This document shows positions 1 to 64,000 of a DNA stretch of 64,000 bases, in pieces (positions within the stretch are counted from its first letter, which is position 1; every line of letters starts with the position of its first letter). A program made the position numbers and the translations under genes. The DNA is from a virus, in IMG/VR virus record IMGVR_UViG_3300010883_000017, positions 1 through 64,000 of that record, one strand, 5' to 3'. Below the pieces are notes generated by a model, which worked only from the letters and a program-made list of their open reading frames with translations, was not told where the DNA came from and made no database searches.

Positions 1-131
1 GGCGCAGCGGCGATTTATTCGGCGCGCAGCGGCGGCGCAGAACAAGACTACGTCGCAGTATGTCCGTGACCAAACGTTAGCGCCGCCTAAGAAGGGCTTA
101 CTTGCTTCTTTCTTTTCAGGGGGCAAGTAGC

Positions 132-602
132 GTGCCAAATTGGTGCGGCAATCATCTTACAGTTTCAGGGGAAAAACACTTAGTGAAGCAGTTTGAGGAT
201 GACGCAGTAAGAAAAAGTGAAGGCGATAGTGTTTTCACTCTTGCTGCGTTTCATCCTTGCCCCGAAGAACTAACTACCGACGGAGGCTGGTACGACTGGA
301 ACATCAACAATTGGGGAACCAAGTGGGATGTTGATTGTACCGAATCAGATGGTAGCCAATATTATACGGGGCGTGGCGCCGGGGCTGAGTGGGTGGCGGG
401 TTACAGTTTTGATTCCGCCTGGGCGCCGCCCCTAACCGCCATCGAGAAGATATCTGCAATATACACGAGGCTAACGTTTACGCTGATTTATGCAGAACCA
501 GGCAACGGCTACGAGGGCCGCGCGAAGTTTGAAGACGGAATTCAAACAGAAGACCTAAACCAAGAGTACACAGGGGATCTTCTAGAAAGGGAGTATTTTT
601 AA
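132..602 (+). CDS. YubB/DUF1281-like ferredoxin-fold phage protein
   Basis: Motifs PNWCxN, WYDWNINNWGTKWD, FDSAWAPP, YAEPG; probable GTG start at 132 within track ORF 102..602. Confidence 0.7.
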   Translation: MPNWCGNHLTVSGEKHLVKQFEDDAVRKSEGDSVFTLAAFHPCPEELTTDGGWYDWNINNWGTKWDVDCTESDGSQYYTGRGAGAEWVAGYSFDSAWAPPLTAIEKISAIYTRLTFTLIYAEPGNGYEGRAKFEDGIQTEDLNQEYTGDLLEREYF

Positions 603-790
603 TGCTAGTACTGACACGGAAAATAAACGAACGCATCCACATAGGTGATGACATTGTTATTACTGTCGTGGCTGTCAGAGATGGGCATACGGTCCAACTT
701 GGCATAGATGCGCCTAAATACGTTCAAATCGAACGAGAAGAAGTACGACAGAAAGCTATGAAAGAATATAAGGAGAAGCATAGTGGCTAA
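602..790 (+). CDS. csrA: carbon storage regulator CsrA/RsmA family RNA-binding protein
   Basis: MLVLTRK..E.IHIGDDIVITVV....VQLGIDAPK.V.I.REE is the canonical CsrA pattern. Confidence 0.93.
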   Translation: MLVLTRKINERIHIGDDIVITVVAVRDGHTVQLGIDAPKYVQIEREEVRQKAMKEYKEKHSG

Positions 791-1169
791 AGCAGCTGAC
801 ACGACTAACACGACTGACACGATGTGGGCTTTGCCGATTAAAAAATCGGCGACGCATATCAAAGAGTATTGCGGAATTGCGGATTGCCACGGCATCGAGA
901 GTTTCATGCCGCATCCCAGTAAAAGCGCAGGTGTACTAGAAATACGCGTACTGTCCAATCGACACCGACACGCGGTAACTTATGTAGTACGCCTTAATGA
1001 TGTGGATGCAGAACGCATTCGCGGACTTATTACCGACGAGAAGTACGTAGAGGCACTAGATAAGCTCAAGGAACGAGCTGTCAATGGCGAGTGTCTTTTA
1101 GGTGGCGGAGGAGCCGTTAAAGAAAGTTTCGAGTTGATCCCCAACCCGAAGTTGGATCCCTGGGGCTAG
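783..1169 (+). CDS. hypothetical protein
   Basis: Overlaps the csrA stop, operon-like packing. Confidence 0.55.
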   Translation: MAKAADTTNTTDTMWALPIKKSATHIKEYCGIADCHGIESFMPHPSKSAGVLEIRVLSNRHRHAVTYVVRLNDVDAERIRGLITDEKYVEALDKLKERAVNGECLLGGGGAVKESFELIPNPKLDPWG

Positions 1170-1749
1170 TTCTCAGGCGCACTTGGAAAGGATGTCAAGA
1201 TGTGGAAAAAATGGAAGCAATGGACTGCTGTGTTTATGGAACTTTTATTCGGCCCTCCCTTAGAAGATAGAGAGCAGGATCCTACAGACGATGAAATTGA
1301 ACAAATGATTGAGGAGGCAGATGATTATGGAATCTACAACGACTACTACGAGCAAAAATGCGGCTCAGCCGAACGCTTCGGCGCGGCCAAACGTGGAAAT
1401 GACCCCGGTAGCGGCTAAGTACACCGCAGATGGCAGCTTGGCATCTTTATCGTCAACTCACCCAGTCGACAGCGAACGAGATGGCGCCGTTATATCGGAG
1501 GACCCGCCAACCGTGCCGGCAATACCAGTGCGTACGGATATATGGGACGAGATGAGTGCATTGAGAAAAGATCTCAAGGCAAACTCACGAGGCTACCTGG
1601 CTAAGACCCTAGCGCTCACAATTGGCTTCTGTTGCTTTGTAAGTGTGCTAGTCGGCACCGTATTGGCTATGCCCGTGATTGTACTTGTGTCGGTCTGGGA
1701 CCAACTCCGCAAGTTTTTCACAGATCGAAAAGCAACTAAAAAGGTTGCA

Positions 1750-2934
1750 TCAGATTTGCGGGTTGTACGAGGCAGCGAGGGCGAATAGATCCTGCCGATT
1801 AAGACCTTCGGGTACATGAGAAGCTTCTTTAGCAAACGGTGTAACGCCGTTATCTGAAAGAAGTCTATCAAAGTGTTCCGCATCGCCGCGGGGCAGCGTG
1901 GGGAGTAACTCTGCAAGTTTATCCATGTTCACGTGGAGACCTCCTACGCTGACCTCGTCGGCGAAGTCGGCGCCCATCCAATCTCGGATGGTGTCGAGTT
2001 TTACAGCCTGGAGATCTGCAACTTTGTAAATGTTGCCAGATGTCATAGGAATATGCGCAGCTTTAACCTGCGCAGCAGTCTTTTCAGTGACTGTGAACAG
2101 CACGTCTTCTGGGCGTTGAATACTACCGCCGTAGGACGAAACAATCCCGTTCTCCCTGTCAAAGACGTCGATAAATGCTGCTAGTTTTTGCATTTTTTCT
2201 GGGTGGTGTGCCGCAGACGGGTTATTACGGAGAAGGCTTGCAGCCATTTTAAGCTGTTGTTTAGCCGCGTGGTTATCTGTTAGATGCGCGCGGTTATCCA
2301 ACAGTTGGGCTGCCACCTTACCGGAGCATGCGCCGTTTCCAGCTTGTTTCTCCAGGTACTCAGCATAATCTTCAACGCCGGCGCCGTGTTCTGCTGCCTT
2401 AGTGAGAACCTTCTTTGCCATCGTTCTACGGTCGGCATAAGTAAATTCATCTCGGTGTGTATGAATGTATTCGGCAGCGCACTTCACTTCATGCTTATTT
2501 CTTAGCGGGAGGTGCCGTTCTGTGGACCCGTCGTCTTTATTCCAAACAAAAGCAAATGCATCATCAGGTAACGCGGTTTTATCATTAGCATGGTACTTTG
2601 CAGCTTTTTCAAAGACGCCTTGGATATCCGCTGCTATTCCATGATATTTAGCAGCTTTAACCAAGCGATTTTCAACCGCGTCCGCATCCCTGCTAGAATA
2701 GCAGGCACGTTTATCAGCAAAGAATGCAGCAGACATCCATGTAGAAGCAGATGTATGACAAGGAAAGCGTCTTGCGCGCGGGTCGGCATAAATATGCAGC
2801 GGCAACGTTTTCGGATCTCCGCAAATGTTACTATAGCTGGCATGCTTAACAAAGTCGGGCGGTCCGTACAGGCTTGTTATGCGGTGCAGCTCTTGGCCGG
2901 TGCGGTCTTTAGCTTGGTCAAGAACGACTTCCAT
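1750..2934 (-). CDS. hypothetical phage protein with DUF6582-like segment, possibly virion-associated
   Basis: 394-aa ORF with GGAGG-type RBS on the minus strand; LPDDAFAFV...RHLPLRNKHEV resembles DUF6582-type motifs. Confidence 0.6.
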   Translation of the reverse strand: MEVVLDQAKDRTGQELHRITSLYGPPDFVKHASYSNICGDPKTLPLHIYADPRARRFPCHTSASTWMSAAFFADKRACYSSRDADAVENRLVKAAKYHGIAADIQGVFEKAAKYHANDKTALPDDAFAFVWNKDDGSTERHLPLRNKHEVKCAAEYIHTHRDEFTYADRRTMAKKVLTKAAEHGAGVEDYAEYLEKQAGNGACSGKVAAQLLDNRAHLTDNHAAKQQLKMAASLLRNNPSAAHHPEKMQKLAAFIDVFDRENGIVSSYGGSIQRPEDVLFTVTEKTAAQVKAAHIPMTSGNIYKVADLQAVKLDTIRDWMGADFADEVSVGGLHVNMDKLAELLPTLPRGDAEHFDRLLSDNGVTPFAKEASHVPEGLNRQDLFALAASYNPQI

Positions 2935-2951
2935 GTCACGAGACCTCCAAA

Positions 2952-5705
2952 ATGAGTACTGGCAATCCAGGTAAAAGTTTGAATATTCATGCCCCGTGGC
3001 ATGAAGTTCTACAGCTTCTTGATATTAATGTGCAGGTTCTTGTGTTGCCTGCCACTGTATCTTGTCCACATTGTAAACAAACTAGTTTACATGTATATCA
3101 GGATATCACATCTGGCGGCGCATGGCACTACTGCTCCGCCTGCAAATTCGCCGGTGATACAATAGAGTTAGTAGCTTCAGTATGGAAGCAGGATATCGCA
3201 ACGACCATACTTAAGCTAAACGCCCACGGCATTAGTTTCCCAGATGATGCGCTAGATCCTAGTATAATCGATCGCTACATACTGGGTCACGTAGAATACC
3301 GTAAAGGGATCCAGGCATTATGGGAATTATCTCAAGAACGTCTACCGCTTAATGATACCCACACGATAGCAAAATTGCATGATAAATTCACCGCAGGGCA
3401 CACAGCAAGTAGTATAACATGGCCTCGTCGTGGAAAATGTTTTCTTGGTGGTTGTCATATTAACGATGTTTTACGCGCATTTCGTCAAGAGAAGGTGCGG
3501 AATAGCGGGCCAGATTTAGATCCCTGCACACTGAATTCCGGCTATGACCGCATCTTCAAGGGTCGCGGTTGGACGGATGTGCTTGTGCTCCCGCACTACG
3601 AATTACCTGGAAAAATACGCGGGTTTACGTTCATCGGGCGCGAGGGTAGCGCAAAAGACATACTTTACCGGCGCGTGAATACCCACCCCGCAGGGCGCCG
3701 CCCCAAAATAGAAACTAACGCAGCAGCGTACGATCCGGGCCTAACCATGTACGAGACTATGTTCTCGTACCATTCCAGGTACAAGAGCACGACGTTTGTT
3801 CTTGCTGATCCTGTTGCCGCTTTGCGCCTGCAGCTTCGGCACCTACGGCAAAGCAACACACCGCTTCCTGTATGCGGCAGCTATTCTGATGGGAAGTTGA
3901 CCAATCGTTGGTTGTGGTCGGCGGCCTTTTCGCGGAATTTCATTTTTTGGGGTCGGACACTAACACCAGATCTCATCCAGCAGGCGCGCCACGCAAATGG
4001 CAAGATAGCCGTTGGAAAAACATTAAGTACGCTTGCGGCAGCGCCTTCAGAAAAATCACCTACTCAATGGCTTGATTTGATGGAACGCACTGCCAAGCCT
4101 TGGCAGGTTGTACTGGAAGATGAACTCAACGCCGCCAGCTTACCCGTCGCAGAGAGTTTGCTGTTACGGCTGCGGCTATCTTCTCAAGAGCTGAAGGAGT
4201 TTTCTACTGGGTGTAGCTTAGCTGTCCGTGAAAAATTGGCAGACCTATTTGCAACTACAAAGCATGGTTTTAAATCTGTGCTTGTGGAGAGTAAGACTTT
4301 AATAGAAACAAAAGAGGGCTGGTGCCTAGAAGATGGAACAGTAATCTGTGATACCGTAATTCGTATTGAAAAAGTGGTGCACCAACCCACAAAAAATTGC
4401 GCGTATTACCGAGGATACATAGAGAGAAACGGCAGTCGCGTAGAGTTCACAGATGAAGTTGAATATGTAGAGGTTCATGTAGGCAAGTGGTTACGTAATA
4501 AACTGATTTCTGCCGGCCTCGGGCGGCCTAAAGTCTCAAGGACATGGCAGAAGCACCTACTTACGATCGCACAAAGCTTTCACGAGCCAGAAAATGTGGT
4601 GGGGATCGGTTCCTTTGGTTGGAAAGAGGAGCAGCAGTCATTCGTATTTCCACATTTTGTATTGCGCAGGAACGGCGAAGTCGTTGACGACCCGCTTGTT
4701 CGTGTTGTTAATGACAATTCTCCCGCGGTTGCGTTACGACAGCCCCAGCTGCTAACGCCGCAACAGGTCGCACAATTAAACGAACCTGAAGAGCATCTGG
4801 ACGTGTTTTGGGCGACCACAGCGTGTGTAGTGTCAAACATCATATCGCCCGCATTTAACCTGCCGCCTACAGGACTCGCGCTCTTTGGTGCTGGCGCCAC
4901 TATGGCCGGGCGGGCAGCTGCCCGCACACTTGGTTGTGTAGACGTTGAGCTAGGGCAGCAGACGATGGGCAGTGCGTTGCGTAAATTACACACGGCTAAT
5001 ACGGCGCACGGCTGGCCGTTTGTCCTCAAAAAATACGGCACAGTAAAAAATAAGACACTCCGCGCATGGTTAGCTGACCCAGAAGCTAAAAACTGTGTGG
5101 TGGTTGCGGGCTGGTATCAAGCACAAGTACTGATGTTAAACGGCGGGTGGAACGTAATTGAATGCCAACGTCCGGGAACAACACTACACAGCGTCCTAGA
5201 GCTGGGTCCGATTGTATTGCCTGCCTTTCTACAGTACCTGTGCCGGCAACGATTGCAGATACAACGTGACGAGGGCCTCGTGCGCGGTGTACTTAACGAG
5301 CTATCCCTGTGGTTTGAAGGGCTAGGCGGGCACGACTTGCGCAGGTGCGGACGGCTACTACACGTCGGAGAAGTATTTTCCAGGGAACCGCAGCCGCGTG
5401 AGCGTTTTCTGAATATTGTCTTTCAAATGATGACAGAACATAAGTTGCGACTAGTCATAGAAGGGTTTAATAACGAGGGCCGCGCGAACCAAGCAATTCA
5501 ACACAATGAACATATCTACGTGCCGCAGCAGGCAGTACTAGAACTTATCGCAAAGAAAGGCGCCCCGGGGCCGAACATAAACTTGCTTGAGCAAGAGTTC
5601 AACACGTACTCCGTAAATGGTGCACTGTACTGGTCTATTCCTGAAGAGGAGTGGCTAACCGCAATAAACGAAAGGAGACCCAGCGCAATAACAGAGGTAA
5701 TATGA
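2952..5705 (+). CDS. large protein with N-terminal CHC2-type (primase-like) zinc finger
   Basis: CPHC...HYCSACKFAGDTIELV and LVLPHYELPGKIRGFTFIGR resemble the DnaG N-terminus; no clear TOPRIM acidic motif. Confidence 0.55.
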   Translation: MSTGNPGKSLNIHAPWHEVLQLLDINVQVLVLPATVSCPHCKQTSLHVYQDITSGGAWHYCSACKFAGDTIELVASVWKQDIATTILKLNAHGISFPDDALDPSIIDRYILGHVEYRKGIQALWELSQERLPLNDTHTIAKLHDKFTAGHTASSITWPRRGKCFLGGCHINDVLRAFRQEKVRNSGPDLDPCTLNSGYDRIFKGRGWTDVLVLPHYELPGKIRGFTFIGREGSAKDILYRRVNTHPAGRRPKIETNAAAYDPGLTMYETMFSYHSRYKSTTFVLADPVAALRLQLRHLRQSNTPLPVCGSYSDGKLTNRWLWSAAFSRNFIFWGRTLTPDLIQQARHANGKIAVGKTLSTLAAAPSEKSPTQWLDLMERTAKPWQVVLEDELNAASLPVAESLLLRLRLSSQELKEFSTGCSLAVREKLADLFATTKHGFKSVLVESKTLIETKEGWCLEDGTVICDTVIRIEKVVHQPTKNCAYYRGYIERNGSRVEFTDEVEYVEVHVGKWLRNKLISAGLGRPKVSRTWQKHLLTIAQSFHEPENVVGIGSFGWKEEQQSFVFPHFVLRRNGEVVDDPLVRVVNDNSPAVALRQPQLLTPQQVAQLNEPEEHLDVFWATTACVVSNIISPAFNLPPTGLALFGAGATMAGRAAARTLGCVDVELGQQTMGSALRKLHTANTAHGWPFVLKKYGTVKNKTLRAWLADPEAKNCVVVAGWYQAQVLMLNGGWNVIECQRPGTTLHSVLELGPIVLPAFLQYLCRQRLQIQRDEGLVRGVLNELSLWFEGLGGHDLRRCGRLLHVGEVFSREPQPRERFLNIVFQMMTEHKLRLVIEGFNNEGRANQAIQHNEHIYVPQQAVLELIAKKGAPGPNINLLEQEFNTYSVNGALYWSIPEEEWLTAINERRPSAITEVI

Positions 5706-6319
5706 AATTCAAAAACAACACGAAGTGGGACACACAGCAGCTCCGAAAGATTATAGCTGCAGTTATGAATAGATATTTAAACAAGGAACAACGTAAAACT
5801 CTAACTATTGTCGCCGACCCGATTAGGACGGGCGGCCGCTTTAAAGTCGCGGTAACTCAGCAACAAGAGGGCTGGATGGCCGGCCGGCCGGGCCGCTCTT
5901 GTTCTGTTACGTTTACTGTTCCTAATGACACAACAGCAGGCTCTATTCGGTTTAATTGTGTCTCCTTCGCGCGGCGAAACGCTTGGAAGCACAAGAAGGA
6001 AACCACTACGCAATATACAGCCTGGTCCAATCGAGTGGGTGCGATGCCTTTAGACGAGGCAGTTATAGAAAAGAAAACGAAGGACCCCCTCGAGGAGTCG
6101 CAAAAAGGCTTGAAGTCCTCGTTAGCAAGCGCTGTTGAGTGGAAAGATAAGATGCTGCGCGCAGCGAACAAGGTCCAGGATTACGAGAAAAAAGCTAAAT
6201 ACCATACAGCACGTATTATATTATTGAAAAAACAGAGAAGCGGCGAAGTTCGAAAAAAGAAGTCCCCTAAAGCTGGCGACAGGGGTTTTCGAATCGCGCG
6301 CCGTAGACGAGGTACTTAA
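5702..6319 (+). CDS. basic hypothetical protein
   Basis: GAGG RBS before ATG 5702; ATGA overlap with the upstream stop. Confidence 0.6.
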   Translation: MKFKNNTKWDTQQLRKIIAAVMNRYLNKEQRKTLTIVADPIRTGGRFKVAVTQQQEGWMAGRPGRSCSVTFTVPNDTTAGSIRFNCVSFARRNAWKHKKETTTQYTAWSNRVGAMPLDEAVIEKKTKDPLEESQKGLKSSLASAVEWKDKMLRAANKVQDYEKKAKYHTARIILLKKQRSGEVRKKKSPKAGDRGFRIARRRRGT

Positions 6320-6579
6320 TGACATTAACACGAAGCACGCCTATTTGCGTGAAATGTAAAGTGATTATGAAGTGTCACAAAAATGCTCAATTTGTACAGG
6401 ACCCGACTGTTGGCGGGTTTCCGAGCACAGTTTGGAGTGGGGATGTCTGGAAATGTCCAGGCTGCTCGTGTAAGGTTGTAACTGGTTTCGGGTCGGCTAT
6501 CGTTAACGGTGTTGGCTCAGTTGATGTTTTAGAATTTAAGTGGGACCTCAAAAGTCCCAACGAAAACGAAGGAGAGTAG
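6319..6579 (+). CDS. small zinc-ribbon protein
   Basis: CVKC...WKCPGC. Confidence 0.6.
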   Translation: MTLTRSTPICVKCKVIMKCHKNAQFVQDPTVGGFPSTVWSGDVWKCPGCSCKVVTGFGSAIVNGVGSVDVLEFKWDLKSPNENEGE

Positions 6580-6583
6580 CAGA

Positions 6584-6784
6584 GTGGAAAACGGAACGAT
6601 TAAAAAACTGACGGATCGAGGCTTTGGATTTATCAAGACTGCAGCTGGCACGGAAATTTTCTTCCACGCCTCCAGTCTTGACTGCGCGTTTGAAGCGCTT
6701 AGCGAAGGTCAAGAAGTACAGCTAGAGTACGAAGACGGAGAAAAAGGCCCACGAGCAACATCTGTTGTATCTGGAACCTGTTAA
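6584..6784 (+). CDS. cold-shock domain protein (CspA family)
   Basis: RNP motifs RGFGFI and IFFHAS; GQEV...GEKGPRA. Confidence 0.93.
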   Translation: MENGTIKKLTDRGFGFIKTAAGTEIFFHASSLDCAFEALSEGQEVQLEYEDGEKGPRATSVVSGTC

Positions 6785-6788
6785 GGCG

Positions 6789-8654
6789 CTACGGGGTATT
6801 AAAATACCCGCCCAGCGCATCTGATCCGTCGCCGCTGGCTGCTTGTACTTGATACTGATCAAGTCTCAGCCCGGCGATGCGGGAGAAGTCTGGGTACTTG
6901 TTGGGATACCACAAAGCAGCGCAGCCAATATTTACAGCTTGTGCAAAGTCATCGGATAGCCCGGTGGCACGTACAATGGTGTAAATATCGCTGGCCTGCT
7001 TGGTTTCTACCTTATTCTCAACGAGCGCGAGGAAGTCATGGATTAGGCCAGGTTGGTCTGTATCCCTGAAATCCCACTTAAAAAACCGTAGACGACCTAG
7101 CTTTATGAACATAGTAACGTAGAGCAGCATCCTAGTTTTATCGACGCGATAATGATCTCTAGGGTGTAATTCAGTCTTAGGCACATGGTACATAGGGGCC
7201 TTTGTAGCGGCGCGCACATAGGCTACGGGCATTATTCTCTCAAGGGGGAGGCCCGCCTGTACTATGAATGTTTCTCTTAGTGTGCCGGCCCCCGTATAGT
7301 CATGGGCTAGGAGATGGCATTGGAAATATTTGTACCAATGAAGTACTTCCTCCGCTTCACCCAGGTGATCATGCGGCGTTCTTAGGCGTTTGCCCCAGAG
7401 CACATCGATACCGCCTGCGGGCGTTATGCCAAGTACAGCAATTGTGGTGAGACTTATACCAGCTTCGCCGCCCCCGCCCCAGTCAACCGCCAGTATTCGT
7501 TTGCCGTAACTCGCAGTAGCCTTACGCGCGGCGTCTTCAGGTTTTATTGGGTTGTTCTCCCATGGTAGGCAGGCTGCGGCTTTTAATTCAGAGAGTGTGA
7601 CGAGCTTCTGCCCAATGTCATATGATTCGCCCAGCACTTCGTTATAGAAAATATGTGGTTGGGATTCCCAGCCATCACGTTTTCCAATAAGCGTAGACCA
7701 CTTGTCTACGCTTTCGTAATGGATAGGCATGATGACCTGCGGCACGTGGTAACCCGCGAAATCCCAGCGTTTTTCCGGGAACTTGTGGACCCAGCGCCCG
7801 AACCGGGGGTTGATAGACCTACTGCACTTAGCGCACACCGTAGCTGGTTTGTTTACGCTGATGTCTTCACGGACAGGCCCCAGCATTTTTTCCATGTCGT
7901 AATCCATCGATGGTATGTTTTGATGGTTACAAGAAAAGCAGGGCACGAACCACTCCGCTTGCGAGGATTGTTGCCACAGTCCCTCCAGGGTATTATCGAG
8001 AGTTTTGGGCGTTCCCGTGTACTGACTAAGTTCGTACTTCGAGTACGACATGGTCTCCAGAATGATCGGAATGTGCGCGGAGTCCATGTCCTGGACCTCG
8101 TCGATCGCAACCTTATCTGCGGTGATACCGCGAATACGGTCGGCGTCTAACAGCGCATAAGAGAACTGCATTTTTGAGTAGTTCTTGAATGACCGCTGTA
8201 AGACGTTTTGTTCTGAACTGGAATCTAACCAGAGAGCCTTCAGCGGGCTCTCATCTACGAATGGACGGACGTAGTTATTGCTGAATCTACGTACTTGTTC
8301 GAATAGCGGCGTGACATATAACGTCGTAAAGAACGGATGCAATACTGTTGTGACGACGCCGTCAGCCGCTAGGCTCGTCGATTTCGAAACTTGGCGCCCG
8401 GTTTTCAGCACGATCTTTCGGGGTCGCCTGTGCCGGAATACGGGAGCGAAGGGGAAGTGGTCCTGGATCGAGTAGGGTTTGCCTTTGAGATTTAAGAGCA
8501 AAGGCAGCAAAAACTCGATCGTTGGTAACTTACCCCCTAATGCATCTTTAAACTGCGTGAGAAGCGTAGCGTGATTAGATGCTGATTCCGTACGGCCAAG
8601 CTGCGAAATAATCTCTGCGGCATTACCACTTGTTAAATTAGGAGACGTTGCCAT
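6789..8654 (-). CDS. terL: terminase large subunit (lambda GpA-like)
   Basis: Walker A-like KTGRQVSKST, RIRG..AD..AIDEVQD Walker B, GTPKT, Cys-pair Zn motif, YNEVLG, nuclease AVDWGG. Confidence 0.88.
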   Translation of the reverse strand: MATSPNLTSGNAAEIISQLGRTESASNHATLLTQFKDALGGKLPTIEFLLPLLLNLKGKPYSIQDHFPFAPVFRHRRPRKIVLKTGRQVSKSTSLAADGVVTTVLHPFFTTLYVTPLFEQVRRFSNNYVRPFVDESPLKALWLDSSSEQNVLQRSFKNYSKMQFSYALLDADRIRGITADKVAIDEVQDMDSAHIPIILETMSYSKYELSQYTGTPKTLDNTLEGLWQQSSQAEWFVPCFSCNHQNIPSMDYDMEKMLGPVREDISVNKPATVCAKCSRSINPRFGRWVHKFPEKRWDFAGYHVPQVIMPIHYESVDKWSTLIGKRDGWESQPHIFYNEVLGESYDIGQKLVTLSELKAAACLPWENNPIKPEDAARKATASYGKRILAVDWGGGGEAGISLTTIAVLGITPAGGIDVLWGKRLRTPHDHLGEAEEVLHWYKYFQCHLLAHDYTGAGTLRETFIVQAGLPLERIMPVAYVRAATKAPMYHVPKTELHPRDHYRVDKTRMLLYVTMFIKLGRLRFFKWDFRDTDQPGLIHDFLALVENKVETKQASDIYTIVRATGLSDDFAQAVNIGCAALWYPNKYPDFSRIAGLRLDQYQVQAASGDGSDALGGYFNTP

Positions 8655-8916
8655 GAGTGACCTATCCCGTTATCGCGCCCAAGAAGAGGATGAACAAAGT
8701 AGTCCTTCTGACCTACAATGGTTAGAGGACAGCATCCATTTCTTAGGCGCTTGGACAAAGGATATCCTTAGTCCAAGTAAAAATTCGTCCGAGCCGGTAA
8801 CCACAGAAGTTTCCAATCGTAAACCTGGTAAAATAACAAAGCGCAAGCAAAGCCGTGGGCGCAAAATTATTAGGATACGTGAACGGGAAATCGAGATTAT
8901 CATTGAGGACGATTAA
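8653..8916 (+). CDS. hypothetical protein
   Basis: AGGAG RBS; ATG overlaps the terL start codon on the opposite strand. Confidence 0.45.
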   Translation: MSDLSRYRAQEEDEQSSPSDLQWLEDSIHFLGAWTKDILSPSKNSSEPVTTEVSNRKPGKITKRKQSRGRKIIRIREREIEIIIEDD

Positions 8917-9187
8917 ACTTGTCGCGTAACTTGGATGACGCGACCTATTGTAAACCACGGAGGGAACTATGCCCACGATTGGAAAATCGGCTTTTCGTTA
9001 TTTGGAGCGCAAAAAGTTGATTGACACAATGCGAAGCCCAGCTCCAAAGTATAGCGTTATTTCTAACCGTATTCACAGCTATCCGTTGGATCCGCCGTTG
9101 CCGCACCCAGGGCAGTTGGAGGCGGGGATCCCGGATACTGGGGATGCAACTATTTGGCCCCATGGTTCAGAAGGAGAAGTGACATAA

Positions 9188-9391
9188 GTGAATGGATGTG
9201 TTTTTGTAGGGGGTATTTTACTGCTTTCCTTGATTAGTTTTTGGTTTGGGGAAGTACTACTAGGTTGCGGGTTAATTCTTGGCGCCTACTATGGGTTGCT
9301 AGTTTACAACCGACTTACCGGAGACGGGGCAGCAACATTTACGTTTAAAGATTGTGAAAACGAATGGGAAGATCAGATACGTGACAAGTAA
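9188..9391 (+). CDS. small membrane protein
   Basis: AAGGAG RBS, two hydrophobic segments. Confidence 0.5.
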   Translation: MNGCVFVGGILLLSLISFWFGEVLLGCGLILGAYYGLLVYNRLTGDGAATFTFKDCENEWEDQIRDK

Positions 9392-9719
9392 ATTACTCTT
9401 AGACATTGTGATGATCGCCCTGGCGATTAATCAGGTGTGCGACACGTGGTTCAACGGAACCATTTTTGCAGGAACCCGCGCTTATTTCGAAGTATGGCAG
9501 GATGTCGAGGGCGGTACGCGCGCAGATCGCGTAACGCGCTTTTTTGCCAATCTGTCGATGTGTCGTTTTTGCTTGTCTCACCATGTCACGTTGTTTTTTA
9601 TTGTGGTATGTTGGTTGCCAACGTTTCTTTTGCCCTGGGGAATATTTACAATGTTCCCTGTCTATGGATTAGCTGCTCTGCGGCTATCCTTGCTACTAAG
9701 CGACGTGGTACCAGAGTAA
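9354..9719 (+). CDS. membrane protein (DUF1360-like)
   Basis: Hydrophobic helices flanking LSMCRFCLSHH (CxxC-S motif). Confidence 0.55.
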   Translation: MKTNGKIRYVTSKLLLDIVMIALAINQVCDTWFNGTIFAGTRAYFEVWQDVEGGTRADRVTRFFANLSMCRFCLSHHVTLFFIVVCWLPTFLLPWGIFTMFPVYGLAALRLSLLLSDVVPE

Positions 9720-9738
9720 TAGTATTAAAGGAACTAAT

Positions 9739-10158
9739 ATGGCTGAGCAAGATGATCAAAAAGCGGAAGAAAAGCCGGCAGAACCAACGCGAGAGCGATT
9801 TGATGAGGAAGTCATCCGGAGATCCTTTGCGTTTGGTAACGAGGTACTTCAGGATATTCCAGAATTAGAAGTCTTGGCCATAGTGCCTGTGTGGGGTATT
9901 CCACAGGATAAGATGGTTCCGGCCATCTATCTGACTAAAGACGGCACGGGCATGTCACCGCACCAATTGTTAATGACATTTGACCGCTTCTTAGCCGGCA
10001 TGGAATATAAACTGAACCGGACAAGAGAGCTGCTACAAGCAACAGGTGAAATGTTAAATAAGCAAGCAGGTGAAATAGATGCCAACCAGAAACTTCTCGC
10101 GGAGCACGCAGAACTCCTCTCAGAAGCCGAGGAAAGTAAAAAGAGTGAAGAAGAGTAA
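9739..10158 (+). CDS. hypothetical coiled-coil protein
   Basis: AAGGA RBS, acidic helical ORF. Confidence 0.6.
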   Translation: MAEQDDQKAEEKPAEPTRERFDEEVIRRSFAFGNEVLQDIPELEVLAIVPVWGIPQDKMVPAIYLTKDGTGMSPHQLLMTFDRFLAGMEYKLNRTRELLQATGEMLNKQAGEIDANQKLLAEHAELLSEAEESKKSEEE

Positions 10159-10750
10159 GCGCCCTAAGTCAGCGCGCCTGCATAGCTTGTTACAGGAGTT
10201 GGATATCAAATCCTGGGACGTGCTCTTAATAGGGGATGGTTCCGGCAGCGGCTGGGATATCGGGGTTGGTTGGTCGTGCGTAGTGATAGATCGATATACG
10301 AAGTCTCGGAAGCTAATACACGGCGGCGGTAGTACAGGAACTGTAAATATCGCGGAGCTGATGGCCTACGTGCACGCCATGCTTTGGTACTCTACCCACA
10401 TAGGCCGTGAGCTGCGCAAGCAATACCCTCGCAAGATTCTCAATATTCATGTAATCACGGATTCCCGTGTTATTGTGACCCAGGGCAAGAAGGTTGCAGA
10501 ACGGAACACAGAAGGGCTGGCTAACCGCGCGTTGTGGGCATCCATCAGCGATATCGCCCGCCAGGGTTACACATTCCACTGGCATTGGATCGCGCGGCTC
10601 ACTAATGAATTGAACTGGGCGGCCGATCAGATGGCAGGCTCAGCCAGAAAAGCTGTAAAAAATTGCATGCTTACTGAGGACGTGCCGGATGAGAACGGCA
10701 AGTATACGGGGGTGTCGATATACGACATCAACCCACTAATTAAAAAATGA
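10145..10750 (+). CDS. rnhA: ribonuclease HI
   Basis: Catalytic pattern IGDGS...VNIAEL...ITDS...NRALW...WHWI...N..AD; start uncertain (track ORF begins 10079). Confidence 0.82.
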   Translation: MKKSKRPKSARLHSLLQELDIKSWDVLLIGDGSGSGWDIGVGWSCVVIDRYTKSRKLIHGGGSTGTVNIAELMAYVHAMLWYSTHIGRELRKQYPRKILNIHVITDSRVIVTQGKKVAERNTEGLANRALWASISDIARQGYTFHWHWIARLTNELNWAADQMAGSARKAVKNCMLTEDVPDENGKYTGVSIYDINPLIKK

Positions 10751-10868
10751 CCAAAGGTTAGCGAAGAATAGCAAAGTGAGGTTGCGGCTAGTTATGCGTG
10801 GGTGTGAAATTTCGTGCATTGTTTAGCAAGTGCCCCCGTTATGTAGAAATATATACCGGGGGATTTTT
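10749..10868 (+). ncRNA. detached array unit U0 (pentamer tract + GAAA hairpin + U-tract)
   Basis: 10754-10828 reads aaggt tagcg aagaa tagca aagtg aggtt gcggc tagtt atgcg tgggt gtgaa atttc gtgca ttgtt tagca (G at position 3 in 14/15), then cccccgttatgta-GAAA-tatataccggggg-attttt-aatccaag, matching the array repeat. Confidence 0.8.
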
Positions 10869-10932
10869 AATCCAAGTGCAGTGAAGAGAGACTAGAAGTG
10901 CAAATCCAAGTAACACAAGGCAAAGTAGGACA

Positions 10933-11481
10933 ATGAATATCTGCCATGAGCACGAGTTCATACTATGGGCACACCCGAGAACCGCAGCGCGTTTTGTATA
11001 TTCTGCGCTGCGGAACCGCGGAAGCATGGGTCCTCTCACGCATCGAACCGGTGTTCCGATAGACGGCGCTGGTTACAGTGTTGTTTGCACGGTGCGCAAT
11101 CCCTATACGCGAATGCTATCTGCGTGGAAGTGGACGAATGCGGTGGGAAAGCAGCGGTACTCGCCGGAGAGTTTTACGGAGTTTGTAAGAAAGCACACGC
11201 CGTTATGGGGGTTACCGCCGATTTCAAAGGACCTGGGCCACAAGTTGAAGATGGTCAAATACTTTGTGCGCACAGAGTCGATTGAGAAAGACTTACGCGC
11301 ACTCCCCTGGGTTCCGGACACACATTCGTTCCCCAAGAATACGTACTGTAGTAATTATAAGGGCTACACTCCGACCGCTTTGTATGACGAAGAAGCACAA
11401 GAGAAAGTTCGCCGGTTGTATTGCGGAGATTTTGCAGAGTTCGGATACGATCCAGATGTGATTCCCGCAACGTTTTATTAA
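10933..11481 (+). CDS. sulfotransferase family 2 protein
   Basis: HPRTA, VRNPYTRMLSAW, FVRTESIEKDL, LY..D...FGY. Confidence 0.8.
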   Translation: MNICHEHEFILWAHPRTAARFVYSALRNRGSMGPLTHRTGVPIDGAGYSVVCTVRNPYTRMLSAWKWTNAVGKQRYSPESFTEFVRKHTPLWGLPPISKDLGHKLKMVKYFVRTESIEKDLRALPWVPDTHSFPKNTYCSNYKGYTPTALYDEEAQEKVRRLYCGDFAEFGYDPDVIPATFY

Positions 11482-11494
11482 CGAAAGAAGGACA

Positions 11495-11755
11495 ATGAGA
11501 GTAACGGAGATTTCTGTAGAAGTAGGCAGAACTGCCACCATTAATTACCAGAGCGCGCGCAACTCAGTTGGTCTTACAGCCACCCTAGCGGCTGATGACC
11601 ACGCGCCTACCGCGATCCGCTCGTTACAAAAGCAAGCCGTAGATATGCTTCTAGGTGACAACGAACAATTTCGGGACGCCGAAAATGTGACTTCTGTGGA
11701 TGCGGAGAGCCTAGATGCGGCTATTCGTGCAGGGGCGGAGTCTCGCGAACACTGA
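11495..11755 (+). CDS. hypothetical protein
   Basis: AAGGA RBS, compact ORF. Confidence 0.6.
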   Translation: MRVTEISVEVGRTATINYQSARNSVGLTATLAADDHAPTAIRSLQKQAVDMLLGDNEQFRDAENVTSVDAESLDAAIRAGAESREH

Positions 11756-11796
11756 TTTACCGTGGGTAACGGGCAAATACTTTGTTATCCATAACA

Positions 11797-12810
11797 GGAT
11801 TTTTGATCTAAGTCGTGCCCCGTAGTGTGGAGAGGATCTAAGAGGACTACCGCCGACAACAGGAAGTACGGTATGCATCCTTGGCGTGCAGAAATGTGCG
11901 CCAGGGGTTTTTTGATCTAAGGCCAGTCTTGAGGAACGAAGTTCGGGAAAGTCTCGATGAGTTTACTTGTGTACTGCCAATTTTAGTTCGCAATAGTGAT
12001 GGAAAGCGGTGCGGATTTTAGCGCGGCGTAGTACAGTGCCCCCGCCATGTGGAAACGCGTGGCGGGGGATTTTTGATCCAAGGGAAGAGGCGCAAAGGGG
12101 TACCAAGTTGAGCTCCGCATACAAACGCTTAGAACTCGGCAGTACAGCGAGGGATAGCGCTGCGCAGCGATGCGTAGACTAATGTAAGTAAGCATCCCTG
12201 TCGTATGGAAACATGCGCCAGGGATTTTTTGATCTAAGAAATAGCAAAGCAGCGTACGGGCATGATCACTCATAACAAGTCGAGCGCACTCTAGGTGTGT
12301 GCGGTATACAAGAGTAACAGCCCCCGTCATGTAGAAATGTGTGACGGGGGATTTTTGATCTAAGCCGGGTAGGGTAGAGGGATGCTCGGTAAATACCAGC
12401 CGGGACAAGTGTGGCCGTCAAGTGCGGGCTCAGTTAAGTTAGCGCTTCCGTCGTGCAGAAATGTGTGGCGGGGGATTTTTGATCCTAGGAAAGAGCCGTT
12501 GTGGCAAGTGGAGAGGAGCCCAGACCAGCATCGTATAGTAGCGCTCGGTCAAGCTCGGGATACCTTAGCCCGCGTAATCAGAGATGGTTGCGCGGGTATT
12601 TTTGGCCCCGTTCGTCTAGTGGACTAGGACACCGGCTTCTCAAGCCGGGAACAGGAGTTCAATTCTCCTACGGGGTACATTTTGATCCAAGTGGAGTCGA
12701 TATTACCGGTGTATAGGGGAGGCTAGTCCTGCAACGAGCAGTTCTGCGTCGCTCAGATAACCAGACTAGTGGGCCCGGGCGTTCGTTACGGGCGCTCGGG
12801 CTCATTTATT
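11797..12810 (+). repeat. tandem non-coding RNA array of 7 units: GATCYAAG + (AGY-NN)n tract + hairpin + U-tract
   Basis: Unit starts (GATCYAAG/GATCCTAG) at 11805, 11914, 12075, 12231, 12357, 12481, 12684. GNRA hairpins begin near 11879, 12039, 12195, 12321, 12445, 12568, with G-U pairs and compensatory changes; the last unit ends in a different GC hairpin (12771-12803). Tracts differ between units but are 5-nt periodic. Confidence 0.92.
12605..12677 (+). tRNA. tRNA-Glu (anticodon CUC), embedded in the array
   Basis: Acceptor gccccgt/acggggt, D arm gtctagtggactaggac, anticodon arm ccggc-ttCTCaa-gccgg, T arm aggag-ttcaatt-ctcct; no complete CCA encoded. Confidence 0.9.
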
Positions 12811-12812
12811 AC

Positions 12813-13889
12813 GTGGCAAACTGGGTTCAAATAGGGAATGTAAATATGAAAAGCAGGAAGAAAAAAGTTAAGCAAAATACAAAGCGAAACGCGCCGAAAA
12901 CATCAGTTTTGCGCCGCAAGAATACACGTTTAATGAGCAGGACTTCCGGAGGACGGCAGTCAGTTGTCGAAGCGCGTCTTGATAAAAAGGCCGATACAAT
13001 TTTGGCCAAAGCAAAAATCATCAAGATAGCTGCGCAACCAACAAAGGTGTACCGCACTGTGAAAATTGACGATCTCCAGATCGACAACTCTTATCAGCGT
13101 CCGCTGAAAGAAGGTCATATTGCTGACATCATGATGTACTTCAATTGGGAGGGCTTCGGCACACCAGTTATAGGACGCCGTACTGGTGGCGGGCTATGGT
13201 TAATTGACGGGCAGCAGCGGATTACCGCAGCGCAGCGCTTGGGTGCTACCAGCGTTGGCGCAGAGATCCGCGATTCTGTAGGGCCCAAATATGAAGCAAG
13301 TCTGTTTCATTTGTTGAACTCAACGAGCGTCGTCCCGACGAAGATGCAGATCTTCCGCGCGGCATTGCGCGCGGGTAATAAGAACGCCGTTGCTATCAAT
13401 AAAGCAGTTAAAGAGGCGGGATTTCAAATCCATTTGAATGCGGTCAATTATAGCGGCAGCGAGTGGCCGTATATTCGAGCACTCAGTCGTTTAGAAAAGC
13501 TGTTTAAGTACGGCGGCGTACAATTTCTTACGGAGGTGCTCTCGATAATTAGTGAGACGTGGCCGGAAGAAGATGACGCAGTTCGCGAGGACGTTATCGG
13601 TGGAATGCACCGGTTTATTCGTTTTACTCGGTACAGTGATCCGCGCCCCAAGGGCTGGTTGCACGAGCTCATGCCCACAAGGGGGATGACGCGCCGCGAT
13701 CGTATCGTAGAGGCGATTACGCAGAAGGGTCTGACTGCTGCAGGCTTACATAACAAAGCTGCGAACAGCAAGGAATCGGCGTCTGGCTACAGCCGCGCCG
13801 AAGCTGTGCAGCGTATCTTGGACGAGACGTGCAGGTTTAATAGCCGCCGTAGAACGCCTAAAAGTACCGCTGCCGACGACATGGTTTAA
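12813..13889 (+). CDS. ParB/DGQHR-like (DUF6551-type) protein
   Basis: LQIDNSYQRPL ... LWLIDGQQRITAA ... EASLF..LN; the real start may be ATG 12846. Confidence 0.7.
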   Translation: MANWVQIGNVNMKSRKKKVKQNTKRNAPKTSVLRRKNTRLMSRTSGGRQSVVEARLDKKADTILAKAKIIKIAAQPTKVYRTVKIDDLQIDNSYQRPLKEGHIADIMMYFNWEGFGTPVIGRRTGGGLWLIDGQQRITAAQRLGATSVGAEIRDSVGPKYEASLFHLLNSTSVVPTKMQIFRAALRAGNKNAVAINKAVKEAGFQIHLNAVNYSGSEWPYIRALSRLEKLFKYGGVQFLTEVLSIISETWPEEDDAVREDVIGGMHRFIRFTRYSDPRPKGWLHELMPTRGMTRRDRIVEAITQKGLTAAGLHNKAANSKESASGYSRAEAVQRILDETCRFNSRRRTPKSTAADDMV

Positions 13890-13902
13890 TACATGCGTAT
13901 AA

Positions 13903-14018
13903 GCCCCCACACACACACTTTGCGTGTGTGCGGGGGTTGTTTACTGCTCTGTGCTGCTGCGCGATACAAAGCGGAGCTGGGTCAAGCGGAGAAATGCCCG
14001 GGCCAGCATAGCAGAGTT
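13903..14018 (+). promoter_or_regulatory. hairpin plus pentamer-periodic tract in the leader of the RAMP-like gene
   Basis: ccccc...ggggg hairpin at 13903-13937, then 13944-14018 ctgct ctgtg ctgct gcgcg ataca aagcg gagct gggtc aagcg gagaa atgcc cgggc cagca tagca gagtt (G at position 3 in 14/15). Confidence 0.75.
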
Positions 14019-14051
14019 TTTGTTTTTGAAATTAAATGGAGGAATTTGAGT

Positions 14052-14846
14052 ATGCCAACCACAAAAAAGGCCCCTAAAAAGGCCACTAAAAAGAGAGGCG
14101 TTAAAGGAAATATGTCTGCGATGTTAGCAGAGATGCCAGACGACGCGCTTGCTACCATAGAAAAAGAGGGGGGAGACCTTCTCGACCTGGAGCTTATTGA
14201 GTTTCACTGGTTGGAGTGTGAAATCATCGGATCAAGTCCTTTGGTTACTAATCGGTTCTCTGATGAGTCTTTGGATGCGATCGAGGGTAATCAGACCCAA
14301 GGAGCAACTGGTAAGAAGCTTAAGAAGCCCCCGCGACAACCTGAGAAGGAGTTTATGCAGGCTGCGCATATATGTAAGGGGAAAGCAGATCCTGCGCACC
14401 TTGAGAAGAACATCTATGGATTTCCCGCTGTCGCTTTGAAAAAGGCCATGGCTAACGGGAACTACAGATACGGAGGCGCGAAGGATAAGGTGTCGCAGAT
14501 GGGCGCATTTCATGTGCACGGCCCCTGGCACGGGCTGATCGAGGTGCAGGGGCTTGATGACAAGCCGTGTATCCCCTCGATGGGACGTGATATGGTCCAG
14601 CTTCCTAAGGGGCAGATTGCGTCTATCGCGTATAGACCATACTACTTCCCGTGGAAGATGAGCGTATTTATCCGGTATTGTCCGACCTTGATGTCCAAGG
14701 ACGAGCTGATTCACGCCCTGTATATCGCAGGCAATTGCATCGGCATTGGTTCTTGGCGCACGGAAAAGAGCGGGGACAAGGGCTCGTTCGACGTCGGTGA
14801 TATCAAGTACCACGGAAAAAACTTCCAAGCACCTCTGTGCTCGTAA
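14052..14846 (+). CDS. stand-alone RAMP / Cas7(Csm3)-like RNA-binding protein
   Basis: GGAGG RBS before ATG 14052; beta1 ECEIIGSSPLV, YGFPAVALKKAM (cf. Csm3 PYIPGSSLKG), C-terminal G-rich loop GIGSWRTEKSGDKGSFDV. Confidence 0.72.
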   Translation: MPTTKKAPKKATKKRGVKGNMSAMLAEMPDDALATIEKEGGDLLDLELIEFHWLECEIIGSSPLVTNRFSDESLDAIEGNQTQGATGKKLKKPPRQPEKEFMQAAHICKGKADPAHLEKNIYGFPAVALKKAMANGNYRYGGAKDKVSQMGAFHVHGPWHGLIEVQGLDDKPCIPSMGRDMVQLPKGQIASIAYRPYYFPWKMSVFIRYCPTLMSKDELIHALYIAGNCIGIGSWRTEKSGDKGSFDVGDIKYHGKNFQAPLCS

Positions 14847-14858
14847 ATAGTTAGTTAC

Positions 14859-14906
14859 GCCCCCGGCCTCGTTGATTATGTCAGCGGGGCCGGGGTTATT
14901 TTTTTT
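14859..14906 (+). terminator. intrinsic terminator after the RAMP-like gene
   Basis: ccccggcctcgttga/tcagcggggccgggg stem followed by a T8 tract. Confidence 0.75.
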
Positions 14907-14925
14907 GGCTTCTGGAGAAACAACA

Positions 14926-15177
14926 ATGTCAGATCCTACTGAAAGCATTCGACGAGAAATGGTTGCTCACATTAATAACGAGCCGGCCACACGAGAGCAA
15001 CTTGAAGAGCAGCACGGACGCGTATGGGATACCGCAGAAATGCAAAAAGACTTCGAGGTACTTGGTTTCATGGCACCGCTCGTGGTCGTTAAGAGAACCG
15101 AAGACGCCGTTCGCGGCGCGTTGGAATTCCAACATGCCCCGCGCTTCTATTACGGCTTTACGGAATCACAGGGATAG
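14926..15177 (+). CDS. conserved phage hypothetical protein
   Basis: GGAG RBS; FEVLGFMAPLVVVKR...G.LEFQH.PRFY. Confidence 0.65.
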   Translation: MSDPTESIRREMVAHINNEPATREQLEEQHGRVWDTAEMQKDFEVLGFMAPLVVVKRTEDAVRGALEFQHAPRFYYGFTESQG

Positions 15178-15180
15178 CCT

Positions 15181-15819
15181 GTGCATATTGTCCACATCAT
15201 CGCATCTGAAGGAGCAGATGCCGATGATGCCCGCCTGATGGCGGAAAACGGGATAGAAGGCTACGGCAACGGAGACGTGTGGGATTGGTACGAGGTTGGA
15301 GGTCGCTGGGAGGGCTTTATCGGTGCCACTTATGGTGAAACTGGAGAAGAGCAAGTCCCGGGGGTAAACCAGCTTTGTTACGCAGAGAATCCCGAGTTAT
15401 TTAACGAAACCATAGACAACGCGATCAGCGGTCGAAACGCTGAGTTACTTGAGGCGTTACACGCCATCCGTGGTGACGTAATTAGTTCTGAGGTAGTTCC
15501 TGAGCACTTCATGGGCCTGCCCATAGATAATAAAGAAGCAGTGGCAAAAAGGGTATCAGAGCAAAATGTTGCACACAGCGCCGAGTGGCAGGCACTACTA
15601 GCCTGCAATACAGTGGCCGATCTGGACAAGATAAACGGCCAACACCACCTGGTGTTTTACAAGGTTTACAAACTAATGAAGGGGGTGATGGGTCACTATG
15701 ATTTTGACAGCCGCTTTTACGACGCAGACGCCGGTAGCACGGGCCGCTCGTACGTAGACGACCGGAAGGGGTGCGACCCGGATAAACAATGGATTACCGT
15801 TTTTGACCTACACAATTAA
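15181..15819 (+). CDS. phage hypothetical protein (WDWYxxGGRW motif)
   Basis: WDWYEVGGRWEG and terminal W.TVFDLHN. Confidence 0.65.
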   Translation: MHIVHIIASEGADADDARLMAENGIEGYGNGDVWDWYEVGGRWEGFIGATYGETGEEQVPGVNQLCYAENPELFNETIDNAISGRNAELLEALHAIRGDVISSEVVPEHFMGLPIDNKEAVAKRVSEQNVAHSAEWQALLACNTVADLDKINGQHHLVFYKVYKLMKGVMGHYDFDSRFYDADAGSTGRSYVDDRKGCDPDKQWITVFDLHN

Positions 15820-15829
15820 GGAGTTTTAA

Positions 15830-16072
15830 ATGGCAGTACAGGAGACCTTTAGTCTTACAGACATCTTTGATGAGGCGCAGCTCACCAGATTAATCACTCT
15901 TTGGAAGAAACCAGGCACCACCACCGAAGATATATGCACTAAAATAATTGAGCCCAATATGGGTCAGATTAATGAAAAACTGAGCATACTTACAGATGGT
16001 AGGATGGCTGACAATTACCCACAGTACATTGCGTACTGTTGTGAATTTGCATTAAGGAAAACAGATAATTGA
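15830..16072 (+). CDS. hypothetical protein
   Basis: AAGGAG RBS. Confidence 0.55.
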   Translation: MAVQETFSLTDIFDEAQLTRLITLWKKPGTTTEDICTKIIEPNMGQINEKLSILTDGRMADNYPQYIAYCCEFALRKTDN

Positions 16073-16085
16073 AGGAGGTAGCTAT

Positions 16086-16682
16086 ATGGCGACCACGGAA
16101 ACGGCACAAACCCCGGCGCTAGCCACGCCAGTTGAAGTTCGATTTAGAGCTGCAACAGGTTCGCGCTTTAATAAAGCAGATGCTGAACGAATTGGGCCCG
16201 AACTACTGCGGCTGAAGAAGCACCACGGAGTTCTTACCAAGGATCTACTTGTACAAAAGGCGCAGAGCGCCCGCTCGATCTTGCATGCTGATTTTAATTG
16301 GGATGACGCAACAGCTGCGCATGCCCACCGATTGGAGCAAGCACGTTACATACTGCGGTCCATCATGATTGTGTGGGATGAGAGCACACCTGATGGCGGT
16401 GTCGAGCAGGTGTCTACGCGCTTGTTCCACAGTGTCCGCGTGAACAGCGATGATGAGGATGCCCCAACAAACCGCGGTACCCGCAGTCAACGCGTACACG
16501 TCACGTTTCGAGATGTGGTTGAGAACCCGGAATACGCTCAACAGGTCATCGATTCTATGGAACGAGCAGTAGTGCGGTTGGATGCACGATTTCGGTTTTA
16601 TTTGGATAAAGTTCCAATGTTTGCCGAAAGGTACCAGGGACTTTTTGACGAGATTACCGCCTTGGAAGATAACATAGACTAG
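16086..16682 (+). CDS. conserved phage protein (LH..F.WDD..AA..HRL.QAR family)
   Basis: AAGGAGG RBS; motif IG.EL..L....G.LT...LV..A....S.LH..FNWDD..AA.AHRLEQAR.I.RSI. Confidence 0.7.
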   Translation: MATTETAQTPALATPVEVRFRAATGSRFNKADAERIGPELLRLKKHHGVLTKDLLVQKAQSARSILHADFNWDDATAAHAHRLEQARYILRSIMIVWDESTPDGGVEQVSTRLFHSVRVNSDDEDAPTNRGTRSQRVHVTFRDVVENPEYAQQVIDSMERAVVRLDARFRFYLDKVPMFAERYQGLFDEITALEDNID

Positions 16683-16749
16683 TTGTAGACTAGTTATCGG
16701 TCGTGGCTACTTGAGGAACTATCGTTGACAGTCCTGCACTGTGCCAGAC

Positions 16750-17100
16750 GTTAATCGGCCCCGTGAGTGTTATTTTTGTCACTGCGGGTGTCAAATTTGA
16801 CACTCACGGGTACTCGGTGCGTTATTTTCAGTAAAAACTAAGTATTTGGTCGTACCCAGCTAGCACGTAGATAACATCAATATTCGTTGATACGTGTACT
16901 TCTTGTAAATTTCGTCAACAATTATGATTTTGGCTTAAACCATTAGAAATAAAGGAGTTACGTGGGGTCTAGAGGCCGACCGCTAGGGAGGCGTCTTTAG
17001 ACCCACAACACCCCACAGGGTGTTAATAGCATAACTTTTATGCTATTGCGATTTGACACTTTCGGGCACTTCGCCTGATTTTGCGGGCACTTCGCCCGAA
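16750..17100. promoter_or_regulatory. non-coding region dense in inverted and direct repeats (origin or regulatory hub candidate)
   Basis: 11-bp IR 16760-16770/16800-16810; perfect palindrome gtgtcaaatttgacac 16788-16803; 10-bp IR 17025-17047; direct repeat cgggcacttcgcc 17063-17075/17084-17096; atttgacact twice. Confidence 0.55.
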
Positions 17101-17476
17101 AAGCACTGCAAGGAGGGTTCCCACAGTGACACGAGAGACGCAGATTCTTCGATTAACCGCAGATGAGGTGGCGAGATTAGAGCGCCTATGTACGGCGCCG
17201 GACCCTGATGTTGAAAATAACGCAGTTGTTTTCGATCGCAGTGTTTCGTTTAGTTCCAATTGTGTGGGTTACGTTCAGGTGATTTCTAGCGCTCATCCGG
17301 GTAAAAAGCCGTGTTGGACGCAGGCCGTGCTTTTTCAGCAGGGGGTATCGGATGAGCTCCTGGAGCTCGTTTGCACGCCGCCGGGCGATACAGTTCTAGG
17401 CGAATACAATATGCATCTTGGTGATAGGGAGTACACGATTGACGTAGTTCTAGACAAGAACGAGGAGTTTGTTTAA
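17081..17476 (+). CDS. hypothetical protein
   Basis: ORF abutting the next gene; true start probably downstream of the GGAGG near 17113. Confidence 0.5.
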   Translation: MRALRPKSTARRVPTVTRETQILRLTADEVARLERLCTAPDPDVENNAVVFDRSVSFSSNCVGYVQVISSAHPGKKPCWTQAVLFQQGVSDELLELVCTPPGDTVLGEYNMHLGDREYTIDVVLDKNEEFV

Positions 17477-18279
17477 TGGCAACACTGTTATTGGGCCCCC
17501 GCGTCCCAAACGTGGCGGCCACGTGGCGTAGCGGTATGAGGGAAGTTTTGCCCCTTCCTTGCTCAAATTTTCGTGAGTCTGCGCGTGCGCTAGCTCAGGA
17601 TGATCTTCTTCGCGCGTGTTACCTTATTGAGAAAGTGTGGGAGTTCGACGAGATATACCGGGGTGACTACTGGCCACCCAGGTCGGAGCGTGTGGATATT
17701 CCGGAAGCTATTTTTGCAGCCACAGCAGTCGACCGGTATCCGGCGAACATATCGCTTATTTGTTGGTGGTCTTTGTGGCGAGATTTTCCAGTCGCGCTTG
17801 CCCTATACGAACACGAGCTGCTGATGACGGTAAAAGCCCACAACCAGCCCGGCCAGACGGGTATTCAAGGCAGGTACTTTCGAGATCTATCAACAGCCGT
17901 TTATCGGTGCGGTAGGCGTCTTCGCGAAGCTGACGTACCTCCTGCGTCTAAATTAGCGCGAAAGATTATAAAGGAGGTTGAATGGCTGGGGGACGAGCGG
18001 CTTCACTCGTGTCACCGGAGCTACCTTACGCATTCTAATCGTAAGTGGTATGGCCAGTACGGCTGGCGAGATCCTAATATCAAGCTGCGGGTTGACCAAA
18101 CGGTTAAACGGACGACCTTGTTTGATCACGTCGGTGTGGCAATGTGCCAGACCGACTACGGGCTGCCGATGTTTGCGTATGAGTTTTGGTTTCCGGATAG
18201 CGTTGTTGAATTTGCTGAATGCGTTCGGTACGAGCATCCGGGTTTGCTGCGCGCAGGCGGACTAGCGGTGCCCGTCTAA
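17476..18279 (+). CDS. MSMEG_6728 / pyrimidine-dimer glycosylase-like protein, divergent
   Basis: LP...F.ESARAL and WLGDERLHSCHRSYL...Y..YGW. Confidence 0.5.
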   Translation: MATLLLGPRVPNVAATWRSGMREVLPLPCSNFRESARALAQDDLLRACYLIEKVWEFDEIYRGDYWPPRSERVDIPEAIFAATAVDRYPANISLICWWSLWRDFPVALALYEHELLMTVKAHNQPGQTGIQGRYFRDLSTAVYRCGRRLREADVPPASKLARKIIKEVEWLGDERLHSCHRSYLTHSNRKWYGQYGWRDPNIKLRVDQTVKRTTLFDHVGVAMCQTDYGLPMFAYEFWFPDSVVEFAECVRYEHPGLLRAGGLAVPV

Positions 18280-18523
18280 TGGCTTGGAAACCTACCAAAT
18301 TTGATATCATATGGTCAGAAAATCTGATCAGAGTTATGAAGCAGGACGGTATCTGGTCGACTAAAGATGGCAGGTCTACTTACAAATTCGACCATAAGAA
18401 TAAGACTCTTGTTACAGTGCTGAACCATAACCCGGAGTTACACGAACGAATCCGGATCATATTTTCAAAGCTAGGCTGGTCTGTGGATGACAGTGCCCCG
18501 ACGCTTGACCCGGAGAGAAATTA

Positions 18524-18781
18524 ATGGCAAAAAAGCGGCAACGAAAGAAGAAGATACATGTGAATATGCATATTATTAGGAAGAATACTAAGGAGGGCAC
18601 GGCGGAACCGCCGATTACCGTTAAATGTGGTAGGGAAAACCACTACTGTAGCGAAGCCGAGATTCTTGGTATTTCCAAGTTGGTATACTCTCCGCATAGT
18701 CCGCTACTGAGTTGCGGGGCGCGGCTGGTTTTGGAAACCAAGGCATCTGTTGTTATGGATAACACAAAGGTTGTTGAGTGA
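18524..18781 (+). CDS. conserved phage hypothetical protein
   Basis: IHVN.H.IR.N.K.G..EPPITVK...VYSP..PL..CGAR..LET. Confidence 0.7.
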   Translation: MAKKRQRKKKIHVNMHIIRKNTKEGTAEPPITVKCGRENHYCSEAEILGISKLVYSPHSPLLSCGARLVLETKASVVMDNTKVVE

Positions 18782-19146
18782 ATAGAAATGACGATATTCC
18801 GGGCGCCAACTACGTAGAGAAGGGTTGGGGCCACGAGAAGTGGATTGTGAATACCCCTGAGTATTGCGGGAAGATTCTTCATGTGAAAAAGGGGAAGCGT
18901 TGTTCATGGCACTATCACCGGCTTAAAGACGAGACGTTTTATGTCCAGTCTGGGCGCGTGATGGTGTTCATCGGTGAGGGCAACAACGAGGAACAGGCTG
19001 AGATGCTCGTACTAGAGCCCAGCGACTCGTTGCATATCCCGCCAGACACGCGGCACTTCTTCTTCGCACTCAGCGATGTGGACATCTTTGAATTCAGCAC
19101 GCATCATGAGGACAACGATTCGATTCGCATTACTAAAGGAGATTGA
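18778..19146 (+). CDS. cupin, sugar-phosphate isomerase-like
   Basis: VEKGWGHE, CSWHYH..KDETFYV, HIPP..RH.F, EFST. Confidence 0.85.
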   Translation: MNRNDDIPGANYVEKGWGHEKWIVNTPEYCGKILHVKKGKRCSWHYHRLKDETFYVQSGRVMVFIGEGNNEEQAEMLVLEPSDSLHIPPDTRHFFFALSDVDIFEFSTHHEDNDSIRITKGD

Positions 19147-19149
19147 GCT

Positions 19150-19524
19150 GTGGTTAACCGCGAGCCCACTATTTACGTAGCAGGGCCTATGCGCGGCCAT
19201 GCGGACTTCAATCATCCAGCTTTTGATCGCCAGTCTAAGGTGTTGCATAGCCAGGGCTGGGTAGTGATCAACCCTGCTGATATGGATAGGAGCGTCCCCG
19301 GGGCTTTCGCCGTGGGCCTGGATGATCCCGAGTTCTTACGGGACGCGTTACGCCGTGACATCATAGAGATCTGTAACAAGTGCACGGCAATCTACATGAT
19401 GAGTGGCTGGGAAAGCAGCAGGGGCGCCAAGGCCGAGTGGGCGATTGCCAAAGCCCTGGGCCTGGATATTTACTACGAGGCACCACTACCACGAGTGAGA
19501 ACTGAAGTTGGTCCCAAGCAGTAA
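19150..19524 (+). CDS. DUF4406 / nucleoside 2-deoxyribosyltransferase-like protein
   Basis: IYVAGPMRG..DFN.PAF, VINPA, IYM.SGWE.S.GA.AE...A..LGL. Confidence 0.85.
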   Translation: MVNREPTIYVAGPMRGHADFNHPAFDRQSKVLHSQGWVVINPADMDRSVPGAFAVGLDDPEFLRDALRRDIIEICNKCTAIYMMSGWESSRGAKAEWAIAKALGLDIYYEAPLPRVRTEVGPKQ

Positions 19525-19536
19525 AGGAGTACTGCG

Positions 19537-19749
19537 ATGGCGAAGAAGAAGAAGAGGAAAGCGCAGGTTGAGACGCGGACGCATTACGCTACGCGTGCAC
19601 TTTCAGATAATAAAGAGCGAGTTTGTTTACGGTGTAGCAGACTTTTTAAATCTCTGGGACCGGGTAATCGGGTGTGCCAAGCGTGCACAACTGCTAATAA
19701 GACTGTGCAGATAACACAACGTTATACGCATATGCATGAAGAGGAGTAA
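19537..19749 (+). CDS. small zinc-ribbon protein
   Basis: CLRC...F.S.G.GNR.C..C. Confidence 0.65.
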   Translation: MAKKKKRKAQVETRTHYATRALSDNKERVCLRCSRLFKSLGPGNRVCQACTTANKTVQITQRYTHMHEEE

Positions 19750-19932
19750 GACAATGCGATGGGCGGAAGACGACGAGCGCGTGCGTGATGAGGTTGAGTC
19801 CACTGTTGATGAGCTTATCGACGCCGGATTTGCTGAATCGTTTCTTGGTGAAGATGGGGACGTCAGGTTCCGACTTACTCCTGCGGGAAGAGAGCAGGCT
19901 AGGGATATTATAGGGAAAACGGAGGAAGATGA

Positions 19933-20706
19933 GTGATTAATTGGTCAGACTGGGTGGCGCGGGAGTATAACGTGTATCCCATGGTCACTGGCCAGAAGAC
20001 GCGTTGGATCGAAGCTCCCAGCGAGGAACTTAAAGAGATACAGCGTTTGCTGCTGGATACCTTGTTATACAAGCTTGAACCGACAGAGTATGCGCATGGG
20101 TTTGTACCCGGCCGCTCGATCGTTACTAACGCCAGCTGTCATGTTGGCAAGAAGTGGGTACTTACAGCGGATATCAAGAACTTCTTTCCCTCGGTGACGA
20201 AAGCCCAGGTTATTGATGTGCTTGCGCCGTTGGAGCTCGCGCCGGAGCGCCAGGCTATCATCGTGGAGCTAGCGACTCTGCGCGGGCATCTACCGCAAGG
20301 AGCCCCGACCAGCCCGCATTTGGCTAACCTGGTTGCAGGGTGGTTGGACATTAGATTGGCAGCAATGTGTCGCCGTGACGTTATTACGTATACGCGATAC
20401 GCTGATGATTTAGCTTTTTCTGGTTATGAGGGTAGCCCACATTGGATGCTATCCGTTATTGAGCGCACAGTTGCTGAATGCGGCTTTCAGCTGGCTCGTG
20501 ATAAAACTCATATCATGACTGCTAACCAGCGACAGATGGTTACTGGGTTAGTTGTTAATGAAAAGGTAGCGCTACCTAAAGGTAAGCGGCGTATACTACG
20601 TGCTATGTTGCACAGGTTGCATTGCAGCGAGGTCGTTGACCTGGAGCAGCTTAAGAAAGTACAGGGCCATGTGGCAATGGCGAGATTGGTTGAAACAGGG
20701 GGATGA
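19933..20706 (+). CDS. retron-type reverse transcriptase
   Basis: R.IEAP..ELK.IQR, AHGF..GRSIVTNASCH (retron NAxxH), DIKNFFPS, LPQGAPTSP.LANL, YTRYADD, VTGLVVN (retron VTG). Confidence 0.92.
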   Translation: MINWSDWVAREYNVYPMVTGQKTRWIEAPSEELKEIQRLLLDTLLYKLEPTEYAHGFVPGRSIVTNASCHVGKKWVLTADIKNFFPSVTKAQVIDVLAPLELAPERQAIIVELATLRGHLPQGAPTSPHLANLVAGWLDIRLAAMCRRDVITYTRYADDLAFSGYEGSPHWMLSVIERTVAECGFQLARDKTHIMTANQRQMVTGLVVNEKVALPKGKRRILRAMLHRLHCSEVVDLEQLKKVQGHVAMARLVETGG

Positions 20707-20709
20707 GTA

Positions 20710-21072
20710 ATGGCTAAAGTAAACAAGCTGAAGGGAATGAAGCTGTATAACTATTTGTGCACGATCGATCGCGTAATTGATGGCGATACCGTGGACGTGA
20801 TTGTTGACATGGGCTTTTACTTGAAGCAGACGGTTCGTATTCGTTTATTGAATGTGAACACTCCTGAGCGAGGCGAAGATGAGTGGAGCATTGCTACGGA
20901 GGCGCTTAAGGATTTGATTAAACAAGGGGAAAAAGTTGATAAGAATTTTTGGCTTAGTACCCACAAAACCGGTAAATTTGGTAGATGGTTGGGGATGTTG
21001 GTTTCTTATGATAAAGAGATCGCTATTAACCTAACCATGGCTGACCGCTGGCCCTCGAAGTGGGGAGAGTGA
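20710..21072 (+). CDS. thermonuclease (SNase-like) protein
   Basis: RVIDGDTVD..VDMGF, RIRL..VNTPE, GKFGRWLG. Confidence 0.85.
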   Translation: MAKVNKLKGMKLYNYLCTIDRVIDGDTVDVIVDMGFYLKQTVRIRLLNVNTPERGEDEWSIATEALKDLIKQGEKVDKNFWLSTHKTGKFGRWLGMLVSYDKEIAINLTMADRWPSKWGE

Positions 21073-21230
21073 GGAGTACACGTGATGTGTGATCAGGAAG
21101 AGCACAATCAGAAAGATGATGCGCAAAGCAGTTGTTCTGCTGATACCGGCTGGCAAATACAGGAAGAAGTAATTAGATGGATGACAGAGGGGACAGATCC
21201 TCACATGTCACCAAGATCGGATTGTGGATA

Positions 21231-21803
21231 GTGATTGACCTTGTGCTTATAGATATGGATGGAGTGCTGGCGGACTTCGCACGGCACGCGCTAGCCAAGT
21301 TTGATCGGCTGGACGTTTATGACAACTGGCCTGCGGGCAAGTACGAAATTGACGAGATCGTAGGGATTCCGCAGGATGAGTTCTGGGCAGAGCTCGATAA
21401 AGAAGGGCCGGAATTCTGGTCTAGTTTGCCGGTGTTGCCGTGGGCCGCTGAGTTATGCTCACTGGCGCGTGAGAAGGTTGGTAATTTCCACATCTCTACG
21501 TCGCCAAGTCGGGCTCCCGCATCCAGCATGGGCAAGGTACACTGGTTGCAGCAGTTCTTTGATCCGCGCTTTCGTCGGTACATGTTGGGCAGCCACAAGC
21601 ATTTGATGGCGAAGCCTGGCGTGGTTTTGATTGACGACAGCGATGCAAAGTGTGAAAAGTTCATTGAGGCAGGCGGTGGCGCTATTTTGTTTCCGCAGCC
21701 GTGGAACAGTAACTACGATCAAATCGATGCCCGGAAACCGTACGGTAGCCGCCTGGCTTTCGTAGAAAACCAGCTCGACGAGATCAGTAATCGAGGGCAC
21801 TGA
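21231..21803 (+). CDS. 5'(3')-deoxyribonucleotidase, HAD superfamily
   Basis: LIDMDGVLADF, FW..LP..PW, GK..WL, LIDDS. Confidence 0.85.
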   Translation: MIDLVLIDMDGVLADFARHALAKFDRLDVYDNWPAGKYEIDEIVGIPQDEFWAELDKEGPEFWSSLPVLPWAAELCSLAREKVGNFHISTSPSRAPASSMGKVHWLQQFFDPRFRRYMLGSHKHLMAKPGVVLIDDSDAKCEKFIEAGGGAILFPQPWNSNYDQIDARKPYGSRLAFVENQLDEISNRGH

Positions 21804-21805
21804 CT

Positions 21806-22738
21806 ATGCGTAAGGGCATTATCTTGGCAGGTGGTCGTGGCACACGGTTGTTTCCCGCAACGATTGCGGTAAGCAAGCAACTGCTGCCCATCTACGATAA
21901 GCCCATGGTTTACTACCCGCTTACGACGCTCATGCTTAGCGGCATTAAAGACGTGCTCATTATTACGACACCTCGTGATCGGGATTCGTATTGGAGTGTG
22001 TTGTCAGATGGCGCCGACTGGGGCATCAATATTGAGTACCGGATACAGGATGCACCGCGCGGTATTGCTGAGGCGTTCATAATCGCTGAAGAGTGGTTGG
22101 ATGGTGCGTCGTGTAGCTTGATCCTGGGAGACAATATTTTCTACGGAGATAAGCTGGCAGATAGATTGCGCACGGTTAGCGAATTGCAGGGGAGCACTAT
22201 ATTTGCGTACAGGGTTCCCGACCCACGTGAATACGGAGTAGTTGAGTGCGACGAAGCCGGTACGGTAATCTCTATTGAGGAGAAACCAACGGAGCCTAAA
22301 TCTAATTACGCTGTAACAGGGTTGTATTTTTACGGGCCGGACGTTGTTGATGTTGCAAAAAGTGTAGCGGCGTCGAAGCGCGGAGAATTAGAAATTACGG
22401 ATGTGAATCGCGTCTATATGGAGCGCGGGGAGCTTAACGTAGTTAACCTGGGACGGGGCACCGCCTGGTTTGATACCGGCGCACACGATGCGATGCTTAC
22501 TGCATCTACGTTTGTTCAACTAATGCAGCAGCAACAAGGAACTTTGATTGGATGCCCGGAAGAAGTTGCGTGGAGGATGGGTTGGATCACGGATGAAGCG
22601 CTGCTTAAATTATCTCGGGTGTATAGCGCGAGTGGTTACGGTGCTTATTTAGCAGCATTATTGGAAGATGAAGCAGGGCCGTCCTCGGGGCCGTTAGCGG
22701 ATCTTGTTGTTGGGTCGGCACGAGGCCGTGCGTCGTGA
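21806..22738 (+). CDS. rmlA: glucose-1-phosphate thymidylyltransferase
   Basis: KGIILAGG.GTRL.PAT...SKQLLPIYDKPMVYYPL, LILGDNIFYG, EEKP, RGELEITD, LGRG.AWFDTG. Confidence 0.96.
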   Translation: MRKGIILAGGRGTRLFPATIAVSKQLLPIYDKPMVYYPLTTLMLSGIKDVLIITTPRDRDSYWSVLSDGADWGINIEYRIQDAPRGIAEAFIIAEEWLDGASCSLILGDNIFYGDKLADRLRTVSELQGSTIFAYRVPDPREYGVVECDEAGTVISIEEKPTEPKSNYAVTGLYFYGPDVVDVAKSVAASKRGELEITDVNRVYMERGELNVVNLGRGTAWFDTGAHDAMLTASTFVQLMQQQQGTLIGCPEEVAWRMGWITDEALLKLSRVYSASGYGAYLAALLEDEAGPSSGPLADLVVGSARGRAS

Positions 22739-23068
22739 GTGCGGTGGGTGTCCTCCTACTTGCTGTGGTCCCCGGATCACGGTAAGTGACCGAGTACCTC
22801 CTTTCCTCGGATAAACTAGGTACGGTCACCGTCCTAGTTTTCGCGTTATAATGCCAGGCGCGTCCCTAACCACGACGGCATTTATTTTAAACTCCAGGGA
22901 GGGGGATTCGATGGGCGTTATCGCGCTAGTATTCGGGATTCTGCTGTATCTCGTTGTAGCTTACGATTTTTATAGCAAAAAGAATTACTCGTTAATGATA
23001 GTATTTATTTGCTATGCGTTAGCGAACATTGGATTTATCATGGCTGCACTTAAGAGCGGAAAGGATTT

Positions 23069-23344
23069 ATGATGAGATATTTTAAAGGTCGAGGAGCAAA
23101 AGATACAAAGATTCTTAATGCGTATCTTGATATACGTCATAAAATGAAAGAAGCGGAGAAGTTGCTGGTTGAGCTGATCGAGCACCCTGGGTTCGATGAT
23201 GCACTGGCAGCTGGGCCGGGGTTTAAAGCAGTACGCGAAGCGGCGCAGGACCGCCGGGCTAAGGTAGCTAAACTAGAGCTTGTGTTAGCTAAGCTCGGGT
23301 TATCGGACATGGGGTTTAAGTATGTCGACGGAGATAAAAAATGA
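23069..23344 (+). CDS. hypothetical coiled-coil protein
   Basis: AAGGA RBS, ATGA overlap. Confidence 0.55.
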   Translation: MMRYFKGRGAKDTKILNAYLDIRHKMKEAEKLLVELIEHPGFDDALAAGPGFKAVREAAQDRRAKVAKLELVLAKLGLSDMGFKYVDGDKK

Positions 23345-23963
23345 CGAATTTTTCTGCACACAATGTGCTGGGTGCTGCCACAAGAAGAACCTAAGGCAGT
23401 ATAATCTTGAGCATTGGAACATTACGATCGGCGAGGATGGCTATTGTTCCCACCTTAAGGACAAAGTGTGCACGATCTATGAAGATCGTCCTCTGATCTG
23501 TCGTGTCGGTGAGTTGTACGATAGGGTCGACGAGATTAGAGATATTGAACCGCAGCTGGTCGCCCTTATTGATAAGGTGAAGAGCATGGTTCCTGATAAC
23601 CCTAAGTTGGAGTACTTTAAGGTTGCTAATATGGGGTGCAACTACCTGATTAAAAGGTTGCACCTTGGATCTGCGTATTTTATTAATGTAGATAAAGTTT
23701 ACACGGAGGTTGATAAGAAGCCCGCGATGATCGATAAACCAAAGCGCGAGACAAAAAAAGAGGACCGTATCGATAAGAAAAAGAGTAAGCGGGATTATAG
23801 GATTGAGAAGATAAAGGCTGTTACGGCTAAGGCGCTTGCAGTTGCAAAGAAACGTAAGTGGCTCGTTTTTCTCATTGGTATTGGGATTGCTGCTTACTTC
23901 GTTATGTCTAGCGGTAATTTCAGCGGTGTGCTTGAAACGATAAAAGGCTTATTCGGGAGCTAA
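23322..23963 (+). CDS. YkgJ-family CxxCxxCC Fe-S/Zn protein with C-terminal membrane anchor
   Basis: CTQCAGCC...C.HL...CTIYEDRPLICR; C-terminal hydrophobic helix. Confidence 0.75.
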   Translation: MSTEIKNDEFFCTQCAGCCHKKNLRQYNLEHWNITIGEDGYCSHLKDKVCTIYEDRPLICRVGELYDRVDEIRDIEPQLVALIDKVKSMVPDNPKLEYFKVANMGCNYLIKRLHLGSAYFINVDKVYTEVDKKPAMIDKPKRETKKEDRIDKKKSKRDYRIEKIKAVTAKALAVAKKRKWLVFLIGIGIAAYFVMSSGNFSGVLETIKGLFGS

Positions 23964-23974
23964 CTTGATGACTT

Positions 23975-25282
23975 ATGCGTGATTGGGAAAAACTGCACGC
24001 CGAGGCCAAGGTTTTTGATTTGCATGTGCACCCAGGGTTGAAAGCATCCCTATTCAGTAAAGACCTGGCGAAGAGCCGCTTACCTATACTCAAGATGTTT
24101 TCTAAGTCTACGTGGCCAATGACCACCCGCTCTGACTTTCCTAAGATGGAGGCCGGAGGGCTTGATGCGGCTTTTGAAACCACGTACGCGACAGAGCAAG
24201 GGTGGCTTGATGATCTTCCAATTCTTAAGTGGGTGAAGTGGATCAAGCCGTCCGTTTGGCGGCAGTTCTTTGTGCCCACGTATTTCGACACCACCATGGC
24301 CACCATGGACCTGGTGGAAGAGCAGGCGCAGAGTTACACAAATACGAACTTTAATGCGTCGCACCACGCGTACGCGAAGTACCGGCGTCCTGTCAGATTT
24401 GCTACGGGCGTTTCTGAGCTTAAAGAGTTGCTTAGCACAGACGCTATTTGTCTTGTTCGCGCCATCGAGGGCGCGCACAGTTTGCAGCATGAGTTTATTG
24501 GCAAAGACCCTATTGATGATGCGCGTTGGGCAGACTCGTCCTGGTTGCAGCAAGCCGAGAACGAACTTCTTACGAGCCTTCAGACATTTTGGGATCGCGG
24601 GGTCGCGTCTCTTACTCTTGCCCACTTTTATCCAAATGCGTGTGTTAACCCGGTATTTCCATACCCGGAGCATGCGTTTAAGTTTGCTAAGAAAAAGCGA
24701 GGGGGCGTAGATTTTCTTGATCGCTGGGATCACAATAAGGGCTTAACGCCCCTTGGTGAAACCATCGTTGAGAAAATGCTTGAGCTGGGGATGCTTATAG
24801 ACGTATGTCATTGCACACCAAGAGCACGTGCGCGTATCTATGAGATTGTCGACCACCACGGCGCTACTTCGTGTGTGCATTGTTCGCACACAGGGGCGCG
24901 GGCCATTAACAACGACCCATACAATCTTTCCGATTGGGAAATTCAGTGGATTGCGAATCACGGCGGTGTTATCGGTATCATCTTTATGAACTACTGGTTG
25001 TCACCGGATGAGTCAAATCTTGGGATGAAGTATATACTCAACACGCTTGAGCATTTACGTCGTATTGGTGGCGAGGATGTTATTGGAATTGGTACTGACT
25101 TTGATGGTTTTACAGATCCTCCGGATGAACTAGAGGATATGTCTAAGCTACCGAGGCTAACCCGGGCGTTGGCAAGCGAATATGCCGGGATTGAGGCAGC
25201 GAGTTATTCTGATGATGTCATCAGAAAATTTTTAGGTGGCAATGCTCTCCGGGTTCTTTTCGAAGGCTGGGGGCGGGCTTAA
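23975..25282 (+). CDS. membrane dipeptidase (peptidase M19, amidohydrolase fold)
   Basis: DLHVH, IEGAH, LTLAHF, GLT.LG...V......GMLIDV.H, SHTG, GTDFDG, KFLGGNALRV. Confidence 0.88.
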   Translation: MRDWEKLHAEAKVFDLHVHPGLKASLFSKDLAKSRLPILKMFSKSTWPMTTRSDFPKMEAGGLDAAFETTYATEQGWLDDLPILKWVKWIKPSVWRQFFVPTYFDTTMATMDLVEEQAQSYTNTNFNASHHAYAKYRRPVRFATGVSELKELLSTDAICLVRAIEGAHSLQHEFIGKDPIDDARWADSSWLQQAENELLTSLQTFWDRGVASLTLAHFYPNACVNPVFPYPEHAFKFAKKKRGGVDFLDRWDHNKGLTPLGETIVEKMLELGMLIDVCHCTPRARARIYEIVDHHGATSCVHCSHTGARAINNDPYNLSDWEIQWIANHGGVIGIIFMNYWLSPDESNLGMKYILNTLEHLRRIGGEDVIGIGTDFDGFTDPPDELEDMSKLPRLTRALASEYAGIEAASYSDDVIRKFLGGNALRVLFEGWGRA

Positions 25283-25303
25283 TGATAAAGAAGGGATTCA
25301 CTA

Positions 25304-26311
25304 ATGAGGATTTTAGTTACTGGAGCCACGGGCTTTATTGGTAGCGCGTTTGTTCGTAGTTTTTGGAATAGACTGGCTGCTGAGGATAGTGTTGCGAGAG
25401 AGCATACGGTTGTGGGCTTTGCGCGCAACACTGTGATGAAGAATCAGCGGCGGTTACCTAGGCCGGCAGGCCCTGGTGAGCTCCCCGGGGAGAGACCAGT
25501 TCCAGATCAATTTGAGTTGATATACGGAGATCTCCTGGGAGATATCTCCGGCATCTGCGAGAAGGTAGACGCTGTTGTTCATTTTGCAGCGAGAACCTTT
25601 GTTGATCACGCGATTAAAGATTCTCAACCGTTTGTTGAGAACAACGTGATCGGTACGCTGCGTCTTCTTGAGGATGCGCGCAGAAATGGTGTGAAACGTT
25701 GGATTCAAATTAGTACTGATGAAGTGTACGGGTCCATACTGGAAGGGGCGTATTCGGAGAACTCTCCGGTTAACCCCACTAATCCGTACTCTGCGAGTAA
25801 GCTAGGTGCGGATGCCCTGGTTATTTCTTACGCACATACCCATGGGATGAACACCAGCGTGATACGGACCGAAAACAATTATGGTCCTTACCAGCACGTT
25901 CAAAAAGCGCTTCCGACGTTTACTAAAGCAGCGCTTAGTGACGAAAAACTTCCCGTGTATGGGGATGGATTACATGTACGGCAGTGGCTCCATGTAGATG
26001 ACCACGTACGTGCAATTTGGATGCTATTACACGCTGAGGTTGAGCCTGGTCAAATTTGGCATGTTGCAGGCTGCCAAGAGCTCACTAATAATGAGCTGGC
26101 CGAGATTATTTTGGGCGCGTGTGATAAGCCTGTGGACAGGATCAAATATATTGACGACCACGATATACGCCCGGGGCACGATCGCCGTTACGCGCTTGTG
26201 TGTGACAAGATGAAGAACGAGATCGGGTGGGAGCCTGAGATCGGACTTCAAGAGGGTCTTCGTGATACCGTTCATTGGTATCGGGATAATCGTTGGTGGT
26301 TAGACTGGTAG
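25304..26311 (+). CDS. rmlB: dTDP-glucose 4,6-dehydratase
   Basis: VTGATGFIGS, VHFAA..FVD, ISTDEVYGS, PYSASK, NNYGPYQ, RPGHDRRYA. Confidence 0.94.
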   Translation: MRILVTGATGFIGSAFVRSFWNRLAAEDSVAREHTVVGFARNTVMKNQRRLPRPAGPGELPGERPVPDQFELIYGDLLGDISGICEKVDAVVHFAARTFVDHAIKDSQPFVENNVIGTLRLLEDARRNGVKRWIQISTDEVYGSILEGAYSENSPVNPTNPYSASKLGADALVISYAHTHGMNTSVIRTENNYGPYQHVQKALPTFTKAALSDEKLPVYGDGLHVRQWLHVDDHVRAIWMLLHAEVEPGQIWHVAGCQELTNNELAEIILGACDKPVDRIKYIDDHDIRPGHDRRYALVCDKMKNEIGWEPEIGLQEGLRDTVHWYRDNRWWLDW

Positions 26312-26318
26312 AAAGAGT

Positions 26319-27323
26319 ATGGCTTATGATGCGGAGTTTAGGGCTGAATTTGTTCCGGGGCGGTATCGCGATGTGGTGGCGCGCGAGGCGGTACTGTACC
26401 CGGTAGTTAATTTTGATAGGCGTGGTCGCCATACAGATTCTCGGATTATTTCCGCTACGAAGACGGCGGTCAGTATGTGGCGCGCTCGCGTCCTGGAACT
26501 ACGCGATCATGGGTGGATAACTGCGCAAGGTGCCCGCCTACCGGCCACGCTGGCGTCGACTGGCGGGGGCCCTGTTGATTACATGCGAAATTGCCGCCCT
26601 AATTTCGTTTCTATGTACCCCCGAACGCGCCCCTGTAAGGCTTGGCACGCTTGCCCTTTTTGCTGGGCCCGCATGGTACAGGGCATTTATGACAGGGTAG
26701 ATGCTGCGTTTCCTGACACATCCTTAGTTGTTGATGACGTACCGGGCAGATCCGGCACGTCTACAGATGGCGAGGTTAACTCCGGAGTACTGGCTGCTGG
26801 GGAGCGGAAGCGGCGCTCCATTGTGATGAATATGGACGATGTGCGGGTTGCTGCTGATGGTAAGCGTCGTCGAATGAGTTCGCTTTCTTCGCGCGATTTC
26901 CCGTATCACATGGTTACTGTTTGTATGCGGAGCGCTTACTCCGCGCGGGAGAGTCTTCCTAACTTGGTTGATAGCTTTTGCAATTCCCGAGGACGTATAC
27001 GTGCAATCCCGTTTACGGGGGCGTCGGTCCTTACAACCGTGGAATACAGAACTAATCAGTGGCATTTGTCACATAGGTACTTACTCATGCTTCCGCCGGA
27101 TGTTGACGTGCCGCTGTCATTTTCAGAGGCACCAGGGTATCGCCGACTCGAGCAACCTACTCGGCGATTAGTAATGGAAGCTGTTGCACGAACCTGTAAG
27201 TATCCTCGTGCTTTGTTGGTAGGGGATCCGCAGTATTACGTTAGAATTCTTCATGCGATCAATGGCAGGCGTCTTCGTGCGTTGTACGGCTGCTTTAGAA
27301 ACACGAGGCAATATGGACAATAG
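26319..27323 (+). CDS. hypothetical protein
   Basis: 334-aa ORF in the operon; C.....CPFC motif. Confidence 0.55.
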   Translation: MAYDAEFRAEFVPGRYRDVVAREAVLYPVVNFDRRGRHTDSRIISATKTAVSMWRARVLELRDHGWITAQGARLPATLASTGGGPVDYMRNCRPNFVSMYPRTRPCKAWHACPFCWARMVQGIYDRVDAAFPDTSLVVDDVPGRSGTSTDGEVNSGVLAAGERKRRSIVMNMDDVRVAADGKRRRMSSLSSRDFPYHMVTVCMRSAYSARESLPNLVDSFCNSRGRIRAIPFTGASVLTTVEYRTNQWHLSHRYLLMLPPDVDVPLSFSEAPGYRRLEQPTRRLVMEAVARTCKYPRALLVGDPQYYVRILHAINGRRLRALYGCFRNTRQYGQ

Positions 27324-28314
27324 GTTTAATACGGCTGGGCTTTCTTTAAAGCCTTTGTCACAAAGAAAGTCGAAACTCAGTGTTAACGATTTAGTACTTC
27401 CAAAGTTTTTGCATCCGTCGGTGGCTGGGGCGGCCGCGGAGTGCGCTGCTCGCTATCTCGCAGAGAAGATACGCGAGGCAAAAGAGACCGATCGTAAAGT
27501 CATACTTTTCATGGGCGCGCATCTAATTAAGCTGGGGCTCACGCGATACATCACTGATCTTATCTTGAATGGATATATCGATCACGTGGCTACCAACGGG
27601 GCCTGCGCTATTCATGACTTTGAATTGAATACGCACGGAGAGACCAGCGAGGATGTGCAAACGTACATCGATAATGGTCAGTTTGGTCTCTGGGAAGAGA
27701 CATCTAATTTGAATGAGGTTGTCGCGGCGGCGTACCAGGGCGGTATTAATTGCGCCGAGCCTTATTCGCCCGGAGCGGGCCATTCGATCGGGACGTGGTT
27801 ATATCACAACGAGGGCGCGAGCCCGGAAACGTCTATTTTTGCTGCGTGTCATAAAATGAATGTGCCGATAACGGTTCACATTCTTATTGGTGGTGATATA
27901 AATCACTCTCATCCCAACTTTGATGCTGCAGCGTGGGGCGTCTGCTCTTACAATGATTTTCTTATCTTTGCGGAATCCCTTAAAGGACTCCATAAAGGTG
28001 GTGTCTTTTTGAATGTGGGGTCGGCAGTACATGGCCCCGAGATATTCTTGAAAGCATTGAGTATGGTTCGTAATGTCTCTTTATGTGAGCAGTTTACAAC
28101 AGGGGTTTTTGACTTTGCAGATCTTCCGTCATCCTGGCGAGATTTCGAACCACATCCGGCAACCCCGCTATACTATTTTCGCCCATGGAAAACACTGTTG
28201 ATGCGGACGAGCAAGGGCGGCCATAGCGAGTACGTAGGCGGCAACTTTACAAATACGATTCCTTTACTTTGGGGTACGATCAACGGATTAGGAGATTTCG
28301 ATGGCGACAATTGA
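27313..28314 (+). CDS. deoxyhypusine-synthase-like NAD-binding protein
   Basis: MGAHLIKLG, HVATNGA..IHDFE....G.TSEDV...I..G.FG..EET, TVH..IG.DI.H.HP, GGVFLNVGSAV.GPE.FLKAL. Confidence 0.7.
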   Translation: MDNRFNTAGLSLKPLSQRKSKLSVNDLVLPKFLHPSVAGAAAECAARYLAEKIREAKETDRKVILFMGAHLIKLGLTRYITDLILNGYIDHVATNGACAIHDFELNTHGETSEDVQTYIDNGQFGLWEETSNLNEVVAAAYQGGINCAEPYSPGAGHSIGTWLYHNEGASPETSIFAACHKMNVPITVHILIGGDINHSHPNFDAAAWGVCSYNDFLIFAESLKGLHKGGVFLNVGSAVHGPEIFLKALSMVRNVSLCEQFTTGVFDFADLPSSWRDFEPHPATPLYYFRPWKTLLMRTSKGGHSEYVGGNFTNTIPLLWGTINGLGDFDGDN

Positions 28315-28969
28315 CGTTATTAACAAATTGAATCTATCTGACGAGAAGAAGCTGAAGTTACTGGCGCTGTACGTGGATCTTCCTGGCCTGGATGCCAGCT
28401 TCAAAGTGACGAGCCCGAGATCTTGCGATCTCCAGGACTTCATAGACGATGTCTTTAACGAGGACGAGCAACCCGCAGGAACCTGTTGTCCTGCGGGACC
28501 GCCTGGAGAACGCGGCGAGCCTGGCATACCTGATGAGGAAGATATTAAGACGCGGTACGACGAGCTCCTAGAGCCACTAGAGGACCTGGGGTTGGAGTTT
28601 GGGGTCGGCGAGGTGATTCAAGTTGAATCCGCGACCGAGAAGAGCACGGTTGTAAGTATTGATGTACCTAGTGTGCATTTAACAGACTGTATAGAGATTA
28701 TGAAAAAGTCGGGTGACTATGAACTACCGCCGCCTGGTACAACAATTCAGGGGATTGCACATGCTATTATTGGCGAGCCACCAGCTGCGTTTGCCGCGAT
28801 GTTGGTTAGCGCAGAAGGCGGCCCGTTTATCGATGCGTACCTTCAGAAGGATGAGGATATAATTTGTGAGCATAAGCCTATTCGAGATACAGAATTTCTA
28901 GAGAGCCGGGTTCGGATAAGCATGCGGTACGAAGATCGTATGTATGAGTTTGAGCTTACACCAACTTAA
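28301..28969 (+). CDS. acidic hypothetical protein with short collagen-like repeat
   Basis: GPPGERGEPG. Confidence 0.55.
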   Translation: MATIDVINKLNLSDEKKLKLLALYVDLPGLDASFKVTSPRSCDLQDFIDDVFNEDEQPAGTCCPAGPPGERGEPGIPDEEDIKTRYDELLEPLEDLGLEFGVGEVIQVESATEKSTVVSIDVPSVHLTDCIEIMKKSGDYELPPPGTTIQGIAHAIIGEPPAAFAAMLVSAEGGPFIDAYLQKDEDIICEHKPIRDTEFLESRVRISMRYEDRMYEFELTPT

Positions 28970-28986
28970 TAGAAGCAGGGGCACGG

Positions 28987-29211
28987 ATGCCACGGAAACG
29001 AAATTTACAGCACTCGAAAAAACCGCCAGCATGTCCGGATGATATGGACTCGCGGCGGTGCCTTCGTTGTGATGGCTGGTTTTGTTCGGAAGGCGCTGGT
29101 AATCGGCAGTGTTCCAAGTGTTTTGATGACACAATACATGTTAGTAAGCGTTTGCAAATACCGGGCACCACCATTGTGGGCGGGGATGGAATAAGCAGTG
29201 AGGAGTATTAG
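28987..29211 (+). CDS. small zinc-ribbon protein, paralog of 19537-19749
   Basis: CLRC...F.SEG.GNRQC..C. Confidence 0.6.
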   Translation: MPRKRNLQHSKKPPACPDDMDSRRCLRCDGWFCSEGAGNRQCSKCFDDTIHVSKRLQIPGTTIVGGDGISSEEY

Positions 29212-30693
29212 ATGACGAAAGCTTTAGTTATTGGTGACATCATGTTGGATGCCACAATCGAGTGTGAGGTGTCGCGGGTTTCTCCTGAGGCGCCTGTTGT
29301 TATTGGTAGGGAGCGCAACCGAAAAGCGCAGTTGGGCGGGGCGGCTAATGTTGCTGCTAACTTAAAAGCTTTGGGTGTTGATGACGTGTATTTGTACGGC
29401 GTCACCGGGGATGAGGACGACGCGGCGCATGAGGTCGAAGAGTTGTGTAAAGATCTTGGGATCTTTCCCCGCTTTGAGTACAGGACAGCGCAGCGCACCA
29501 CGGTTAAAACCCGGTATGTGGCAGAGGGTCAGCTGATCTTTCGTCACGACGCCGAGCGTCATTCCATTTCTAGCAACTACAAACAACACAGCACAGCCAA
29601 GATCGATGTGACTGAGTATGACGTAATCGTATTTGTGGATTACGACAAAGGGGTGGTCGGCGATTACGACACCTTCAAACTTATTGCTCAGGCTACGGCT
29701 GCTCAGATTCCTGTCGTTGTTGACTGCAAGCCCTGTAATCTTCCGTTCTTTACGGGCGCTACGTTTATTACGCCAAATGAAGCGGAGCTTGCGGAGATGT
29801 GCTTGCTGTATCTTCCGGCGGTTGAGCGTTCGCTTGAACAGGATACGCATGAGCTGGCAGCTGGATTCGGGATTAAATGGGTGGTTTGTACGCGAGGCGG
29901 CGCGGGACTTGATGTCTACTTTGTCGCGCGGGATTATATTCGCAACAGCATAGAACCGCCGACGAGATTTTTGCCGAAGCAAACTCGGCGTGTTTACGAT
30001 GTGACCGGAGCTGGTGATGTAGTTACAGCTGCTTTGGGTAGTGTTTTAGCACGCGAGCGGGCCTGGTCGAAGCTACCACTGGCATCCCAGCCAGCCGTCC
30101 ACGACTCGATGTTTGAGTTTGCAAATACTGCGGCAGGGCTTGCTGTGGAGCAGCCGGGCACTACGGTGGTTGATCTTGATGCAGTTATCACTGCGCAGAC
30201 AGAGGATCGCTTAAGCAGTAAGATCCTCCTAGAGGGCGCCGAGACTGCGGTGGAGGCTCTTCAAGCGGTTGGTAGATGCGTGGTATTTACGAACGGCTGT
30301 TTTGATCTCTTGCACCCTGGTCATGTGCACTTGCTACATGCGGCGAAGAGCGAGGGAGACGCGCTCGTTGTTGCTGTAAACAGTGACGAGTCCGTGCGTG
30401 CCTTAAAAGGAGATAAGCGCCCGGTTCTTCCTCTGCATTTAAGGATGGCCGCATTGGCTTCGTTGGATGTGGTGGATTACGTTGTTCCCTTTGACGAGGA
30501 AACACCGGAAGGCCTAATCCGTAAGCTGAAGCCAGATGTGCTTGTAAAAGGAAAGCACACGACGGATTGTCCACATCAGGATGCTCCTGTGCCAGGCGCA
30601 GATTTCATGGCGGCACGGGGGGCCCGGGTCGTGTTTGTTGACACGATACCAGGCTACAGTACGACGGCTGTTATTGCCGGCGGCACTAGCTAG
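29212..30693 (+). CDS. hldE: bifunctional heptose-7-phosphate kinase / heptose-1-phosphate adenylyltransferase
   Basis: GD.MLD...RVSPEAPV, LGGAANVA, DY.KG, ITPN..E, DVTGAGD, VVFTNGCFDLLHPGH, NSD.SV..LKG..RP, PDVLVKG. Confidence 0.92.
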   Translation: MTKALVIGDIMLDATIECEVSRVSPEAPVVIGRERNRKAQLGGAANVAANLKALGVDDVYLYGVTGDEDDAAHEVEELCKDLGIFPRFEYRTAQRTTVKTRYVAEGQLIFRHDAERHSISSNYKQHSTAKIDVTEYDVIVFVDYDKGVVGDYDTFKLIAQATAAQIPVVVDCKPCNLPFFTGATFITPNEAELAEMCLLYLPAVERSLEQDTHELAAGFGIKWVVCTRGGAGLDVYFVARDYIRNSIEPPTRFLPKQTRRVYDVTGAGDVVTAALGSVLARERAWSKLPLASQPAVHDSMFEFANTAAGLAVEQPGTTVVDLDAVITAQTEDRLSSKILLEGAETAVEALQAVGRCVVFTNGCFDLLHPGHVHLLHAAKSEGDALVVAVNSDESVRALKGDKRPVLPLHLRMAALASLDVVDYVVPFDEETPEGLIRKLKPDVLVKGKHTTDCPHQDAPVPGADFMAARGARVVFVDTIPGYSTTAVIAGGTS

Positions 30694-30874
30694 CGTCTTC
30701 TTCGGCATCTACATTTTTTGGACCACGTTCTTGGGCGTTGTCTCTCAAAATGTGGGTGCCGTGCGGTGCTTCGATGCCCAGGCGTACCTTATTACCATTG
30801 GTGTGTACAATGGTAATTGTTACGTCATCTCCAATGTGCACCGTTTCGCTTTGTCTTCGTGTGATAACTAGCAT
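30686..30874 (-). CDS. csrA: second CsrA/RsmA family protein
   Basis: MLVITRR..E.VHIGDDVTITIV...GNKVRLGIEAP....ILR. Confidence 0.88.
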   Translation of the reverse strand: MLVITRRQSETVHIGDDVTITIVHTNGNKVRLGIEAPHGTHILRDNAQERGPKNVDAEEDAS

Positions 30875-31017
30875 TTTTTTCCTTAGGGATAACTGGGCTA
30901 GGCGAAGCTGGGCGCTCAGTTTGTTAGAATAGTGGGTCAGTCCCTATGTTGGGAAATTGTAGCACAGTCGCGGTGCGCGTGGAAGAATTCAGTAATAAAA
31001 TTTGATGAAAAGGAGGG

Positions 31018-32220
31018 TTGATGTCCGGATTTGTATTTTCAGCTGATTGGCATTTAAGTTACGGAACCTGGGCCGGCAAGCCGGCTCTCGTGGGTGACTC
31101 ATACTACTCGCTTAGGCAGCTTATTGATTATTGTATTGAGCATGATTGTCCGCTTATTGCGGGCGGGGACCTTTTCGACAAGCCGGTTCCGGATCCCGTT
31201 AGCGTGAGCGTCATGTGCCGCGAGATGGACAGGATGCAGGCGGAGGGGCTGCCGGTTTACTTTATTCAGGGCCAGCACGAACGCGTAAAGCGCTCGGCGC
31301 TTGGGTCGGCGGGGCTTGGCGGGGCTTCGGAGTGGATGAATGTTCACGCGTGGCCGACGCATGTCCATAAGAAAACATTCTCCATTGAGAACAAGCAGTT
31401 CTATGGGTTGGATTGGACGCCCCCGGATCGTATTGAAGAAGAACTGGCAGCAATCCCTGAGGACACCTATTTCCTGGTTTGTCATCAGGTTTGGCGTGAG
31501 TTCATGGGTGATACGGTTTGCCAGCCGGAGTGTAACTTGAGCATGGTACCAGTGGTGCGGGAAGTTTTGACTGGAGATTTCCACGAGACGACGAACGCAC
31601 ACAATGGCGCATATACTGTCATGCATTCTCCGGGGTCTATTAGCATGCGAAGCATGGGCGAGCCAGCGGAGAAGTACTTCTTTCATTTCTTAGGTTGGAA
31701 CGAAGTGGAAGAGGTCGAGCATCCGGATGTAGGTGAGAGTTTACATCCAATGGAAACCCTTAAATTACGAACACGGGTAATGGCGGAAGTAACTATCGAT
31801 ACAGAAGAAGCGCTTGATGCGTTTGTTCAACGAGAGTTAGCTGAGCATTTAGACCTGATACCTTTGGTGCCCAGCATGATAAGCGTTTCCCGGGGGCTTC
31901 CAGAAGAACTGGAAAAGCCGATGTTACGTGTCAATTATCACGACGATATCCCGGAGGTTTACGATCGAATTGTTGCGGCCGTTGGGGATACGGCGCATCT
32001 GTTTTTATATCCGCAGAGAGTTCGTGATGATGTCGTTGAAGTAGACGAGGATCTTCGCGAACGAATACGTGGGCAGGGTTTGTTGGGCTGTTTGTCCCAG
32101 GTTGAAGATGAAGATTCACCTGTGTACAGAACGACGGCGCGTCTACTGCAAAGTAGTGATCCGGCAACGGAGCTTGAGGAGATGCACGCCGAGTATTTAG
32201 AAGAGGATGTAACTGAATGA
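31018..32220 (+). CDS. sbcD: SbcD/Mre11-like metallophosphoesterase nuclease
   Basis: SADWH, GGDLFD, IQGQHE, CHQ, GDFH, SPGS; directly upstream of an SMC ATPase. Confidence 0.85.
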   Translation: MMSGFVFSADWHLSYGTWAGKPALVGDSYYSLRQLIDYCIEHDCPLIAGGDLFDKPVPDPVSVSVMCREMDRMQAEGLPVYFIQGQHERVKRSALGSAGLGGASEWMNVHAWPTHVHKKTFSIENKQFYGLDWTPPDRIEEELAAIPEDTYFLVCHQVWREFMGDTVCQPECNLSMVPVVREVLTGDFHETTNAHNGAYTVMHSPGSISMRSMGEPAEKYFFHFLGWNEVEEVEHPDVGESLHPMETLKLRTRVMAEVTIDTEEALDAFVQRELAEHLDLIPLVPSMISVSRGLPEELEKPMLRVNYHDDIPEVYDRIVAAVGDTAHLFLYPQRVRDDVVEVDEDLRERIRGQGLLGCLSQVEDEDSPVYRTTARLLQSSDPATELEEMHAEYLEEDVTE

Positions 32221-34352
32221 AATTAATTCGATTGGAGGTCCAGAATTTTTGCCAACATCGGCATAAGGTTGTGGAATTTAGTCCACGGCTTACTGCTTTT
32301 TTGGGGCAAAACGGTTCTGGTAAATCAAATTTGCTTACAGCTGCACTTGGTGCGCTGACTAACGATTTTAGTAGAACACACGGTAATAAAGCCGAGAATA
32401 TATGTCAGACCGCGCCGGCATCTGAGCCGGCCTACGTCAGGTTACTCATTGAGCATGAAGGTTCGCAGGTAGAGATTCAACGAGGATTTCGTAAATCACG
32501 ATCTTACTGGCAGCAAGGCGACGACATCATTCGTGGTGATGCGCCCGTTACTGCTCGTGTCTTAGAGTTTTTGGGAACTACTAAGCGCATAATCAATGAC
32601 TATCTCTTTGTAGATCAGGGTGAGATTTTTACTCCGCTTGTTTGTAAAGAGGCCGATCGTGCACGTGCGTTTCAGCAATTGTTTGGGACAGGGCACGCAG
32701 AGAGTTGCTGGAAAGCCCTTGGCGACTATATGTCGTCCATTCCTACGGCTGTTAGTGCGTTGGATATGGATACGCTTCGCCAGGAGTTGGAAGACGCTCA
32801 AGGTCGTGTAGTAGCTCTCACAACTGAGTTAGCTTCTATTTCTCTTCCGGAGGACTATGTCCCTGCTGAGGATCCCGCACGGAAAATTATCATTAATTGG
32901 GATGCGTTACAGGGGGCTATTGCAGCGGCAGAAGCTGCGCAACCGGAGCTGAAACGATCGGGATTGGGATTAGCGGTGCTTAACGGCGAACTTACTATTT
33001 TAGAGGAAGAGGGCGCAGCGCTACACGACGCGATTAAAAACTCTGCTGTGGACCATAAGAAGGCAGAAGCTGCGTTACAGACGTGGGATTTACGGGAGCA
33101 ATCTGCAGCCCGCGTTAAGAAAATGCAGCAAGATCTGCTGACTCTTCGTGAAGAGGAGCGTACTAAGCCGATAGCGCCAGACCCAGGTGTATCTGATATT
33201 CCTGCGTGGCAACGGCAGACTGGTGCACTGGAAGCCAAGCGCGCTAAGTATTTAGCCATGGTTTCTGCACTGGATGCTAATAGTGGTGTGGTCGAGTGCC
33301 CTACTTGTGGTACGTCCGTAGCTGATTTGGAAATGGACATCGAATACTCACGAGTTGAGGCAGATAAGCTCACTCAAGAGGTTATTGAAAGAAATGGTGT
33401 TCAGCAGCAGTCGGTGACGTACAACATCGAGAATGCGAAGTGGGATTCGTGGCACGAGGCTTGGCAAGCTCGCGTGGCAGCCATTGAAGAGGCCGTTGCG
33501 GTAGAGCCCGCTTCTGATCAAGCGGGTGCGCTTAGCGAGGAGCAGCATGCGAAGTACAAGAAAACTCAATCGAATACGATTGAGTGGGGGGCTGCTCGCG
33601 CGGACGTCTTGGAAGAAATTCAAGCCAAGTCGGCTGCGATTCTTGCCAAGGAGTACCAGGTGAACGCGTGCCAGGTTGGTTTGGACGGTTTCAATGAACG
33701 GATAGCCGTGTTGCAACCTGGTTTGGACGCGGAAGCTGTTGAGGCGGCGCAGGCTTTGATTGCGGCTAATCAGCTGGCTTACTCTTCCCGTATACGGCTC
33801 CAGGGCCAACGAGACGAGGCCGGCGTTTCTGCAGCAGCAGCACAGGACCGCTTAAATCGGGCGGAAGAAACTGCCCGGCAGGCGTCTCGTAACGTCGAGT
33901 TTTCTTCGCATCTTGGCGCCGTTCGCGATATTTTGCACCGGGATAATCTTCCAAAGTTGGTTGCGCAGAATTATCTTGAATTGCTAGAAGCGGACATTAA
34001 CGAGATACTGGAGGTGTTTGGGACGGATTTCAGGGTCTCTGCTCGTGACGGGCTCGGGTTTATTGCGGACTTCCCGGATGGGAGATCCCAGCCAGTTCCG
34101 AGGCTGTCCGGGGGTCAAAAAGTTGTACTAGCGCTCGCGTTTAGGATTTCGGTGAACTCTTTGTTTGCTGCGGATCTTGGCGTGATTACGCTAGACGAGC
34201 CCACTGCTTACTTAGATGATGAAAATATCAATTGTTTAGATTTGGCTTTAGCCCGCTTACGGAGTCTTTCCGAGGCCCGCGGGTTGCAGTGTATATTGAT
34301 TACGCATGAAAAGGGGTTGGGGCATCTCTTTGATCATGTCGTGCAACTGTGA
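32217..34352 (+). CDS. sbcC: SbcC/Rad50-like SMC ATPase
   Basis: GQNGSGKSN, zinc hook CPTCG, LSGGQK, LDEPT, ITH. Confidence 0.92.
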   Translation: MKLIRLEVQNFCQHRHKVVEFSPRLTAFLGQNGSGKSNLLTAALGALTNDFSRTHGNKAENICQTAPASEPAYVRLLIEHEGSQVEIQRGFRKSRSYWQQGDDIIRGDAPVTARVLEFLGTTKRIINDYLFVDQGEIFTPLVCKEADRARAFQQLFGTGHAESCWKALGDYMSSIPTAVSALDMDTLRQELEDAQGRVVALTTELASISLPEDYVPAEDPARKIIINWDALQGAIAAAEAAQPELKRSGLGLAVLNGELTILEEEGAALHDAIKNSAVDHKKAEAALQTWDLREQSAARVKKMQQDLLTLREEERTKPIAPDPGVSDIPAWQRQTGALEAKRAKYLAMVSALDANSGVVECPTCGTSVADLEMDIEYSRVEADKLTQEVIERNGVQQQSVTYNIENAKWDSWHEAWQARVAAIEEAVAVEPASDQAGALSEEQHAKYKKTQSNTIEWGAARADVLEEIQAKSAAILAKEYQVNACQVGLDGFNERIAVLQPGLDAEAVEAAQALIAANQLAYSSRIRLQGQRDEAGVSAAAAQDRLNRAEETARQASRNVEFSSHLGAVRDILHRDNLPKLVAQNYLELLEADINEILEVFGTDFRVSARDGLGFIADFPDGRSQPVPRLSGGQKVVLALAFRISVNSLFAADLGVITLDEPTAYLDDENINCLDLALARLRSLSEARGLQCILITHEKGLGHLFDHVVQL

Positions 34353-35417
34353 GTGACAAGGACGCGCTTAATGCACAAAACAGAAGTAAAAGAACTTCGT
34401 TTACAAGTGGCCGATACCGGTGATATCTGGGCTACGTCTTGGTTGGAATCGCACCCGCGCTGCGTGGCCAGCGGTATCGAGGATCTAATAGCGTCTAAGC
34501 TGTTTTTAGCGTCTACATCTGTAGCGATAGTGGCATTTCCGACAAATGTGAAATTGATTACAGAAATTTACTTACGGAAACACAAGGACGCTGACTATTC
34601 GATTTGGGTAGCGTCGCCTCTATTAGTGGGGGCGACGAAGCCTGATCGGATAGATCCTGTTTCTGTTTTAGAGGCGTCTCACGCCTTGGATCCACACCTA
34701 TCGCCGAGCCTGGGAGGGTGGCATCAGTTTGGTAAGGCGGATTATCCTGCGTATGCTTTGGCAGAAATAGTTTCTCAGAACAGTAGCATTTCTGACCAGG
34801 CAATACAGCTGTTAGAAGCGCATCCGGTGTGGCCTGCGCTGTCGTTCATCTCCGGGTTAAATAAGAAGATGTGTTGTCGTCTTCTCGCTACTGTGTTGGA
34901 CCCGCGGTGGTATATAGATTTGAAGCAACCTGCGCGCACTTCACGGCTTGAATCTTATTTAGGTCTTACCTTGCGGGTGCAGCGGACGGCGTTAAACATG
35001 TTGACCGACGTAGATCCAACAAATAAGAACAGCCGTGAAAAGATTGATAAAGTGTTGACGGGTATGACCGAGTACGAAGCGAGGATGGTTGAGCGGTGTA
35101 CCGCAGTTCAATACTGTTGGTGGCGTGATCCGGCGGTTCTGACTTGTCCTGATAGCGGAGCTACTCCTGGCCAACCGCTCCTGGAGGCGCCTGGCGGGTT
35201 TTTATGGCGTGTCTGGTTTTCTCACGGAAAATCACCGAAAGGGTACCTACGTGCATCTCAGCAATTTGTTAGGTTTTTACGTGATTCGTGGTTGGATGCG
35301 TTATATTCAAAAACCGTTGGAGATGGTTTGTTTATTCCGGACTACTTTTTCAAGCATAACTACGAGCAGCTGTCTTTCATGCAGCACATGGCTAGGTTTG
35401 AAAGCGATCGAGGTTAG
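34353..35417 (+). CDS. hypothetical protein with IS110/IS116 (Transposase_20)-like motif
   Basis: LSFISGL......RLLATVLDPRWY........RLESYLGL resembles L.sIpGig...a..llaeigD..RF.....L.sYaGL. Confidence 0.45.
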   Translation: MTRTRLMHKTEVKELRLQVADTGDIWATSWLESHPRCVASGIEDLIASKLFLASTSVAIVAFPTNVKLITEIYLRKHKDADYSIWVASPLLVGATKPDRIDPVSVLEASHALDPHLSPSLGGWHQFGKADYPAYALAEIVSQNSSISDQAIQLLEAHPVWPALSFISGLNKKMCCRLLATVLDPRWYIDLKQPARTSRLESYLGLTLRVQRTALNMLTDVDPTNKNSREKIDKVLTGMTEYEARMVERCTAVQYCWWRDPAVLTCPDSGATPGQPLLEAPGGFLWRVWFSHGKSPKGYLRASQQFVRFLRDSWLDALYSKTVGDGLFIPDYFFKHNYEQLSFMQHMARFESDRG

Positions 35418-35419
35418 CG

Positions 35420-35956
35420 GTGCAAGAAATAACAATCAGGTTGCGATTTAATCAACCGTGTCCCGGCTCTGTACGAACGCAAGACGGTAAAAATGTTCTT
35501 CATGTTCATCAGCGGGATCCGGAGGGGCGCATTATGTTCCTCCCCAGCTGGTGGTCGGCGCTGATACGGTATGCCGCTAAGGTTTTGAATAGGCACCAGT
35601 CTGAGGCCAAAAAGATTAGCTGGGACCCCGTAATTGACGGCGTGCCGCGGAAGTGGAAGCGCTACCTTCCGACACCTGCAGGTAAATCATCTGCGCGTGC
35701 GCGGTACGCTCTGCATGAGGCGTTTCTTCCGGGCAGCGTTATTGGTGTAAACTGTGTGCTTCCGCGGGCTATATCTACTGATGACATGTGGCAACTATTG
35801 GATATTGCTGGAAGTTACAAGGGCATTAGCCCATACAAGCCAAATGAAGGCTATGGTACGTTTTGTGTAGTCTCTCTTCATAGAAGGAGGCGTTCTTTAG
35901 AAAAGCCGGAGGTCTCATTAGAGGAGCCAACGCCCGAGGCAAAGACAGAAGATTAA
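35420..35956 (+). CDS. second RAMP-like protein
   Basis: ITIRLRFNQPC.G, RDPEGRIMF.PS, HEAFLPGS, C-terminal G-rich loop AGSYKGISPYKPNEGYGTFCV. Confidence 0.6.
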   Translation: MQEITIRLRFNQPCPGSVRTQDGKNVLHVHQRDPEGRIMFLPSWWSALIRYAAKVLNRHQSEAKKISWDPVIDGVPRKWKRYLPTPAGKSSARARYALHEAFLPGSVIGVNCVLPRAISTDDMWQLLDIAGSYKGISPYKPNEGYGTFCVVSLHRRRRSLEKPEVSLEEPTPEAKTED

Positions 35957-35965
35957 GGGGGTAAT

Positions 35966-37474
35966 ATGGCACAGCCATCACTTTTACTTCGAAAGTTCGG
36001 AGTCATGATTGATCTGGGGCTGGCCAATGGCGAGCCCCTTCCTGAAGATATTCGCATAGCGTTTACGTCTCAAATGGCGTACACACATGTGCAGCATCTA
36101 CACGGCGCGGACAAGTGGGATCCCGTTACCGGTATACAAAGAAATATCCAGACCACGCGAGTCTTACTTCATAAGATCGTAGATGGTCGGATTACTACTT
36201 GTTGTGGTTACATTCCGCGCATTCTTAGAACGGCGCAGGAATTAGGCTGCACAGTAGATATTCAAGACCTTACTCCGGAAGACTCTAACACTCCGGGAGC
36301 TTACGAGACTGATTGGGAGAACGTGCATGACCGGGTACAGTTTCGTGTCCGGCAAGAGGAGTGCCTGCGTGCTGTTGCAGACAATCCTGGCGGGATCATT
36401 AAAGCACCGCCGGCGTTTGGAAAATCTCACTTAATCGCAGCTATTGCGATTCTGTACCCCCGCGCAAAAATACACGTTGTTATTAAGCGGCGGGATCTGG
36501 TCGAGAGCACGGTTCGTACACTGCGTGGCGTACTGCCCCAAGTTGGTGTCGTACGCGGCGGCGAGTACAAGCCTAGTCGTGTTACGGTGTTTACGGCGGC
36601 GTCCTTGCACCGTAGTGAAGGGGATGCTGATATCCTCATATGCGACGAGGTACATGAGTTGATGAGCCCGAGTTATTCTGAAGCCCTTGCGAGAACCTAT
36701 AAATTTTCTAGGAACTTTGGGCTCAGCGCTACTCCGGAAGGGCGTGCAGATAATGCCGACGCAAAGTTGGAGTATTTGTTTGGTCCGCTCATCTTTGATA
36801 TGCCCTGGCAAGAAGCGACGGAGCTCGGGTTGATTGTGCCGATCGAAGCGCGGTGGGTTCCTATTCAGATGGCTCGTAATCCTGCGCAAGGTAGGAAAGA
36901 TGTGGCCAAAAAACGGTGGGGAATCTGGCGAAATGAATATCGGAATGCTGTAATTGGGCATACGGTACGACAGCATGGAGATGACGACCAAGTTTTAATC
37001 TTGGTCGAAACCATCGAACACGCAGTTAATCTTTGGCAGCGGTTGCCTGAGTATGAACTGTGTTACGCTGAAATGGAGATGGAGGACCTAGAGCGCTATA
37101 AGCGTAACGGGTTGCTACCGGAATCCTACGAACCCATGACAGGGGAAAAAAGATCTGCGCTGCGTGTTGCATTTGAGAACCACGAGGTTAAAAAAGTAAT
37201 TGCAACTGATGTGTGGAGTACCGGAGTTAGTTTTGAACGGTTAGCTGTTCTTGTTCGCGCAGACGCCCGTGGTAGTGAGATCATGGATACGCAGGCGCCA
37301 GGAAGAGTTGCAAGAATTCATGAGGCTTCTGGGAAGGCCAAGGGGATTGTGTATGACTTCTATGACCACTTTGATCGCGGATTTAAAAGCAAGAGCCGCA
37401 CTCGAAGAAAAAACTACGCCAACAAGGGTTGGGAGCAGGTCGACTTTCCGGCACCGGAGATCCTCGATGCTTGA
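35966..37474 (+). CDS. superfamily 2 helicase (UvsW-like)
   Basis: APPAFGKS, ICDEVH, GLSATP, ATDVWSTGV, QAPGRVAR. Confidence 0.9.
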   Translation: MAQPSLLLRKFGVMIDLGLANGEPLPEDIRIAFTSQMAYTHVQHLHGADKWDPVTGIQRNIQTTRVLLHKIVDGRITTCCGYIPRILRTAQELGCTVDIQDLTPEDSNTPGAYETDWENVHDRVQFRVRQEECLRAVADNPGGIIKAPPAFGKSHLIAAIAILYPRAKIHVVIKRRDLVESTVRTLRGVLPQVGVVRGGEYKPSRVTVFTAASLHRSEGDADILICDEVHELMSPSYSEALARTYKFSRNFGLSATPEGRADNADAKLEYLFGPLIFDMPWQEATELGLIVPIEARWVPIQMARNPAQGRKDVAKKRWGIWRNEYRNAVIGHTVRQHGDDDQVLILVETIEHAVNLWQRLPEYELCYAEMEMEDLERYKRNGLLPESYEPMTGEKRSALRVAFENHEVKKVIATDVWSTGVSFERLAVLVRADARGSEIMDTQAPGRVARIHEASGKAKGIVYDFYDHFDRGFKSKSRTRRKNYANKGWEQVDFPAPEILDA

Positions 37475-38150
37475 TTCTCCTGGTTCTTTGCAAAATCTGG
37501 CGGGCCTCATTCGCTCCACGTGGATTAGGGAGCGGCGCGCACACGAGGAGCAGTTAACCGGTAAAGATTCTCGATATGCGCAGGGAGATTATCTTCCACG
37601 GTATGACGGTGGCGAAGACGGAGCTGGGCGCACGCACAAGCCTTTTTGGCCGAAAGCTGCTCAATACTCTGTTATGCATAACTTAAACCCGCGTCGTTGG
37701 ATTCGGTTTGCGCTTGAGACTTTTCAAGCACAGGGGCGGCGGGACACGCGGCGATTCGCAACCCCGCATACGCTCATTTCTGAATCCCTGCGCAAGAAGT
37801 ACGAGTTGTACATTCAAGAATTGCCGGAAAGATTTCGTACCGAACTTGATTCGCAGAGTTCTACTGCTATGCTCAGATTCCGACAGCGAGCACGGTCTGC
37901 TTCTCTGGGTTACACAGAAGACCAGGCGCTTAGATCGGTATTGCTCGATCTGTCTTTGCCCCTTTCAGCGTTGTTTCGTTATTCAGCAGCTGAAGAGGGC
38001 GGGTTGTCCGACGTGGCTGAGCGGTTTTTTGAGTCTGCGTTGATGCAATATTATTTTGAGCGGACCCTGTACGACGCTGCTTGGGCAGGGTACATTCCCG
38101 ACTCATTACGCCGGGCTGCTGTCGCAGCTCAACAATCGTTTACAGCCTAA
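37467..38150 (+). CDS. hypothetical protein
   Basis: ATG 37467 overlapping the end of the helicase gene. Confidence 0.6.
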   Translation: MLDSPGSLQNLAGLIRSTWIRERRAHEEQLTGKDSRYAQGDYLPRYDGGEDGAGRTHKPFWPKAAQYSVMHNLNPRRWIRFALETFQAQGRRDTRRFATPHTLISESLRKKYELYIQELPERFRTELDSQSSTAMLRFRQRARSASLGYTEDQALRSVLLDLSLPLSALFRYSAAEEGGLSDVAERFFESALMQYYFERTLYDAAWAGYIPDSLRRAAVAAQQSFTA

Positions 38151-38168
38151 CTGGGAAGGGAGTACCAT

Positions 38169-39845
38169 ATGGCCAACAGTCGAGGTATCGACGGACAGAA
38201 TAGCTTTGCCTTTACGAAAGGGCGCATGAGTCCGTCGTTAGTCGAGTCTATGCTGATTCGACTCTTATCACATCCAGGTTTATTTCAAGAAGCTAAGGGT
38301 ATTCTCTTACCAACTCATTTTGAGAGCACTGAGTCTCGGTTTTCTGCTATTTGGGCGGCGGCCATTCAGTGTGATGATGAGTTTGCTCGGTTGACCTTTG
38401 AGACGATGTCAGACCGGGTTGAAGAGTTACTTGCTGATGCAGGAGAAGATGTTTCTTCGCAACAGGGAGAGGCGATTTTTGGAACGGACCCAGACCGCCC
38501 GGGGATTCTTTACTGGGCGTTATCGCAAGTAGATCCCGCCGATGTCGACCTTGATCAAGGGCGCCATCTTCTACGTCGTTTTTTAGAAGAGCGGGTACTT
38601 GCTGACGAGCTGCGAAGTGCGCTTGAATTTGCTCCCGGCGGCGTCCCGTCTAATCTTCCCGCCATTATTGAGCGGGCTAACCAGGCGCGGGAGCGCATCA
38701 CCAATATTCAAGATGATCCTGTAGAGCTGGGGATCCCTGATAATTGGGAACCAGAATCGCTCGACATCTGGCCAACATGCTTACCCTTTTTAGACACACC
38801 TATGGACGGTGGTCACGCGCGTGGCGAGGTGTACGGGATCTTGGGGCCGTTTGGCGTTGGGAAAACTACTCTTGGTATTCAACTGTGCGTGGAGCAATGT
38901 CGTTACTGGCACGACCGCGAGGTTGAGTATGGAGAAGAGGGTGGGCAGGTTTTTTTCTTCAGTTATGAGCAATCGGCTACGGAAGTTCGTAGGAAGGCTG
39001 TTGCCTGCGCTGCGCGTATTCACATGTCGACGATGAATACTATTACGGGAGAAGACAGTTTTAGCACTCGGGGTTCTCTTAAGGACTATGAGACGGAGAT
39101 GTTCAGGCAATCTGGCCTACTGTCTAACGGTGCTCCGCCTCCGCCAGGAGAGCTAGAGCGGTACGAGGATATTAAGGAGATGCTGCGCACACACTTACGT
39201 ATTGTTGATCTCTCTGGCGGCGCTAAGAAGCGTACCGGTGATGGGTATGTAGGCGAGATCGCAGCAATTCTTGAAAATAGCGTAAGGAAGCACAATTCTA
39301 AGCCTCGCATGGTTTGTATAGATCATGTGTGGCTTGCGGCGTACCGGCATCTATCGTCACAGGGAATGGATGAGCGGCGATTGCGGCACTTCATTACCAT
39401 GTTTGGTGACGATATGAAGACTAAAGTTGCTGAGCGGTACGAGATTCCTTGTTGGTTGTTGCATCAATATAACGGTGATGCGAATAAGGCCTCTCCGGCT
39501 AAGCTTCTTCATCATACCCAGGCGGCAGAGTCTTCTAGCTTTGCTATGCCTTTATCTTTTTGCTTTTGCATTGGAAATAAAGATCAGCAGTCTAATACTG
39601 CGCAGATGGTCTGCACCAAGCGACGGCGATCGGGAAATCCATTACCGCCCTCAATACTTGAAATTGAGGGGCAGTTTTCGACATTGCTTGATAGAACTGA
39701 CGCCTTTGTTGTCCAGCATGATAAGATTCTCCCCCGAGAGTTAGCTGAGCAGTTTGGCGGTTCAGCAGAGGAGGTAAATTATGTTCCACGTCCACAGCAG
39801 GGTGGTGGTTTGGATGGTGCGGGAGTCTGGGGCCCGGGAGTATGA
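38169..39845 (+). CDS. dnaB: DnaB-like replicative helicase
   Basis: GGHARGEV..ILGPFGVGKTT, FSYEQ, VCIDH, LLHQ, K.R. Confidence 0.8.
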   Translation: MANSRGIDGQNSFAFTKGRMSPSLVESMLIRLLSHPGLFQEAKGILLPTHFESTESRFSAIWAAAIQCDDEFARLTFETMSDRVEELLADAGEDVSSQQGEAIFGTDPDRPGILYWALSQVDPADVDLDQGRHLLRRFLEERVLADELRSALEFAPGGVPSNLPAIIERANQARERITNIQDDPVELGIPDNWEPESLDIWPTCLPFLDTPMDGGHARGEVYGILGPFGVGKTTLGIQLCVEQCRYWHDREVEYGEEGGQVFFFSYEQSATEVRRKAVACAARIHMSTMNTITGEDSFSTRGSLKDYETEMFRQSGLLSNGAPPPPGELERYEDIKEMLRTHLRIVDLSGGAKKRTGDGYVGEIAAILENSVRKHNSKPRMVCIDHVWLAAYRHLSSQGMDERRLRHFITMFGDDMKTKVAERYEIPCWLLHQYNGDANKASPAKLLHHTQAAESSSFAMPLSFCFCIGNKDQQSNTAQMVCTKRRRSGNPLPPSILEIEGQFSTLLDRTDAFVVQHDKILPRELAEQFGGSAEEVNYVPRPQQGGGLDGAGVWGPGV

Positions 39846-40927
39846 TGAGTAGCGGTGCACAGGTACTTAATCCTGAGTTGTACCGGCGTCTTCAGAAAAA
39901 CTTTGGTAATGTATTGATTGCGAATCCCGGCGAGGGATTTGTGGCAACTGTACGCCGAGGGTTGGACGGGCGCCCTAAGCAGCAGATAGCGCACTCTGGG
40001 GAGTACTACAGAGTGTGCTGTCCTTATTGTAAAGACACCCGTAACCGATTATGGGTGAACCATAAATTCGGGGCCTTTGATGAAAATACACGCAGTAAAA
40101 ATACGCACTTGGCTATTTGCTACAACGAGAACTGCCTAACCCACCCGGCACAGCGGCAGCGTTTTGAAAACGCGATATTCCTCGGAATGAACTGGTCTCA
40201 ACGTAAAGCCGTGGTTGTTCAGCGGGGCAGTACGCACGACGATACGCTTCGTGTTGTAAGTCCACCGGGCACGCTTGTTCCTGTTAATCAGCTCGCAGAT
40301 GGCCATAAGGTTTCAGCATATTTGCGTAGTCGTGGCTACTCTCCGGAGGAGCTCGGGACGTCTTTTCATGTTGATTATTGTGAGTTCGCCGAGCCTAAGT
40401 ACCCTGCAGCCGCCGATCGTATTGTGGCGTCTGTTGTAATGGACGGGCAGCTTGTTGGTTGGCAGTGTCGTTTTATTGGTGACATTGACTGGAAGCGTGC
40501 GGGGATGGCTAAGTACTATACCCGGCCGGGTATGCCTAAGAGGTTGATGTTTTACAACTATGATCAGGCTAAGAATTATCCATTGGTGGTTCTTACTGAG
40601 GGTATCTCAGATGTTTGGGCTGTCGGTCCGCAAGCAGTTGCCATGCTTGGTAAAAAGTTGCACGCCTCTCAAGAGCGCCTCTTGTGCGACACATGGGGCG
40701 AAGGTGTGCTGGTCGTAATGCTGGACCCCGACGCACGAGATGAAACTGATAAGTTGGTTCAGCGGTTAGAGTCTAAATTTGCAGGTGGTGTGGTTCCTGT
40801 TTACTTAGATGAGCAGGACCCCGGCGATCTTGATCGGGATGTTATCTGGTCAATTATTTCTGAAGAGTTAAAATCACGTAATTACCAAATGTATTCACTA
40901 GAAGAAAAAGAAGGAGATATATCATGA
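39842..40927 (+). CDS. dnaG: DnaG-like primase
   Basis: Zn finger CPYC.D...C..E.C, YL.SRG, GWQCR, KYY, TOPRIM LTEG..D, LDPDA, DPGD. Confidence 0.85.
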   Translation: MMSSGAQVLNPELYRRLQKNFGNVLIANPGEGFVATVRRGLDGRPKQQIAHSGEYYRVCCPYCKDTRNRLWVNHKFGAFDENTRSKNTHLAICYNENCLTHPAQRQRFENAIFLGMNWSQRKAVVVQRGSTHDDTLRVVSPPGTLVPVNQLADGHKVSAYLRSRGYSPEELGTSFHVDYCEFAEPKYPAAADRIVASVVMDGQLVGWQCRFIGDIDWKRAGMAKYYTRPGMPKRLMFYNYDQAKNYPLVVLTEGISDVWAVGPQAVAMLGKKLHASQERLLCDTWGEGVLVVMLDPDARDETDKLVQRLESKFAGGVVPVYLDEQDPGDLDRDVIWSIISEELKSRNYQMYSLEEKEGDIS

Positions 40928-41130
40928 CGCTGTCGCCAGGAGAACTATTGAAAGAGGCTACTGTTGCTCATTTTCAAGCTGAGAAGCGGAAGTCGCAGGC
41001 TGTACTTGCCGTTTATTTTGAGAACCCGGTTGGAATTGGAGAACATTCTGATTTGTTGGAAGAGACTGTGAAGCACGTGGAAGCCTTGGCTAACGCGACG
41101 GACTGCTTGGAAGCGTTGGAGCAGCTCTAA
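40924..41130 (+). CDS. small phage protein
   Basis: AAGGAG RBS; VY..NPVGIGEHSD motif common in phage small proteins. Confidence 0.65.
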   Translation: MTLSPGELLKEATVAHFQAEKRKSQAVLAVYFENPVGIGEHSDLLEETVKHVEALANATDCLEALEQL

Positions 41131-41132
41131 TC

Positions 41133-44100
41133 GTGCCTGCGCAATTTCCTATGGACGATAGGCAGTTTCAGTCGTTTTTATACGGCGACGACTGCGAGGA
41201 GCTGCTTGATGCATATCCTTTTTACCCGTTGAATAGTCCTGGGATTCCGCTTCCTGGTTCAGACTTTATTGAAGAGGCACGCCGGCTTGGGGACGCTGCT
41301 CCGGAGACGGAGGGGCGCGGTAGCGCGGAGCGTCTTCTAGCCTCTGGTAAGTATTTGGACTATCTCTACTTGCGCGCCCTTTACGACGCGGACTTTAGTA
41401 TGTCTGTCGATGTAAAAGGTGTGCCGCGGCAAGCTAGCTTTGTGACGGGCCATCTATGGGGTGGCGCACCTGAGGAGGCTGGCCCGCGCGCGGCACGGGC
41501 GATGGTCATTGGGAAAATGGCTCCGAGTGACTGGGGGTCTTCGCGGATCACCGGCGATACTGAGCGTGGTCCGCGTTTTCTTGTTGGTAACGCTGGGTGT
41601 CTCATAGAAGATCGGATGAAAGCGCTCGGGGTACCAGAAAGCGAGTATCTTACTTGGTACGTTACTGCGCTGGTCAAGCATCAGAACTTGAACACTACTG
41701 GTAACTCCCTTCCGCAGGCGTGGATTAGAAATTGTGCGCCAATACTTGCTCAAGAGCTTCGACTAGTTAAGCCTGACTATATTCTCTGTTTTGGGACAGA
41801 GGCGAGTAAGCATCTTTTGGGCCCCAAAGGCGGCGTCGACCAGATGCGCGGTCGAATTGCTGAGTATAAGTTCGCGTGCCACGAACTCAACGAAGAGCCG
41901 GATTACCACACGGCAAAAGTTGTTACGGTTATTAATCCGGCGGCGGTGCTGCGTACTCCTGAGCGGCAGGACGAATTTGATATGGGGCTGCGGCGGTTCG
42001 GTGAGCTCGTAGCGGGTAATATCGTCGACGACCACGAGCACGATATTGATCATCGCATCGTTTACAAACAGCGGGAGCTTAAAAAGATTGTCGACGAGAT
42101 CCTCGCTGAAGATGGTGATGATTTAATCATTGCCGTGGATGCGGAGTGGCACGGGGGCAATCCCTGGGAGCCGGGGTCTTATCTGCGTACGGTACAGTTT
42201 TCCCATAAGGCTAAATTTGCTTGTTGTGTTGTGCTTAATGAGCAAGGCGGGCTTCCCGCATTTGTACCCTCTAAGGAAGCTGCAGTTAGCGAACTGCGGC
42301 GTTTGTTTGATGCGGACGGCAGTGGGAAGAACGTCCAAGTTGGCGGCCACTTCTTTCGTTCAGATATTCCTTGGATACATGAGAAGCTTGGGATAGATCT
42401 GCGCGAGCTTTATAGGCGTGGTTTTGATACTGCGCTCATGTGCCACGCCGTTAACGAGACAGCTCGGTTTAAGTTAGAGGATATCGCCGTCCGTTATACG
42501 ACGTGCCCGCGCTGGGATGTGGAGTTACAAACGTGGAAGAAGGACTACTGCACCGAGAATAAATTGAAGGACAAAGACCTGGAAGGTTACGGTGAGTGTC
42601 CTGATGCTGTTCTGTACCCTTATGGCGCGTATGATGCCGACGCTACCCGTCGCTTGGTTGACGTTTTTAACGAGCTGATGGAGCGCGACGTACATGGTAA
42701 TAACTGTGTAGCTGCGTATGAGATTAGTCATAACGCATCGCTGGGAGTTCTAGAGATGGAGCTCGCGGGTCTTGGTGTAGACATGGAGCGCGCAGAGGCG
42801 CTTATTAGTACGTTTTCAGAAGCGCGCACCGAGTTGCTAGAGCAGCTGCGTGTAGAGATTCACTGGCCTGATTTTAATCCTGCTTCTTCGCCACAGTGTC
42901 GGGCGTTGTTATTTGGTGATAAGTATGCCAAGAAAGTTTCTGGTGATGGGTACGTTAATGTGCGTCCAGAGGGCGCATTGACCCTTGAACTGGAGCCGAT
43001 TACTAGCACAGGGCAGCGCCCTCGTGCGTGGTCTGATGTGCTAACGAGTAACGATGCGGCGTTGTATACGCCCTCTACGAACGGCGAAACATTAGGAATT
43101 TTGGGACAACAACATCCTATTGCAGGCCGCGTTCGGGATATTAGGTTCTTAGAGCAGGTGTTGAAAACGGCGCTACGCCCCGCTGACGAGGCGGTTGATG
43201 GGGCAGCTCCTCAGTATTCTTCTGGTCTGTTGTCGCACGTTGGCGCAGACGGGCGGATTCGTACCCACTTGTTACAGACAATGGAGACGGGTCGGTTCAG
43301 CTCTAGTCGGCCGAACTTGCAAAACATAAGCAAGCGGCGAGAAGATGACTACCGTAGAATTTTAGGCGACAGTTACCTGTACCCGATCCGCACCGTGTTT
43401 ACCGCTAAGCCGGGTCATGTGTTTATAGAGGCGGATTACACAGGAGCGGAGCTTGCTGGGATTATGTGGATGTCGGGAGATCCTACGGGTATAGAACATG
43501 TTCGTCGAAACATGCTTCCCGAGGATCATGAAGATTACTATGACATACACAGTCAAGCAGCTGTGCGGGCGTTTAACCTAACCTGCGAACCGACTAAGCA
43601 TGGTTTGTACTCTGCGGGTCGTCCGGGTCTTCGTGTTGCCGCAAAAAATGTAAATTTCGGTATTCCTTATGGGCGAGGGCCGGCGGCTATCGCACGGCAA
43701 TGTCGAGAAGAGGGCGTGGACCTCGGAGAGGTAGAGGCGCAGCTTCTTATTGACAACTACTTTGAAACGTATCCAAAGACGAAAACGTTTTTGGCGGATT
43801 GCCGTGCGCGGGTGTCTGACCCTGGTTGGATGTGTAATACGTTTGGTAGGTACCGTCGTTTCCATAAATCTGAAGAGCGATCGGTGGTTGCCGACCAAGA
43901 GCGACAAGCGCAGAATTTTCCTATTCAATCACTTGTTGCTGATGCTACGAGCATAGCTATCGCTAATTTGTACGAGTATCGCGAGCAAAATCCTCGCGTT
44001 GCATACGATATTGTATTGCAGATACATGACGCGGTGCTTTTAGAGGTGCCGGTAGAGTGGGTGGAGGTAGTCTGTGATGAGGTGTTGCCTTATTGCATGA

Positions 44101-44264
44101 CAGAATTAATTCCTGTGACTCCGTCTGATTTATCTGGCGCCCCCCTGAGTGGTGAGCAGCAAACTTATAGACTCGTGGGAGACCACGATATCTCTGTTCA
44201 TTGGGGTATTTCATTGACAGCAGAAACGGCACGGGAGTTAGGTATTCCGCCTCGTCTTCTTTAG
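41133..44264 (+). CDS. polA: family A DNA polymerase with N-terminal uracil-DNA-glycosylase-like and 3'-5' exonuclease domains
   Basis: UDG-like (C.P.L.QEL.LVKP..I.C.G..A), exo AVDAE / FDT.LM.H / Y.AYDAD, pol TGR.SS..PNLQNI, ADY...EL, R.AAKNVNFGIPYG, NFPIQS, QIHD. Confidence 0.93.
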   Translation: MPAQFPMDDRQFQSFLYGDDCEELLDAYPFYPLNSPGIPLPGSDFIEEARRLGDAAPETEGRGSAERLLASGKYLDYLYLRALYDADFSMSVDVKGVPRQASFVTGHLWGGAPEEAGPRAARAMVIGKMAPSDWGSSRITGDTERGPRFLVGNAGCLIEDRMKALGVPESEYLTWYVTALVKHQNLNTTGNSLPQAWIRNCAPILAQELRLVKPDYILCFGTEASKHLLGPKGGVDQMRGRIAEYKFACHELNEEPDYHTAKVVTVINPAAVLRTPERQDEFDMGLRRFGELVAGNIVDDHEHDIDHRIVYKQRELKKIVDEILAEDGDDLIIAVDAEWHGGNPWEPGSYLRTVQFSHKAKFACCVVLNEQGGLPAFVPSKEAAVSELRRLFDADGSGKNVQVGGHFFRSDIPWIHEKLGIDLRELYRRGFDTALMCHAVNETARFKLEDIAVRYTTCPRWDVELQTWKKDYCTENKLKDKDLEGYGECPDAVLYPYGAYDADATRRLVDVFNELMERDVHGNNCVAAYEISHNASLGVLEMELAGLGVDMERAEALISTFSEARTELLEQLRVEIHWPDFNPASSPQCRALLFGDKYAKKVSGDGYVNVRPEGALTLELEPITSTGQRPRAWSDVLTSNDAALYTPSTNGETLGILGQQHPIAGRVRDIRFLEQVLKTALRPADEAVDGAAPQYSSGLLSHVGADGRIRTHLLQTMETGRFSSSRPNLQNISKRREDDYRRILGDSYLYPIRTVFTAKPGHVFIEADYTGAELAGIMWMSGDPTGIEHVRRNMLPEDHEDYYDIHSQAAVRAFNLTCEPTKHGLYSAGRPGLRVAAKNVNFGIPYGRGPAAIARQCREEGVDLGEVEAQLLIDNYFETYPKTKTFLADCRARVSDPGWMCNTFGRYRRFHKSEERSVVADQERQAQNFPIQSLVADATSIAIANLYEYREQNPRVAYDIVLQIHDAVLLEVPVEWVEVVCDEVLPYCMTELIPVTPSDLSGAPLSGEQQTYRLVGDHDISVHWGISLTAETARELGIPPRLL

Positions 44265-44380
44265 TATTTTTTGCTGTGATTACTGACCCACATATGCTTG
44301 TGGTCCTGCAATTCTGTGTTAGAATTGCATTGACCAATAACCGACTTTGTTTTAACCAATTTGTGAAAGTGAGGCTGAAG

Positions 44381-45664
44381 ATGGCACATAGTGCACGTAG
44401 AGGAACGACTAGTTCGAGGTATTCTTTTAAGGCGCATGGAAGTGCATCAAGGAAGCAAGGGCGCCTTGGTGATTACGTTCTGAAACCTAACAACGGAACG
44501 GAAGCCTGGTCGCCGTCGTGGAACCATACCACGACTGTCTTTCGACCCTTCCCAGTACCGTCTGCGGAAGATCCCGCACAGTTGTGTGGGTTTAAGTTGT
44601 CTGATGATCCTGATGATTGGGATGATTGGATTCGCGGATACCCTGCGGCACGTAACTGGGGCGACCCCGGTATTACTTTTCTTTTGTACGATCCTACAGA
44701 GGACATTAACCCCGAAGAGCACCCTGCGTGGGTTCTTTTTCGTTGTGTAGATGGCCGTGTGTCAGCGGGACAAGCTCCAGCACACTGGCAATCACTTTTG
44801 CAAGGCGGTCAAGGTCGCAGCGCGATGTTGCGAGCCCCGCAAGACTTGTATGTGATGCAAGGTGCGTTGCTAGAGCAGCGAAGTAAGCCGTATGATCCGC
44901 CACGTGGTGGGTCTCCCGACGATGATTTGCTCATCTTGGAGTGTACCCGTTCCGTTATTCAAGAGATGGCTCCGCAGCTTAACGAGATCGATTTTGATCT
45001 TGTTTCTCTTGAAGCAGGCAGTGGCGGGCTGCTTCAGATTTATCAGGTGGGCGGCGCAGCAGATCCTGCTCAGGCGTCTGCTAGTGGTTTTGGCGGCCGA
45101 CGCGCTGGCCTCTCTAGCCGTAGTGAAGATCGCAAGATTGGCTACGGTGTGCAGGTTATTCGTGAATGGAACGGCGTGTCGGGTGATCTTTCCGGCGTTG
45201 CTGATATGGTGCAGGCTAAGGTGAAACCGTGGGAAGAGGTTCTGCGTATTCTTCCTATTGAAGAGCAGGCGCATCTTCTGGCTAAGCACTTTCCTGCCGA
45301 TGTTATCTGGGAAGCGTTTGCTGACCATCGGTATGAGGGTTGGATTCCGGAGCACGTTGAGCGGGCTATTAATCAGCCGGTTAGTGTGGCGTCTCCAGGT
45401 GTTCCGCCAGAGACTCCTTCGCAAGCACCTCCGGCTCCCGCTGCGGGTCTCGCCTCTGGTTGGGGCGCAGAACGCGCGGACGCAGGCGCTGGGGCTGCTG
45501 TTGATCCGTTGGCACGGCCTACAGGCCCTGCAGAGGTGGATCCTACCGTTCCTGAGGGGCTTCCAGTGGATGATATTGCTTCGGCAATGGCAACCCCCAC
45601 GGAAGAGTCCCGGACCCGTGCCGATATTGTGGCGGAGGCGCGCAAGGCCGTTAGTGACGAGTAA
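44381..45664 (+). CDS. hypothetical protein, possible ssDNA-binding or annealing factor
   Basis: Lies between polymerase and RecA; Pro/Ala-rich flexible C-terminus; GAGG RBS before ATG 44381. Confidence 0.45.
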   Translation: MAHSARRGTTSSRYSFKAHGSASRKQGRLGDYVLKPNNGTEAWSPSWNHTTTVFRPFPVPSAEDPAQLCGFKLSDDPDDWDDWIRGYPAARNWGDPGITFLLYDPTEDINPEEHPAWVLFRCVDGRVSAGQAPAHWQSLLQGGQGRSAMLRAPQDLYVMQGALLEQRSKPYDPPRGGSPDDDLLILECTRSVIQEMAPQLNEIDFDLVSLEAGSGGLLQIYQVGGAADPAQASASGFGGRRAGLSSRSEDRKIGYGVQVIREWNGVSGDLSGVADMVQAKVKPWEEVLRILPIEEQAHLLAKHFPADVIWEAFADHRYEGWIPEHVERAINQPVSVASPGVPPETPSQAPPAPAAGLASGWGAERADAGAGAAVDPLARPTGPAEVDPTVPEGLPVDDIASAMATPTEESRTRADIVAEARKAVSDE

Positions 45665-45678
45665 GTAGTGTTGTGTAG

Positions 45679-45749
45679 TCGGCGGGGGGAGGGTGTTGGC
45701 CACCTGTCTAGGTGTGGCCCCGCTTAATCCCCCCTGCCGATTTTTTTTT
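45679..45749 (+). terminator. long hairpin plus U-tract
   Basis: tcggcggggggag ... tcccccctgccga followed by T9. Confidence 0.6.
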
Positions 45750-45765
45750 AGGAGTGTGATTGGAA

Positions 45766-47154
45766 ATGGCAAAGAAGAAGGTACGACCGAGTTCAGAAGA
45801 AACGCATGGTGCTACAGTTGATGCCATGATGGAGGGGTTGCACGAGTCTCTTGCAAAAGAACTCGGCAGCGACCGCGTACGAAGTCAGGACGAGATTACA
45901 CGGAGGATGATTGGTATTCCGCTGCCGGCGTTGGCCTTTCGGTATCTCATACAGCAGGACGTGTTGCCGCTAGGTAGGATTATCACGATTAATGGTTTGG
46001 AGAGCTCATGTAAGAGCTCGTTGATGTATGAGATCATGCGTTGGCACATGGTGTACGGCGGTATGTCATTGCTGCTGGAGAATGAGTCTAAAGACTCTCC
46101 TGATATCCGTCAGGGTGTTTGGGATCATAACGACGATTTTCTTAATAAGAAGTCTCGTGTTGTTCAGACGCTCTACTTAGATGATTGGCAGAACGGACTA
46201 ACGCGGGGGCTCTCTGCTTGTCAGGATATGATGACAGCGCGAGGCGGCCCTGGGCGGAGTGTTCCTGTTGTATTCGGCGTGGATAGTCTTACATCTAAGA
46301 TGTCTGAAGAGGGCGCAAAGAAGGTTGTTAAGACCGGGCACACCGAGCGAGGAGAGGGCCGTACTGTTGCGCTGAAGCTTACGGAGTATTTTCAGTGGCT
46401 TCCTAGTCAGCTTATTGACTGGCCATTTAGCGTTGTATGTATCCAGCACTTGAAGAAGACTAAGGATCCGCGAACAGGGATGCTGATTCGTAATAAGCCG
46501 GGCGGGGCTCATGTAGCTTTCATGGAGACGTTCGAGTTTGAGATGGCGCGCGGCCGAGACATCCAGCACGTGGATGATGGCGGTGTGAATCTTACTATAG
46601 AGACTCGTAAGAACTCCCTCGGCCCTGCACGGATTAAGATCGACGTGATCTTCAGGTGGTGGTGGGAAGACGACCCTGTTACTGGTGTGCGCACTCAAAA
46701 GCATGTCTTTGATTGGGACGATGCGTCTATGAATATGCTTATCAAACTTGCAAAGGATAAGAAGACGATCTGGAAGCGGGTCATTGAAGTAGTTGATCTG
46801 CACCCAAAGATTTCTTTACGGCAAGTGTGGTCGCGGGAGCTGGGCATTCCAGAGGACTCACCGTTGTCTTACGCTGAAGCCTATAGGATTATCGAGCGCG
46901 ATCGTCCAGATATTCTTCTGGAGTTGTACAGGATCTTAGGGATCAGGCAACGTAGGCAGCTTAGTTATGGGCAAGATTACTTGAGCCTTGTTAATTCTGA
47001 AGATGCTAGTCCTATGGGCGGTATGCCAGCACCCACGCTTTACCTTCCACCGCGGGTTGACTCAGGGGCGGTTGCCGCAGAGCTTACTGATAAAGTATTG
47101 CCTGACGAGCCCGAGGTTGTGTACGAAGCGGAGGAGGATATCGGGCCTGTATGA
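45766..47154 (+). CDS. recA: RecA/UvsX-like recombinase
   Basis: LPLGRIITINGLESSCKSSL (variant P-loop), ENE, GVDSL, PGG...F, KN. Confidence 0.75.
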   Translation: MAKKKVRPSSEETHGATVDAMMEGLHESLAKELGSDRVRSQDEITRRMIGIPLPALAFRYLIQQDVLPLGRIITINGLESSCKSSLMYEIMRWHMVYGGMSLLLENESKDSPDIRQGVWDHNDDFLNKKSRVVQTLYLDDWQNGLTRGLSACQDMMTARGGPGRSVPVVFGVDSLTSKMSEEGAKKVVKTGHTERGEGRTVALKLTEYFQWLPSQLIDWPFSVVCIQHLKKTKDPRTGMLIRNKPGGAHVAFMETFEFEMARGRDIQHVDDGGVNLTIETRKNSLGPARIKIDVIFRWWWEDDPVTGVRTQKHVFDWDDASMNMLIKLAKDKKTIWKRVIEVVDLHPKISLRQVWSRELGIPEDSPLSYAEAYRIIERDRPDILLELYRILGIRQRRQLSYGQDYLSLVNSEDASPMGGMPAPTLYLPPRVDSGAVAAELTDKVLPDEPEVVYEAEEDIGPV

Positions 47155-47693
47155 GTACGTTTAGCTGGGATGATACGGGATTTGAAGAGGACCCGGACGC
47201 GCCTTTCGCACAAGCTGAGGACACTGCTGTACGTAAAGTTCTCCGTAAAATGGGGAATGAGTCAGCAATTCAGAGTTTGCGCCATAGATGTAGAGAAGTC
47301 ACGGGGAGCGATCTTTTGACCTTCCCGTGGTTTCACGAAGAGTATCCTACGTGGCCTATCCTTTTGGGTGTTGCTCGTGTTAGGCATATCCGTCCCATCC
47401 CGTGGGGACAGGTAATGAAGAACTTCACGAAAACACCAATGTTCAAGGCCTTTGAAAACTTTACTGAGGATGTGGGGGTCAACGTCCGTGAAGAGAGCGC
47501 GGGTGTTATTTTTATGAGTCCTGGGCACACTACTATGGTGCTTCACAATTACCCGCGCGATGATGAATATGTGGCGCGAGGTAAAGAATGGACTAGAATT
47601 ACGAGACCCATGGGGAACATGACTCCTCGTGTTATTTATACGTTAGAGCCGTTGGACGCGCTCTTATACTTCGTCGACAAGGAGTTTGAGTGA
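47151..47693 (+). CDS. hypothetical protein
   Basis: ATGA-coupled ORF. Confidence 0.6.
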   Translation: MSTFSWDDTGFEEDPDAPFAQAEDTAVRKVLRKMGNESAIQSLRHRCREVTGSDLLTFPWFHEEYPTWPILLGVARVRHIRPIPWGQVMKNFTKTPMFKAFENFTEDVGVNVREESAGVIFMSPGHTTMVLHNYPRDDEYVARGKEWTRITRPMGNMTPRVIYTLEPLDALLYFVDKEFE

Positions 47694-48838
47694 CTTTGAT
47701 TGATGTGCCCAAGTTATACGTGCCTCCAGCGCTCTGTGAGTTTTCAGACAAGCAGCGCCTGGACAAGCGCCTCAGGGAGGTTGATGAGAACACTTTAGTT
47801 CGCCCTCCGATATCTCCCGACGAAATCACGCTTGATGCTGATGGGCGTACTATTGCGGGCGGGTACCGGTACACTGTCAATGCTTTTGATACTGTGGCGC
47901 GAACTCTGGCGCCTGGGCTTTCCACGCTGGTTCCCAATCTAGCAGGTGAGAATCAGCGGTCTCGGCGCAAGGAAGAGCAGAAGTCTTTTTCAGAAGCGCT
48001 ATCCGTTTTTAATGCTGTAGCGGTGGCGCGGTTTGATGCGGAGATTTCCCAGTGCCAGTTCGTTTTCAATGAAGGAGAGAAGCTTATCGAGGGGGTCCTG
48101 GGCCCAAAGACAAAGTATCTTGATAACTCTCTCTTTTTTCAGTTAATAGATGAAACGCTGGTAGCAACGTTCGGGGACGAGGTTGAATTTTATTGCGCGC
48201 ACGTAGCGGGGCGCAGGTTGCTACTACGTTATTGTAGATCTGCTGCCTTGTGTACGCTTGGCCCAGAGAATGATCAAACACATTTCATTCATAGGGGTTA
48301 TCATTTTAGTAATTCAGAGAGTGGTGACGCCAGCGTGCGCGCGGCTCCGTTGTATGTAAACCCAGAGAGCGGGCATGCTTGCCTGGGGCGTTTTGCTAAG
48401 GCTAAGACGCGTATGATTCACGCAGGAAGGGAATTTCGAGCACGGCTTAACAGCTTGTTATCTGCCGCCATCACCAATGACGGGGATGACACAGTTTTTG
48501 TTAATAAACTGCGCGAGTTGCAAGGCTATTCGTTAGAATTGCCTTCTCCTGCGCATGAGTCGTTTGATGATTGTTTGGTGCAATTGGTTGGCGTTGTTTC
48601 CAAGTATGGAACAATAACAAATAGTCTTGCGCAAAAAATAGTAGAGCACGCGGTATACACAGGAGCGTTCCCGACGGGGGATTCCCAGTACCGTGCGCTT
48701 CGAGATTCACAGGTAACAAAGAGAACTGAGTATGACGTTTACTGTGCGGTGACCGCTGAAGCAAAAAAGCTACCAATTCGTCAAAGGGAATCGGTGGAAC
48801 AAGCTGCATTTGATTATTTATTTGATGACAATCGTTAA
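47690..48838 (+). CDS. DUF932-like protein
   Basis: Y.DN..F, G..FSNSESG.ASV pattern. Confidence 0.5.
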   Translation: MTLIDVPKLYVPPALCEFSDKQRLDKRLREVDENTLVRPPISPDEITLDADGRTIAGGYRYTVNAFDTVARTLAPGLSTLVPNLAGENQRSRRKEEQKSFSEALSVFNAVAVARFDAEISQCQFVFNEGEKLIEGVLGPKTKYLDNSLFFQLIDETLVATFGDEVEFYCAHVAGRRLLLRYCRSAALCTLGPENDQTHFIHRGYHFSNSESGDASVRAAPLYVNPESGHACLGRFAKAKTRMIHAGREFRARLNSLLSAAITNDGDDTVFVNKLRELQGYSLELPSPAHESFDDCLVQLVGVVSKYGTITNSLAQKIVEHAVYTGAFPTGDSQYRALRDSQVTKRTEYDVYCAVTAEAKKLPIRQRESVEQAAFDYLFDDNR

Positions 48839-48848
48839 GGAGAGATGC

Positions 48849-49760
48849 ATGTCTACAGCACTATCAGACCCGAAGAGGGCCAAGGAAGCCAAAAAAGCAC
48901 TTATTACTCGTAATAAAATTGTGTCGGATATGAATTCGGCATTGAACGATAAATACTGTGAGATGACTGCTCGTCTAGATGCAGTGATGGCTAGCGGTTT
49001 ACGTTTTTATCATTGGTTGGGAGGCGAGGTTAATGACGTAGTTAAGAACGTCGGTAATGTGTACGGGGCGGGCGCTATGAAAAAGATTGCGGAGGCCTGG
49101 ACAATGCATCCCAGCATGTTATACAAGTCTAAGGCTTTTAATGACGCTTACTCTGAAGAAGCGCTTGAACGTTTGTGTAATCTTAAGACCGAAGCTGGGA
49201 CCTTGATTGGCTGGGCGCATGTCATTCAGCTCATCGGTATTCCTGAGAAGGCACGACCGCGGATACAGGATAAGGTTATCGATGAGGCTATGACTGCTAA
49301 GGAGCTAGCCGCGCTTGTTAAAAAGCTCTACGGGCAGCGGGCATCTGGCGGCAGGCCACTCATGCGACCTAAAACTGTAAAGGCCGGCTTAGTGCAGTTG
49401 CGTACTGTATCGGCACAGTGGTTAAATCGTAACTCGGATATATGGAACAACCAGGACCACTCCTTATTTCAAGAATTGGAGGAAATGCCACCGGAAGAGC
49501 TCACACACGAGCTAGTTGATGAGTTGGAGCAGATTGCAGCGGGGCAAAGTTCTATGTCTAGCGCATGTGCTAGCAACGCAGAATCTGCAGCGCGCTTGAT
49601 GGATCAAGTTAAATCTGTGCTCCGAGAGCGAGATCAGGCGATTGCCGCGGTCATTAGGGAAGAACGGAGTCCATCCGAAGCTGCTGCACCTCCTGCCACG
49701 GGAACAAGCCCTCGCGCCACCGGGCGCGGCATGGCGAGCGGGAAGGCACCGCGTAGATGA
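48849..49760 (+). CDS. hypothetical helical DNA-binding-like protein
   Basis: AAGGAG RBS; YG.GAMKKIA, W.HVI.L, GGRP. Confidence 0.55.
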   Translation: MSTALSDPKRAKEAKKALITRNKIVSDMNSALNDKYCEMTARLDAVMASGLRFYHWLGGEVNDVVKNVGNVYGAGAMKKIAEAWTMHPSMLYKSKAFNDAYSEEALERLCNLKTEAGTLIGWAHVIQLIGIPEKARPRIQDKVIDEAMTAKELAALVKKLYGQRASGGRPLMRPKTVKAGLVQLRTVSAQWLNRNSDIWNNQDHSLFQELEEMPPEELTHELVDELEQIAAGQSSMSSACASNAESAARLMDQVKSVLRERDQAIAAVIREERSPSEAAAPPATGTSPRATGRGMASGKAPRR

Positions 49761-49800
49761 TTTTTTGTTTTTGTTTCACGTTTAAAAGGGAAGAAGGAAT

Positions 49801-50201
49801 ATGACTAATAGCATTACAAGTTGCCAAGCGAATGCACTGTTGGCTTTGCAGCGTGATCTTATGGGGTCGGGTCTTACAGTGACCGTAGGCGAGTGTGAGA
49901 CCTCTTGCACAACCCCTGCGGCCGCTACAAGGGTCGGCACTCGTACTAGGAAGGCGGCTACGCGGGCTACTACGGCGGACACGACGCCAAGAAGCGTCGC
50001 GGACGACCGCCGAAGGACGCAACTACGACCACGCCTACCGCGTCCGGGGCGCGGAAGATGAGTAGCGCGGGCCGTCAGGCAATTGCCGAGTCGTCTGGAG
50101 CGTATCACGCTCGCATTAAAGAGCTGCGCGATGCCGAGCACCTTACGCTGAAACAGGCCCGGGCGCGGTACCAGGAATTGAAAGAGGACGGCACTCTCTA
50201 G
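49801..50201 (+). pseudogene. AT-hook / histone-like protein split by a -1 frameshift near 49985-49990
   Basis: Frame 1 from ATG 49801; the -1 frame from 49983 reads DAKKRRGRPPKDATTTTPTASGARKMSSAGRQAIAE...ELKEDGTL* with no start codon before the AT-hook. Confidence 0.55.
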
Positions 50202-50286
50202 CGTTTTGTGTTCAAGGTTGAGGCGTATACGGCTGCCGGGGCGAATGGAGTCGCCCCTGGTGGTCGTTTTATTTTTGGGGCGTCCT

Positions 50287-51099
50287 ATGGAATATACAGT
50301 TTTTGCGCTTTTCTACGGTGATTACCCTGAGCTAGCTTCCCGGTGCTTGAATTCTTTGAAACTGCTTCCGCACGGCTGTGCCGAGCTGCGCGTTGGACTT
50401 AACGCGGTGCCGGAGAGCAGCGAAACGCAGCGCATTGTTCGCGCTATGGTAGATGAGCGGCACCTTGTGGAGAGCAACATCTACGAGTCTTCAGAAAATA
50501 TTCATAAGTACCCACTGATGCGCCGTATGTTTCACGACCCGGATAACCCGGTTGATACACCATACATTATGTGGTTTGACGACGACTCGTTTCTACGAAC
50601 AGATGAATGCAGTAATTTTGAAGCGTGGTCTACGGAGTTGGCGGGATACTTGTGTGACTTTGCAATGCTTGGCGCTGTTTATAAGCTGGGGCTTGCGGGG
50701 AAGCAGAAGGAGTACGTTGAAGATCAATCGTGGTACAATGGTAAGCCAGTTGGGAAGAACTTTACGTTCATAACTGGTGGTTGGTGGTGCCTTCGCGCGG
50801 AGGTTGTGTCTGCGTTTGATTGGCCGCCCCCTGATTTAGATCATCGCGGGGGAGATGCATTGCTAGGGGAGTTACTGCGTCAGCATGACTACTCGATAAA
50901 GCACTTTACTCGGCATGTAGCAATTAATGCCGACGAGGACGGGCGCCAGTGCAAGGCCAAACGCCGGGGTTACGATTCTCGGCCTATAGGGCACGATTAC
51001 GAGCCCGGGGTTACTAAGCAGATCTCTGCGGTAATGCCGCGCCTGGCTAGGACAGAATTACCTTATGAAAAATTGATGGAGGAACTTGATAATGAGTGA
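50287..51099 (+). CDS. glycosyltransferase (GT-A-like)
   Basis: YIMWFDDDS (DxD), FITGGWW, HRGGD.LLG. Confidence 0.65.
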   Translation: MEYTVFALFYGDYPELASRCLNSLKLLPHGCAELRVGLNAVPESSETQRIVRAMVDERHLVESNIYESSENIHKYPLMRRMFHDPDNPVDTPYIMWFDDDSFLRTDECSNFEAWSTELAGYLCDFAMLGAVYKLGLAGKQKEYVEDQSWYNGKPVGKNFTFITGGWWCLRAEVVSAFDWPPPDLDHRGGDALLGELLRQHDYSIKHFTRHVAINADEDGRQCKAKRRGYDSRPIGHDYEPGVTKQISAVMPRLARTELPYEKLMEELDNE

Positions 51100-51442
51100 T
51101 GGCGAAGAAAGAAAGGCGCGACTAGAAGAGATTCTAGACGGGCTTGAAGCAACTATGGATCGTGTACGTGGTGAGATGGCTGAGTTTAAGACTATTCGAC
51201 AGGTGGCGCGGGGCGACGGTGATAGTCTTGAGAATGCCAGGTTTTACGTCGACATTGGCGCCGGAGCGGTGGAGATTCCAGCACCAGCATCCCTTTCTGA
51301 AGAAGCGTTGTCGGGATTGATGGATCAACAGGGAAGCAAGGTTGCTGCTACATGGACTGAGGAGATCAAGCCCCTCGTTGACGAGGCGGTGGGCATTTGT
51401 CAGCAGGCCTCTGATAGGGGCCAGGAGGGGGACGAAGGATGA
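51086..51442 (+). CDS. hypothetical protein
   Basis: GGAGG RBS, coupled ORF. Confidence 0.55.
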   Translation: MIMSDGEERKARLEEILDGLEATMDRVRGEMAEFKTIRQVARGDGDSLENARFYVDIGAGAVEIPAPASLSEEALSGLMDQQGSKVAATWTEEIKPLVDEAVGICQQASDRGQEGDEG

Positions 51443-52014
51443 GCATTGAGCTAGTGGAGGGGGTTGAAGTTGAATTAACCAAGCACTGCGCAGGAGTTGT
51501 GGGTGTTGATAGTGGGCAGGCGATGATCTGCGACCCGACTAATATCGGGCAATGGAAGGGCAATGATCTTGACCCTAGTTTTATAGAGCGGAAATTAGAG
51601 GATACAGTGAGTGGTATCATCTATACGTGGCCGACAGACTTCAAGAGCTATGAGTGGTGTTTTGATGAGTTTGCAGAGGTCGTCTTTGTTTCTAAGGACG
51701 AGGTAGATCCATCCTGCGACAAACCTACTGTAAATGAGCTTGTCGAGTCTGGTAGGTTCGAACATGTTGTTAGCGATAACAAAAAGCCTAACGGTGAGTT
51801 CTCGTACGACGGCTGTTGCCGCGCTACTCTTGCAGAGAGTTTTGGCCAGTTGAAGTACGAGAGGGGGCACGACGGCGCAGGTGTTGTATTCAACACAGGC
51901 TGCGGCGATGGCGTGTACCCTGTTTACGTGTATACAGCGGATGTTCCTGGTTGGGGTAACCGCGTTGTTAAGGTTGAGATTTGTTTCTTTGAAGAGGAGG
52001 ACGTGGATGAGTGA
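51439..52014 (+). CDS. DUF4241-like protein
   Basis: GVVGVDSGQ..ICDP ... TG.GDGVYPVY. Confidence 0.65.
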   Translation: MSIELVEGVEVELTKHCAGVVGVDSGQAMICDPTNIGQWKGNDLDPSFIERKLEDTVSGIIYTWPTDFKSYEWCFDEFAEVVFVSKDEVDPSCDKPTVNELVESGRFEHVVSDNKKPNGEFSYDGCCRATLAESFGQLKYERGHDGAGVVFNTGCGDGVYPVYVYTADVPGWGNRVVKVEICFFEEEDVDE

Positions 52015-52131
52015 TGCTGAAGTAGTAGCTGAAGACCAAGACTTGGTAGATCATTTGGACCCGAGCCACCCTTTCGAGTTGGATATTGGTGTTGCCGGGG
52101 CCCTTCCGCGGGTATTGCTAAGGAGGTCGGC

Positions 52132-52578
52132 GTGCCTTTAAGTAATACGTCTGGCTGTCCGCATTTGGACGGATTCCGCGCAGATATTGTGGAAGTAGAT
52201 GAAAAAGTTGGGGTAGATCTACTGCTGTACCAAAACGGGGAAGAATCTAGTAGATGGCGCCTAGCGGAATTCGACACCGTCGAGTACGCTGCGGCCCGCC
52301 GATTCTGGCAGCTCCTGGCGGCAGTAGCCAGGTTTGTAACGTTGGGCGGGGATACAGATACTATATATGCTGTTTGGGATAACTGGCCTGACGTTGCCGT
52401 ATCTCCTGTGCTTCCGCTTCTTTCGGTGGAGTCGGAAGAGTCTTACGTGCATACGTACCAGCTTCCGGACGGCAAATTTTTGCGAGTATACGAGGATGAA
52501 ACTTATGAGGAATTAGATAGAATGGATTTTCACGATTTGCTTGAAGACCTGGTTGCTGATGAACCAGGCGCTGAATAG
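52132..52578 (+). CDS. hypothetical protein
   Basis: AGGAGG RBS before GTG. Confidence 0.5.
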   Translation: MPLSNTSGCPHLDGFRADIVEVDEKVGVDLLLYQNGEESSRWRLAEFDTVEYAAARRFWQLLAAVARFVTLGGDTDTIYAVWDNWPDVAVSPVLPLLSVESEESYVHTYQLPDGKFLRVYEDETYEELDRMDFHDLLEDLVADEPGAE

Positions 52579-52593
52579 TGTGGCAAGGAAGTT

Positions 52594-53454
52594 ATGTCAA
52601 ATTTACAAGTCTATAATTTGCAAAGTACATTTCGGCTTCGCAATCGCTTAATTCAGGATACTTGTTCTCCGTATTACTGCTGCACACCTGAGGGAGACGA
52701 TTTCCAGGCATTCGCTGAGGATGTTTGGCGGGCACTTCCTGCTGGTACAAACCTGAGTGCGGTCTTTGAGTCTCTTCGTGGAGCTGCCGGCCGCGAGCTG
52801 GCGTTACCGCTCGTTGAAGAGATCATGTGGCGGCTGGCGGGTAACTTGGATTTATTAAAGGCTGGGCGTGCCGTGTGTCCGTGGACAGCGCAGCGGACGG
52901 AAGAGTGGATGCCCGTGCAGGCGGTGCGCGCTGTTCCCCGCTTGAATCGTAAGAAGCAGCCTGGTTATCTGTTCACGTTTAGGGTGTTAGCTGGTACTGC
53001 TTGTCCTTTGCTCATTCATAAGCATTGGACGCGACCTGCGTGCGCGGTTGCGGCTAAGCATGTAGGCCATACTAGACGGAATGGTAAGTACCCGTACAAG
53101 CATCCGCAGCAACTAGTTGGGTTGCGGATGTATTGCCTAGTTACGCCGAAGCTTAGTCAGCAGGGGCATCCTGGTTTTTTTAAGACGGAGTGCCCCCCTT
53201 CTTGTGTTCGGTATAATCGCGAGATCCTGACCACCCGGCTGGGCGAGCGGCCTAGTTCTTGCCCGCGAGGGTATACTCATGAGTGCCATAAATGTACCGT
53301 CGGGTATATTGATTGTATTGGCGGTACGCATAGAGAGAATTACGTTAAATCGTTTTGTAGCCACTGTGGGCAGTTATCTGTCTTTGATCCGGAGAATGTG
53401 TCGGATAAGTGCGTACCCTGTGCGGAACATATACAATTAAGGGGGGATTCTTGA
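52594..53454 (+). CDS. hypothetical protein with C-terminal Cys-rich Zn-binding region
   Basis: CP.....ECHKC.....C, CSHC, CVPC. Confidence 0.6.
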   Translation: MSNLQVYNLQSTFRLRNRLIQDTCSPYYCCTPEGDDFQAFAEDVWRALPAGTNLSAVFESLRGAAGRELALPLVEEIMWRLAGNLDLLKAGRAVCPWTAQRTEEWMPVQAVRAVPRLNRKKQPGYLFTFRVLAGTACPLLIHKHWTRPACAVAAKHVGHTRRNGKYPYKHPQQLVGLRMYCLVTPKLSQQGHPGFFKTECPPSCVRYNREILTTRLGERPSSCPRGYTHECHKCTVGYIDCIGGTHRENYVKSFCSHCGQLSVFDPENVSDKCVPCAEHIQLRGDS

Positions 53455-53636
53455 TGGGCAGTCCACCGAAACCTCGGCAGTTGTTTTTACATTTTGGCGA
53501 CAGTACGGAGTGTTGTGGGGGCGGGTGTGAAAAGGAAGAAGAGGCGCAGAAGGCCCCCGATCAAACGCAAGTTAAGCAATCGTATGCGAAAGCTTGCGAG
53601 GAGTTACTAGAAGAGGATGAATAGAAGGAGCTCTAC

Positions 53637-54116
53637 GTGAATAATCCCCATGAACACCTACTGCAGTACTCGCAACGTGATGGAGACAGTAGAAAGTATT
53701 CCCCTAATCGGGATATTGCATATGTCTTTCCACAGCTTATTAAAGAAGCCATCCGCGGCCTAGATGATGAGACCCTTTGGCAGGGCGGGATCAAGGATTA
53801 CCTGAAATTCCGCAATATTACTGTTGAAGATATCGGTAAGGCGGAGGAGACGTTTGCACAGGGTATCGTACTCTTTACTAAGTACGGATGCGGTTCTCCC
53901 AAAGAGGCGCTTGGGCAGGCGGGCTTCTTCGATGTGCCTGAAGCAGCCCAGGATGCTATCATGATGCGCATTGGGCAGGTGATGGCGGGGGCTTTCTTTG
54001 TCGCTATCCGCGACGTTACGCCGATGGGTGCGCAGCCACCTGTCATGCGGGATATTGAGTCCACGGTACGCTCGGCCGGGGTGTTTGCGCGGGAGTTATT
54101 GAAGAAGAAGAGTTAG
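53637..54116 (+). CDS. hypothetical protein
   Basis: AAGGAG RBS. Confidence 0.6.
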   Translation: MNNPHEHLLQYSQRDGDSRKYSPNRDIAYVFPQLIKEAIRGLDDETLWQGGIKDYLKFRNITVEDIGKAEETFAQGIVLFTKYGCGSPKEALGQAGFFDVPEAAQDAIMMRIGQVMAGAFFVAIRDVTPMGAQPPVMRDIESTVRSAGVFARELLKKKS

Positions 54117-54148
54117 GTTACGTTAGTTTCCCATGGAAGGGGCGGCAT

Positions 54149-54982
54149 ATGACACCAGGACAATGGCTTGTAGAACTACAATCTCGTTTAGGCTATAGCA
54201 TTTTTCCTGATGATTATATCGTTGTAGATGTAGAAACTACCGGACGTGTTTTTTACGGCGCCAACGGAAGTTACACGCCTGGCAATCATGGCTACCATGA
54301 CTTAATTACTCAGATGGGGCACTGCATTGTCCGTGGTGGTGAGGTGAAGCATAGTGCCGGCGTAGTTTTGGATTGGTCCCGAGAAGATGCACGCGAGCTA
54401 CACGAGTTTGAGGCAATGCATGATCCGCGCTGGCTTGCGGATCAGTTGGATTTTCTGGAGCGGGTGTTTGCGGAGAAAGGGCGCACTTACCAGGTACCGC
54501 TTTCAAAGATGAAAGATGAAGGCGAACCCCCGGTAAAGATTTTACAAGGGTATTACGACCTCTTCATTGAGTCACGAGAAAAGGGGTTAAAGTTTGTTGG
54601 GCATAATGCGTGGGGATTTGATGCGAAGATGATCATGTATCATTTTCGGCATTATTTGGGTAAGAGCTTTAAGTGGAAGGCGGATGAGATTATAGATACG
54701 GGCATGATTGAGAAGGCTATTCAAGATGCCGACAATGAAAATATTAGCCTTCCGTGGCCTACAGAAAATTTGAAGACCTGGTCTCGGCGGATTGCTAATA
54801 GTCCTCGCGCGGGCATTCGTTGGAATTTAGATCAACATGTGGTAAACAAATACAACTTGGTGGAGCGCTTCGACCTGAACATGGAGGAGGCGCATGATGC
54901 CGGGTTTGATTGCTACCTCACTCATTTGCTTTTACGCACGTTTAAAGCTGTATACGAGGCTGAGGTTGGTCTTGAGCAGTAG
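54149..54982 (+). CDS. DEDDh 3'-5' exonuclease (DnaQ-like)
   Basis: VVDVETTG, VGHNA.GFD, IIDT, AHDA..D. Confidence 0.85.
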   Translation: MTPGQWLVELQSRLGYSIFPDDYIVVDVETTGRVFYGANGSYTPGNHGYHDLITQMGHCIVRGGEVKHSAGVVLDWSREDARELHEFEAMHDPRWLADQLDFLERVFAEKGRTYQVPLSKMKDEGEPPVKILQGYYDLFIESREKGLKFVGHNAWGFDAKMIMYHFRHYLGKSFKWKADEIIDTGMIEKAIQDADNENISLPWPTENLKTWSRRIANSPRAGIRWNLDQHVVNKYNLVERFDLNMEEAHDAGFDCYLTHLLLRTFKAVYEAEVGLEQ

Positions 54983-55365
54983 GTGGTTATTCACGTTAAA
55001 GATGTAAAACGACCATGATCCGCAATCGAGGCAATACGAAGGTGAAGAAGGTATCCGGAAGTCCCTTGACACGGTGGAGCAAGGCAAACGAAGTTGTTGC
55101 AGCTGCATTGCGCTCGGTGAAAATAGGTACGGACGCGGGCGAACGACCGCTCCCGCCCGATGTAGCTAGGCGTATTCTAAATGACGTGAAGAACGGGACC
55201 GTTCCGATAGCCATTGCGGATTTGTGTACACTGTCATGTGCATTGGAAGCGCATGGAGTTAGTACGTCAGATGTAGACGCGATTTATCAAGCAGCGAGTG
55301 GCGCGTGGCAAATGCGAATACTGGCGGCAGCAGCGGGTAAAGGAAATTGATTAAAGAAGGGAAAT

Positions 55366-55806
55366 ATGGGAACTAGTATTGTTATTGGAATAGACCCGGG
55401 ACGATCTGGCGGGCTTGCGTGTATTGGTCCTGGCGATCAAGACGTGCAGACGTACAAGCTTGATAACACGGACAGGGACGTTTACGAGAAGTTGAAAGAG
55501 TTTGTTGAGGTAGCGGATTTCGCATTTCTCGAGAAGGTTCATTCGATGCCGAAGCAGGGCGTCGCGTCTACGTTTAAGTTTGGTCAATCATTTGGTTTCC
55601 TGCAGGGAATTCTTATTGCCTCCGGCGTTCCATTTGAACTGGTAACGCCGCAGAAGTGGCAGGGCTATCTGAGCTGCCGCACGCGAGGCGACAAAAATAT
55701 AACCAAATCACGCGCACAGGAATTGTTTCCGGATGTTAAATGCACCCATGCGATTTCTGATGCTTTACTGATAGCCGAGTATGGTCGGCGAGTACGGGGA
55801 GAATAA
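55366..55806 (+). CDS. ruvC: RuvC-like Holliday junction resolvase
   Basis: IGIDPG.SGG, FLEKV..MP.QGV.STF.FG, VTPQKW, DALLIA. Confidence 0.87.
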   Translation: MGTSIVIGIDPGRSGGLACIGPGDQDVQTYKLDNTDRDVYEKLKEFVEVADFAFLEKVHSMPKQGVASTFKFGQSFGFLQGILIASGVPFELVTPQKWQGYLSCRTRGDKNITKSRAQELFPDVKCTHAISDALLIAEYGRRVRGE

Positions 55807-55811
55807 GCACG

Positions 55812-56183
55812 ATGGCTGAAGAAAAAGGACAGATGGATGAAGAAAAAGTACAAGAGCTAACAGAGCACGCACGAAAACTGGTGGCTGACAGTAAGACTAT
55901 TCAAATTGCTACGGTCGTGATGCTTAATGCCTGGCGGTTGTATTATTGTTCAAGAGCAGTGCTGGACAATTACGTTGAGGAAGATGAGAACCTTACAACT
56001 GATGAAGAACGTGACGTTGTTAAGAATCTCATAGGCAATTCAATGAACACCGAGGCATTAAAGCCTTATAAGATTGATGAATTAGTAGCCTGCCTTAGCG
56101 GGATCTGCATACCCTTCTTGCTAGCGCAGGAAGGTAACATTAGTGAGGAACTTGAAGAAGAAGGTGATGAAGATGACAGTTAA
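55812..56183 (+). CDS. hypothetical protein
   Basis: Coupled ORF with acidic tail. Confidence 0.55.
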   Translation: MAEEKGQMDEEKVQELTEHARKLVADSKTIQIATVVMLNAWRLYYCSRAVLDNYVEEDENLTTDEERDVVKNLIGNSMNTEALKPYKIDELVACLSGICIPFLLAQEGNISEELEEEGDEDDS

Positions 56184-56853
56184 TTATTATGTTGGTTGGA
56201 CGGGGATGCCGTGGAAGACTGATTTGATGCCGGAGCCGACGGCCCCGAGTAACTACAAGGATCCTGAAAAGATTGCCGCAGCTGTAGCAGAGAAGCGCGC
56301 AAAGCAACAAGAGACTGCGGGCAGCGTTCCTATCTATGGAAAATTGGAGGCAGTCACTGTGCTTGATGAAGCTGGTGAGGTGCTGTTTGGGCATACCTCT
56401 GGTGACACGCTCGACGGCGTTGACGATGTGGCGGCCGCGACGGCCTTTGTCGATTTTCTGCTTGATACGTTTATCTTCCCGACCGAAGATGCGGATTACG
56501 AGCTTCGCGTTGCCAGCGAGCCCGCGCGGCTTATCGGGCTTGAAGTTAAGACGTCTTTGAAGATGGCTGCTATGGAGGTGTTCTCCCGCGAAGGACGTGC
56601 CGGCATTCCTATGCGTATGTGGTATCGCCGCACGTTCTGTGTGGACCCATTTGAGATGCTGCGCGCTGGTGTGCCGGATCTGACGCTGGACGCTGCCCTA
56701 TCGTTTGTTGGTAGTACGGCTACTCCAGCTGAGTACCAGCAGGGCGCGGTCTCGCAGTCGCATGCCACGGCGTGGGCAGCACGCGAGCTTGCAACGCGCA
56801 TTGGTATCGCGCAGGCCGTTGCAACGGCGCAAACAGAGGCGGCCTCTCTCTAA
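56173..56853 (+). CDS. hypothetical protein, possibly a degenerate PolB-type exonuclease fold
   Basis: APSNYKDPEKI motif seen in phage exonuclease-like proteins; catalytic DxE not evident. Confidence 0.4.
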   Translation: MTVNYYVGWTGMPWKTDLMPEPTAPSNYKDPEKIAAAVAEKRAKQQETAGSVPIYGKLEAVTVLDEAGEVLFGHTSGDTLDGVDDVAAATAFVDFLLDTFIFPTEDADYELRVASEPARLIGLEVKTSLKMAAMEVFSREGRAGIPMRMWYRRTFCVDPFEMLRAGVPDLTLDAALSFVGSTATPAEYQQGAVSQSHATAWAARELATRIGIAQAVATAQTEAASL

Positions 56854-56862
56854 GGAAGTAGT

Positions 56863-57522
56863 ATGAGTACAGAAGGACCCCGTGGTGACGATTCACTAAA
56901 ACCTGAGGGTTTTAGTGGGCATGACAAATACGAGAAAGGCTTGGCCCCGATAAGACCTCTCAAGCTAACGCCTGGGATGACACTGTCGACCCTTTCTGAA
57001 GAGTATGTTTTCTTTAACCACGGGGTCCTTTTTTCTTATGCCGCGCTACCTATCGATCCGGCTGAACAGTATGTAGAAGAGCATGGCTCGCTGATTCGGT
57101 TGGTGGTTTCTCCTAGTGTCTTGTTTGATGGTCTGTCTGGTGGAAATCCTTTATTTTTGGCGTGGGAGCACGCGCTTGTCTTAATCCCACGAGAAGATTG
57201 GGAGGGGTTTGCTAATGCAATTTTGCAGACAGCTATTGTGAATAAGGAAGCGAATTCTTTTTTCCGGCCGTACGTGCGTGAGCTCACCGTTCACGATTGG
57301 TTGCAAACGCCGATCGCGTCAAATAGCAGTCAAATTTCGGCTGCCTTGTTTGGGTTGGATGGGAATAAGGCGTTCATCGGGTTTGCGGAGGCCGGTGGTC
57401 GTATACGTGTGCGAGAGGGCGCTCCGCGCCCCGACACGGTTCAGTTTGGTAAGCAGCTTTTAGCCGGACAGAATCCTTACGATATGTCTGGAGATAATGG
57501 GAGAGATTACGATGAAGATTAA
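56863..57522 (+). CDS. hypothetical protein
   Basis: AAGGA RBS. Confidence 0.55.
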   Translation: MSTEGPRGDDSLKPEGFSGHDKYEKGLAPIRPLKLTPGMTLSTLSEEYVFFNHGVLFSYAALPIDPAEQYVEEHGSLIRLVVSPSVLFDGLSGGNPLFLAWEHALVLIPREDWEGFANAILQTAIVNKEANSFFRPYVRELTVHDWLQTPIASNSSQISAALFGLDGNKAFIGFAEAGGRIRVREGAPRPDTVQFGKQLLAGQNPYDMSGDNGRDYDED

Positions 57523-58076
57523 AATCAAGGTTCCGGCCGATTCGGAAGTAACGTTTGACGAGGTTTCTCGTGAGTTGACGGTCGAGCCCTTTTTCACAAA
57601 GAGTGAAGGGCGCGCTACGTGGGCGTGTGTTTCTGTTTGCGGCGATGGCGGCGCTGAACGACGTACGACACTTCAATGTAGTGGTAAATCTGGGCAGTTG
57701 TTTGTGCTGAGCGCAGCGGGTAAAAATACTACAACTGGTTTTGATAAGTTGGCAGACTATCAGGGCGTACAGAAGAAAAGCGGGATAGACGACGCGGACG
57801 ATGGTGAGGGGTCTATTCTGTGAAAACTTACACTAAGACATTTGTAGAAAGCCGCTATGAGAAGCGGAAGAAGGGCGCGGCTCCTGACGATTGGGAGCAC
57901 GTTAGTCATACTGAACCAGTAGACGAGCAAGTACGAACTTGGGTAGATGCTAGTAGTGCTAATATCATCACTGTGTCTGCTCCGGGGATTGAACATGTGT
58001 GGGCAAACAAGGAAATGACACTTAAGTGCATCCTGTTAGCTTACGTGGTCATTTATGTGCCGGGAAATAATAGCTC

Positions 58077-58466
58077 ATGATAGATGAAATGGACGGTGTG
58101 GAAGTTGCGGTGGACGAGCGTCCGCTTTACTACTTAGTGGTGTGTCCGGACACGGGGTCTCCAAGCGTAGAATTTTACGAAACACTAGACGGGCTAGCTA
58201 CTAAGTTGATTGAGCTCCAAGATACTGAAGTTACCGTGATGCCTTTCTGCGGGCGGCGTTTGTATGTGTCAGAAGGTGAGCTGCGGTATCTATTGGACGA
58301 TGGGCACGCAGATCCTATTCCTTTGTTTACAGTCCCGACGCCCAGCGACGGCGACTGGAAGGGGACGGTCCGGTTTGGCGCAGACACGCCCGATCCAGGA
58401 ATCGCACTAGGAACCCCCGCGGATATTGTTGAAGAAGAGTCCGAGGAAGAGGAAGAAGAGGACTAA
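58077..58466 (+). CDS. acidic hypothetical protein
   Basis: ATGA-coupled; last gene before the intergenic hairpins. Confidence 0.55.
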   Translation: MIDEMDGVEVAVDERPLYYLVVCPDTGSPSVEFYETLDGLATKLIELQDTEVTVMPFCGRRLYVSEGELRYLLDDGHADPIPLFTVPTPSDGDWKGTVRFGADTPDPGIALGTPADIVEEESEEEEEED

Positions 58467-58520
58467 CTTGCGCCCCTAAACAACGGGCGTAAATGCGTCA
58501 CTATTACATAGAAGAATAAT

Positions 58521-58556
58521 AGCCCACAGCTGCATATCGCAGTTGTGGGCTTTTTT
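58521..58556 (+). terminator. intrinsic terminator-like hairpin
   Basis: agcccacagctgc-atatc-gcagttgtgggct plus T-tract; a second GC hairpin at 58565-58600. Confidence 0.7.
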
Positions 58557-58630
58557 ATGTAAGTGGGGCGCGGGGCTGCCTGACGAGGCGGCCCCGCCCC
58601 TGTGTTTATTCATTTCACGGAGGAAACGAT

Positions 58631-58867
58631 ATGGACTGTGAACTATGCGGAAACGAAAAAGCTACCCAATACACAGCGACGGATTGGGGAGAAAGACATA
58701 TTTGTGACAACTGCGCACCACAGGTGCAGTTAACGATTCCACGGGAAAGTCCCGGGTTATCCGAAAGTCCTGTGGAAGAGGATCGCTTTAAGACGGCCGC
58801 GGAGCGATTCTTGCAAGACTTGGGAATCCCCAGGAATGGAGAGCGGCCCCCCAATAACCCCAAGTAG
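58631..58867 (+). CDS. small zinc-finger protein
   Basis: GGAGG RBS; CELC...ICDNC. Confidence 0.55.
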   Translation: MDCELCGNEKATQYTATDWGERHICDNCAPQVQLTIPRESPGLSESPVEEDRFKTAAERFLQDLGIPRNGERPPNNPK

Positions 58868-59172
58868 AAAAGGAGTGAACATGCGGGTACTCGGTTTCGA
58901 CGCTAACGGTAGCGTCATGCCAGTAGATGAACCTGGTGTGGTTCATCATTACCGCAACATCCGGCGTGTGCATCCGAACGGGAAGCATGCAAAGGTTGTT
59001 CTCGAGACCGAGCCGGGCGAATCCGGCGAGATCATTGAGATTAAGTGGACTGTCTTCCGGCGCTGTGTCAGGCGGGCAGAAGAAGTGAATTGACGTTTTT
59101 TAATTTTGAGGAGCCGCATTTTGGCGGGCCTCGTAGGAACCTTAAACCATTGACCAATAGAAGGACCAAGTT

Positions 59173-60624
59173 ATGAACATTATCAACACTATTGAAGAAC
59201 GCTACGAGCACGTGTTGCAGAGCTGTCGCGAAAACATGGCTACCCTTACGGGTAAGACCGTTTTTACAGTTCGACAGAACAGACGCGAAGGTACCCCGAC
59301 CCTTTTTGAAAAGGCCGCCATTCCCATTGAGCACCTCCATGTCCTGGATCTGTCTGTGAAGCAGATGCCGAATGGCGATCCAGGCCTGCTCTTTCGGCTG
59401 AACAACGCCAAGCCTCCCACTACGCAATACGCGGATACGGTGGGAGTGGGCGGCCAGGGTCCGCAGCAGGCGTTGGCGATGTGGCTCAATAAGGAGCCCA
59501 CCAGTGACGGCCGGGGTTCTTGTTTCGGCTGGGGCGATGAGCTCCTCGCCGTCGCCTTGACTATGGCGGAAGTGCTGGTTAGTAGTCCTGTTAACGGCCC
59601 CGTGCAATTGCCGCGGGTCCTTGGGACGAAGCCATCGCAGACGTTGTTGGAGTCTTTGCAGGCAGCTGCAGAAACTCCGGGAGACTACAGTGTTCTGCGG
59701 GCGCAGTGCAGCGGAGAGGTGACCTTTGTCTGTGAAGCGGAGCAGGGTCTTCCGGGCTATGTGCGCATAGTTCAGCAGTCGGATAGTTCCTCGCCGCTGT
59801 CACAGGAGTCTGTTCGGGCGGTTGCACTACCGGAAACTTCCGGCGCGGTGCAGGATGTTCCGGAGAGTGTGCCCCAGGGTTTCCAACCGCTTGTTGCGGA
59901 GGAAAATGTTCCCACCTGTGACGAGGTGGTGATCTTGCCCGGTACGCTCGCTGTTGTTACGGTTGGTCAGGTGGTCGAGATGGGTGACCCTATTTTGGAG
60001 CTGGACCCTGAAGCTGTGGGTCGTCTTTCAGAATCCCAAGTGACTGACTTGGCTGCGGTCGTAGAGTTTGCGGCACAATCGGGGCATTGTGCTGCCCTGG
60101 CTGTGGACACGCCGGTTATGCATATCGGCACGATGCCTCTATTCGCTGGTGTCGGTGCTACTATTCCTGCCGGGAAGCTTTACTTTGACATAGTCCAGAT
60201 GGTTGGTGTCGATGGCGCCCCGGTTTACCAGGTTGTCGACACTGGCCGTGGGATTATGTCGTCGAGCAACTTGCGGGTTGATCTTCGACCAACCGCCATC
60301 TCATGGCCGCGTCAGTCGGATTTTGTCCGGCCGTCAGCAGCGACGATCCGGCAGCAGGAAACCCGGCAGCGGACTCGAAAGTTACGCGGACTTGGTGAAG
60401 AGGCTGCCCTTGCGCAGCTCGTTACCGAGGCCATCGAGTTGCCCAGTCGTGATTATGATCTAAAACTAGATCATCTCTCGTCGGGACCTTTCCCCTTGGG
60501 AGTGGATATGGCGAAAGAGGTCCATACCTTCTCTATGCATATCCGAATGGGGGATCACGCTGCGCGTACGCCGGCTGAAAAAGCAGTACTCATTAATGAG
60601 TACCTGCAGGGATTTTGGCAGTAG
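59173..60624 (+). CDS. hypothetical protein with possible barrel-sandwich hybrid motif
   Basis: AAGGA RBS; LRAQCSGEV and VTVGQVVEMGDPI. Confidence 0.55.
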   Translation: MNIINTIEERYEHVLQSCRENMATLTGKTVFTVRQNRREGTPTLFEKAAIPIEHLHVLDLSVKQMPNGDPGLLFRLNNAKPPTTQYADTVGVGGQGPQQALAMWLNKEPTSDGRGSCFGWGDELLAVALTMAEVLVSSPVNGPVQLPRVLGTKPSQTLLESLQAAAETPGDYSVLRAQCSGEVTFVCEAEQGLPGYVRIVQQSDSSSPLSQESVRAVALPETSGAVQDVPESVPQGFQPLVAEENVPTCDEVVILPGTLAVVTVGQVVEMGDPILELDPEAVGRLSESQVTDLAAVVEFAAQSGHCAALAVDTPVMHIGTMPLFAGVGATIPAGKLYFDIVQMVGVDGAPVYQVVDTGRGIMSSSNLRVDLRPTAISWPRQSDFVRPSAATIRQQETRQRTRKLRGLGEEAALAQLVTEAIELPSRDYDLKLDHLSSGPFPLGVDMAKEVHTFSMHIRMGDHAARTPAEKAVLINEYLQGFWQ

Positions 60625-60727
60625 TTACTGTGAGAGCACCCGGAGCCATCACTTCGGGTGCTTTCTTCTTTTTGTACTGCGGACAGCTGTGATGGTAGTT
60701 GTCCGAAAATTAAGGAAGAGGTGAAAC

Positions 60728-61231
60728 ATGAAGTGGATCCTATGTGCGGTCTTAACCGCAGTGACTGCGGGTTGTGTTTGCGTACCGTGCGAGGGGGCAG
60801 AGTTGTTTGCAAGCCCGCCCGCGCGCATCGTGAAGGTCCATGGCCCGTGGATGTTAGTGCAACGCGGCGGCGAAAGCTGCTGGATGTACGACCCGTGTTA
60901 CGCGACAAGAAAGTTGCAAGACTCGGGTAAGAAGGTGTTGAAAGACACCGTGAATGTTATTGGCTGTACAGTTGAGACAGCTGGTGACATCGTTGTTGGG
61001 GCTGGCGCCCTGGTGGTAGGGACGGGGCACGAGATTCTTCAGCGCACTCATTGCGCAGTGAAGTGTCTGGTGTGCCCTAAACGTCCGTGCAAACCTGCGC
61101 CGAAGCCCAGACCTCCGGAAGTACGGAAGAAGGACCTACGTCCTCCGACCATCCTTATTCCGGAGGATGACGGGAAGAAAGACTCGCCTGCCGCGCAAGC
61201 GACCAGGCGCTGGATATTAACAGTGAGGTAG
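60728..61231 (+). CDS. secreted or lipoprotein-like hypothetical protein
   Basis: GAGGTG RBS; MKWILCAVLTAVTAGC lipobox-like N-terminus. Confidence 0.5.
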   Translation: MKWILCAVLTAVTAGCVCVPCEGAELFASPPARIVKVHGPWMLVQRGGESCWMYDPCYATRKLQDSGKKVLKDTVNVIGCTVETAGDIVVGAGALVVGTGHEILQRTHCAVKCLVCPKRPCKPAPKPRPPEVRKKDLRPPTILIPEDDGKKDSPAAQATRRWILTVR

Positions 61232-61239
61232 CTCCTTGC

Positions 61240-61960
61240 TGAAGGGTGGTGGTGGGGAATCGGAAACCCGTACCCCTCGCCATCACCCACTTTTATACAA
61301 CTGGCCTCGGAGGGTGTTTCGCCCTCCACGTGAAGAGGTAGTCGGACCAGGTCCTCACACGACCTCGCTCCGCGACGCCGCGCAGGACTTGGTCCTACGA
61401 TCGGCATATTGAAAGCATGGAGGCGCCCTGATTCACCTAACAGTGATGAAGGGCGTCCCTGGTGCTTTCCACCCTACAAGCCCCGGAGAGGTCGCTCCTC
61501 CCACGCTCCGAAAGGCGGGCGTCCGGGCAAAGGCCGAGTGGCGGAACTGGCAGACGCTCAGGACTTAAAATCCTGTGTCCTCACGGACGTGCGGGTTCGA
61601 GTCCCGCCTCGGCTACCATAAACCTCCGGAGAGTGTTTCGCTCTCCACGTGATGGGGGTTTCCCCGGGCCATCCGCTGGTTTCGCTACGCGAAAACGCAG
61701 CTACTGGCCCCGGGGACCAGGTGCGATTGGAGCATAAGGGGTGACGAGCCACAGCTATCGGGACATTAGTCCCGGGACGCCTAGGGTTCGTTGCCCCTAA
61801 ATTGCTCCCTCCCATCACACACGAGGTTTCTGCGCAGCTTGTTCGCTGCGCTCACTGCGCTGCGACGCTGCAGCCGGAGCTGCCGGCCTTCCGCGGCATT
61901 CTAAGCATAAGGGACGGCGGAGTGCCGGGGACAGTCTCCTCGCGCATAAACCGCCGTCCC
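61240..61960 (+). ncRNA. cluster of structured non-coding elements around tRNA-Leu
   Basis: Consecutive long stems (e.g. gaaagca...tgctttc, tccccgggcca...tggccccgggga, ggagca...tgctcc, ggacggcgg...ccgccgtcc) and a duplicated motif with covariation. Confidence 0.55.
61532..61618 (+). tRNA. tRNA-Leu (anticodon UAA)
   Basis: Acceptor ggccgag/ctcggct + A-CCA, D arm gcggaactggcagacgc, anticodon arm cagga-ctTAAaa-tcctg, long variable arm, T arm gcggg-ttcgagt-cccgc. Confidence 0.95.
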
Positions 61961-62127
61961 GGATTGCTTTCTTTCAATTTTCCCGTTATGGGGTATTCTG
62001 TTATGGATAACACAGAGTCATGGTTTAGTACTGTTTGTGTGTGGGTGGTATCACTTGGTTTTTTTAGTCTGATTTGGAAAGTGGCGGCTCATTTTTTTGA
62101 ATAATTCAATCCGCCAGTATGGCGGAC

Positions 62128-62148
62128 AGGGCTTCGGCCCTTTTTTTT
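62128..62148 (+). terminator. intrinsic terminator
   Basis: agggc-TTCG-gccct plus T-tract. Confidence 0.8.
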
Positions 62149-62228
62149 AGCTACCAGGGTTTAAGTACCGTGGCTGCCTTGGCCGCGCTAAGCTACACTT
62201 ACGTGTGTATTATTGTGGGAGAAGGTTT

Positions 62229-63044
62229 ATGGCGAAGAAGATCGTGGTGGATCCGTTTTTTGATGGGGTTGCGGTCCCGCCAACAGACGGCGAGGTAGAG
62301 TATGCTCCGGTTGAGGATACAGATATTGCTCGGATGTTGCCTCCAGGACCTAGCGGGTTACGCGGAACAGTTGTTCCAAAAGCCGCGGCTGACAATTTTG
62401 GCGCAACTACTGGTTGGCAGGCTGTAGCTCCTGTTAGAGCTGAGATGCATGTGGACCCAGATATACCAGGACAATCTACAGTTGTACGTTTAGATGAGAT
62501 GGGTGCCGAGCAAATAGCGGCGGCGTTAGCGGCAACTGACGGCGTCGATCCCCGCGTTCGGGTGTCCGCAGTCTATAATGCTCTTTCAGAGGGTTCTGTA
62601 GCGCCTACCGCGCAGGAGCAGGTTGTCTCCGCGGATATGTCACCACGGGAGGCTGCGGTGGGACCTTTGCAGGTTTTTAACTCGTCTAAGTCAGCGCCGC
62701 CACATAATGAAGTAGTTCAGGCGCCTGATAAAATGCAAACAAGGCCGCCTACTACGTGGGTTACATTTGAGATTGACGGGTTTGGCGAGCATCGCGCACC
62801 GTATCACCGTGTTATACATAGCAACAGCGCCCTTGTGTTAGTGTATGATACTAGCTGTGAGGGGGCGCAGCGGTTTTTTCCGCGGACTACGGATCAGCCT
62901 CTGGGTGTACATATTGCGGGGGAGTCTGTGGCTTACTATGCGCACACCACCGGCATCGAATTTTCTGATGCTGGTGTTGACTATTGCGTACTGTTAGTGG
63001 AGCGCGAGGCTCCGTTATCTGCGGATTCCGATGACATGGAGTAA
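62229..63044 (+). CDS. hypothetical protein
   Basis: GGAG/AAGG RBS before ATG 62229. Confidence 0.6.
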   Translation: MAKKIVVDPFFDGVAVPPTDGEVEYAPVEDTDIARMLPPGPSGLRGTVVPKAAADNFGATTGWQAVAPVRAEMHVDPDIPGQSTVVRLDEMGAEQIAAALAATDGVDPRVRVSAVYNALSEGSVAPTAQEQVVSADMSPREAAVGPLQVFNSSKSAPPHNEVVQAPDKMQTRPPTTWVTFEIDGFGEHRAPYHRVIHSNSALVLVYDTSCEGAQRFFPRTTDQPLGVHIAGESVAYYAHTTGIEFSDAGVDYCVLLVEREAPLSADSDDME

Positions 63045-63050
63045 TTAATT

Positions 63051-63233
63051 ATGCTGGAAAAGAATGGAGAAATTCGTGAGGGGCTTACTCCTCCGGAAGA
63101 GTGTAAGGATAAGAAGGTCTCATTACCTGAAGCCGCAGAGGATCTTCTTAAAGAAGCTGAAGTACGCTTCAAAAGATTGGAAGATCATATGACTACGCGG
63201 TCGCATACGCGCGTGACTGAGAATCTTCGCTAG
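63051..63233 (+). CDS. small hypothetical protein
   Basis: GGAG RBS. Confidence 0.5.
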   Translation: MLEKNGEIREGLTPPEECKDKKVSLPEAAEDLLKEAEVRFKRLEDHMTTRSHTRVTENLR

Positions 63234-63260
63234 TACGGTCACCAAGGATGGAATGCGCTC

Positions 63261-64000
63261 ATGGGCAGTCTCAACTCATTCGGTAACAACTCAACAATGT
63301 CTGGAAGAGGTTCGGAAGCATTTCCGGACCCTTTCTGTGATGTTTCATCGTTGTACATGCCGGAGACGATGACAGATGCGCTCAGGTGGTGTGAGTACAT
63401 CTTCATGGCAAACGGCGTTTATCGTCAGGCGTGTGATCGTATTGTTTCCTACTTCATTACGGAGATAGAAGTAGTTGGCGACGATAGAGAAGAGAAGAAT
63501 AAGTTTAAGGATTTTCTTTACAACCATGTAGGTATTCAAAACCTACTGCACACCATTGGCATGGATTACTTGTGCTACGGTAATTCCTTTACTAGTACGA
63601 TTGTTCCGATTCGCCGGTATCTATCTTGCCCTAAGTGTGGATTAGAGCTGCCACTAGGAAAGGTCTTTAACGAGCCCGCCTTTAAATTTCAGTGGAAGGG
63701 CTTTGAGTTCATGGCTCACTGTCCCAAGTGTAAGCACAGCGGTGCTTGGAAGCACGTAGATAGGCGCGCACTTGAAGAAGAGAATCTGATTGTCAAGCGC
63801 TGGTCGCCGCATGAGATGGAGCTGCTGTACGACCCGTTGACTGATGATACTTCTTATATCTGGAAGATTCCGGAGGATTATAAGAAGCAGGTTAGAGAGG
63901 GAACTCTTTACCACCTAGAGCGCGCAAACTGGGAGATTATCCAAGCGGTTAAAAACGACCAGCATCTTCGTTTTGATAAAGACGTTATTTACCATATGAA
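63261..64000 (+). CDS. putative portal protein, N-terminal part (runs off the window)
   Basis: Open frame from ATG 63261, absent from the ORF track: FPDPF.D....MP.....ALRWCEYI....VYRQA..RIVSYF, DYLCYGNSF (portal-like GN motif), CPKC pairs. Confidence 0.6.
   Translation, partial: MGSLNSFGNNSTMSGRGSEAFPDPFCDVSSLYMPETMTDALRWCEYIFMANGVYRQACDRIVSYFITEIEVVGDDREEKNKFKDFLYNHVGIQNLLHTIGMDYLCYGNSFTSTIVPIRRYLSCPKCGLELPLGKVFNEPAFKFQWKGFEFMAHCPKCKHSGAWKHVDRRALEEENLIVKRWSPHEMELLYDPLTDDTSYIWKIPEDYKKQVREGTLYHLERANWEIIQAVKNDQHLRFDKDVIYHM

What the first reader, a model, noticed from the sequence alone, without database searches (positions are those of the whole stretch)
10749..14846. Candidate RNA-guided system: pentamer-coded small-RNA array plus stand-alone Cas7/RAMP-like protein
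Seen: eight non-coding units, each GATCYAAG + a unique tract of about 55-120 nt + hairpin + U-tract. About 1.2 kb downstream is a 264-aa protein with RAMP hallmarks (GSSPLV beta1, FPAVALKKAM, G-rich loop GIGSWR...GDKGSF), and its own leader carries the same periodic tract. No cas1/cas2/cas3/cas10 or CRISPR repeats occur in the window. Established: Cas7-type RAMPs polymerise along guide RNA with a fixed nucleotide step per subunit. Inference: the protein coats each unit at one subunit per 5 nt, gripping the conserved trinucleotide and displaying the variable bases as a gapped guide. From memory this resembles the recently reported phage VIPR-type systems (GGY/NN repeats), which should be verified. 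Here the scaffold is a looser AGY, so it may be an undescribed variant.
Basis: partly seen in the sequence, partly recalled or inferred. Interest (0 to 1): 0.96.

Follow-up and report, generated by a model that had tools for sequence, protein, structure and literature searches.

The report
Marine phage VIPR guide-RNA system
This stretch of a large marine phage carries a VIPR system, a CRISPR-like RNA-guided DNA silencer first published in 2026. It is a new example of a known family, and three of its roughly ten guides spell the catalytic motifs of DNA methyltransferase genes.

Summary
Between 10.75 and 14.85 kb there are eight hairpin-terminated non-coding units plus a leader tract. They are built of 5-nt repeats (A 57% / G 85% / Y 69% / N / N). 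A tRNA-Glu sits inside the array, and a conserved ParB/Noc-like gene and a 264-aa RAMP protein follow.

The protein is a homologue of the solved SUSP1 Vipr protein (profile E 1.3e-8) and folds like Cas7/Csm3/Cmr4. Related loci also carry period-5 arrays next to the gene.

The looser 'AGY' scaffold corresponds to the 'YNNNG' repeats already named in that paper. It goes with replacement of the two residues that read the first G in SUSP1 Vipr (D177 to Ser; H17 to Asn, tentative).

Decoding with the published 1-nt-skip rule gives:
- two guides matching motif IV of C5 DNA methylases;
- one guide matching motif IV of type I HsdM;
- three guides scanned (U1, U5, U9) without any match; three more (U3, U6, U7) not scanned against a collection.

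In 30 C5-methylase loci chosen without reference to the guides, only 3 or 4 reach an 80% match. This is not a pan-methylase panel.

This scan has already noted VIPR-type loci in at least 405 other genomes. Verdict: a new member of a known kind, of moderate interest.

The parts
10751..10868 (+). vrRNA candidate U1: 15 pentamers (periodic G at 10756-10826), a 13-bp hairpin with a GAAA loop (10833-10862) and a U-tract. It has no GATCYAAG handle.
11805..11913 (+). Unit U3: two GATCTAAG handles, a short tract with weak periodicity, a GNRA hairpin (11877-11908) and a U-tract.
11914..12074 (+). vrRNA U4: handle, 24 pentamers and a tail hairpin (12039-12068). Its 3' 13 repeats decode, antisense, to motif IV (NPPF) of type I HsdM.
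12075..12230 (+). vrRNA U5: handle, 20 pentamers and a tail. No target was found.
12231..12356 (+). vrRNA U6: handle, about 16 pentamers after a 1-nt register shift, and a tail hairpin (12321-12350). Target unknown; not scanned against a collection.
12357..12480 (+). vrRNA U7: handle, 11 or more pentamers and a tail hairpin (12445-12474). Target unknown; not scanned against a collection.
12481..12603 (+). vrRNA U8: GATCCTAG handle, 15 pentamers and a tail hairpin with a GAGA loop (12568-12597). It decodes, antisense, to motif IV of C5 DNA methylases (DLIIGGPPCQAF).
12605..12678 (+). tRNA-Glu (CTC) embedded in the array. It starts 1 nt after the U8 U-tract and ends 5 nt before the U9 handle. 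The same layout occurs in relative L022.
12684..12812 (+). vrRNA U9: handle, 16 pentamers and a different 17-bp hairpin (about 12768-12806). No target was found.
12846..13889 (+). ParB/Noc-like gene (DUF6551, 347 aa), the candidate vipr-accessory gene. It sits directly upstream of vipr in all close relatives.
13903..13935 (+). Hairpin containing a (CA)n run, after the ParB-like gene. The CA copy number differs between two metatranscriptome contigs.
13944..14018 (+). vrRNA U10 in the vipr leader: 15 pentamers and no GNRA tail. It decodes, antisense, to motif IV of C5 DNA methylases (LIGGFPCQPFS).
14052..14846 (+). vipr: a 264-aa RAMP protein, homologous to SUSP1 Vipr.
14861..14905 (+). Intrinsic terminator after vipr (16-bp stem plus T-run).

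Best explanation
This is a VIPR (Viral Interference Programmable Repeat) system of a large, lytic-type marine phage.

By homology with SUSP1 Vipr, the 264-aa Vipr protein polymerises along each vrRNA, one protomer per 5-nt repeat. It sequesters the conserved trinucleotide (here A/N-G-Y) and presents the two variable bases. Those bases pair with double-stranded DNA while skipping every third target base (the codon wobble position). Binding blocks transcription of the bound gene.

The guides are about ten RNAs. Nine lie in an array upstream, and most of these have a GAUCYAAG 5' handle, a pentamer tract, a 13-bp hairpin with a GNRA loop and a U-tract. One more lies in the vipr leader.

An embedded tRNA-Glu abuts two units. 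This suggests the array is read through as a precursor and that host tRNA-processing enzymes cut at least that junction (inferred).

The loose first position of the repeat fits the loss of the two side chains that read G1 in SUSP1 Vipr.

At least three guides are aimed at the catalytic-motif codons of DNA methyltransferase genes (two C5, one type I HsdM), in the host or in rival elements (inferred).

The conserved ParB/Noc-like neighbour is the likely DNA-binding accessory protein. Its role is unknown.
For: Shown here:
- Sequence homology to SUSP1 Vipr (PDB 36pp). The single sequence gives E 3e-4 and a 13-sequence profile gives E 1.3e-8. Thumb R138, G-loop W178 and R179 are conserved as R195, W235 and R236.
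- An AF2 model (pLDDT 74) whose top PDB matches are all Cas7-type RAMPs such as Cmr4, Csm3 and type VII Cas7, at E 1e-6 to 1e-4.
- The family profile finds 4,833 representative clusters.
- Period-5 statistics and position composition.
- Period-5 arrays lie beside vipr homologues in L017, L018, L020, L021, L027, L029, L037 and L040.
- Close relatives share the layout array / ParB-like gene / leader tract / vipr.
- The tail hairpin has compensatory changes in 11 of 13 pairs.
- The pentamer tract of U4 folds no better than shuffled sequence, z +1.26.
- The U8 and U10 core patterns each hit 7 IMG/VR contigs. All 14 lie in frame on the motif IV peptide; all seven U8 hit genes and the four U10 hit genes tested are PF00145. 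The best match is 26 of 30 guide bases.
- Five other 20-base guide patterns gave 0 hits in the same collection.
- The U4 pattern gave 9 hits in genome contigs against about 1 expected. Four are in frame at NPPF of HsdM, matching 23 of 26 bases.
- No self-target in the 73.8-kb record.
- Two metatranscriptome runs have contigs over the ParB-like gene, the leader and vipr.

From the literature: one protomer per repeat, GGY sequestration, the 1-nt skip and silencing are shown for SUSP1.
Against: - Nothing was measured for this locus. There is no small-RNA data, and the RNA-library contigs do not cover the array and could be DNA carry-over.
- No sigma-70-like promoter was found in the region, so how the units are transcribed is unknown.
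- No perfect target was found for any guide (best 87-88%). Of ten guides, three were scanned without a match (U1, U5, U9) and three more were never scanned against a collection (U3, U6, U7).
- U10 lacks the hairpin tail.
- The H17-to-Asn equivalence rests on a local alignment that is not significant on its own.
- The VIPR type (I-VII) could not be assigned, because the paper's supplementary tables are not held.
Confidence: 0.9

Rival explanations
1. The same ribonucleoprotein acts on RNA rather than DNA. The guides would be antisense to mRNAs, and the filament would bind transcripts as type III Cas7 filaments do.
For: All three guides with an identified target class (U4, U8, U10) are antisense to the coding strand. 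The nearest solved folds outside VIPR are RNA-targeting Csm3 and Cmr4.
Against: Three of three antisense is expected by chance one time in eight. SUSP1 VIPR binds double-stranded DNA and silences from either strand. No nuclease or Cas10-like partner is present in the locus.
Confidence: 0.06
2. The leader tract U10 is mainly an autoregulatory operator. Excess Vipr would coat its own mRNA leader and block translation, so the tract would not serve as a guide.
For: The tract lies 35 nt upstream of the vipr start and has no hairpin tail. An RNA-library contig runs across it into vipr.
Against: U10 decodes to a 12-residue C5-methylase motif IV string with 7 exact in-frame database hits. That is not expected for a mere operator. 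SUSP1 also has a functional vrRNA upstream of vipr. The two roles are not exclusive.
Confidence: 0.1
3. The array is only a run of terminators or promoters around a phage tRNA gene, and the RAMP-like gene is unrelated to it.
For: Each unit ends in a terminator-like hairpin. A tRNA lies in the array.
Against: Terminator cassettes do not explain several features:
- the period-5 composition with two information-free positions;
- the same tract type in the vipr leader;
- arrays next to vipr homologues in unrelated contigs;
- in-frame decoding to methylase motifs.
Confidence: 0.02

Closest known systems
Type II VIPR of Escherichia phage SUSP1 and the Pseudomonas fulva prophage (bioRxiv 10.64898/2026.04.26.720920, .720927 and 10.64898/2026.10.15.759431; PDB 36pp)
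   Same: - A phage-borne, stand-alone RAMP (Vipr) with conserved thumb Arg and G-loop Trp-Arg.
- vrRNAs made of tandem pentamers with two hypervariable bases.
- One vrRNA upstream of vipr plus an array.
- A structured 3' tail.
- Decoded targets lie in frame, with the skipped base at the wobble position.
- No self-targets.
   Different: - The repeat is A/N-G-Y-N-N rather than G-G-Y-N-N, and the G1-reading residues are replaced (D177 to Ser; H17 to Asn, tentative).
- The protein is 264 aa with a basic, disordered N-terminal extension, against about 200 aa.
- The tail is a GNRA hairpin plus U-tract, not a pseudoknot.
- The array lies upstream of the genes and holds a tRNA.
- The neighbour is a ParB/Noc-like protein.
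- Tracts run up to 24 repeats.
- The target classes found here are DNA methylases, not a satellite recombinase or prophage regulators.
VIPR systems with alternative YNNNG / NNNGG / NNNNG repeats (methods of 10.64898/2026.04.26.720920)
   Same: Only the second G and the pyrimidine of the trinucleotide are conserved, which is the YNNNG pattern named there.
   Different: The paper's type table and logos (fig. S17, data S4) are not held. So it cannot be said whether this clade, its ParB-like neighbour or its tail are among the seven described types.
Class 1 CRISPR Cas7 backbone subunits (Csm3, Cmr4, type VII Cas7)
   Same: An RRM/RAMP fold with a G-rich loop and thumb. These are the top structural matches. 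The protein polymerises on a guide with a fixed step.
   Different: - No CRISPR repeats, cas1/cas2 or effector partners.
- A 5-nt step with three bases flipped out, against a 6-nt step with one.
- The guide information is non-contiguous.
ParB / Noc / KorB CTP-dependent DNA clamps
   Same: The gene upstream of vipr has a ParB-type N-terminal domain followed by helical domains. The profile hits Noc at E 1e-5, and Foldseek hits ParB, Noc and KorB at E 8e-6 to 9e-4.
   Different: - The arginine-rich GERRxR box reads GQQRIT here, as in the DUF262/GmrSD_N type.
- CTP binding, DNA clamping and any link to Vipr are untested.
- More distant vipr loci lack this gene.

Membership tests
VIPR system | Vipr protein: a minimal RAMP (RRM core, G-rich loop, thumb) homologous to characterised Vipr | tested here: met
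   The profile matches the SUSP1 Vipr PDB chain at E 1.3e-8. The AF2 model matches Cas7-type RAMPs. R195, W235 and R236 align to R138, W178 and R179.
VIPR system | Non-CRISPR context: no CRISPR array and no cas genes | tested here: met
   No Cas1 in the 73.8-kb record. No CRISPR-type repeats. The record is only about 35% of the genome, so the rest is unseen.
VIPR system | Adjacent vrRNAs: tandem pentanucleotide repeats with a conserved trinucleotide and hypervariable NN (at least 4 units, typically 9-16) | tested here: met
   Ten tracts of 10-24 units. G is 85% and Y 69% at their positions, and the NN positions carry 0.00-0.01 bits. This is the YNNNG variant named in the paper.
VIPR system | A conserved structured 3' tail on the vrRNA | tested here: met
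   A 13-bp hairpin with a GNRA loop, with compensatory changes in 11 of 13 pairs over nine units from two phages. It differs from the SUSP1 pseudoknot. U10 lacks it.
VIPR system | Guides match natural DNA targets under the 1-nt-skip rule, with the skip at the codon wobble position and at least 80% NN match | tested here: met
   U8 and U10 match 26 of 30 bases and U4 (3' half) 23 of 26, all in frame in methylase genes. Three other guides were scanned without a match, and three were not scanned against a collection.
VIPR system | vrRNAs are expressed and co-purify with Vipr, and the RNP binds double-stranded DNA and represses transcription | not testable with these tools
   Only RNA-library contigs over the ParB-like gene, the leader and vipr are available. 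There is none on the array.
VIPR system | An accessory vap gene beside vipr | tested here: inconclusive
   The ParB/Noc-like gene is conserved directly upstream in L018-L021. Whether it equals one of vap1-6 cannot be checked.
VIPR type II (SUSP1 clade) | GGY/NN repeats, a pseudoknot tail and a vap1 neighbour | tested here: not met
   The first repeat position is A-rich (G 13%). The tail is a plain GNRA hairpin. The neighbour is ParB-like. Identity to SUSP1 Vipr is detectable only in the C-terminal third.
CRISPR-Cas class 1 | A CRISPR repeat-spacer array with a Cas7 backbone and partner Cas proteins | tested here: not met

The most novel reading that the evidence does not exclude
In this marine clade, VIPR would be an RNA-guided weapon against DNA modification.

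- Three of ten guides, including the one built into the vipr leader, would be kept matched to the catalytic motif IV codons of C5 and type I N6 DNA methyltransferases.
- The phage would thereby shut off methylase or restriction-modification operons of its host or of rival elements.
- The conserved ParB/Noc-like partner would be loaded at the guide-bound site to spread or lock the silencing.
- The Asn/Ser pocket would be an evolved relaxation of scaffold reading.
Probability: 0.2. Interest if true: 0.6.

Novelty: new member of a known kind. Interest (0 to 1): 0.4.

Why it matters
The locus extends a family published in 2026 to an abundant marine phage lineage seen in seawater data sets of 13 studies. 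It also offers three testable leads.

1. **Repeat code versus protein pocket.** Over ten loci, Viprs with His (β1) and Asp/Glu (G-loop) go with GG repeats. Viprs with Asn and Ser/Ala/Cys go with a single G. A two-residue swap could test how the scaffold is read and could widen the design space of guides.

2. **Methylase targets.** Some guides spell methylase catalytic motifs. This would link VIPR to restriction-modification conflicts, although only a minority of the methylase genes sampled are matched.

3. **New parts.** A ParB/Noc-like accessory gene and a tRNA built into the guide array point to new ways of processing guides and of acting on the bound DNA.

None of this changes what kind of system it is.

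Tried and rejected
- The long contigs of homologues P0010, P0012 and P0013 could not be read.
- **Guide scans without matches.** U4 (first pattern), U9 (two patterns), U1 and U5 had no exact match in IMG/VR. U9 was not found in 401 Bacteroidota genomes with up to 3 mismatches. The earlier notes' readings of U9 as a GHKL ATPase motif and U1 as a tyrosine-recombinase box therefore stay unconfirmed.
- **Convergence.** No locus is hit by several guides.
- **Self-targeting.** None above shuffle level.
- **Own methylase.** No C5 methylase in the phage record.
- **Pan-methylase panel.** The guides reach 80% in only 3/30 (U8) and 4/30 (U10) C5-methylase loci chosen without reference to the guides, against 0/30 for order-shuffled guides. 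This reading is rejected as stated.
- **Promoters and RNA families.** No sigma-70-type promoter. No Rfam family or ribozyme in the array.
- **Close relatives in GenBank.** No close cultured phage. Only Gordonia and Mycobacterium phage proteins at 23-29% identity.
- **Array expression.** RNA-library contigs do not cover the array. This is no evidence either way.
- **Coding-region tracts.** The period-5 tracts at 6425-6495 and 39797-39862 lie inside ORFs and are taken as chance.
- **Supplementary tables.** Those of the VIPR paper are not held. The later preprint's main text contains no word with 'methyl'.


Full report
**1. What is in the sequence**

The window is the first 64 kb of a 73.8-kb IMG/VR virus record that CheckV rates about 35% complete. 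It encodes a large terminase, a DNA polymerase, a DnaB-like helicase, a UvsX-like recombinase and an SbcC-like protein. It is therefore a piece of a large, lytic-type phage. Near-identical DNA occurs in seawater and marine metagenomes of 13 studies.

Between 10.75 and 12.81 kb lie non-coding units. Each begins with GATCYAAG, at 11805, 11835, 11914, 12075, 12231, 12357 and 12684. Variants stand at 12481 and 10870. Each unit continues with a unique tract and ends in a GC-rich hairpin and a T-run.

A tRNA-Glu (CTC) at 12605-12678 sits inside the array. It starts 1 nt after the U8 T-run and ends 5 nt before the U9 handle.

Then follow a 347-aa gene (12846-13889), a hairpin, a further tract (13946-14016), the 264-aa gene (14052-14846) and a strong terminator.

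**2. The periodicity is real**

In register, 132 pentamers have A 57% / G 85% / C+T 69% at three positions. The other two positions carry no information (0.01 and 0.00 bits).

Five period-5 G segments score 10 or more, and all lie within 10756-14016. Of 200 shuffles of the 64-kb window, 138 had none and none had more than two.

The tract of U4 folds no better than shuffled sequence (z +1.26). This fits a single-stranded, protein-bound region.

The tails form a 13-bp hairpin closed by a GNRA tetraloop (GAAA, or GAGA in U8). Across nine units from this phage and relative L018, 11 of 13 pairs show compensatory changes.

**3. The protein**

There is no Pfam match. PHROG 4652, of unknown function, matches at E 4e-9.

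Against PDB sequences the best hit is 'SUSP1 Vipr protein' (36pp). The single sequence gives E 3e-4, and a profile of 13 homologues gives E 1.3e-8. In that alignment SUSP1 R138 (thumb), W178 and R179 (G-loop) correspond to R195, W235 and R236 here. D177 corresponds to S234. A short N-terminal alignment, not significant on its own, puts N67 at the place of H17.

The AF2 model (pLDDT 74) matches Cmr4, Csm3, type VII Cas7 and Cas7-11 as its top PDB hits, at E 1e-6 to 1e-4. It also matches an uncharacterised viral protein at E 2e-13.

A profile search of 1.84 billion representatives finds 4,833 clusters. The protein therefore belongs to a large family.

**4. What the literature says**

VIPR systems were described in 2026 (10.64898/2026.04.26.720920):
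- a phage-borne minimal RAMP (Vipr);
- an accessory vap gene;
- vrRNAs of 9-16 YNNGG repeats with a structured tail.

The NN bases pair with double-stranded DNA while skipping one target base per repeat. The skipped base usually falls at the codon wobble position, and binding silences transcription.

Cryo-EM shows one protomer per repeat. G1 is read by H17 and D177. G2 is read by R138 and W178. Y3 sits in a pocket with R179 (10.64898/2026.04.26.720927).

The methods also name alternative YNNNG, NNNGG and NNNNG repeats. The repeat here is of the YNNNG kind.

**5. Related loci**

Close relatives (69-82% Vipr identity; Tara and JGI marine contigs L018-L022) share the order sulfotransferase-like ORF / 86-aa ORF / array / ParB-like gene / leader tract / vipr / terminator. 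L022 also has tRNA-Glu (CTC) between a tail and a GATCTAAG handle.

More distant homologues (L017, L027, L029, L037, L040) have period-5 arrays beside vipr but no ParB-like gene.

Over ten loci the residues at the two G1-reading positions follow the repeat type:
- His plus Glu goes with GG doublets (L017, L040).
- Asn plus Ser or Ala goes with a single G followed by a pyrimidine (window, L018, L020, L023, L027, L037).
- L016 (Asn/Ala) and L029 (Asn/Cys) show a G-S-T pattern.

This is a small sample. It fits the structure paper and explains the 'looser' scaffold.

**6. Targets**

Earlier first-stage notes of this scan suggested reading the NN pairs as codon positions 1-2. I decoded all tracts myself and tested the results against real DNA.

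- **U8 (antisense).** It spells x-D-x-D-L-I-I-G-G-P-P-C-Q-A-F. A 20-base core pattern has 7 exact matches in IMG/VR. All are in frame at motif IV of PF00145 C5 methylases, with up to 26 of 30 guide bases matched.
- **U10 (vipr leader).** It spells L-I-G-G-F-P-C-Q-P-F-S. There are 7 matches, all on that peptide in frame; the four hit genes tested are PF00145, with up to 26 of 30 bases matched.
- **U4 (3' 13 repeats).** They spell A-V-T-A-N-P-P-F-S-I-D/E-K/N-W. There are 9 matches in genome contigs against about 1 expected. Four are in frame at NPPF of type I HsdM (HsdM_N plus N6_Mtase), with 23 of 26 bases matched. The other hits are short ORFs, likely chance.
- **Background.** Five other 20-base guide patterns gave no IMG/VR match. 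They serve as a de facto background.

No guide matches the phage's own record above shuffle level, and the record holds no C5 methylase.

I tested breadth in 30 C5-methylase loci taken from Bacteroidota genomes without reference to the guides. U8 reaches 80% in 3 and U10 in 4. Order-shuffled guides reach 80% in none.

So the guides fit motif IV far better than chance but are not a pan-methylase panel. The real targets are probably particular methylase genes of the unknown host or of rival elements.

The targets of U1, U5 and U9 were searched for and not found. The GHKL and recombinase readings of the earlier notes could not be confirmed. U3, U6 and U7 were not scanned against a collection, so their targets are simply unknown.

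**7. The accessory gene**

The 347-aa protein matches DUF6551 (E 1e-10) and, weakly, GmrSD_N and ParB_N. Its family profile hits Noc in the PDB (E 1e-5). Its model matches ParB, Noc and KorB.

It sits directly upstream of vipr in all close relatives that have enough sequence.

I infer a DNA-binding partner. Whether it clamps, spreads or cuts is unknown. The VIPR papers' main texts do not mention ParB.

**8. Expression**

No sigma-70-like promoter is predicted.

The tRNA abuts its neighbours, so U8, the tRNA and U9 are most simply one precursor that reads through the hairpins. tRNA-processing enzymes would then free one 3' end and one 5' end (inference).

Two metatranscriptome runs hold contigs over the ParB-like gene, the leader and vipr. 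One contig bridges 13609-14097. None covers the array, and DNA carry-over cannot be excluded.

**9. Verdict**

The locus is a genuine VIPR system and hence a new member of a known kind.

Several details may be new but could not be checked against the authors' tables:
- the Asn/Ser pocket with A-G-Y repeats;
- the GNRA-hairpin tail;
- the tRNA inside the array;
- the ParB/Noc-like neighbour;
- the methylase-motif guides.

This scan has already noted VIPR-type loci in at least 405 genomes. An earlier check reported that a similar 'methylase panel' claim partly fell on other DNA. My breadth test agrees with that caution.

Noticed in passing
window 61311-61388 (minus strand), with a second hairpin copy at about 61628-61646: On the minus strand there are ten perfect period-5 G pentamers of the same A/N-G-Y type (61343-61388). 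About 14 nt further on stands a 6-bp hairpin with a GAAA-containing loop. A second copy of that hairpin lies just after tRNA-Leu (61532-61618). This may be a solo vrRNA about 47 kb from vipr.
   Followed up: partly
window 13905-13916: A (CA)n run sits inside the hairpin after the ParB-like gene. It varies in copy number: one metatranscriptome contig has +CA and another has -2 nt.
   Followed up: no
window 10933-11481 and 11495-11755; L018 about 5200-5715: A sulfotransferase-like ORF (PF03567, E 5e-4) and an 86-aa ORF precede the array. Relative L018 has the same two ORFs in the same order. Their function here is unknown.
   Followed up: no
window 10870-10932: The handle-like motif AATCCAAG occurs twice in the leader of the sulfotransferase-like ORF, without a hairpin tail. 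The handle may therefore be a transcription-start or processing signal that is not limited to vrRNAs.
   Followed up: no
window 6425-6495 and 39797-39862: Two further period-5 G tracts (13/15 and 12/14) lie inside ORFs: a 70-aa Cys-rich ORF, and the junction of the helicase gene with the next ORF. They are probably chance.
   Followed up: partly
L043, L044, L046 and L048 (Acidobacteriota and Chloroflexota contigs): The U4 core pattern also hits a repeated 54-aa ORF (peptide TAKPPFSIENC) in three Acidobacteriota genomes, plus a similar short ORF in L048. The 54-aa ORF tested (L044) has no Pfam match. These are unexplained and are treated as chance or a small repeat element.
   Followed up: no
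L017 6223-6764: A distant relative has a 540-nt run of GGY/NN repeats in several overlapping registers just downstream of vipr. This resembles the 'staggered arrays' described in the VIPR paper.
   Followed up: no

What the first reader, a model, noticed from the sequence alone, without database searches (positions are those of the whole stretch)
11810..12773. Hidden 5-nt periodicity (AGY-NN) inside the apparently unique spacers
Seen by cutting each tract into pentamers right after GATCY. G at position 3: U1 8/11, U2 19/24, U3 18/23, U4 11/15 (after a 1-nt slip), U5 11/13, U6 16/17, U7 13/17. Example U6, 12486-12570: tagga aagag ccgtt gtggc aagtg gagag gagcc cagac cagca tcgta tagta gcgct cggtc aagct cggga tacct tagcc. 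Position 2 is mostly A (11/17 in U6) and position 4 mostly pyrimidine (18/24 in U2). Position 5 and the next position 1 look free. Most pentamers lacking the G keep the A. A period of 5 cannot come from codon structure. Inference: the NN dinucleotides carry the information.
Basis: seen in the sequence. Interest (0 to 1): 0.92.

Follow-up and report, generated by a model that had tools for sequence, protein, structure and literature searches.

The report
Phage VIPR guide-RNA array, A-G-Y type
The five-base rhythm is real and marks the guide RNAs of a VIPR system, a CRISPR-like DNA silencer carried by phages and first described in 2026 preprints; this copy sits in a marine phage and uses an A-G-Y repeat scaffold instead of G-G-Y.

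Summary
In the seven tracts, G fills pentamer position 3 in 88 of 127 cases and A fills position 2 in 70 of 128. The best-phase G count is 96, against 57.3 +/- 2.8 in shuffles (z about 14).

The tracts are vrRNAs of a VIPR system (Vipr RAMP protein, accessory gene, pentamer guide RNAs; bioRxiv 10.64898/2026.04.26.720920). The evidence:
- The 264-aa protein at 14052-14846 folds as a Cas7-type RAMP. Its family profile hits the solved "SUSP1 Vipr protein" (E 1.3e-8).
- Distant relatives of this protein also sit beside period-5 tracts.
- Read with the published skip-one-base rule, the NN letters of three guides spell motif IV of DNA methyltransferase genes. An 11-NN seed finds at least 119 viral C5-methylase genes with a 1-nt skip and none with a 0- or 2-nt skip.

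What differs here:
- The scaffold is A-G-Y. The two residues that read the first G in SUSP1 (His, Asp) are Asn and Ser.
- The partner gene is unrelated to vap1.
- A tRNA sits inside the array.

No full-length natural target was found (best 12 of 16 NN).

This scan has already met VIPR-like arrays on many other genomes. This is a new member of a known kind.

The parts
10751..10876 (+). vrRNA Ua: pentamer tract 10754-10828, tail hairpin 10833-10862, U-run and AATCCAAG junction
   Evidence: hairpin included in the covariation count
10878..10932 (+). Tail-less pentamer tract Ub (11 pentamers) that ends at the ATG of ORF 10933-11481 (weak sulfotransferase-like match)
11801..11909 (+). vrRNA U1, degenerate, with a second internal GATCTAAG at 11835-11842; tail hairpin 11877-11908
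11910..12070 (+). vrRNA U2: 24 pentamers, tail hairpin 12039-12068. The 3' half of its NN string is antisense to V-T-A-N-P-P-F-S-(I/M)-D-K-W, which is N6-methyltransferase motif IV
12071..12226 (+). vrRNA U3: 23 pentamers, target unknown
12227..12352 (+). vrRNA U4: about 16 pentamers, 1-nt register slip after the 5' motif, tail hairpin 12321-12350, target unknown
12353..12476 (+). vrRNA U5: about 16 pentamers, tail hairpin 12445-12474, target unknown
12477..12604 (+). vrRNA U6: 17 pentamers, tail hairpin 12568-12597 with a GAGA loop. Its NN string is antisense to D-L-I-I-G-G-P-P-C-Q-A-F-(S), which is C5-methyltransferase motif IV
12605..12678 (+). tRNA-Glu (CTC) embedded between U6 and U7
12680..12815 (+). 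vrRNA U7: 17 pentamers, with its own different 17-bp tail hairpin at about 12768-12808; target unknown
12846..13889 (+). ParB-like / DUF6551 gene (DGQQR motif) between the array and vipr; conserved only in close relatives
13944..14018 (+). Tail-less pentamer tract UL in the leader of vipr (G at position 3 in 14 of 15). Its NN string is antisense to L-I-G-G-F-P-C-Q-P-F-S-Q-A
   Evidence: RNA-library contigs span it together with the vipr start
14052..14846 (+). vipr: 264-aa minimal RAMP (Cas7-like) with YRP thumb motif, G-loop GIGSWR and a basic N-terminal extension
16086..16682 (+). Conserved partner gene (198 aa, phrog_15946, SPLH..FEWDD..AA motif); candidate vap-type accessory protein

Best explanation
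The region is the guide-RNA array of a VIPR (Viral Interference Programmable Repeat) system in an uncultured marine phage. Ten tracts of 11-24 pentamers (N-A-G-Y-N) lie between 10751 and 14020. Eight of them end in a GC-rich hairpin; seven of these hairpins are also followed by a U-run, and U7's is not. Most tracts start with (U)UGAUCYAAG. By homology with the solved SUSP1 system, one protomer of the 264-aa Vipr RAMP (14052-14846) binds each pentamer. It buries the A-G-Y scaffold between thumb and G-loop and presents the two free bases. The string of NN dinucleotides pairs with one strand of double-stranded DNA while every third target base is skipped. This places the skipped base on codon wobble positions and silences transcription of the bound gene. 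Shown here: the periodicity, the RAMP fold and sequence homology to Vipr, the linkage of protein and tracts across distant relatives, the structured tail, and NN strings that fit methyltransferase motif IV only under the 1-nt-skip rule. Inferred from the papers and not tested here: filament assembly, DNA binding, triplex R-loop formation and silencing. The A-G-Y scaffold goes with Asn and Ser at the two positions that read the first G in SUSP1 (His17, Asp177).
For: Periodicity: z = 13.9, spectral peak at 5.0 nt. Protein: the AF2 model (pLDDT 74) matches only Cas7-family RAMPs such as Cmr4, Csm3, type VII Cas7 and Cas7-11, with Foldseek E 1e-6 to 1e-4. The family profile hits PDB 36pp_D 'SUSP1 Vipr protein' at E 1.3e-8 over the YRP thumb and G-loop. 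hhalign against the Vipr of Felixounavirus ESCO50 gives probability 96% and E 1.3e-9; that locus carries GGY/NN tracts. Linkage: loci that encode relatives at 27-46% identity hold 53 period-5 G tracts on the gene strand in 204 kb, against 2 in 257 kb of unrelated viral loci. L002 has about 110 pentamers. Tail: 94% of cells are paired and 11 of 13 pairs show compensatory changes; G.U pairs fix the + strand as the RNA strand. Code, 1-nt skip: at least 119 viral hits, all in frame on GGFPCQPFS(Q/H)A. Code, 0- and 2-nt skip: none. The U2 seed gives 9 genome hits against about 1 expected, 5 of them on (V/I)ANPPFS(M/I)(D/E)KW. The C5 core pattern G-x-P-C-Q-x-[FW]-S occurs twice in 158 NN and in 0 of 20000 shuffles. 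Partner gene: present in 19 of 27 loci. No Cas1, Cas5 or Cas6 family in the record. Mechanism and rule.
Against: No natural target matches a whole guide. The best are 12 of 16 NN for UL in 118 sampled viral sites and 14 of 23 for U2. The published target calls use about 0.875 identity or more. Exact full-length patterns for U2 and U6 found nothing. Seven of the ten tracts have no identified target, and the integrase-like reading of Ua found no natural match. The partner protein is not homologous to vap1 and has no clear fold match. The VIPR type could not be assigned because the paper's supplementary tables are not held. U1 is only weakly periodic. Two tracts lack a tail.
Confidence: 0.88

Rival explanations
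1. Same VIPR machinery, but the methyltransferase-matching guides regulate the phage's own methyltransferase genes, which would lie in the roughly 65% of the genome not on this record. On this view they do not attack a competitor or the host.
For: The record is an estimated 35% of the genome. No target was found in the 73.8 kb held or in related loci. Phage-borne C5 methylases with this motif are very common.
Against: Published natural targets lie in competing satellites, prophages and other VIPR loci. A self-regulator would not need to skip wobble bases. The leader tract of close relatives carries a different NN string, as expected of fast-changing guides and not of a fixed regulatory site.
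Confidence: 0.08
2. The tracts are protein-binding scaffolds or sponges only: they wrap a multimeric RNA-binding protein as TRAP-binding (G/U)AG repeats do. The NN letters have no pairing role, and the motif readings are coincidence.
For: N-A-G-N-N with 2-nt spacers is formally the TRAP site pattern. Two tail-less tracts lie in mRNA leaders (10878-10932, 13944-14018), where binding could regulate translation.
Against: No TRAP family member is in the record. The linked protein is a Vipr homologue. Two independent tracts spell C5 motif IV, with 0 of 20000 shuffles reaching this. Natural matches appear only under the 1-nt skip.
Confidence: 0.03
3. A degenerate CRISPR-like array read by a type III/I-style Cas7 backbone, with contiguous 5+1 pairing to RNA.
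For: The protein has a Cas7-like fold. Unit layout of 8-nt 5' motif, variable part and 3' hairpin resembles a processed crRNA.
Against: The period is 5, not 6. The repeats are only 61-82% alike and the units are 109-161 nt. No Cas1, Cas5 or Cas6 was found. The contiguous reading of the NN string finds nothing.
Confidence: 0.01

Closest known systems
Type II VIPR of Escherichia phage SUSP1 and related Felixounaviruses (Vipr + vap1 + GGY/NN vrRNAs; bioRxiv 10.64898/2026.04.26.720920, .720927, 10.64898/2026.10.15.759431)
   Same: Both are phage-borne. Both have a lone minimal RAMP with a YRP thumb and a G-loop W-R, sequence-homologous over the C-terminal half. Both have arrays of roughly 100-nt RNAs made of pentamers with a 3-nt scaffold and a free NN, and a structured 3' tail. 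In both, one guide tract lies upstream of vipr. Both use the 1-nt-skip, wobble-aligned reading, with guides falling on catalytic-core codons.
   Different: The scaffold is A-G-Y, not G-G-Y; GGY>AGY is among the scaffold substitutions tested on SUSP1, and perturbing the GGY motif abolished silencing. Here Asn67 and Ser234 replace the G1-reading His17 and Asp177. The protein is 264 aa, against 195-202 aa, and has a basic N-terminal extension. Tracts reach 24 repeats, against 9-16. The tail is a simple terminator-like hairpin, not a pseudoknot. The partner gene is unrelated to vap1. A tRNA and a ParB-like gene sit inside the locus. The array lies upstream of vipr.
Alternative VIPR repeat classes (NNNGG, YNNNG, NNNNG) listed in the type-classification methods of 10.64898/2026.04.26.720920
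   Same: Written in the paper's register, Y-N-N-A-G falls under YNNNG.
   Different: The text held here gives no base preference at the first scaffold position and no residue code for it. The figures and tables could not be read.
Class 1 CRISPR Cas7 backbone (Csm3/Cmr4/Cas7 on crRNA)
   Same: Shared RRM-thumb-G-loop fold, one protomer per RNA segment, thumb-induced base flipping.
   Different: CRISPR uses a 6-nt period, contiguous 5-nt pairing, identical repeats, multi-subunit effectors and an adaptation module. None of these is present here.
TRAP-binding RNA ((G/U)AG triplets with 2-3-nt spacers) of Bacillus
   Same: A five-base rhythm of N-A-G plus two free bases that wraps a homo-oligomer.
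   Different: There is no TRAP protein. In TRAP sites the free bases carry no information, whereas here they do.

Membership tests
VIPR system | Vipr protein: minimal single-RRM RAMP with thumb and glycine-rich loop, related to characterised Vipr | tested here: met
   The top Foldseek hits listed (E 1e-6 to 3e-4) are all Cas7-family or other CRISPR RAMP subunits. The profile hits 'SUSP1 Vipr protein' 36pp_D at E 1.3e-8. hhalign to the ESCO50 Vipr gives probability 96%.
VIPR system | vrRNA: at least 4 tandem pentamers with a conserved 3-nt scaffold containing G and a hypervariable NN | tested here: met
   Ten tracts of 11-24 pentamers. Information sits at positions 2-4 and is about zero at positions 5 and 1.
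VIPR system | Scaffold consensus G-G-Y | tested here: not met
   The consensus here is A-G-Y (A 70/128, G 88/127). It falls under the paper's 'related consensus' YNNNG, so this does not exclude membership.
VIPR system | Conserved structured 3' tail after the repeat tract | tested here: met
   A 13-bp hairpin, 94% of cells paired, 11 of 13 pairs with compensatory changes. U7 has a different hairpin. Ub and UL have none.
VIPR system | Adjacent accessory (vap) gene | tested here: inconclusive
   A 198-aa partner co-occurs in 19 of 27 loci. It is unrelated to vap1 and has no clear fold match.
VIPR system | Targets read by NN with a 1-nt skip, wobble-aligned in coding DNA | tested here: met
   At least 119 hits under the 1-nt skip, against 0 under 0-nt and 0 under 2-nt. 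All 118 sites that could be read lie in frame on C5 motif IV. The U2 seed falls on N6 motif IV.
VIPR system | A natural target matching a guide at about 87% or more of NN positions | tested here: not met
   The best are 12/16 (UL) and 14/23 (U2). Collection scans take exact patterns only, so near-full matches with scattered mismatches could not be sought.
VIPR system | vrRNAs expressed and bound by Vipr; dsDNA binding and transcriptional silencing | not testable with these tools
   This needs small-RNA sequencing, pull-down and reporter assays. Contigs from two seawater RNA libraries cover vipr and its leader tract, but this does not show transcription.
CRISPR-Cas class 1 | Array of near-identical direct repeats with 30-40-nt spacers, plus cas1/cas2 or further cas genes | tested here: not met
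   The repeats are 61-82% alike and the units 109-161 nt. No Cas1, Cas5 or Cas6 is in the 73.8-kb record.
TRAP / TRAP-binding leader | TrpBP (PF02081) protein together with 9-11 (G/U)AG repeats | tested here: not met
   There is no PF02081 match at E <= 1. Tracts reach 24 repeats.

The most novel reading that the evidence does not exclude
The A-G-Y clade is a natural, orthogonal VIPR specificity class. A two-residue switch (His to Asn on beta-1, Asp/Glu to Ser/Ala in the G-loop) re-tunes the protein from G to A at the first scaffold base. Its guide panel is kept on the catalytic motif IV of both C5 and N6 DNA methyltransferases. It would therefore recognise many unrelated methylase genes (restriction-modification, BREX or DISARM type, or rival phages' methylases) at the level of the protein motif, not one particular competitor.
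Probability: 0.15. Interest if true: 0.6.

Novelty: new member of a known kind. Interest (0 to 1): 0.35.

Why it matters
The finding shows that a reader working from raw sequence alone recovered the noncontiguous VIPR code. It adds a marine-phage member with ten guide tracts.

Two points may be useful to specialists.

- **Scaffold and residue switch.** The first scaffold base differs between clades, and so do the two residues that contact it in the SUSP1 structure. Loci with a G-first scaffold have His plus Glu/Asp. Loci with A, T or any base first have Asn/Gln plus Ser/Ala/Cys. This suggests a simple way to build mutually orthogonal Vipr/vrRNA pairs. On the tree it amounts to one evolutionary switch, so it is a hypothesis and not a statistic.
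- **Guides on methyltransferase motifs.** Three guides sit on the catalytic motif of DNA methyltransferases. This extends the published theme of guides aimed at catalytic-core codons (a satellite recombinase) to another gene class. The owner of the targeted genes is unknown.

Tried and rejected
- **TRAP-like idea.** My first idea was a TRAP-like protein-wrapping RNA. It was dropped after no TrpBP match and after the Vipr homology.
- **Rfam.** Only the tRNA was found.
- **DNA similarity to known phages.** Only the tRNA matched.
- **Repeat-junction 16-mer in viral contigs.** It gave 32 single hits. Only five of those 32 loci held a single short period-5 segment each, at chance level, so they served as controls.
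- **Self-targets.** No NN string matches the 73.8-kb record or any fetched locus above shuffles under the 1-nt-skip model.
- **Full-length exact patterns.** U2 (23 NN) in genome contigs and U6 (16 NN) in viral contigs both gave 0 hits.
- **Integrase box II reading of Ua.** A 10-NN seed gave 0 viral hits, so it is unsupported.
- **U7.** The GHKL (sense) reading was not tested. I could also read an exonuclease-like motif in the antisense direction, which shows that such readings are unreliable without a database test.
- **Position 4 as the third codon base.** It fits about half of the ambiguous codons of U6, so it carries no information.
- **Decoding relatives' tracts.** This gave no motif I could verify.
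- **Partner protein.** No Pfam family, no PDB sequence match and no fold match (best RctB domains 2-3, E 0.04).
- **RNA libraries.** No contig of the two RNA runs covers 10700-12955. Because these are contigs, this says nothing about expression.
- **Decoded peptides.** They could not be searched against protein-family libraries because they have no reference.
- **Weak period-5 segments** at 6400-6495, 58353-58402 and 61334-61398 lie in coding or GC-rich sequence and look like chance.

Full report
**Observation.** The stretch 11801-12800 holds seven units. Each begins with TTTTGATCY(A/T)AG, continues with a tract that looks unique, and ends in a GC-rich hairpin. Six of the hairpins are followed by a U-run; U7's is not. 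A tRNA-Glu (12605-12678) lies between units 6 and 7.

Cut into pentamers after GATCY, the tracts show N-A-G-Y-N. Pooled, G is at position 3 in 88/127 and A at position 2 in 70/128, while positions 5 and 1 are flat. The summed best-phase G count is 96, against 57.3 +/- 2.8 (maximum 69) in 5000 shuffles. The G spectrum peaks at 5.0 nt and at the harmonic 2.5 nt. U2-U6 are individually significant. U1 is degenerate and has a second internal GATCTAAG.

Three further tracts lie outside the stated coordinates:
- 10754-10828, with a tail;
- 10878-10932, without a tail, ending at the ATG of ORF 10933;
- 13944-14018, without a tail, in the leader of ORF 14052.

Rfam knows only the tRNA. ORFs that overlap the array have no family match.

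**Context.** The record is an IMG/VR virus contig of 73.8 kb, estimated 35% complete. It carries a large terminase. Near-identical sequence turns up in seawater and marine metagenome runs from several studies.

**The protein.** ORF 14052-14846 (264 aa) has no Pfam family and only an unnamed PHROG. It has 14 homologues. An AlphaFold model built on their alignment (pLDDT 74) matches Cas7-family RAMPs such as Cmr4, Csm3, type VII Cas7 and Cas7-11, at E 1e-6 to 1e-4. A profile of the family hits PDB chain 36pp_D, named "SUSP1 Vipr protein", at E 1.3e-8 across the YRP thumb motif and the G-loop. hhalign against the Vipr of Felixounavirus ESCO50 gives probability 96% and E 1.3e-9. That locus shows the textbook GGY/NN tracts.

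**Linkage of protein and tracts.** A scan with the family alignment returned 2 viral and 25 metagenomic loci. These 204 kb hold 53 period-5 G tracts on the gene strand. The 257 kb of unrelated viral loci hold 2. L002 (29% identity) has about 110 pentamers just downstream of the gene.

The scaffold triplet differs by lineage:
- A-G-Y here;
- A-G-C in L054 and L045;
- T-G-C in L059;
- G-G-A in L049 and L057;
- G-G-T in L052;
- G-G-C in L051;
- G-G-n in L002 and L048.

Close relatives (69-77% identity) are syntenic, with fewer units that begin GATC(A/Y)(A/T)AG.

**What it is.** A look-up of this scan's earlier notes named the class, and I then read the papers. VIPR systems consist of a Vipr RAMP, an accessory vap gene and vrRNAs of alternating GGY/NN pentamers followed by a structured tail. 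The NN letters specify a double-stranded DNA target in which one base is skipped after every two. The skipped base usually falls on the codon wobble position, and binding silences transcription (10.64898/2026.04.26.720920).

Cryo-EM shows one protomer per repeat in a right-handed filament. The scaffold is flipped out and buried, and the gapped RNA-DNA hybrid wraps the non-target strand as a triplex (10.64898/2026.04.26.720927). A third preprint shows a SUSP1 guide on the catalytic-core codons of a satellite recombinase (10.64898/2026.10.15.759431). The methods list alternative repeat classes NNNGG, YNNNG and NNNNG. Y-N-N-A-G belongs to the second.

**Testing the code here.** I took NN as position 5 plus the next position 1, reverse-complemented it and read it as codon positions 1-2.
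- U6 is compatible with D-L-I-I-G-G-P-P-C-Q-A-F, followed by S across the 5' junction.
- The leader tract UL is compatible with L-I-G-G-F-P-C-Q-P-F-S-Q-A.
- The 3' half of U2 is compatible with V-T-A-N-P-P-F-S-(I/M)-D-K-W.

The first two are motif IV of C5 DNA methyltransferases and the third is motif IV of N6 methyltransferases. These identifications rest on established knowledge of those families, and I wrote the PROSITE-style patterns from memory.

In shuffles of the 158 NN, the core G-x-P-C-Q-x-[FW]-S was never seen twice in 20000 trials, whereas it is observed twice. The full C5 pattern has P = 0.00025 and [DN]-P-P-[FYW] has P = 0.04.

Against real DNA:
- A 10-NN seed from U2 gave 9 exact matches in 596 Gb of genomes where about 1 is expected. 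Five lie on (V/I)ANPPFS(M/I)(D/E)KW, four of them in intact methylase genes and one (L067) with stop codons close by.
- An 11-NN seed from UL gave at least 119 matches in viral contigs. All 118 sites that could be read are in frame on GGFPCQPFS(Q/H)A.
- The same 22 letters found nothing when written contiguously or with a 2-nt skip.

**Limits on targets.**
- No natural gene matches a whole guide. The best are 12 of 16 for UL and 14 of 23 for U2. Exact full-length patterns found nothing.
- Published target calls use about 0.875 identity or more, so the sampled methylases are not shown to be the real targets.
- Seven tracts have no assigned target.
- The integrase-like reading of Ua found no natural match.
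- There is no self-target in the DNA held.
- The leader tract of close relatives carries a different NN string, so tract content turns over as guide content does.

An earlier check elsewhere in this scan found that the broad "panel against all methylases" reading did not hold on other DNA. I keep it only as a low-probability case.

**RNA features.** The tail hairpin is well supported: 13 pairs, 94% of cells paired, and 11 pairs with compensatory changes across ten copies from this phage and two relatives. G.U pairs fix the + strand as the RNA strand. U7 has a different 17-bp hairpin. The array contains no sigma-70-like promoter (0 found, 3.2 expected) and five terminator-like hairpins. How the units are transcribed or processed is therefore open. 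The embedded tRNA could supply processing sites, but that is inference.

Contigs from two seawater RNA libraries cover vipr together with its leader tract. This does not prove transcription.

**What differs from the studied systems.**

1. *The scaffold.* In SUSP1, G1 is read by His17 and Asp177, G2 by Arg138 and Trp178, and Y3 partly by Arg179. GGY>AGY is among the scaffold substitutions tested on SUSP1, and perturbing the GGY motif abolished silencing. Here the aligned residues are Asn67 and Ser234, while Arg195, Trp235 and Arg236 are kept. Across the loci, every G-first scaffold goes with His plus Glu. Every scaffold with another first base goes with Asn (Gln in L059) plus Ser, Ala or Cys. 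On the protein tree this is a single split (support 95/93), so it counts as one event, not repeated covariation.
2. *The partner gene.* The gene at 16086-16682 is present in 19 of 27 loci. It is not related to vap1 and has no fold match.
3. *Other locus features.* Tracts reach 24 repeats. The array lies upstream of vipr. A ParB-like DUF6551 gene sits between them in the close relatives. The protein has a basic N-terminal extension.

The VIPR type could not be assigned because the supplementary data are not held.

**Verdict.** The class has been in print since April 2026, and this scan has met it on many other genomes. This is a new member of a known kind, with a modestly interesting scaffold variant.

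Noticed in passing
window 61290-61660: A GC-rich non-coding stretch around tRNA-Leu(TAA) (61532-61618). Two copies of a roughly 30-nt motif (CCTCGGAGGGTGTTTCGCCCTCCACGTGA-like) flank the tRNA, at about 61306 and 61624.
   Followed up: no
window 19933-20706: A 257-aa ORF matches PHROG 2825 'polymerase' (E 6e-58) and, more weakly, a reverse-transcriptase PHROG (E 9e-10). This is an unusually small polymerase-like gene a few kb downstream of the VIPR locus.
   Followed up: no
window 13907-13916: The (CA)n arm of the terminator hairpin after the ParB-like gene varies by one CA unit between contigs of two seawater RNA libraries.
   Followed up: partly
window 10878-10932 and 13944-14018: Two pentamer tracts have no tail hairpin and end just before start codons (the sulfotransferase-like ORF 10933 and vipr). 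Close relatives keep a tail-less tract before vipr with different NN letters. Vipr binding to its own mRNA leader (feedback) is possible but untested.
   Followed up: partly
window 6584-6784: By eye, this short ORF reads like a cold-shock (CspA-type) domain (GFGFI motif). It was not run against any library.
   Followed up: no
window 25304-30693: A cluster of sugar-nucleotide genes (nucleotide-sugar epimerase, heptose kinase/adenylyltransferase PHROGs), perhaps for DNA or surface sugar modification.
   Followed up: no
L060:2407-2435, L061:7310-7338, L063:2846-2874: Three Acidobacteria genomes share a conserved stretch that matches 12 of 23 NN of guide U2 but has a stop codon close by, so it is not an intact methylase motif. 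It may be a chance match or a pseudogene.
   Followed up: no
L046:6551-6934: In this distant relative the period-5 G tract lies on the strand opposite to vipr, directly upstream, so the array appears to be transcribed divergently.
   Followed up: partly

Follow-up and report, generated by a model that had tools for sequence, protein, structure and literature searches.

Hairpins of fixed shape and variable sequence as the probable 3' tails of guide RNAs in a phage VIPR array

A series of similar hairpins in a gene-free stretch of phage DNA raises the question of which RNA they belong to and what they do for it. The stretch lies on the + strand of an IMG/VR phage record of 73,848 bp, flanked by a small ORF (11495-11755) on one side and a ParB-like gene on the other. 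We refer to the first 64 kb of the record, the whole stretch of DNA that was analysed, as the window. CheckV estimates the completeness of the genome at 35%, and the DNA runs that contain the record are marine and seawater metagenomes. A preliminary description had recorded six hairpins, conserved in structure and not in sequence, as the ends of individual RNAs of about 110-160 nt, and had suggested that they act as a 3' cap, a processing signal or a leaky terminator. The coordinates of the features discussed below are collected in Table 1.

Table 1. Features of the hairpin array and its surroundings, in positions of the window. R1 is the covariance model built from the seven hairpins of the window.
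Feature	Coordinates	Strand	Description
Um1, solo vrRNA unit	10749-10868	+	Pentamer tract, tail hairpin 10833-10862 with loop GAAA (10846-10849), AUUUUU; R1 66 bits
U0, vrRNA unit	11805-11913	+	GAUCUAAG start, guide tract, tail hairpin 11878-11907, U6
U1, vrRNA unit	11914-12074	+	25 pentamers, tail hairpin 12039-12068, AUUUUU
U2, vrRNA unit	12075-12230	+	24 pentamers, tail hairpin 12195-12224, U6
U3, vrRNA unit	12231-12356	+	Tail hairpin 12321-12350, AUUUUU
U4, vrRNA unit	12357-12480	+	Tail hairpin 12445-12474 (6 G-U pairs), AUUUUU
U5, vrRNA unit	12481-12604	+	Tail hairpin 12568-12597 (GAGA loop), AUUUUU, abuts tRNA
tRNA-Glu(CUC) in array	12605-12678	+	ARAGORN and Rfam (59 bits); no encoded CCA; then CAUUUUGAUCC
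U6, vrRNA unit	12684-12813	+	Ends in a different 17-bp hairpin (12768-12806) and a U-rich run
ParB-like / DUF6551 gene	12846-13889	+	Between array and vipr; synteny limited to near relatives
Tail-less pentamer tract, vipr 5' leader	13938-14040	+	After the terminator hairpin of the ParB gene (13903-13935); G phase 0.78-0.88
vipr gene, minimal Cas7-like RAMP	14052-14846	+	264 aa; profile, AF2 and Foldseek
Candidate vap gene	16086-16682	+	198 aa; PHROG 15946, function not assigned; no named family

Seven hairpins of this type were recovered with a covariance model in the whole 73.8-kb record. Six are located in the range noted before, at the places and with the loops recorded there (five GAAA and one GAGA), while the seventh, in the solo unit Um1, had been missed. 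The stems had been given as 12-13 bp; all are 13 bp in register, two of them with one internal mismatch. The hairpin was the minimum free energy (MFE) structure in all seven cases, with energies of -15 to -29 kcal/mol and z-scores of -3.0 to -6.7 compared with dinucleotide shuffles. The seven copies align without gaps, and 97.8% of the 91 stem cells are paired despite changes on both sides at 10 of the 13 pairs, which agrees with the view that structure rather than sequence is kept. None of 500 shuffles matched any of five pairing and covariation measures for these copies, and sliding the pairing partner by 1-3 columns lowered the stem pairing to 33-58%.

To extend the comparison to related metagenome contigs, we searched these with R1. 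This yielded seven strong homologs, four in L016, two in L029 and one in L012, all on the same strand as the vipr gene of the respective contig. In the combined set of 14 copies the paired fraction was again 97.8% and compensatory changes were observed at 11 of the 13 pairs, in support of the compensatory changes noted before and of their extension to homologs. The 182 stem positions comprised 144 Watson-Crick pairs, 34 G-U pairs (19%) and 4 mismatches. About a fifth of the pairing would thereby be lost on the - strand, and the fold is confined to the + strand RNA, as had been proposed from the G-U pairs. The hairpin is real and is under selection as RNA. Elsewhere, a phage nucleotide database contained no relative of the array, the tRNA being the sole match. 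When IMG/VR was scanned for the tail-junction motif, two weak and probably fortuitous sites came up (R1 scores of about 20 bits), and a looser pattern matched nowhere. Within the databases scanned, the clade was thus found in its own record and in metagenome contigs only.

The geometry of the hairpin is uniform. A stem of 13 bp in register and a loop of 4 nt were found in all 14 copies, and the loop is of the GNRA type in 12 of them (10 GAAA, 1 GAGA, 1 GGGA and 1 AAAA; the loop at L016:808 was read provisionally as GAAA). The stem sequence differs from guide to guide, with a mean column identity of 78%. Other terminator-like hairpins in the window, such as the one after vipr (14861-14895), have stems of 13-16 bp and loops of 3-8 nt of no fixed type, which suggests that the array hairpins are constrained more tightly than by termination alone. 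The MFE structure is a single hairpin, and the sequence offers no obvious partner for a pseudoknot; pairing of the GNRA loop with the U run was ruled out by geometry, since the stem has 13 bp and there is no linker.

The hairpins belong to units of 109-161 nt that are arranged head-to-tail, all on the + strand. Each unit in the array opens with GATCYAAG, and TTTTGATCYWAG was found seven times, always on the + strand, with no further occurrence in the 73.8-kb record (1.07 occurrences expected with one mismatch allowed). Directly 3' of the hairpin is a run of five or six U followed by GAUCYAAG, the succession of T-run and GATC that had been described, except that the last hairpin is connected through AUUUUU to tRNA-Glu(CUC). 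Unit Um1 is set apart upstream of the array, between an RNase H-like and a sulfotransferase-like gene. The syntenic relative L012 has no equivalent of Um1 at this site (4893-4907), with just 14 nt between the two genes, indicating that single guide units are gained or lost at separate sites.

The body of each unit is composed of 14-25 tandem pentamers with the pattern AGY followed by two variable bases (NN), in which the third place of AGY is a pyrimidine in only about 65% of cases. When the phase is set by the G of GATC, G occupies the third position in 0.71-0.88 of the pentamers in Um1, U1, U2, U5 and U6, and the second base is mostly A; the single-phase G frequency was 0.82 for Um1 and 0.88 for U5. 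A scan of the whole 64 kb for period-5 tracts, using 85-nt windows and a single-phase G frequency of at least 0.76 (99.9th percentile 0.82), placed the array, the solo unit and the vipr leader among the top tracts, together with coding regions at 6376-6524 and 39778-39886. The peak at 6376-6524 was dropped as a vrRNA candidate, being part of a small zinc-ribbon-like ORF; the segment 6367-6783 contains a small Cys-rich, zinc-ribbon-like ORF followed, as judged by eye, by an ORF for a cold-shock domain. The guide bodies were no more folded than shuffled sequences (z-scores of +0.4 to +1.0, and -0.2 for U3), which is what a single-stranded guide bound by protein would look like. The spacing from the last AG to the stem varies, with the commonest value in 8 of the 14 copies, and so does the unit length modulo 5, arguing against a strict phase lock.

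Pentamer repeats with a structured tail are features of VIPR, a CRISPR-related DNA-silencing system of phages that was first described in 2026 preprints, with a type II system in Escherichia phage SUSP1 that consists of Vipr, vap1 and vrRNA1-4 (bioRxiv 10.64898/2026.04.26.720920, 10.64898/2026.04.26.720927, 10.64898/2026.10.15.759431). Its protein, Vipr, is a minimal RAMP with an RRM core, a G-loop and a thumb. A vipr gene is located 1.4 kb downstream of the array. We identified 14 homologs of its product in the protein collection, the closest Vipr proteins being 94% and 87% identical. When a profile of 15 homologs was compared with PDB sequences, the SUSP1 Vipr protein (36pp_D) was matched with an E-value of 8e-9, aligned over the G-loop region, and the single sequence matched SUSP1 Vipr with an E-value of 5e-4. 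The AF2 model (pLDDT 73) had its best Foldseek matches to Cmr4, Csm3 and Cas7-11, at E-values of 3.5e-6 and weaker; PADLOC gave no match for Vipr. In the three contigs with homologous hairpins (L016, L029 and L012), Vipr is 60-82% identical to that of the window over the aligned parts, and about 75% in L016.

The variable bases of the pentamers can be read by a rule in which two bases are specified and one is skipped (bioRxiv 10.64898/2026.04.26.720920). Antisense decoding of the U5 guide (12481-12567) by this one-base-skip rule gave DLIIGGPPCQAFS. A search of 596 Gb of genomes with the corresponding DNA pattern, in which 26 bases are specified, gave 25 exact matches (about 3e-4 expected). Each of the 25 is an in-frame match to motif IV of a C5 cytosine methyltransferase, the skipped base coinciding with the wobble position, and about half are in Gammaproteobacteria; the phage's own record has no match even with 3 mismatches. 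Other guides also decode to catalytic motifs: U1 (11914-12038) in antisense to AVTANPPFS, with the NPPF motif of N6-adenine methyltransferases, U6 (12684-12770) in sense to GRFGxGLP, a GHKL-ATPase-like (GxFGxG) motif, and Um1 (10749-10832) in antisense to a motif like box II of tyrosine recombinases. The phage seems to aim its guides at conserved enzyme motifs in genes for restriction-modification, defence or mobile elements and not at one satellite.

Arrays of pentamers bounded by hairpins are also present at distant Vipr loci (L009, L027, L031, L010 and L017; 23-46% identity). In L017 (6350-6950) the stems are 9-10 bp and covarying, with a conserved loop of 10 nt, and are followed by CUUGUUC; in L027 (1400-2300) near-identical UUCG hairpins follow AGATC in a CRISPR-like layout with no U run; and in L031 (3300-3680) GC-rich hairpins follow GCNNN repeats. 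To judge from these sequences, the form of the tail changes in more distant relatives and the logic is kept. The pentamer bodies and their lack of folding, the Vipr homolog, the arrays at distant Vipr loci and the skip-code matches together identify the units as vrRNAs and the locus as a VIPR system. The earlier suggestion for the RNAs fits this anatomy in its general form, whereas their identity as vrRNAs, each with a pentamer guide and a tail, had been missed.

In SUSP1, the tail of the vrRNA is an invariable hairpin of about 40 nt with a pseudoknot, placed at the 3' end by sRNA-seq and cryo-EM (bioRxiv 10.64898/2026.04.26.720920, 10.64898/2026.04.26.720927). The two systems share a phage-borne locus with a small Cas7-like Vipr, arrays beside protein genes, RNAs of about 100-160 nt with 5-nt repeats that contain two variable bases, a structured 3' tail (here read from the sequence), and a one-base-skip code whose skipped base falls on the wobble position of codons. 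They differ in the repeat triplet (AGY here and GGY as published), in the number of repeats per guide (14-25 compared with 9-16) and in the size of Vipr (264 aa with a Lys-rich N-terminal extension compared with 202 aa). The guides spell catalytic motifs from DNA methyltransferases, from a GHKL ATPase and from an integrase rather than one satellite, and the unit start UUGAUCYAAG and the true tRNA within the array are further differences, as is the tail itself, a plain 13-bp GNRA hairpin with a variable stem and a U run that is set apart from the pseudoknot tail as described. Other VIPR arrays are staggered, or interspersed with hammerhead ribozymes (types I and V), and have repeats of the form NNNGG, YNNNG or NNNNG (same preprint series). 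They resemble the array studied here in having head-to-tail guides that must be separated into units and a repeat consensus that deviates from GGY. No ribozyme was recovered here with Rfam at gathering or permissive thresholds, the tRNA being the only match retained, and separation would instead rest on the terminator-like hairpins, the U-rich linkers and the tRNA. A mir-299 match of Rfam to the terminator of the ParB gene (E 0.027) was discarded as chance.

The tRNA-Glu(CUC), in which G1 is paired with U72, begins 7 nt downstream of hairpin H5 of unit U5. A 100% identical tRNA is present in L016 (423-495), in the same hairpin-AUUUUU-tRNA-UUUGAUC arrangement as in the window; the hairpin before it differs from H5 at many stem positions and is still paired at 12 of 13. 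A genuine tRNA was found inside two of the four related arrays whose completeness allows a judgement. At a distance of 7 nt there is no room for a promoter between H5 and the tRNA, which implies that the tRNA is reached by read-through and that termination at the hairpin is incomplete.

This bears on one alternative, that the hairpins are ordinary Rho-independent terminators with no role in the loading of Vipr, each unit being transcribed from its own promoter, perhaps one that overlaps the U-run and GATC. The build is indeed the canonical one of an intrinsic terminator, with a stable GC-rich stem of 13 bp, a tetraloop and five or six U directly after it, and a consensus terminator scan recovered five of the six array hairpins. 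Long U runs are located exclusively behind hairpins, and elements of hairpin plus U also follow phage genes, so that phage transcription probably responds to them. We nevertheless consider termination as the sole function unlikely. Intrinsic terminators have the stem-loop and U run in common with the array hairpins, but here there are 7-14 copies of one fixed geometry in a co-oriented array with a tRNA directly downstream, and the combination points to leakiness and to a constraint added to that of a terminator. The uniform and mostly GNRA geometry is tighter than termination requires, and read-through is needed to explain the tRNA. Promoters of the sigma-70 type numbered zero in 10600-14100 compared with 3.2 in shuffled sequences. 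The unit-start motif is confined to the array and absent from the rest of the record, and is therefore not a general phage promoter. Two further promoter readings, a Bacteroidota-type TAnnTTTG promoter at the junction of U run and G and an extended -10 reading of TGATCTAAG, were dropped as unsupported, the host not being known.

The position of the hairpin within the unit can be read from the order of tracts and hairpins. In L016, L029 and Um1, the first tract has no preceding hairpin and starts after the end of a gene with an (A/U)UGAUC-like sequence, and the last hairpin in L016 and L029 is followed by a gene leader and no tract, which sustains the earlier claim that the hairpin closes the unit. 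Unit U6 starts behind the tRNA with no hairpin before it. The order at the array ends and behind the tRNA locates the hairpin at the 3' end of the unit; were it a 5' element, H5 would be left without a guide. Furthermore, U runs of 5-6 occur only behind hairpins, whereas starts behind the tRNA or behind genes read UU(U)GAUC or AUGAUC, so that the U run belongs with the hairpin and UGAUC with the next unit. There are two exceptions, the vipr leader tract and a weakly periodic tract at 10866-10932, both of which follow a hairpin and run tail-less into a ribosome-binding site, and which a 5' hairpin would fit as well.

CRISPR arrays have near-identical direct repeats, spacers of 25-40 nt and adjacent cas genes for adaptation and processing. 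As in CRISPR RNAs cut by Cas6, the hairpin of the array bounds a variable guide, would stay on the mature RNA and has a RAMP protein as partner. One could take the hairpin for a CRISPR repeat or 5' handle of the following unit, or for a stem whose base is the cleavage site of a RAMP-type nuclease, either Vipr or a partner of it. Vipr is a RAMP and Cas6 RAMPs cleave at hairpin bases, the hairpins of L027 alternate with tracts in a CRISPR-like manner and have no U run, and the two exceptional tracts have a hairpin on their 5' side only. Even so, we find this quite improbable, since the tracts at array starts have no 5' hairpin, the last hairpins have no following tract, U6 starts after the tRNA and leaves H5 guideless, and sRNA-seq and cryo-EM of SUSP1 put the structured part at the 3' end. 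Moreover, the hairpins here are non-identical, the 'spacers' are 73-125 nt and coded in pentamers, CRISPR arrays have neither such a U run nor a tRNA, and no cas genes, including cas1, cas2 and cas6, were found among the neighbours of the array. Hardly credible is a third reading, that the repeats act as DNA, as REP- or MITE-like palindromes or as sites of recombination or protein binding: they are imperfect palindromes beside Dam-type GATC sites, with a ParB-like gene close by, but the 34 G-U pairs of 182 are A-C mismatches on the opposite strand, all copies have the single orientation of vipr, the tRNA and the U runs, and the compensatory changes preserve pairing in RNA.

We conclude that the hairpins are very probably the 3' tails of vrRNAs in the guide array of a phage VIPR system, with a proposed role in making and protecting the 3' end and in marking the end of the filament. 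Most likely, they set and protect the 3' end of the vrRNA and cap the filament of Vipr. Each vrRNA would then consist of a 5' (U)UGAUCY, 14-25 single-stranded AGY+NN pentamers in which NN is the guide, the 13-bp GNRA hairpin and U5-6, and Vipr would polymerise along the pentamers with one protomer per repeat. The units could be made as one long transcript with leaky terminators, some transcripts stopping at the hairpin and U run; with six efficient terminators in succession, the downstream units would receive little transcription unless the terminators were leaky. Host RNases (of the RNase E type, or RNase P/Z) may cleave read-through RNA within the U-rich linker or at the tRNA, and the new ends may then be trimmed back to the stable stem. 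The hairpin would mark the end of the Vipr filament, by analogy with the 3' pseudoknot tail in SUSP1. For a tail that is plain and variable, the analogy with an invariable pseudoknot of about 40 nt is what suggests the cap, and the fixed stem of 13 bp with a mostly GNRA loop of 4 nt is an argument for a shape-specific role at the filament. More tentatively, and with some doubt, we suggest a design specific to this clade, in which a tail defined by shape and free in sequence serves both as leaky terminator and as a stop or loading mark for Vipr, and in which the guides would be freed by host enzymes only, through U-rich linkers and a functional tRNA-Glu, with no ribozyme or dedicated nuclease.

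As VIPR itself, the pentamer code, structured tails, alternative repeats and staggered or ribozyme-containing arrays are all present in the 2026 preprints, the RNAs are of a known kind and do not constitute a new class. In those parts of the VIPR preprints that were accessible, we did not find a covarying plain GNRA hairpin-terminator tail, a UUGAUC unit start or a true tRNA in an array, and the main texts of two of them contained no mention of a tRNA. Relative to these parts of the preprints, the variant described here is defined by the AGY triplet, 14-25 repeats, a hairpin-terminator tail that varies from guide to guide, the UUGAUCYAAG start and the in-array tRNA. VIPR is a new system of RNA-guided DNA recognition, and the making and bounding of its guides is known for very few examples. 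The locus shows that the tail of a vrRNA can be a minimal hairpin in which the geometry (13 bp, tetraloop and U run) is kept as the stem drifts, and that a real tRNA can be situated within a vrRNA array. If the tail suffices for formation of the 3' end and for capping by Vipr, programmable vrRNAs could be designed on this simple scaffold, and the feature that Vipr recognises at the end of its filament could be tested cleanly. If release by host enzymes and the tRNA is true, the array would parallel, in nature, the engineered tRNA-guide arrays. The guides that apparently read methyltransferase, GHKL ATPase and integrase motifs would widen the range of VIPR targets reported so far.

The surroundings of vipr have additional features of this kind. 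The tract in the vipr leader has a G in about 14 of 16 pentamers and runs into the ribosome-binding site without a tail of its own, and a pentamer tract is present at the matching position in L012; it may be an element for autoregulation or a tail-less guide. Contigs from two metatranscriptome runs, the only form in which these data were used, cover parts of 12999-14718, including the ParB-like gene, the vipr leader and vipr, the array being outside this coverage, which is uninformative on RNA ends and on the expression of small structured RNAs. The 5' arm of the hairpin at 13903-13935 contains a CA repeat of the form CCCCC-(AC)n, and two metatranscriptome contigs differ from the window by one CA unit at 13907/13908. 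Downstream of vipr, the ORF at 16086-16682 is the best candidate for an accessory vap gene on the strength of its neighbourhood, with homologs just downstream of vipr in 15 loci, including distant ones (Vipr 25-47% identical). An ORF of 83 aa (14926-15177) is located directly 3' of the vipr terminator, and a similar N-terminal peptide is encoded downstream of vipr in L015 and L018. The segment between vipr and this ORF contains only the terminator hairpin at 14861-14895 in the window, and a vrRNA with its own hairpin-U tail in L015 and L018.

What the first reader, a model, noticed from the sequence alone, without database searches (positions are those of the whole stretch)
13903..14054. Pentamer tract in the 5' leader of the RAMP-like gene suggests autoregulation
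Seen: 15 pentamers with G at position 3 in 14, preceded by a ccccc/ggggg hairpin and ending about 20 nt before the GGAGG RBS, with no closing hairpin. This is the strongest sequence-level link between the protein and the array. Inference: excess protein polymerises on its own mRNA and blocks translation, matching protein level to guide RNA level.
Basis: partly seen in the sequence, partly recalled or inferred. Interest (0 to 1): 0.78.

Follow-up and report, generated by a model that had tools for sequence, protein, structure and literature searches.

The report
Upstream VIPR guide RNA before vipr
The five-base rhythm in front of this marine phage gene is real and is a guide RNA of a VIPR system (a CRISPR-like DNA silencer described in 2026) aimed at the catalytic motif of cytosine DNA methyltransferase genes; that it also throttles translation of its own protein is possible but untested.

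Summary
There are 15 in-phase pentamers at 13945-14019, with G at the fixed position in 14 of them. A CCCCC/GGGGG hairpin lies before the tract and no hairpin follows it. The tract ends 18 nt before GGAGG and 32 nt before the ATG at 14052.

The gene is a Vipr protein: it has a Cas7/RAMP fold, and its only significant PDB sequence hit is SUSP1 Vipr. The tract is the upstream guide (vrRNA) of a published VIPR system with the known non-canonical repeat (only G and Y fixed).

The variable dinucleotides carry target information. Read antisense with one skipped base per unit, they spell LIGGFPCQPFS(H/Q)A. That gapped pattern matches 26 of 26 informative bases, in frame, in two bacterial C5 methylase genes. 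An 11-unit core (22 informative bases) matches at least 119 phage contigs exactly.

So the tract is first of all a guide. SUSP1 also carries a guide in the vipr leader.

Two features are unusual. This unit alone lacks the GAAA-hairpin/U-run tail of the array units, and a 75%-identical relative shares that layout. Another relative (69%) has no leader tract at all.

Autogenous translational control stays an untested add-on; I put it at about 0.2. This scan reached the same verdict on leader tracts in other genomes. It is a new member of a known kind.

The parts
12813..13889 (+). ParB-like / DUF6551 gene directly upstream. Conserved upstream of vipr in close relatives only.
   Evidence: Pfam PF20188 at E 1.2e-10 and PHROG ParB-like families. 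tblastn hits in L006 and L008.
13903..13942 (+). Long hairpin (CCCCC...GGGGG feet, CA/TG-repeat stem) followed by TTGTTT. It resembles an intrinsic terminator with a weak U-run and forms the 5' boundary of the guide tract.
   Evidence: A CA-repeat length polymorphism between environmental variants is seen.
13945..14019 (+). Upstream vrRNA guide tract: 15 units of N-G-Y + NN. The NN bases read antisense with a 1-nt skip give (K/N)L(I/M)GGFPCQPFS(H/Q)A(D/E), which is C5 DNA methyltransferase motif IV.
14020..14037 (+). AU-rich unstructured spacer (a T-run, then GAAATTAAAT). It partly resembles the TTTTTGATCYAAG linker of the array but has no hairpin.
14038..14042 (+). Shine-Dalgarno sequence GGAGG, 9 nt before the ATG.
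14052..14846 (+). vipr gene (264 aa): a minimal Cas7-like RAMP with a Lys-rich disordered N-terminus and the G-loop GIGSWR.
14861..14905 (+). Strong intrinsic terminator after vipr.
10756..12770 (+). vrRNA array. It holds eight TTTTTGATCYAAG linkers, each followed by a period-5 tract. Most units end in a GAAA-loop hairpin plus U-run. tRNA-Glu is embedded at 12605-12678.
16086..16682 (+). Candidate accessory gene (vap): homologs lie just downstream of vipr in 17 of the fetched loci, including several distant ones.
   Evidence: Only phrog_15946 matches. No BLASTP similarity to SUSP1 vap1.

Best explanation
The tract at 13945-14019 is the upstream guide RNA (vrRNA) of a phage VIPR system. It sits in the leader, or intercistronic region, of the vipr gene and is most likely transcribed on the same RNA as vipr. 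By homology with SUSP1 Vipr, one Vipr protomer binds each 5-nt unit. It holds the G-Y scaffold and presents the two variable bases. Those bases pair with double-stranded DNA while skipping every third base, which in a coding target is the codon wobble position. This guide reads the antisense of the catalytic motif IV (GGFPCQPFS) of C5 cytosine DNA methyltransferases. It therefore directs transcriptional silencing of such genes in rival phages or other mobile elements, or in the host. A second guide in the array (12453-12558) covers the GGPPCQAF variant of the same motif. The missing closing hairpin is most simply explained by position. In this clade the vrRNA tail is a hairpin plus U-run, which resembles a terminator, and a unit placed before vipr cannot keep it without cutting off vipr transcription.

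Shown here: the periodicity, the decoding and real targets, the Vipr homology and fold, and the layout in relatives. Inferred: co-transcription, RNP formation, and silencing of methylase genes.
For: Periodicity is far beyond chance.

Protein identity:
- The AF2 model has pLDDT 74.
- The top Foldseek hits are Cmr4, Csm3 and type VII Cas7, at E 1e-6 to 1e-4.
- The only significant PDB sequence hit is 36pp, 'SUSP1 Vipr protein', at E 1.3e-8.
- hhalign against SUSP1 Vipr gives probability 95.9% and E 6e-9, and aligns the G-loop.

Decoding:
- The 13-unit gapped pattern (26 informative bases) has 2 exact hits in 596 Gb of genomes, where about 3e-4 are expected.
- Both hits lie in frame in PF00145 methylases (E 2e-95 and 1e-92) at DILIGGFPCQPFSHAG and DLLMGGFPCQPFSHAG.
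- The 11-unit core has at least 119 exact hits in IMG/VR. All 120 scored sites (viral contigs plus the two genomes) read GGFPCQPFS(Q/H)A in frame and score 24-28 of 30.

Literature:
- VIPR guides use exactly this 1-nt-skip code.
- SUSP1 has one vrRNA upstream of vipr.
- Repeats with only G and Y fixed ('YNNNG') are reported (bioRxiv 10.64898/2026.04.26.720920; 10.64898/2026.10.21.760802).
- In the SUSP1 record, a sigma-70-like promoter, vrRNA1 and vipr follow each other with no obvious terminator between them.

Relatives:
- Period-5 tracts flank vipr homologs in most fetched loci.
- L006/L007 (75% identical Vipr) has a tract at the same position that also lacks the tail. Its scored run is 10 units, about 15 by eye, and the NN bases differ. 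Its array units keep GAAA hairpins.

Weak hint of co-transcription: contigs of two metatranscriptome runs span 13896-14206 and 13609-14097.
Against: - This unit lacks both the 5' GATCYAAG motif and the 3' hairpin tail that the array units share. The SUSP1 authors treat the tail as what makes a vrRNA competent for complex formation, so its competence as a guide is not assured.
- No promoter was found, so the transcription start site is unknown.
- RNA-library contigs can come from contaminating DNA and do not prove a single transcript.
- No full 30/30 target was found, and the true host and rivals are unknown.
Confidence: 0.85

Rival explanations
1. Dual use: the guide is also an autogenous translational operator. 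When Vipr exceeds the free vrRNAs, it polymerises on the guide tract of its own mRNA. The filament, or processing triggered at its 3' end, then blocks 30S loading on the nearby SD/AUG. This would match Vipr supply to guide supply, in the manner of T4 gene 32 protein on its own leader.
For: - The tract and the SD lie on one unstructured stretch with no hairpin or terminator between them.
- The filament would end 32 nt before the AUG, at the edge of the roughly -35 to +19 ribosome footprint on mRNA. That footprint figure is from my own knowledge, not checked here.
- The same layout, with the tract ending close to the start codon, recurs in L006/L007 (28 nt), L030 (23 nt), L015 (36 nt, with a hairpin but no U-run) and L020 (45 nt).
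- Only the leader unit has lost the tail, in both W and L006.
- RNA-library contigs bridge the tract and the CDS.
Against: - No direct evidence exists.
- The 69%-identical relative L008/L009 has no leader tract and carries its vipr-adjacent guide downstream instead. L010 (77%) has none or only a remnant. Ten of 18 distinct loci have no tract within 260 nt upstream.
- The SD is 18 nt beyond the last unit, so direct occlusion is not obvious.
- Loss of the tail is explained more simply by the need to read through into vipr.
- The VIPR preprints do not report such control.
Confidence: 0.2
2. Relic unit: a former array unit that lost its tail and 5' motif when vipr or its neighbour was inserted. 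On this view it is now a non-functional passenger in the leader.
For: It lacks both conserved flanks of the array units. The first five scaffolds have T or C rather than A at the first position, and one lacks the G. L010 appears to retain only the tract's 3' end (AGCAGAG plus a T-run).
Against: Thirteen consecutive units still match real methylase genes perfectly and in frame, which drift would quickly destroy. T/C/G-G-Y scaffolds are as common in the array units. The leader position is also occupied, by a different guide, in L006/L007.
Confidence: 0.07
3. Self-targeting at the DNA level: the guide represses vipr or another gene of the same phage by binding its own genome.
For: VIPR guides that target vipr genes or vrRNA loci are described for SUSP1-family phages. 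An earlier scan note raised the idea on other DNA.
Against: The best gapped match in the 64-kb window is 19 of 30, inside the range of shuffled guides (17-21). The 73.8-kb record has no match to the 11-unit core with up to 3 mismatches.
Confidence: 0.03

Closest known systems
vrRNA1 of the Escherichia phage SUSP1 type II VIPR locus (bioRxiv 10.64898/2026.04.26.720920; structure 10.64898/2026.04.26.720927, PDB 36pp)
   Same: - A tandem 5-nt-repeat guide on the same strand, directly upstream of vipr, with no terminator between them.
- A homologous Vipr protein.
- The 1-nt-skip code falling on the wobble positions of a coding target.
- Phage-encoded, with further guides in an array.
   Different: - The scaffold is N-G-Y rather than GGY. 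The two residues that read the first G in SUSP1 (H17, D177) align with N67 and S234 here.
- SUSP1 vrRNA1 has a pseudoknot tail of about 40 nt and ends about 105 nt before the ATG. Here there is no tail and the gap is 32 nt.
- The array tails here are GAAA-loop hairpins with U-runs, and a tRNA is embedded in the array.
- The target class is C5 methylases rather than satellite or prophage genes.
- The conserved partner gene is unrelated to vap1.
Non-canonical VIPR arrays: 'YNNNG' repeats in 10.64898/2026.04.26.720920 (methods), and WGT/NN and TGH/NN clusters in 10.64898/2026.10.21.760802
   Same: Only part of the trinucleotide scaffold is fixed, the period is 5, and a Vipr-like fold is encoded nearby.
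   Different: Those reports describe arrays. I found no mention of a guide without a tail fused to the vipr translation start region.
Autogenous translational control by cooperative nucleic-acid-binding proteins: T4 gene 32 protein on its own mRNA leader, and TRAP on 11 (G/U)AG repeats (from my own knowledge, not checked here)
   Same: A protein that coats a periodic or unstructured RNA could also coat its own leader next to the SD. TRAP likewise reads triplets spaced about 5 nt apart.
   Different: This is an analogy of logic only. There is no homology and no alternative terminator/antiterminator fold, and the tract carries target information that such operators lack.
CRISPR class 1 Cas7 backbone on crRNA
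   Same: A RAMP fold with a G-loop, one subunit per fixed RNA step, and periodic unpaired bases.
   Different: The step is 5 nt with 2 pairing bases, not 6 nt with 5. There are no CRISPR repeats and no cas genes, the system is phage-borne, and its expected action is silencing of dsDNA.

Membership tests
VIPR system (Vipr + vrRNA) | Vipr protein: a minimal RAMP (RRM core, G-loop, thumb) homologous to SUSP1 Vipr | tested here: met
   Foldseek gives Cas7-family hits at E 1e-6. A profile search of the PDB has SUSP1 Vipr (36pp) as the only significant hit, at E 1.3e-8. hhalign probability is 95.9%.
VIPR system (Vipr + vrRNA) | Tandem 5-nt repeats with a conserved scaffold trinucleotide alternating with hypervariable NN, next to vipr | tested here: met
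   The tract has 14 of 15 G and 13 of 15 Y. Eight further tracts lie in the window, and tracts flank homologs in most loci. The scaffold is N-G-Y, the reported 'YNNNG' variant, not the canonical GGY.
VIPR system (Vipr + vrRNA) | NN bases match natural targets under the 1-nt-skip rule, with the skipped base at the codon wobble position | tested here: met
   26 of 26 informative bases match in frame in two PF00145 genes. At least 119 viral contigs match the core of 22.
VIPR system (Vipr + vrRNA) | Invariant structured 3' tail after the repeat tract | tested here: not met
   For this leader unit, no hairpin or conserved tail lies between 14019 and the SD. The array units of the same locus do have a conserved GAAA-loop hairpin. 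The system therefore meets this feature but this unit does not.
VIPR system (Vipr + vrRNA) | vrRNA expressed and bound by Vipr as an RNP that silences dsDNA targets | not testable with these tools
   The only data are contigs from two metatranscriptome runs that cover the tract and the vipr 5' end. These do not prove transcription.
Autogenous translational operator (T4 gp32-type) | The protein binds its own mRNA leader and lowers its own translation | not testable with these tools
   The geometry is compatible, with the tract ending 32 nt before the AUG and no structure in between. No functional data exist. The tract is absent in L008/L009.
Protein-coding extension or upstream ORF | Conserved open frame with codon periodicity and a start signal | tested here: not met
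   The frame from ATG 13893 has no SD and runs through the hairpin. Homologs start at the aligned M(A/P)TTKK, with stop codons just upstream. A period of 5 is not codon-like.

The most novel reading that the evidence does not exclude
In this VIPR clade the guide in the leader position serves two roles. It is a working guide against C5 methylase genes, and because it has shed its tail and abuts the ribosome-binding site, it is also the operator through which Vipr limits its own synthesis once array guides are saturated. That would be a gp32-like feedback loop built from a guide RNA.
Probability: 0.2. Interest if true: 0.6.

Novelty: new member of a known kind. Interest (0 to 1): 0.3.

Why it matters
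The finding adds a marine-phage example to a system family that is only months old, and it gives three concrete points for people working on VIPR:
- A natural guide without the tail, fused to the vipr translation start region, conserved in position in a 75%-identical relative. This gives a test of whether the tail is needed for loading.
- Two guides in one phage aimed at two sequence variants of the catalytic motif of C5 DNA methyltransferases. This is a broad target class that differs from the satellite and prophage regulators reported so far.
- A simple, testable feedback hypothesis.

None of this changes the picture of what VIPR is.

Tried and rejected
- blastn of 12800-15200 against cultured phages gave no match.
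- Rfam found only two tRNAs.
- The sigma-70 promoter scan found nothing in 12.5-15.5 kb, so the vipr promoter remains unknown.
- A TRAP-like attenuator was rejected: there is no alternative terminator/antiterminator fold, and only the upstream hairpin is stable. L006 likewise shows no conserved structure.
- Translation of 13893-14051 was rejected.
- Self-targeting was rejected.
- The full 13-unit pattern has no exact hit in IMG/VR. The 10-unit pattern of the L006 leader guide also has none there, so its target is unknown.
- The two RNA runs gave no contig over the array at 10700-12960. This is not interpretable, because small RNAs are lost in standard libraries and gaps in contig coverage prove nothing.
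- The candidate accessory protein at 16086-16682 shows no BLASTP similarity to SUSP1 vap1.
- Complex prediction was not used, because the question concerns protein-RNA binding.

Full report
**Observation.** The window is the first 64 kb of a 73.8-kb IMG/VR virus record. Environmental runs that hold this stretch are marine or seawater metagenomes.

Between the stop codon of a ParB-like/DUF6551 gene (12813-13889) and the ATG at 14052 lie the following elements:
- A long hairpin at 13903-13936 with CCCCC/GGGGG feet, followed by TTGTTT.
- Fifteen in-phase pentamers at 13945-14019.
- An AU-rich 18-nt spacer.
- GGAGG at 14038-14042.

G occupies the fixed position in 14 of 15 units, and a pyrimidine follows it in 13 of 15. 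Only 3 of 300 Markov surrogates of the whole window contained any such run, and 0 of 20,000 local shuffles did. Period-5 G runs are otherwise concentrated at 6.4-14 kb. Most lie in an array of eight TTTTTGATCYAAG linkers. Each linker is preceded by a GAAA-loop hairpin, or once by tRNA-Glu, and followed by a tract.

**What the gene is.** The 264-aa product has no Pfam hit and only an unknown-function PHROG.
- An AlphaFold model built on 13 homologs has pLDDT 74. It matches Cmr4, Csm3 and type VII Cas7 subunits at E 1e-6 to 1e-4.
- A profile search of PDB sequences returns one significant hit, 36pp 'SUSP1 Vipr protein', at E 1.3e-8.
- hhalign against the SUSP1 gene product gives probability 95.9% and aligns the G-loop, GIGSWR here against GVGDWR in SUSP1.

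A lead from earlier notes of this scan pointed me to the VIPR preprints, which I then read. They report the following:
- Vipr is a minimal phage RAMP.
- One protomer binds each 5-nt repeat of a vrRNA, sequestering GGY and presenting NN.
- The NN bases pair with dsDNA while skipping every third base, usually the codon wobble position.
- Binding silences transcription.
- SUSP1 has one vrRNA upstream of vipr and three downstream.
- Variants with only part of the scaffold fixed exist ('YNNNG', WGT/NN and others).

In SUSP1, H17 and D177 read the first G. They align with N67 and S234 here, which fits a scaffold whose first base is free. That last link is my inference.

**What the tract is.** I took the two bases after each G-Y as NN and read them antisense as codon positions 1-2. 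This gives (K/N)L(I/M)GGFPCQPFS(H/Q)A(D/E), which is motif IV, the catalytic PCQ motif, of C5 cytosine DNA methyltransferases.
- The 13-unit gapped pattern (26 informative bases) has two exact hits in 596 Gb of prokaryote genomes. One is a Marinicella contig and one a Burkholderiales MAG. About 3e-4 hits are expected by chance.
- Both hits lie in frame in PF00145 proteins, at E 2e-95 and 1e-92. The skipped base falls on the wobble position, and the sites read DILIGGFPCQPFSHAG and DLLMGGFPCQPFSHAG.
- The 11-unit core has at least 119 exact hits in IMG/VR.
- All 120 scored sites read GGFPCQPFS(Q/H)A in frame and match 24-28 of the 30 informative bases.
- The unit that lacks the scaffold G (13966) still decodes in register.
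- The array unit at 12453-12558 decodes to DLIIGGPPCQAF, so the phage carries two guides for two variants of the same motif.

A binding site that only had to recruit Vipr would not need this information. The tract is therefore a guide.

**Is it in the vipr mRNA, and is it translated?**
- No sigma-70-like promoter is predicted. There is no room for one between the hairpin and the tract, or between the tract and the SD.
- In the 69%-identical relative L008/L009, vipr starts about 25 nt after the T-run of a terminator-like hairpin that closes the same ParB-like gene. In this clade vipr therefore seems to be reached by transcription through such hairpins.
- Contigs of two seawater metatranscriptome runs span 13896-14206 and 13609-14097. 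This is only a weak hint, because DNA can contaminate RNA libraries and a contig is not a transcript.
- The in-frame ORF from 13893 is not conserved. Homologs align from M(A/P)TTKK and have stop codons just upstream.

**Relatives.** Period-5 tracts flank vipr homologs in Gordonia and Mycobacterium phages and in most metagenome loci. Among 18 distinct loci:
- Five have a same-strand tract ending within 50 nt of the start codon. The gaps are 32 nt in this window, 28 nt in L006/L007, 23 nt in L030, 36 nt in L015 and 45 nt in L020.
- Three have a tract ending 84-135 nt upstream: L017, Zizzle and SUSP1.
- Ten have none within 260 nt.

L006/L007 (75% identical Vipr, with synteny conserved from g10079 to g16086) is the informative case. 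Its leader position is occupied by a different guide, whose scored run is 10 units and about 15 by eye. That guide is again followed only by an AU-rich spacer, while its array units keep GAAA hairpins with U-runs. L015 keeps a hairpin after the leader tract but without a U-run. L008/L009 has no leader tract, and its vipr-adjacent guide sits downstream with a hairpin-terminator. L010 (77%) has at most a remnant.

In SUSP1 a TTGACA/TATACT promoter, vrRNA1 with its tail, and vipr follow one another. The last repeat lies about 105 nt before the ATG. The published expression constructs carry vrRNA1 plus vipr behind one promoter.

**Mechanism.** My best reading, at 0.85, is that this is the upstream vrRNA of a VIPR system. 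It is probably made from the same transcript as vipr, and it directs Vipr filaments to C5 methylase genes of rivals or hosts. The missing closing hairpin follows most simply from position. In this clade the tail resembles a terminator, and a unit in front of vipr cannot keep it.

The stretch is unstructured, the filament would end at about -33 from the AUG, and the layout recurs. It is untested, it is absent from close relatives, and the preprints I read do not mention it. I put it at about 0.2 as an additional function.

I give a relic unit 0.07, because 26 of 26 bases still match real targets. DNA-level self-targeting is not supported: the best match is 19 of 30, inside the shuffled range, and the record has no core match.

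**Novelty.** The system, the non-canonical scaffold and an upstream guide are all published, and this scan reached the same verdict on leader tracts in at least three other genomes. New here are the leader unit without a tail, conserved in position in a relative, and the methylase target. I class it as a new member of a known kind.

Noticed in passing
window 16086-16682: This 198-aa protein of unknown function (phrog_15946) has homologs just downstream of vipr in 17 of the fetched loci, among them Gordonia phage Pipp and Mycobacterium phage Zizzle. It is the likely accessory (vap) gene of this VIPR type. It shows no BLASTP similarity to SUSP1 vap1.
   Followed up: partly
window 12453-12558 and 13945-14019: Two guides of one phage decode to two sequence variants of C5 methylase motif IV (GGPPCQAF and GGFPCQPFS). 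This suggests broad coverage of cytosine methyltransferase genes.
   Followed up: partly
window 12605-12678: tRNA-Glu (CUC) is embedded in the vrRNA array and takes the place of one hairpin, directly followed by the ATTTTGATCCAAG linker. This suggests the array is processed from a precursor transcript.
   Followed up: no
window 12364-12414 and L006:3020-3050: The two related phages share the NN string AG GA TC AA CC CG CA in an array unit, which points to a shared guide. Their leader guides differ.
   Followed up: no
window 13903-13936: The CA/TG repeat stem of the hairpin varies in length between environmental variants: one RNA run has an extra CA, and another has a 2-nt deletion plus C>T at 13931.
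   Followed up: no
L002:3581-3850 (Gordonia phage Pipp gene 43); L003:2563-2751 and the 5' end of gene 54 (Mycobacterium phage Zizzle): Annotated hypothetical CDSs, or CDS starts, overlap dense GGY/NN period-5 tracts next to the vipr homolog. They are probably vrRNA arrays mis-called as protein-coding.
   Followed up: partly
window 6425-6495: A further period-5 G run (score 9-10, weak scaffold) lies inside or next to small ORFs far from the array. It is unclear whether it is a guide.
   Followed up: no
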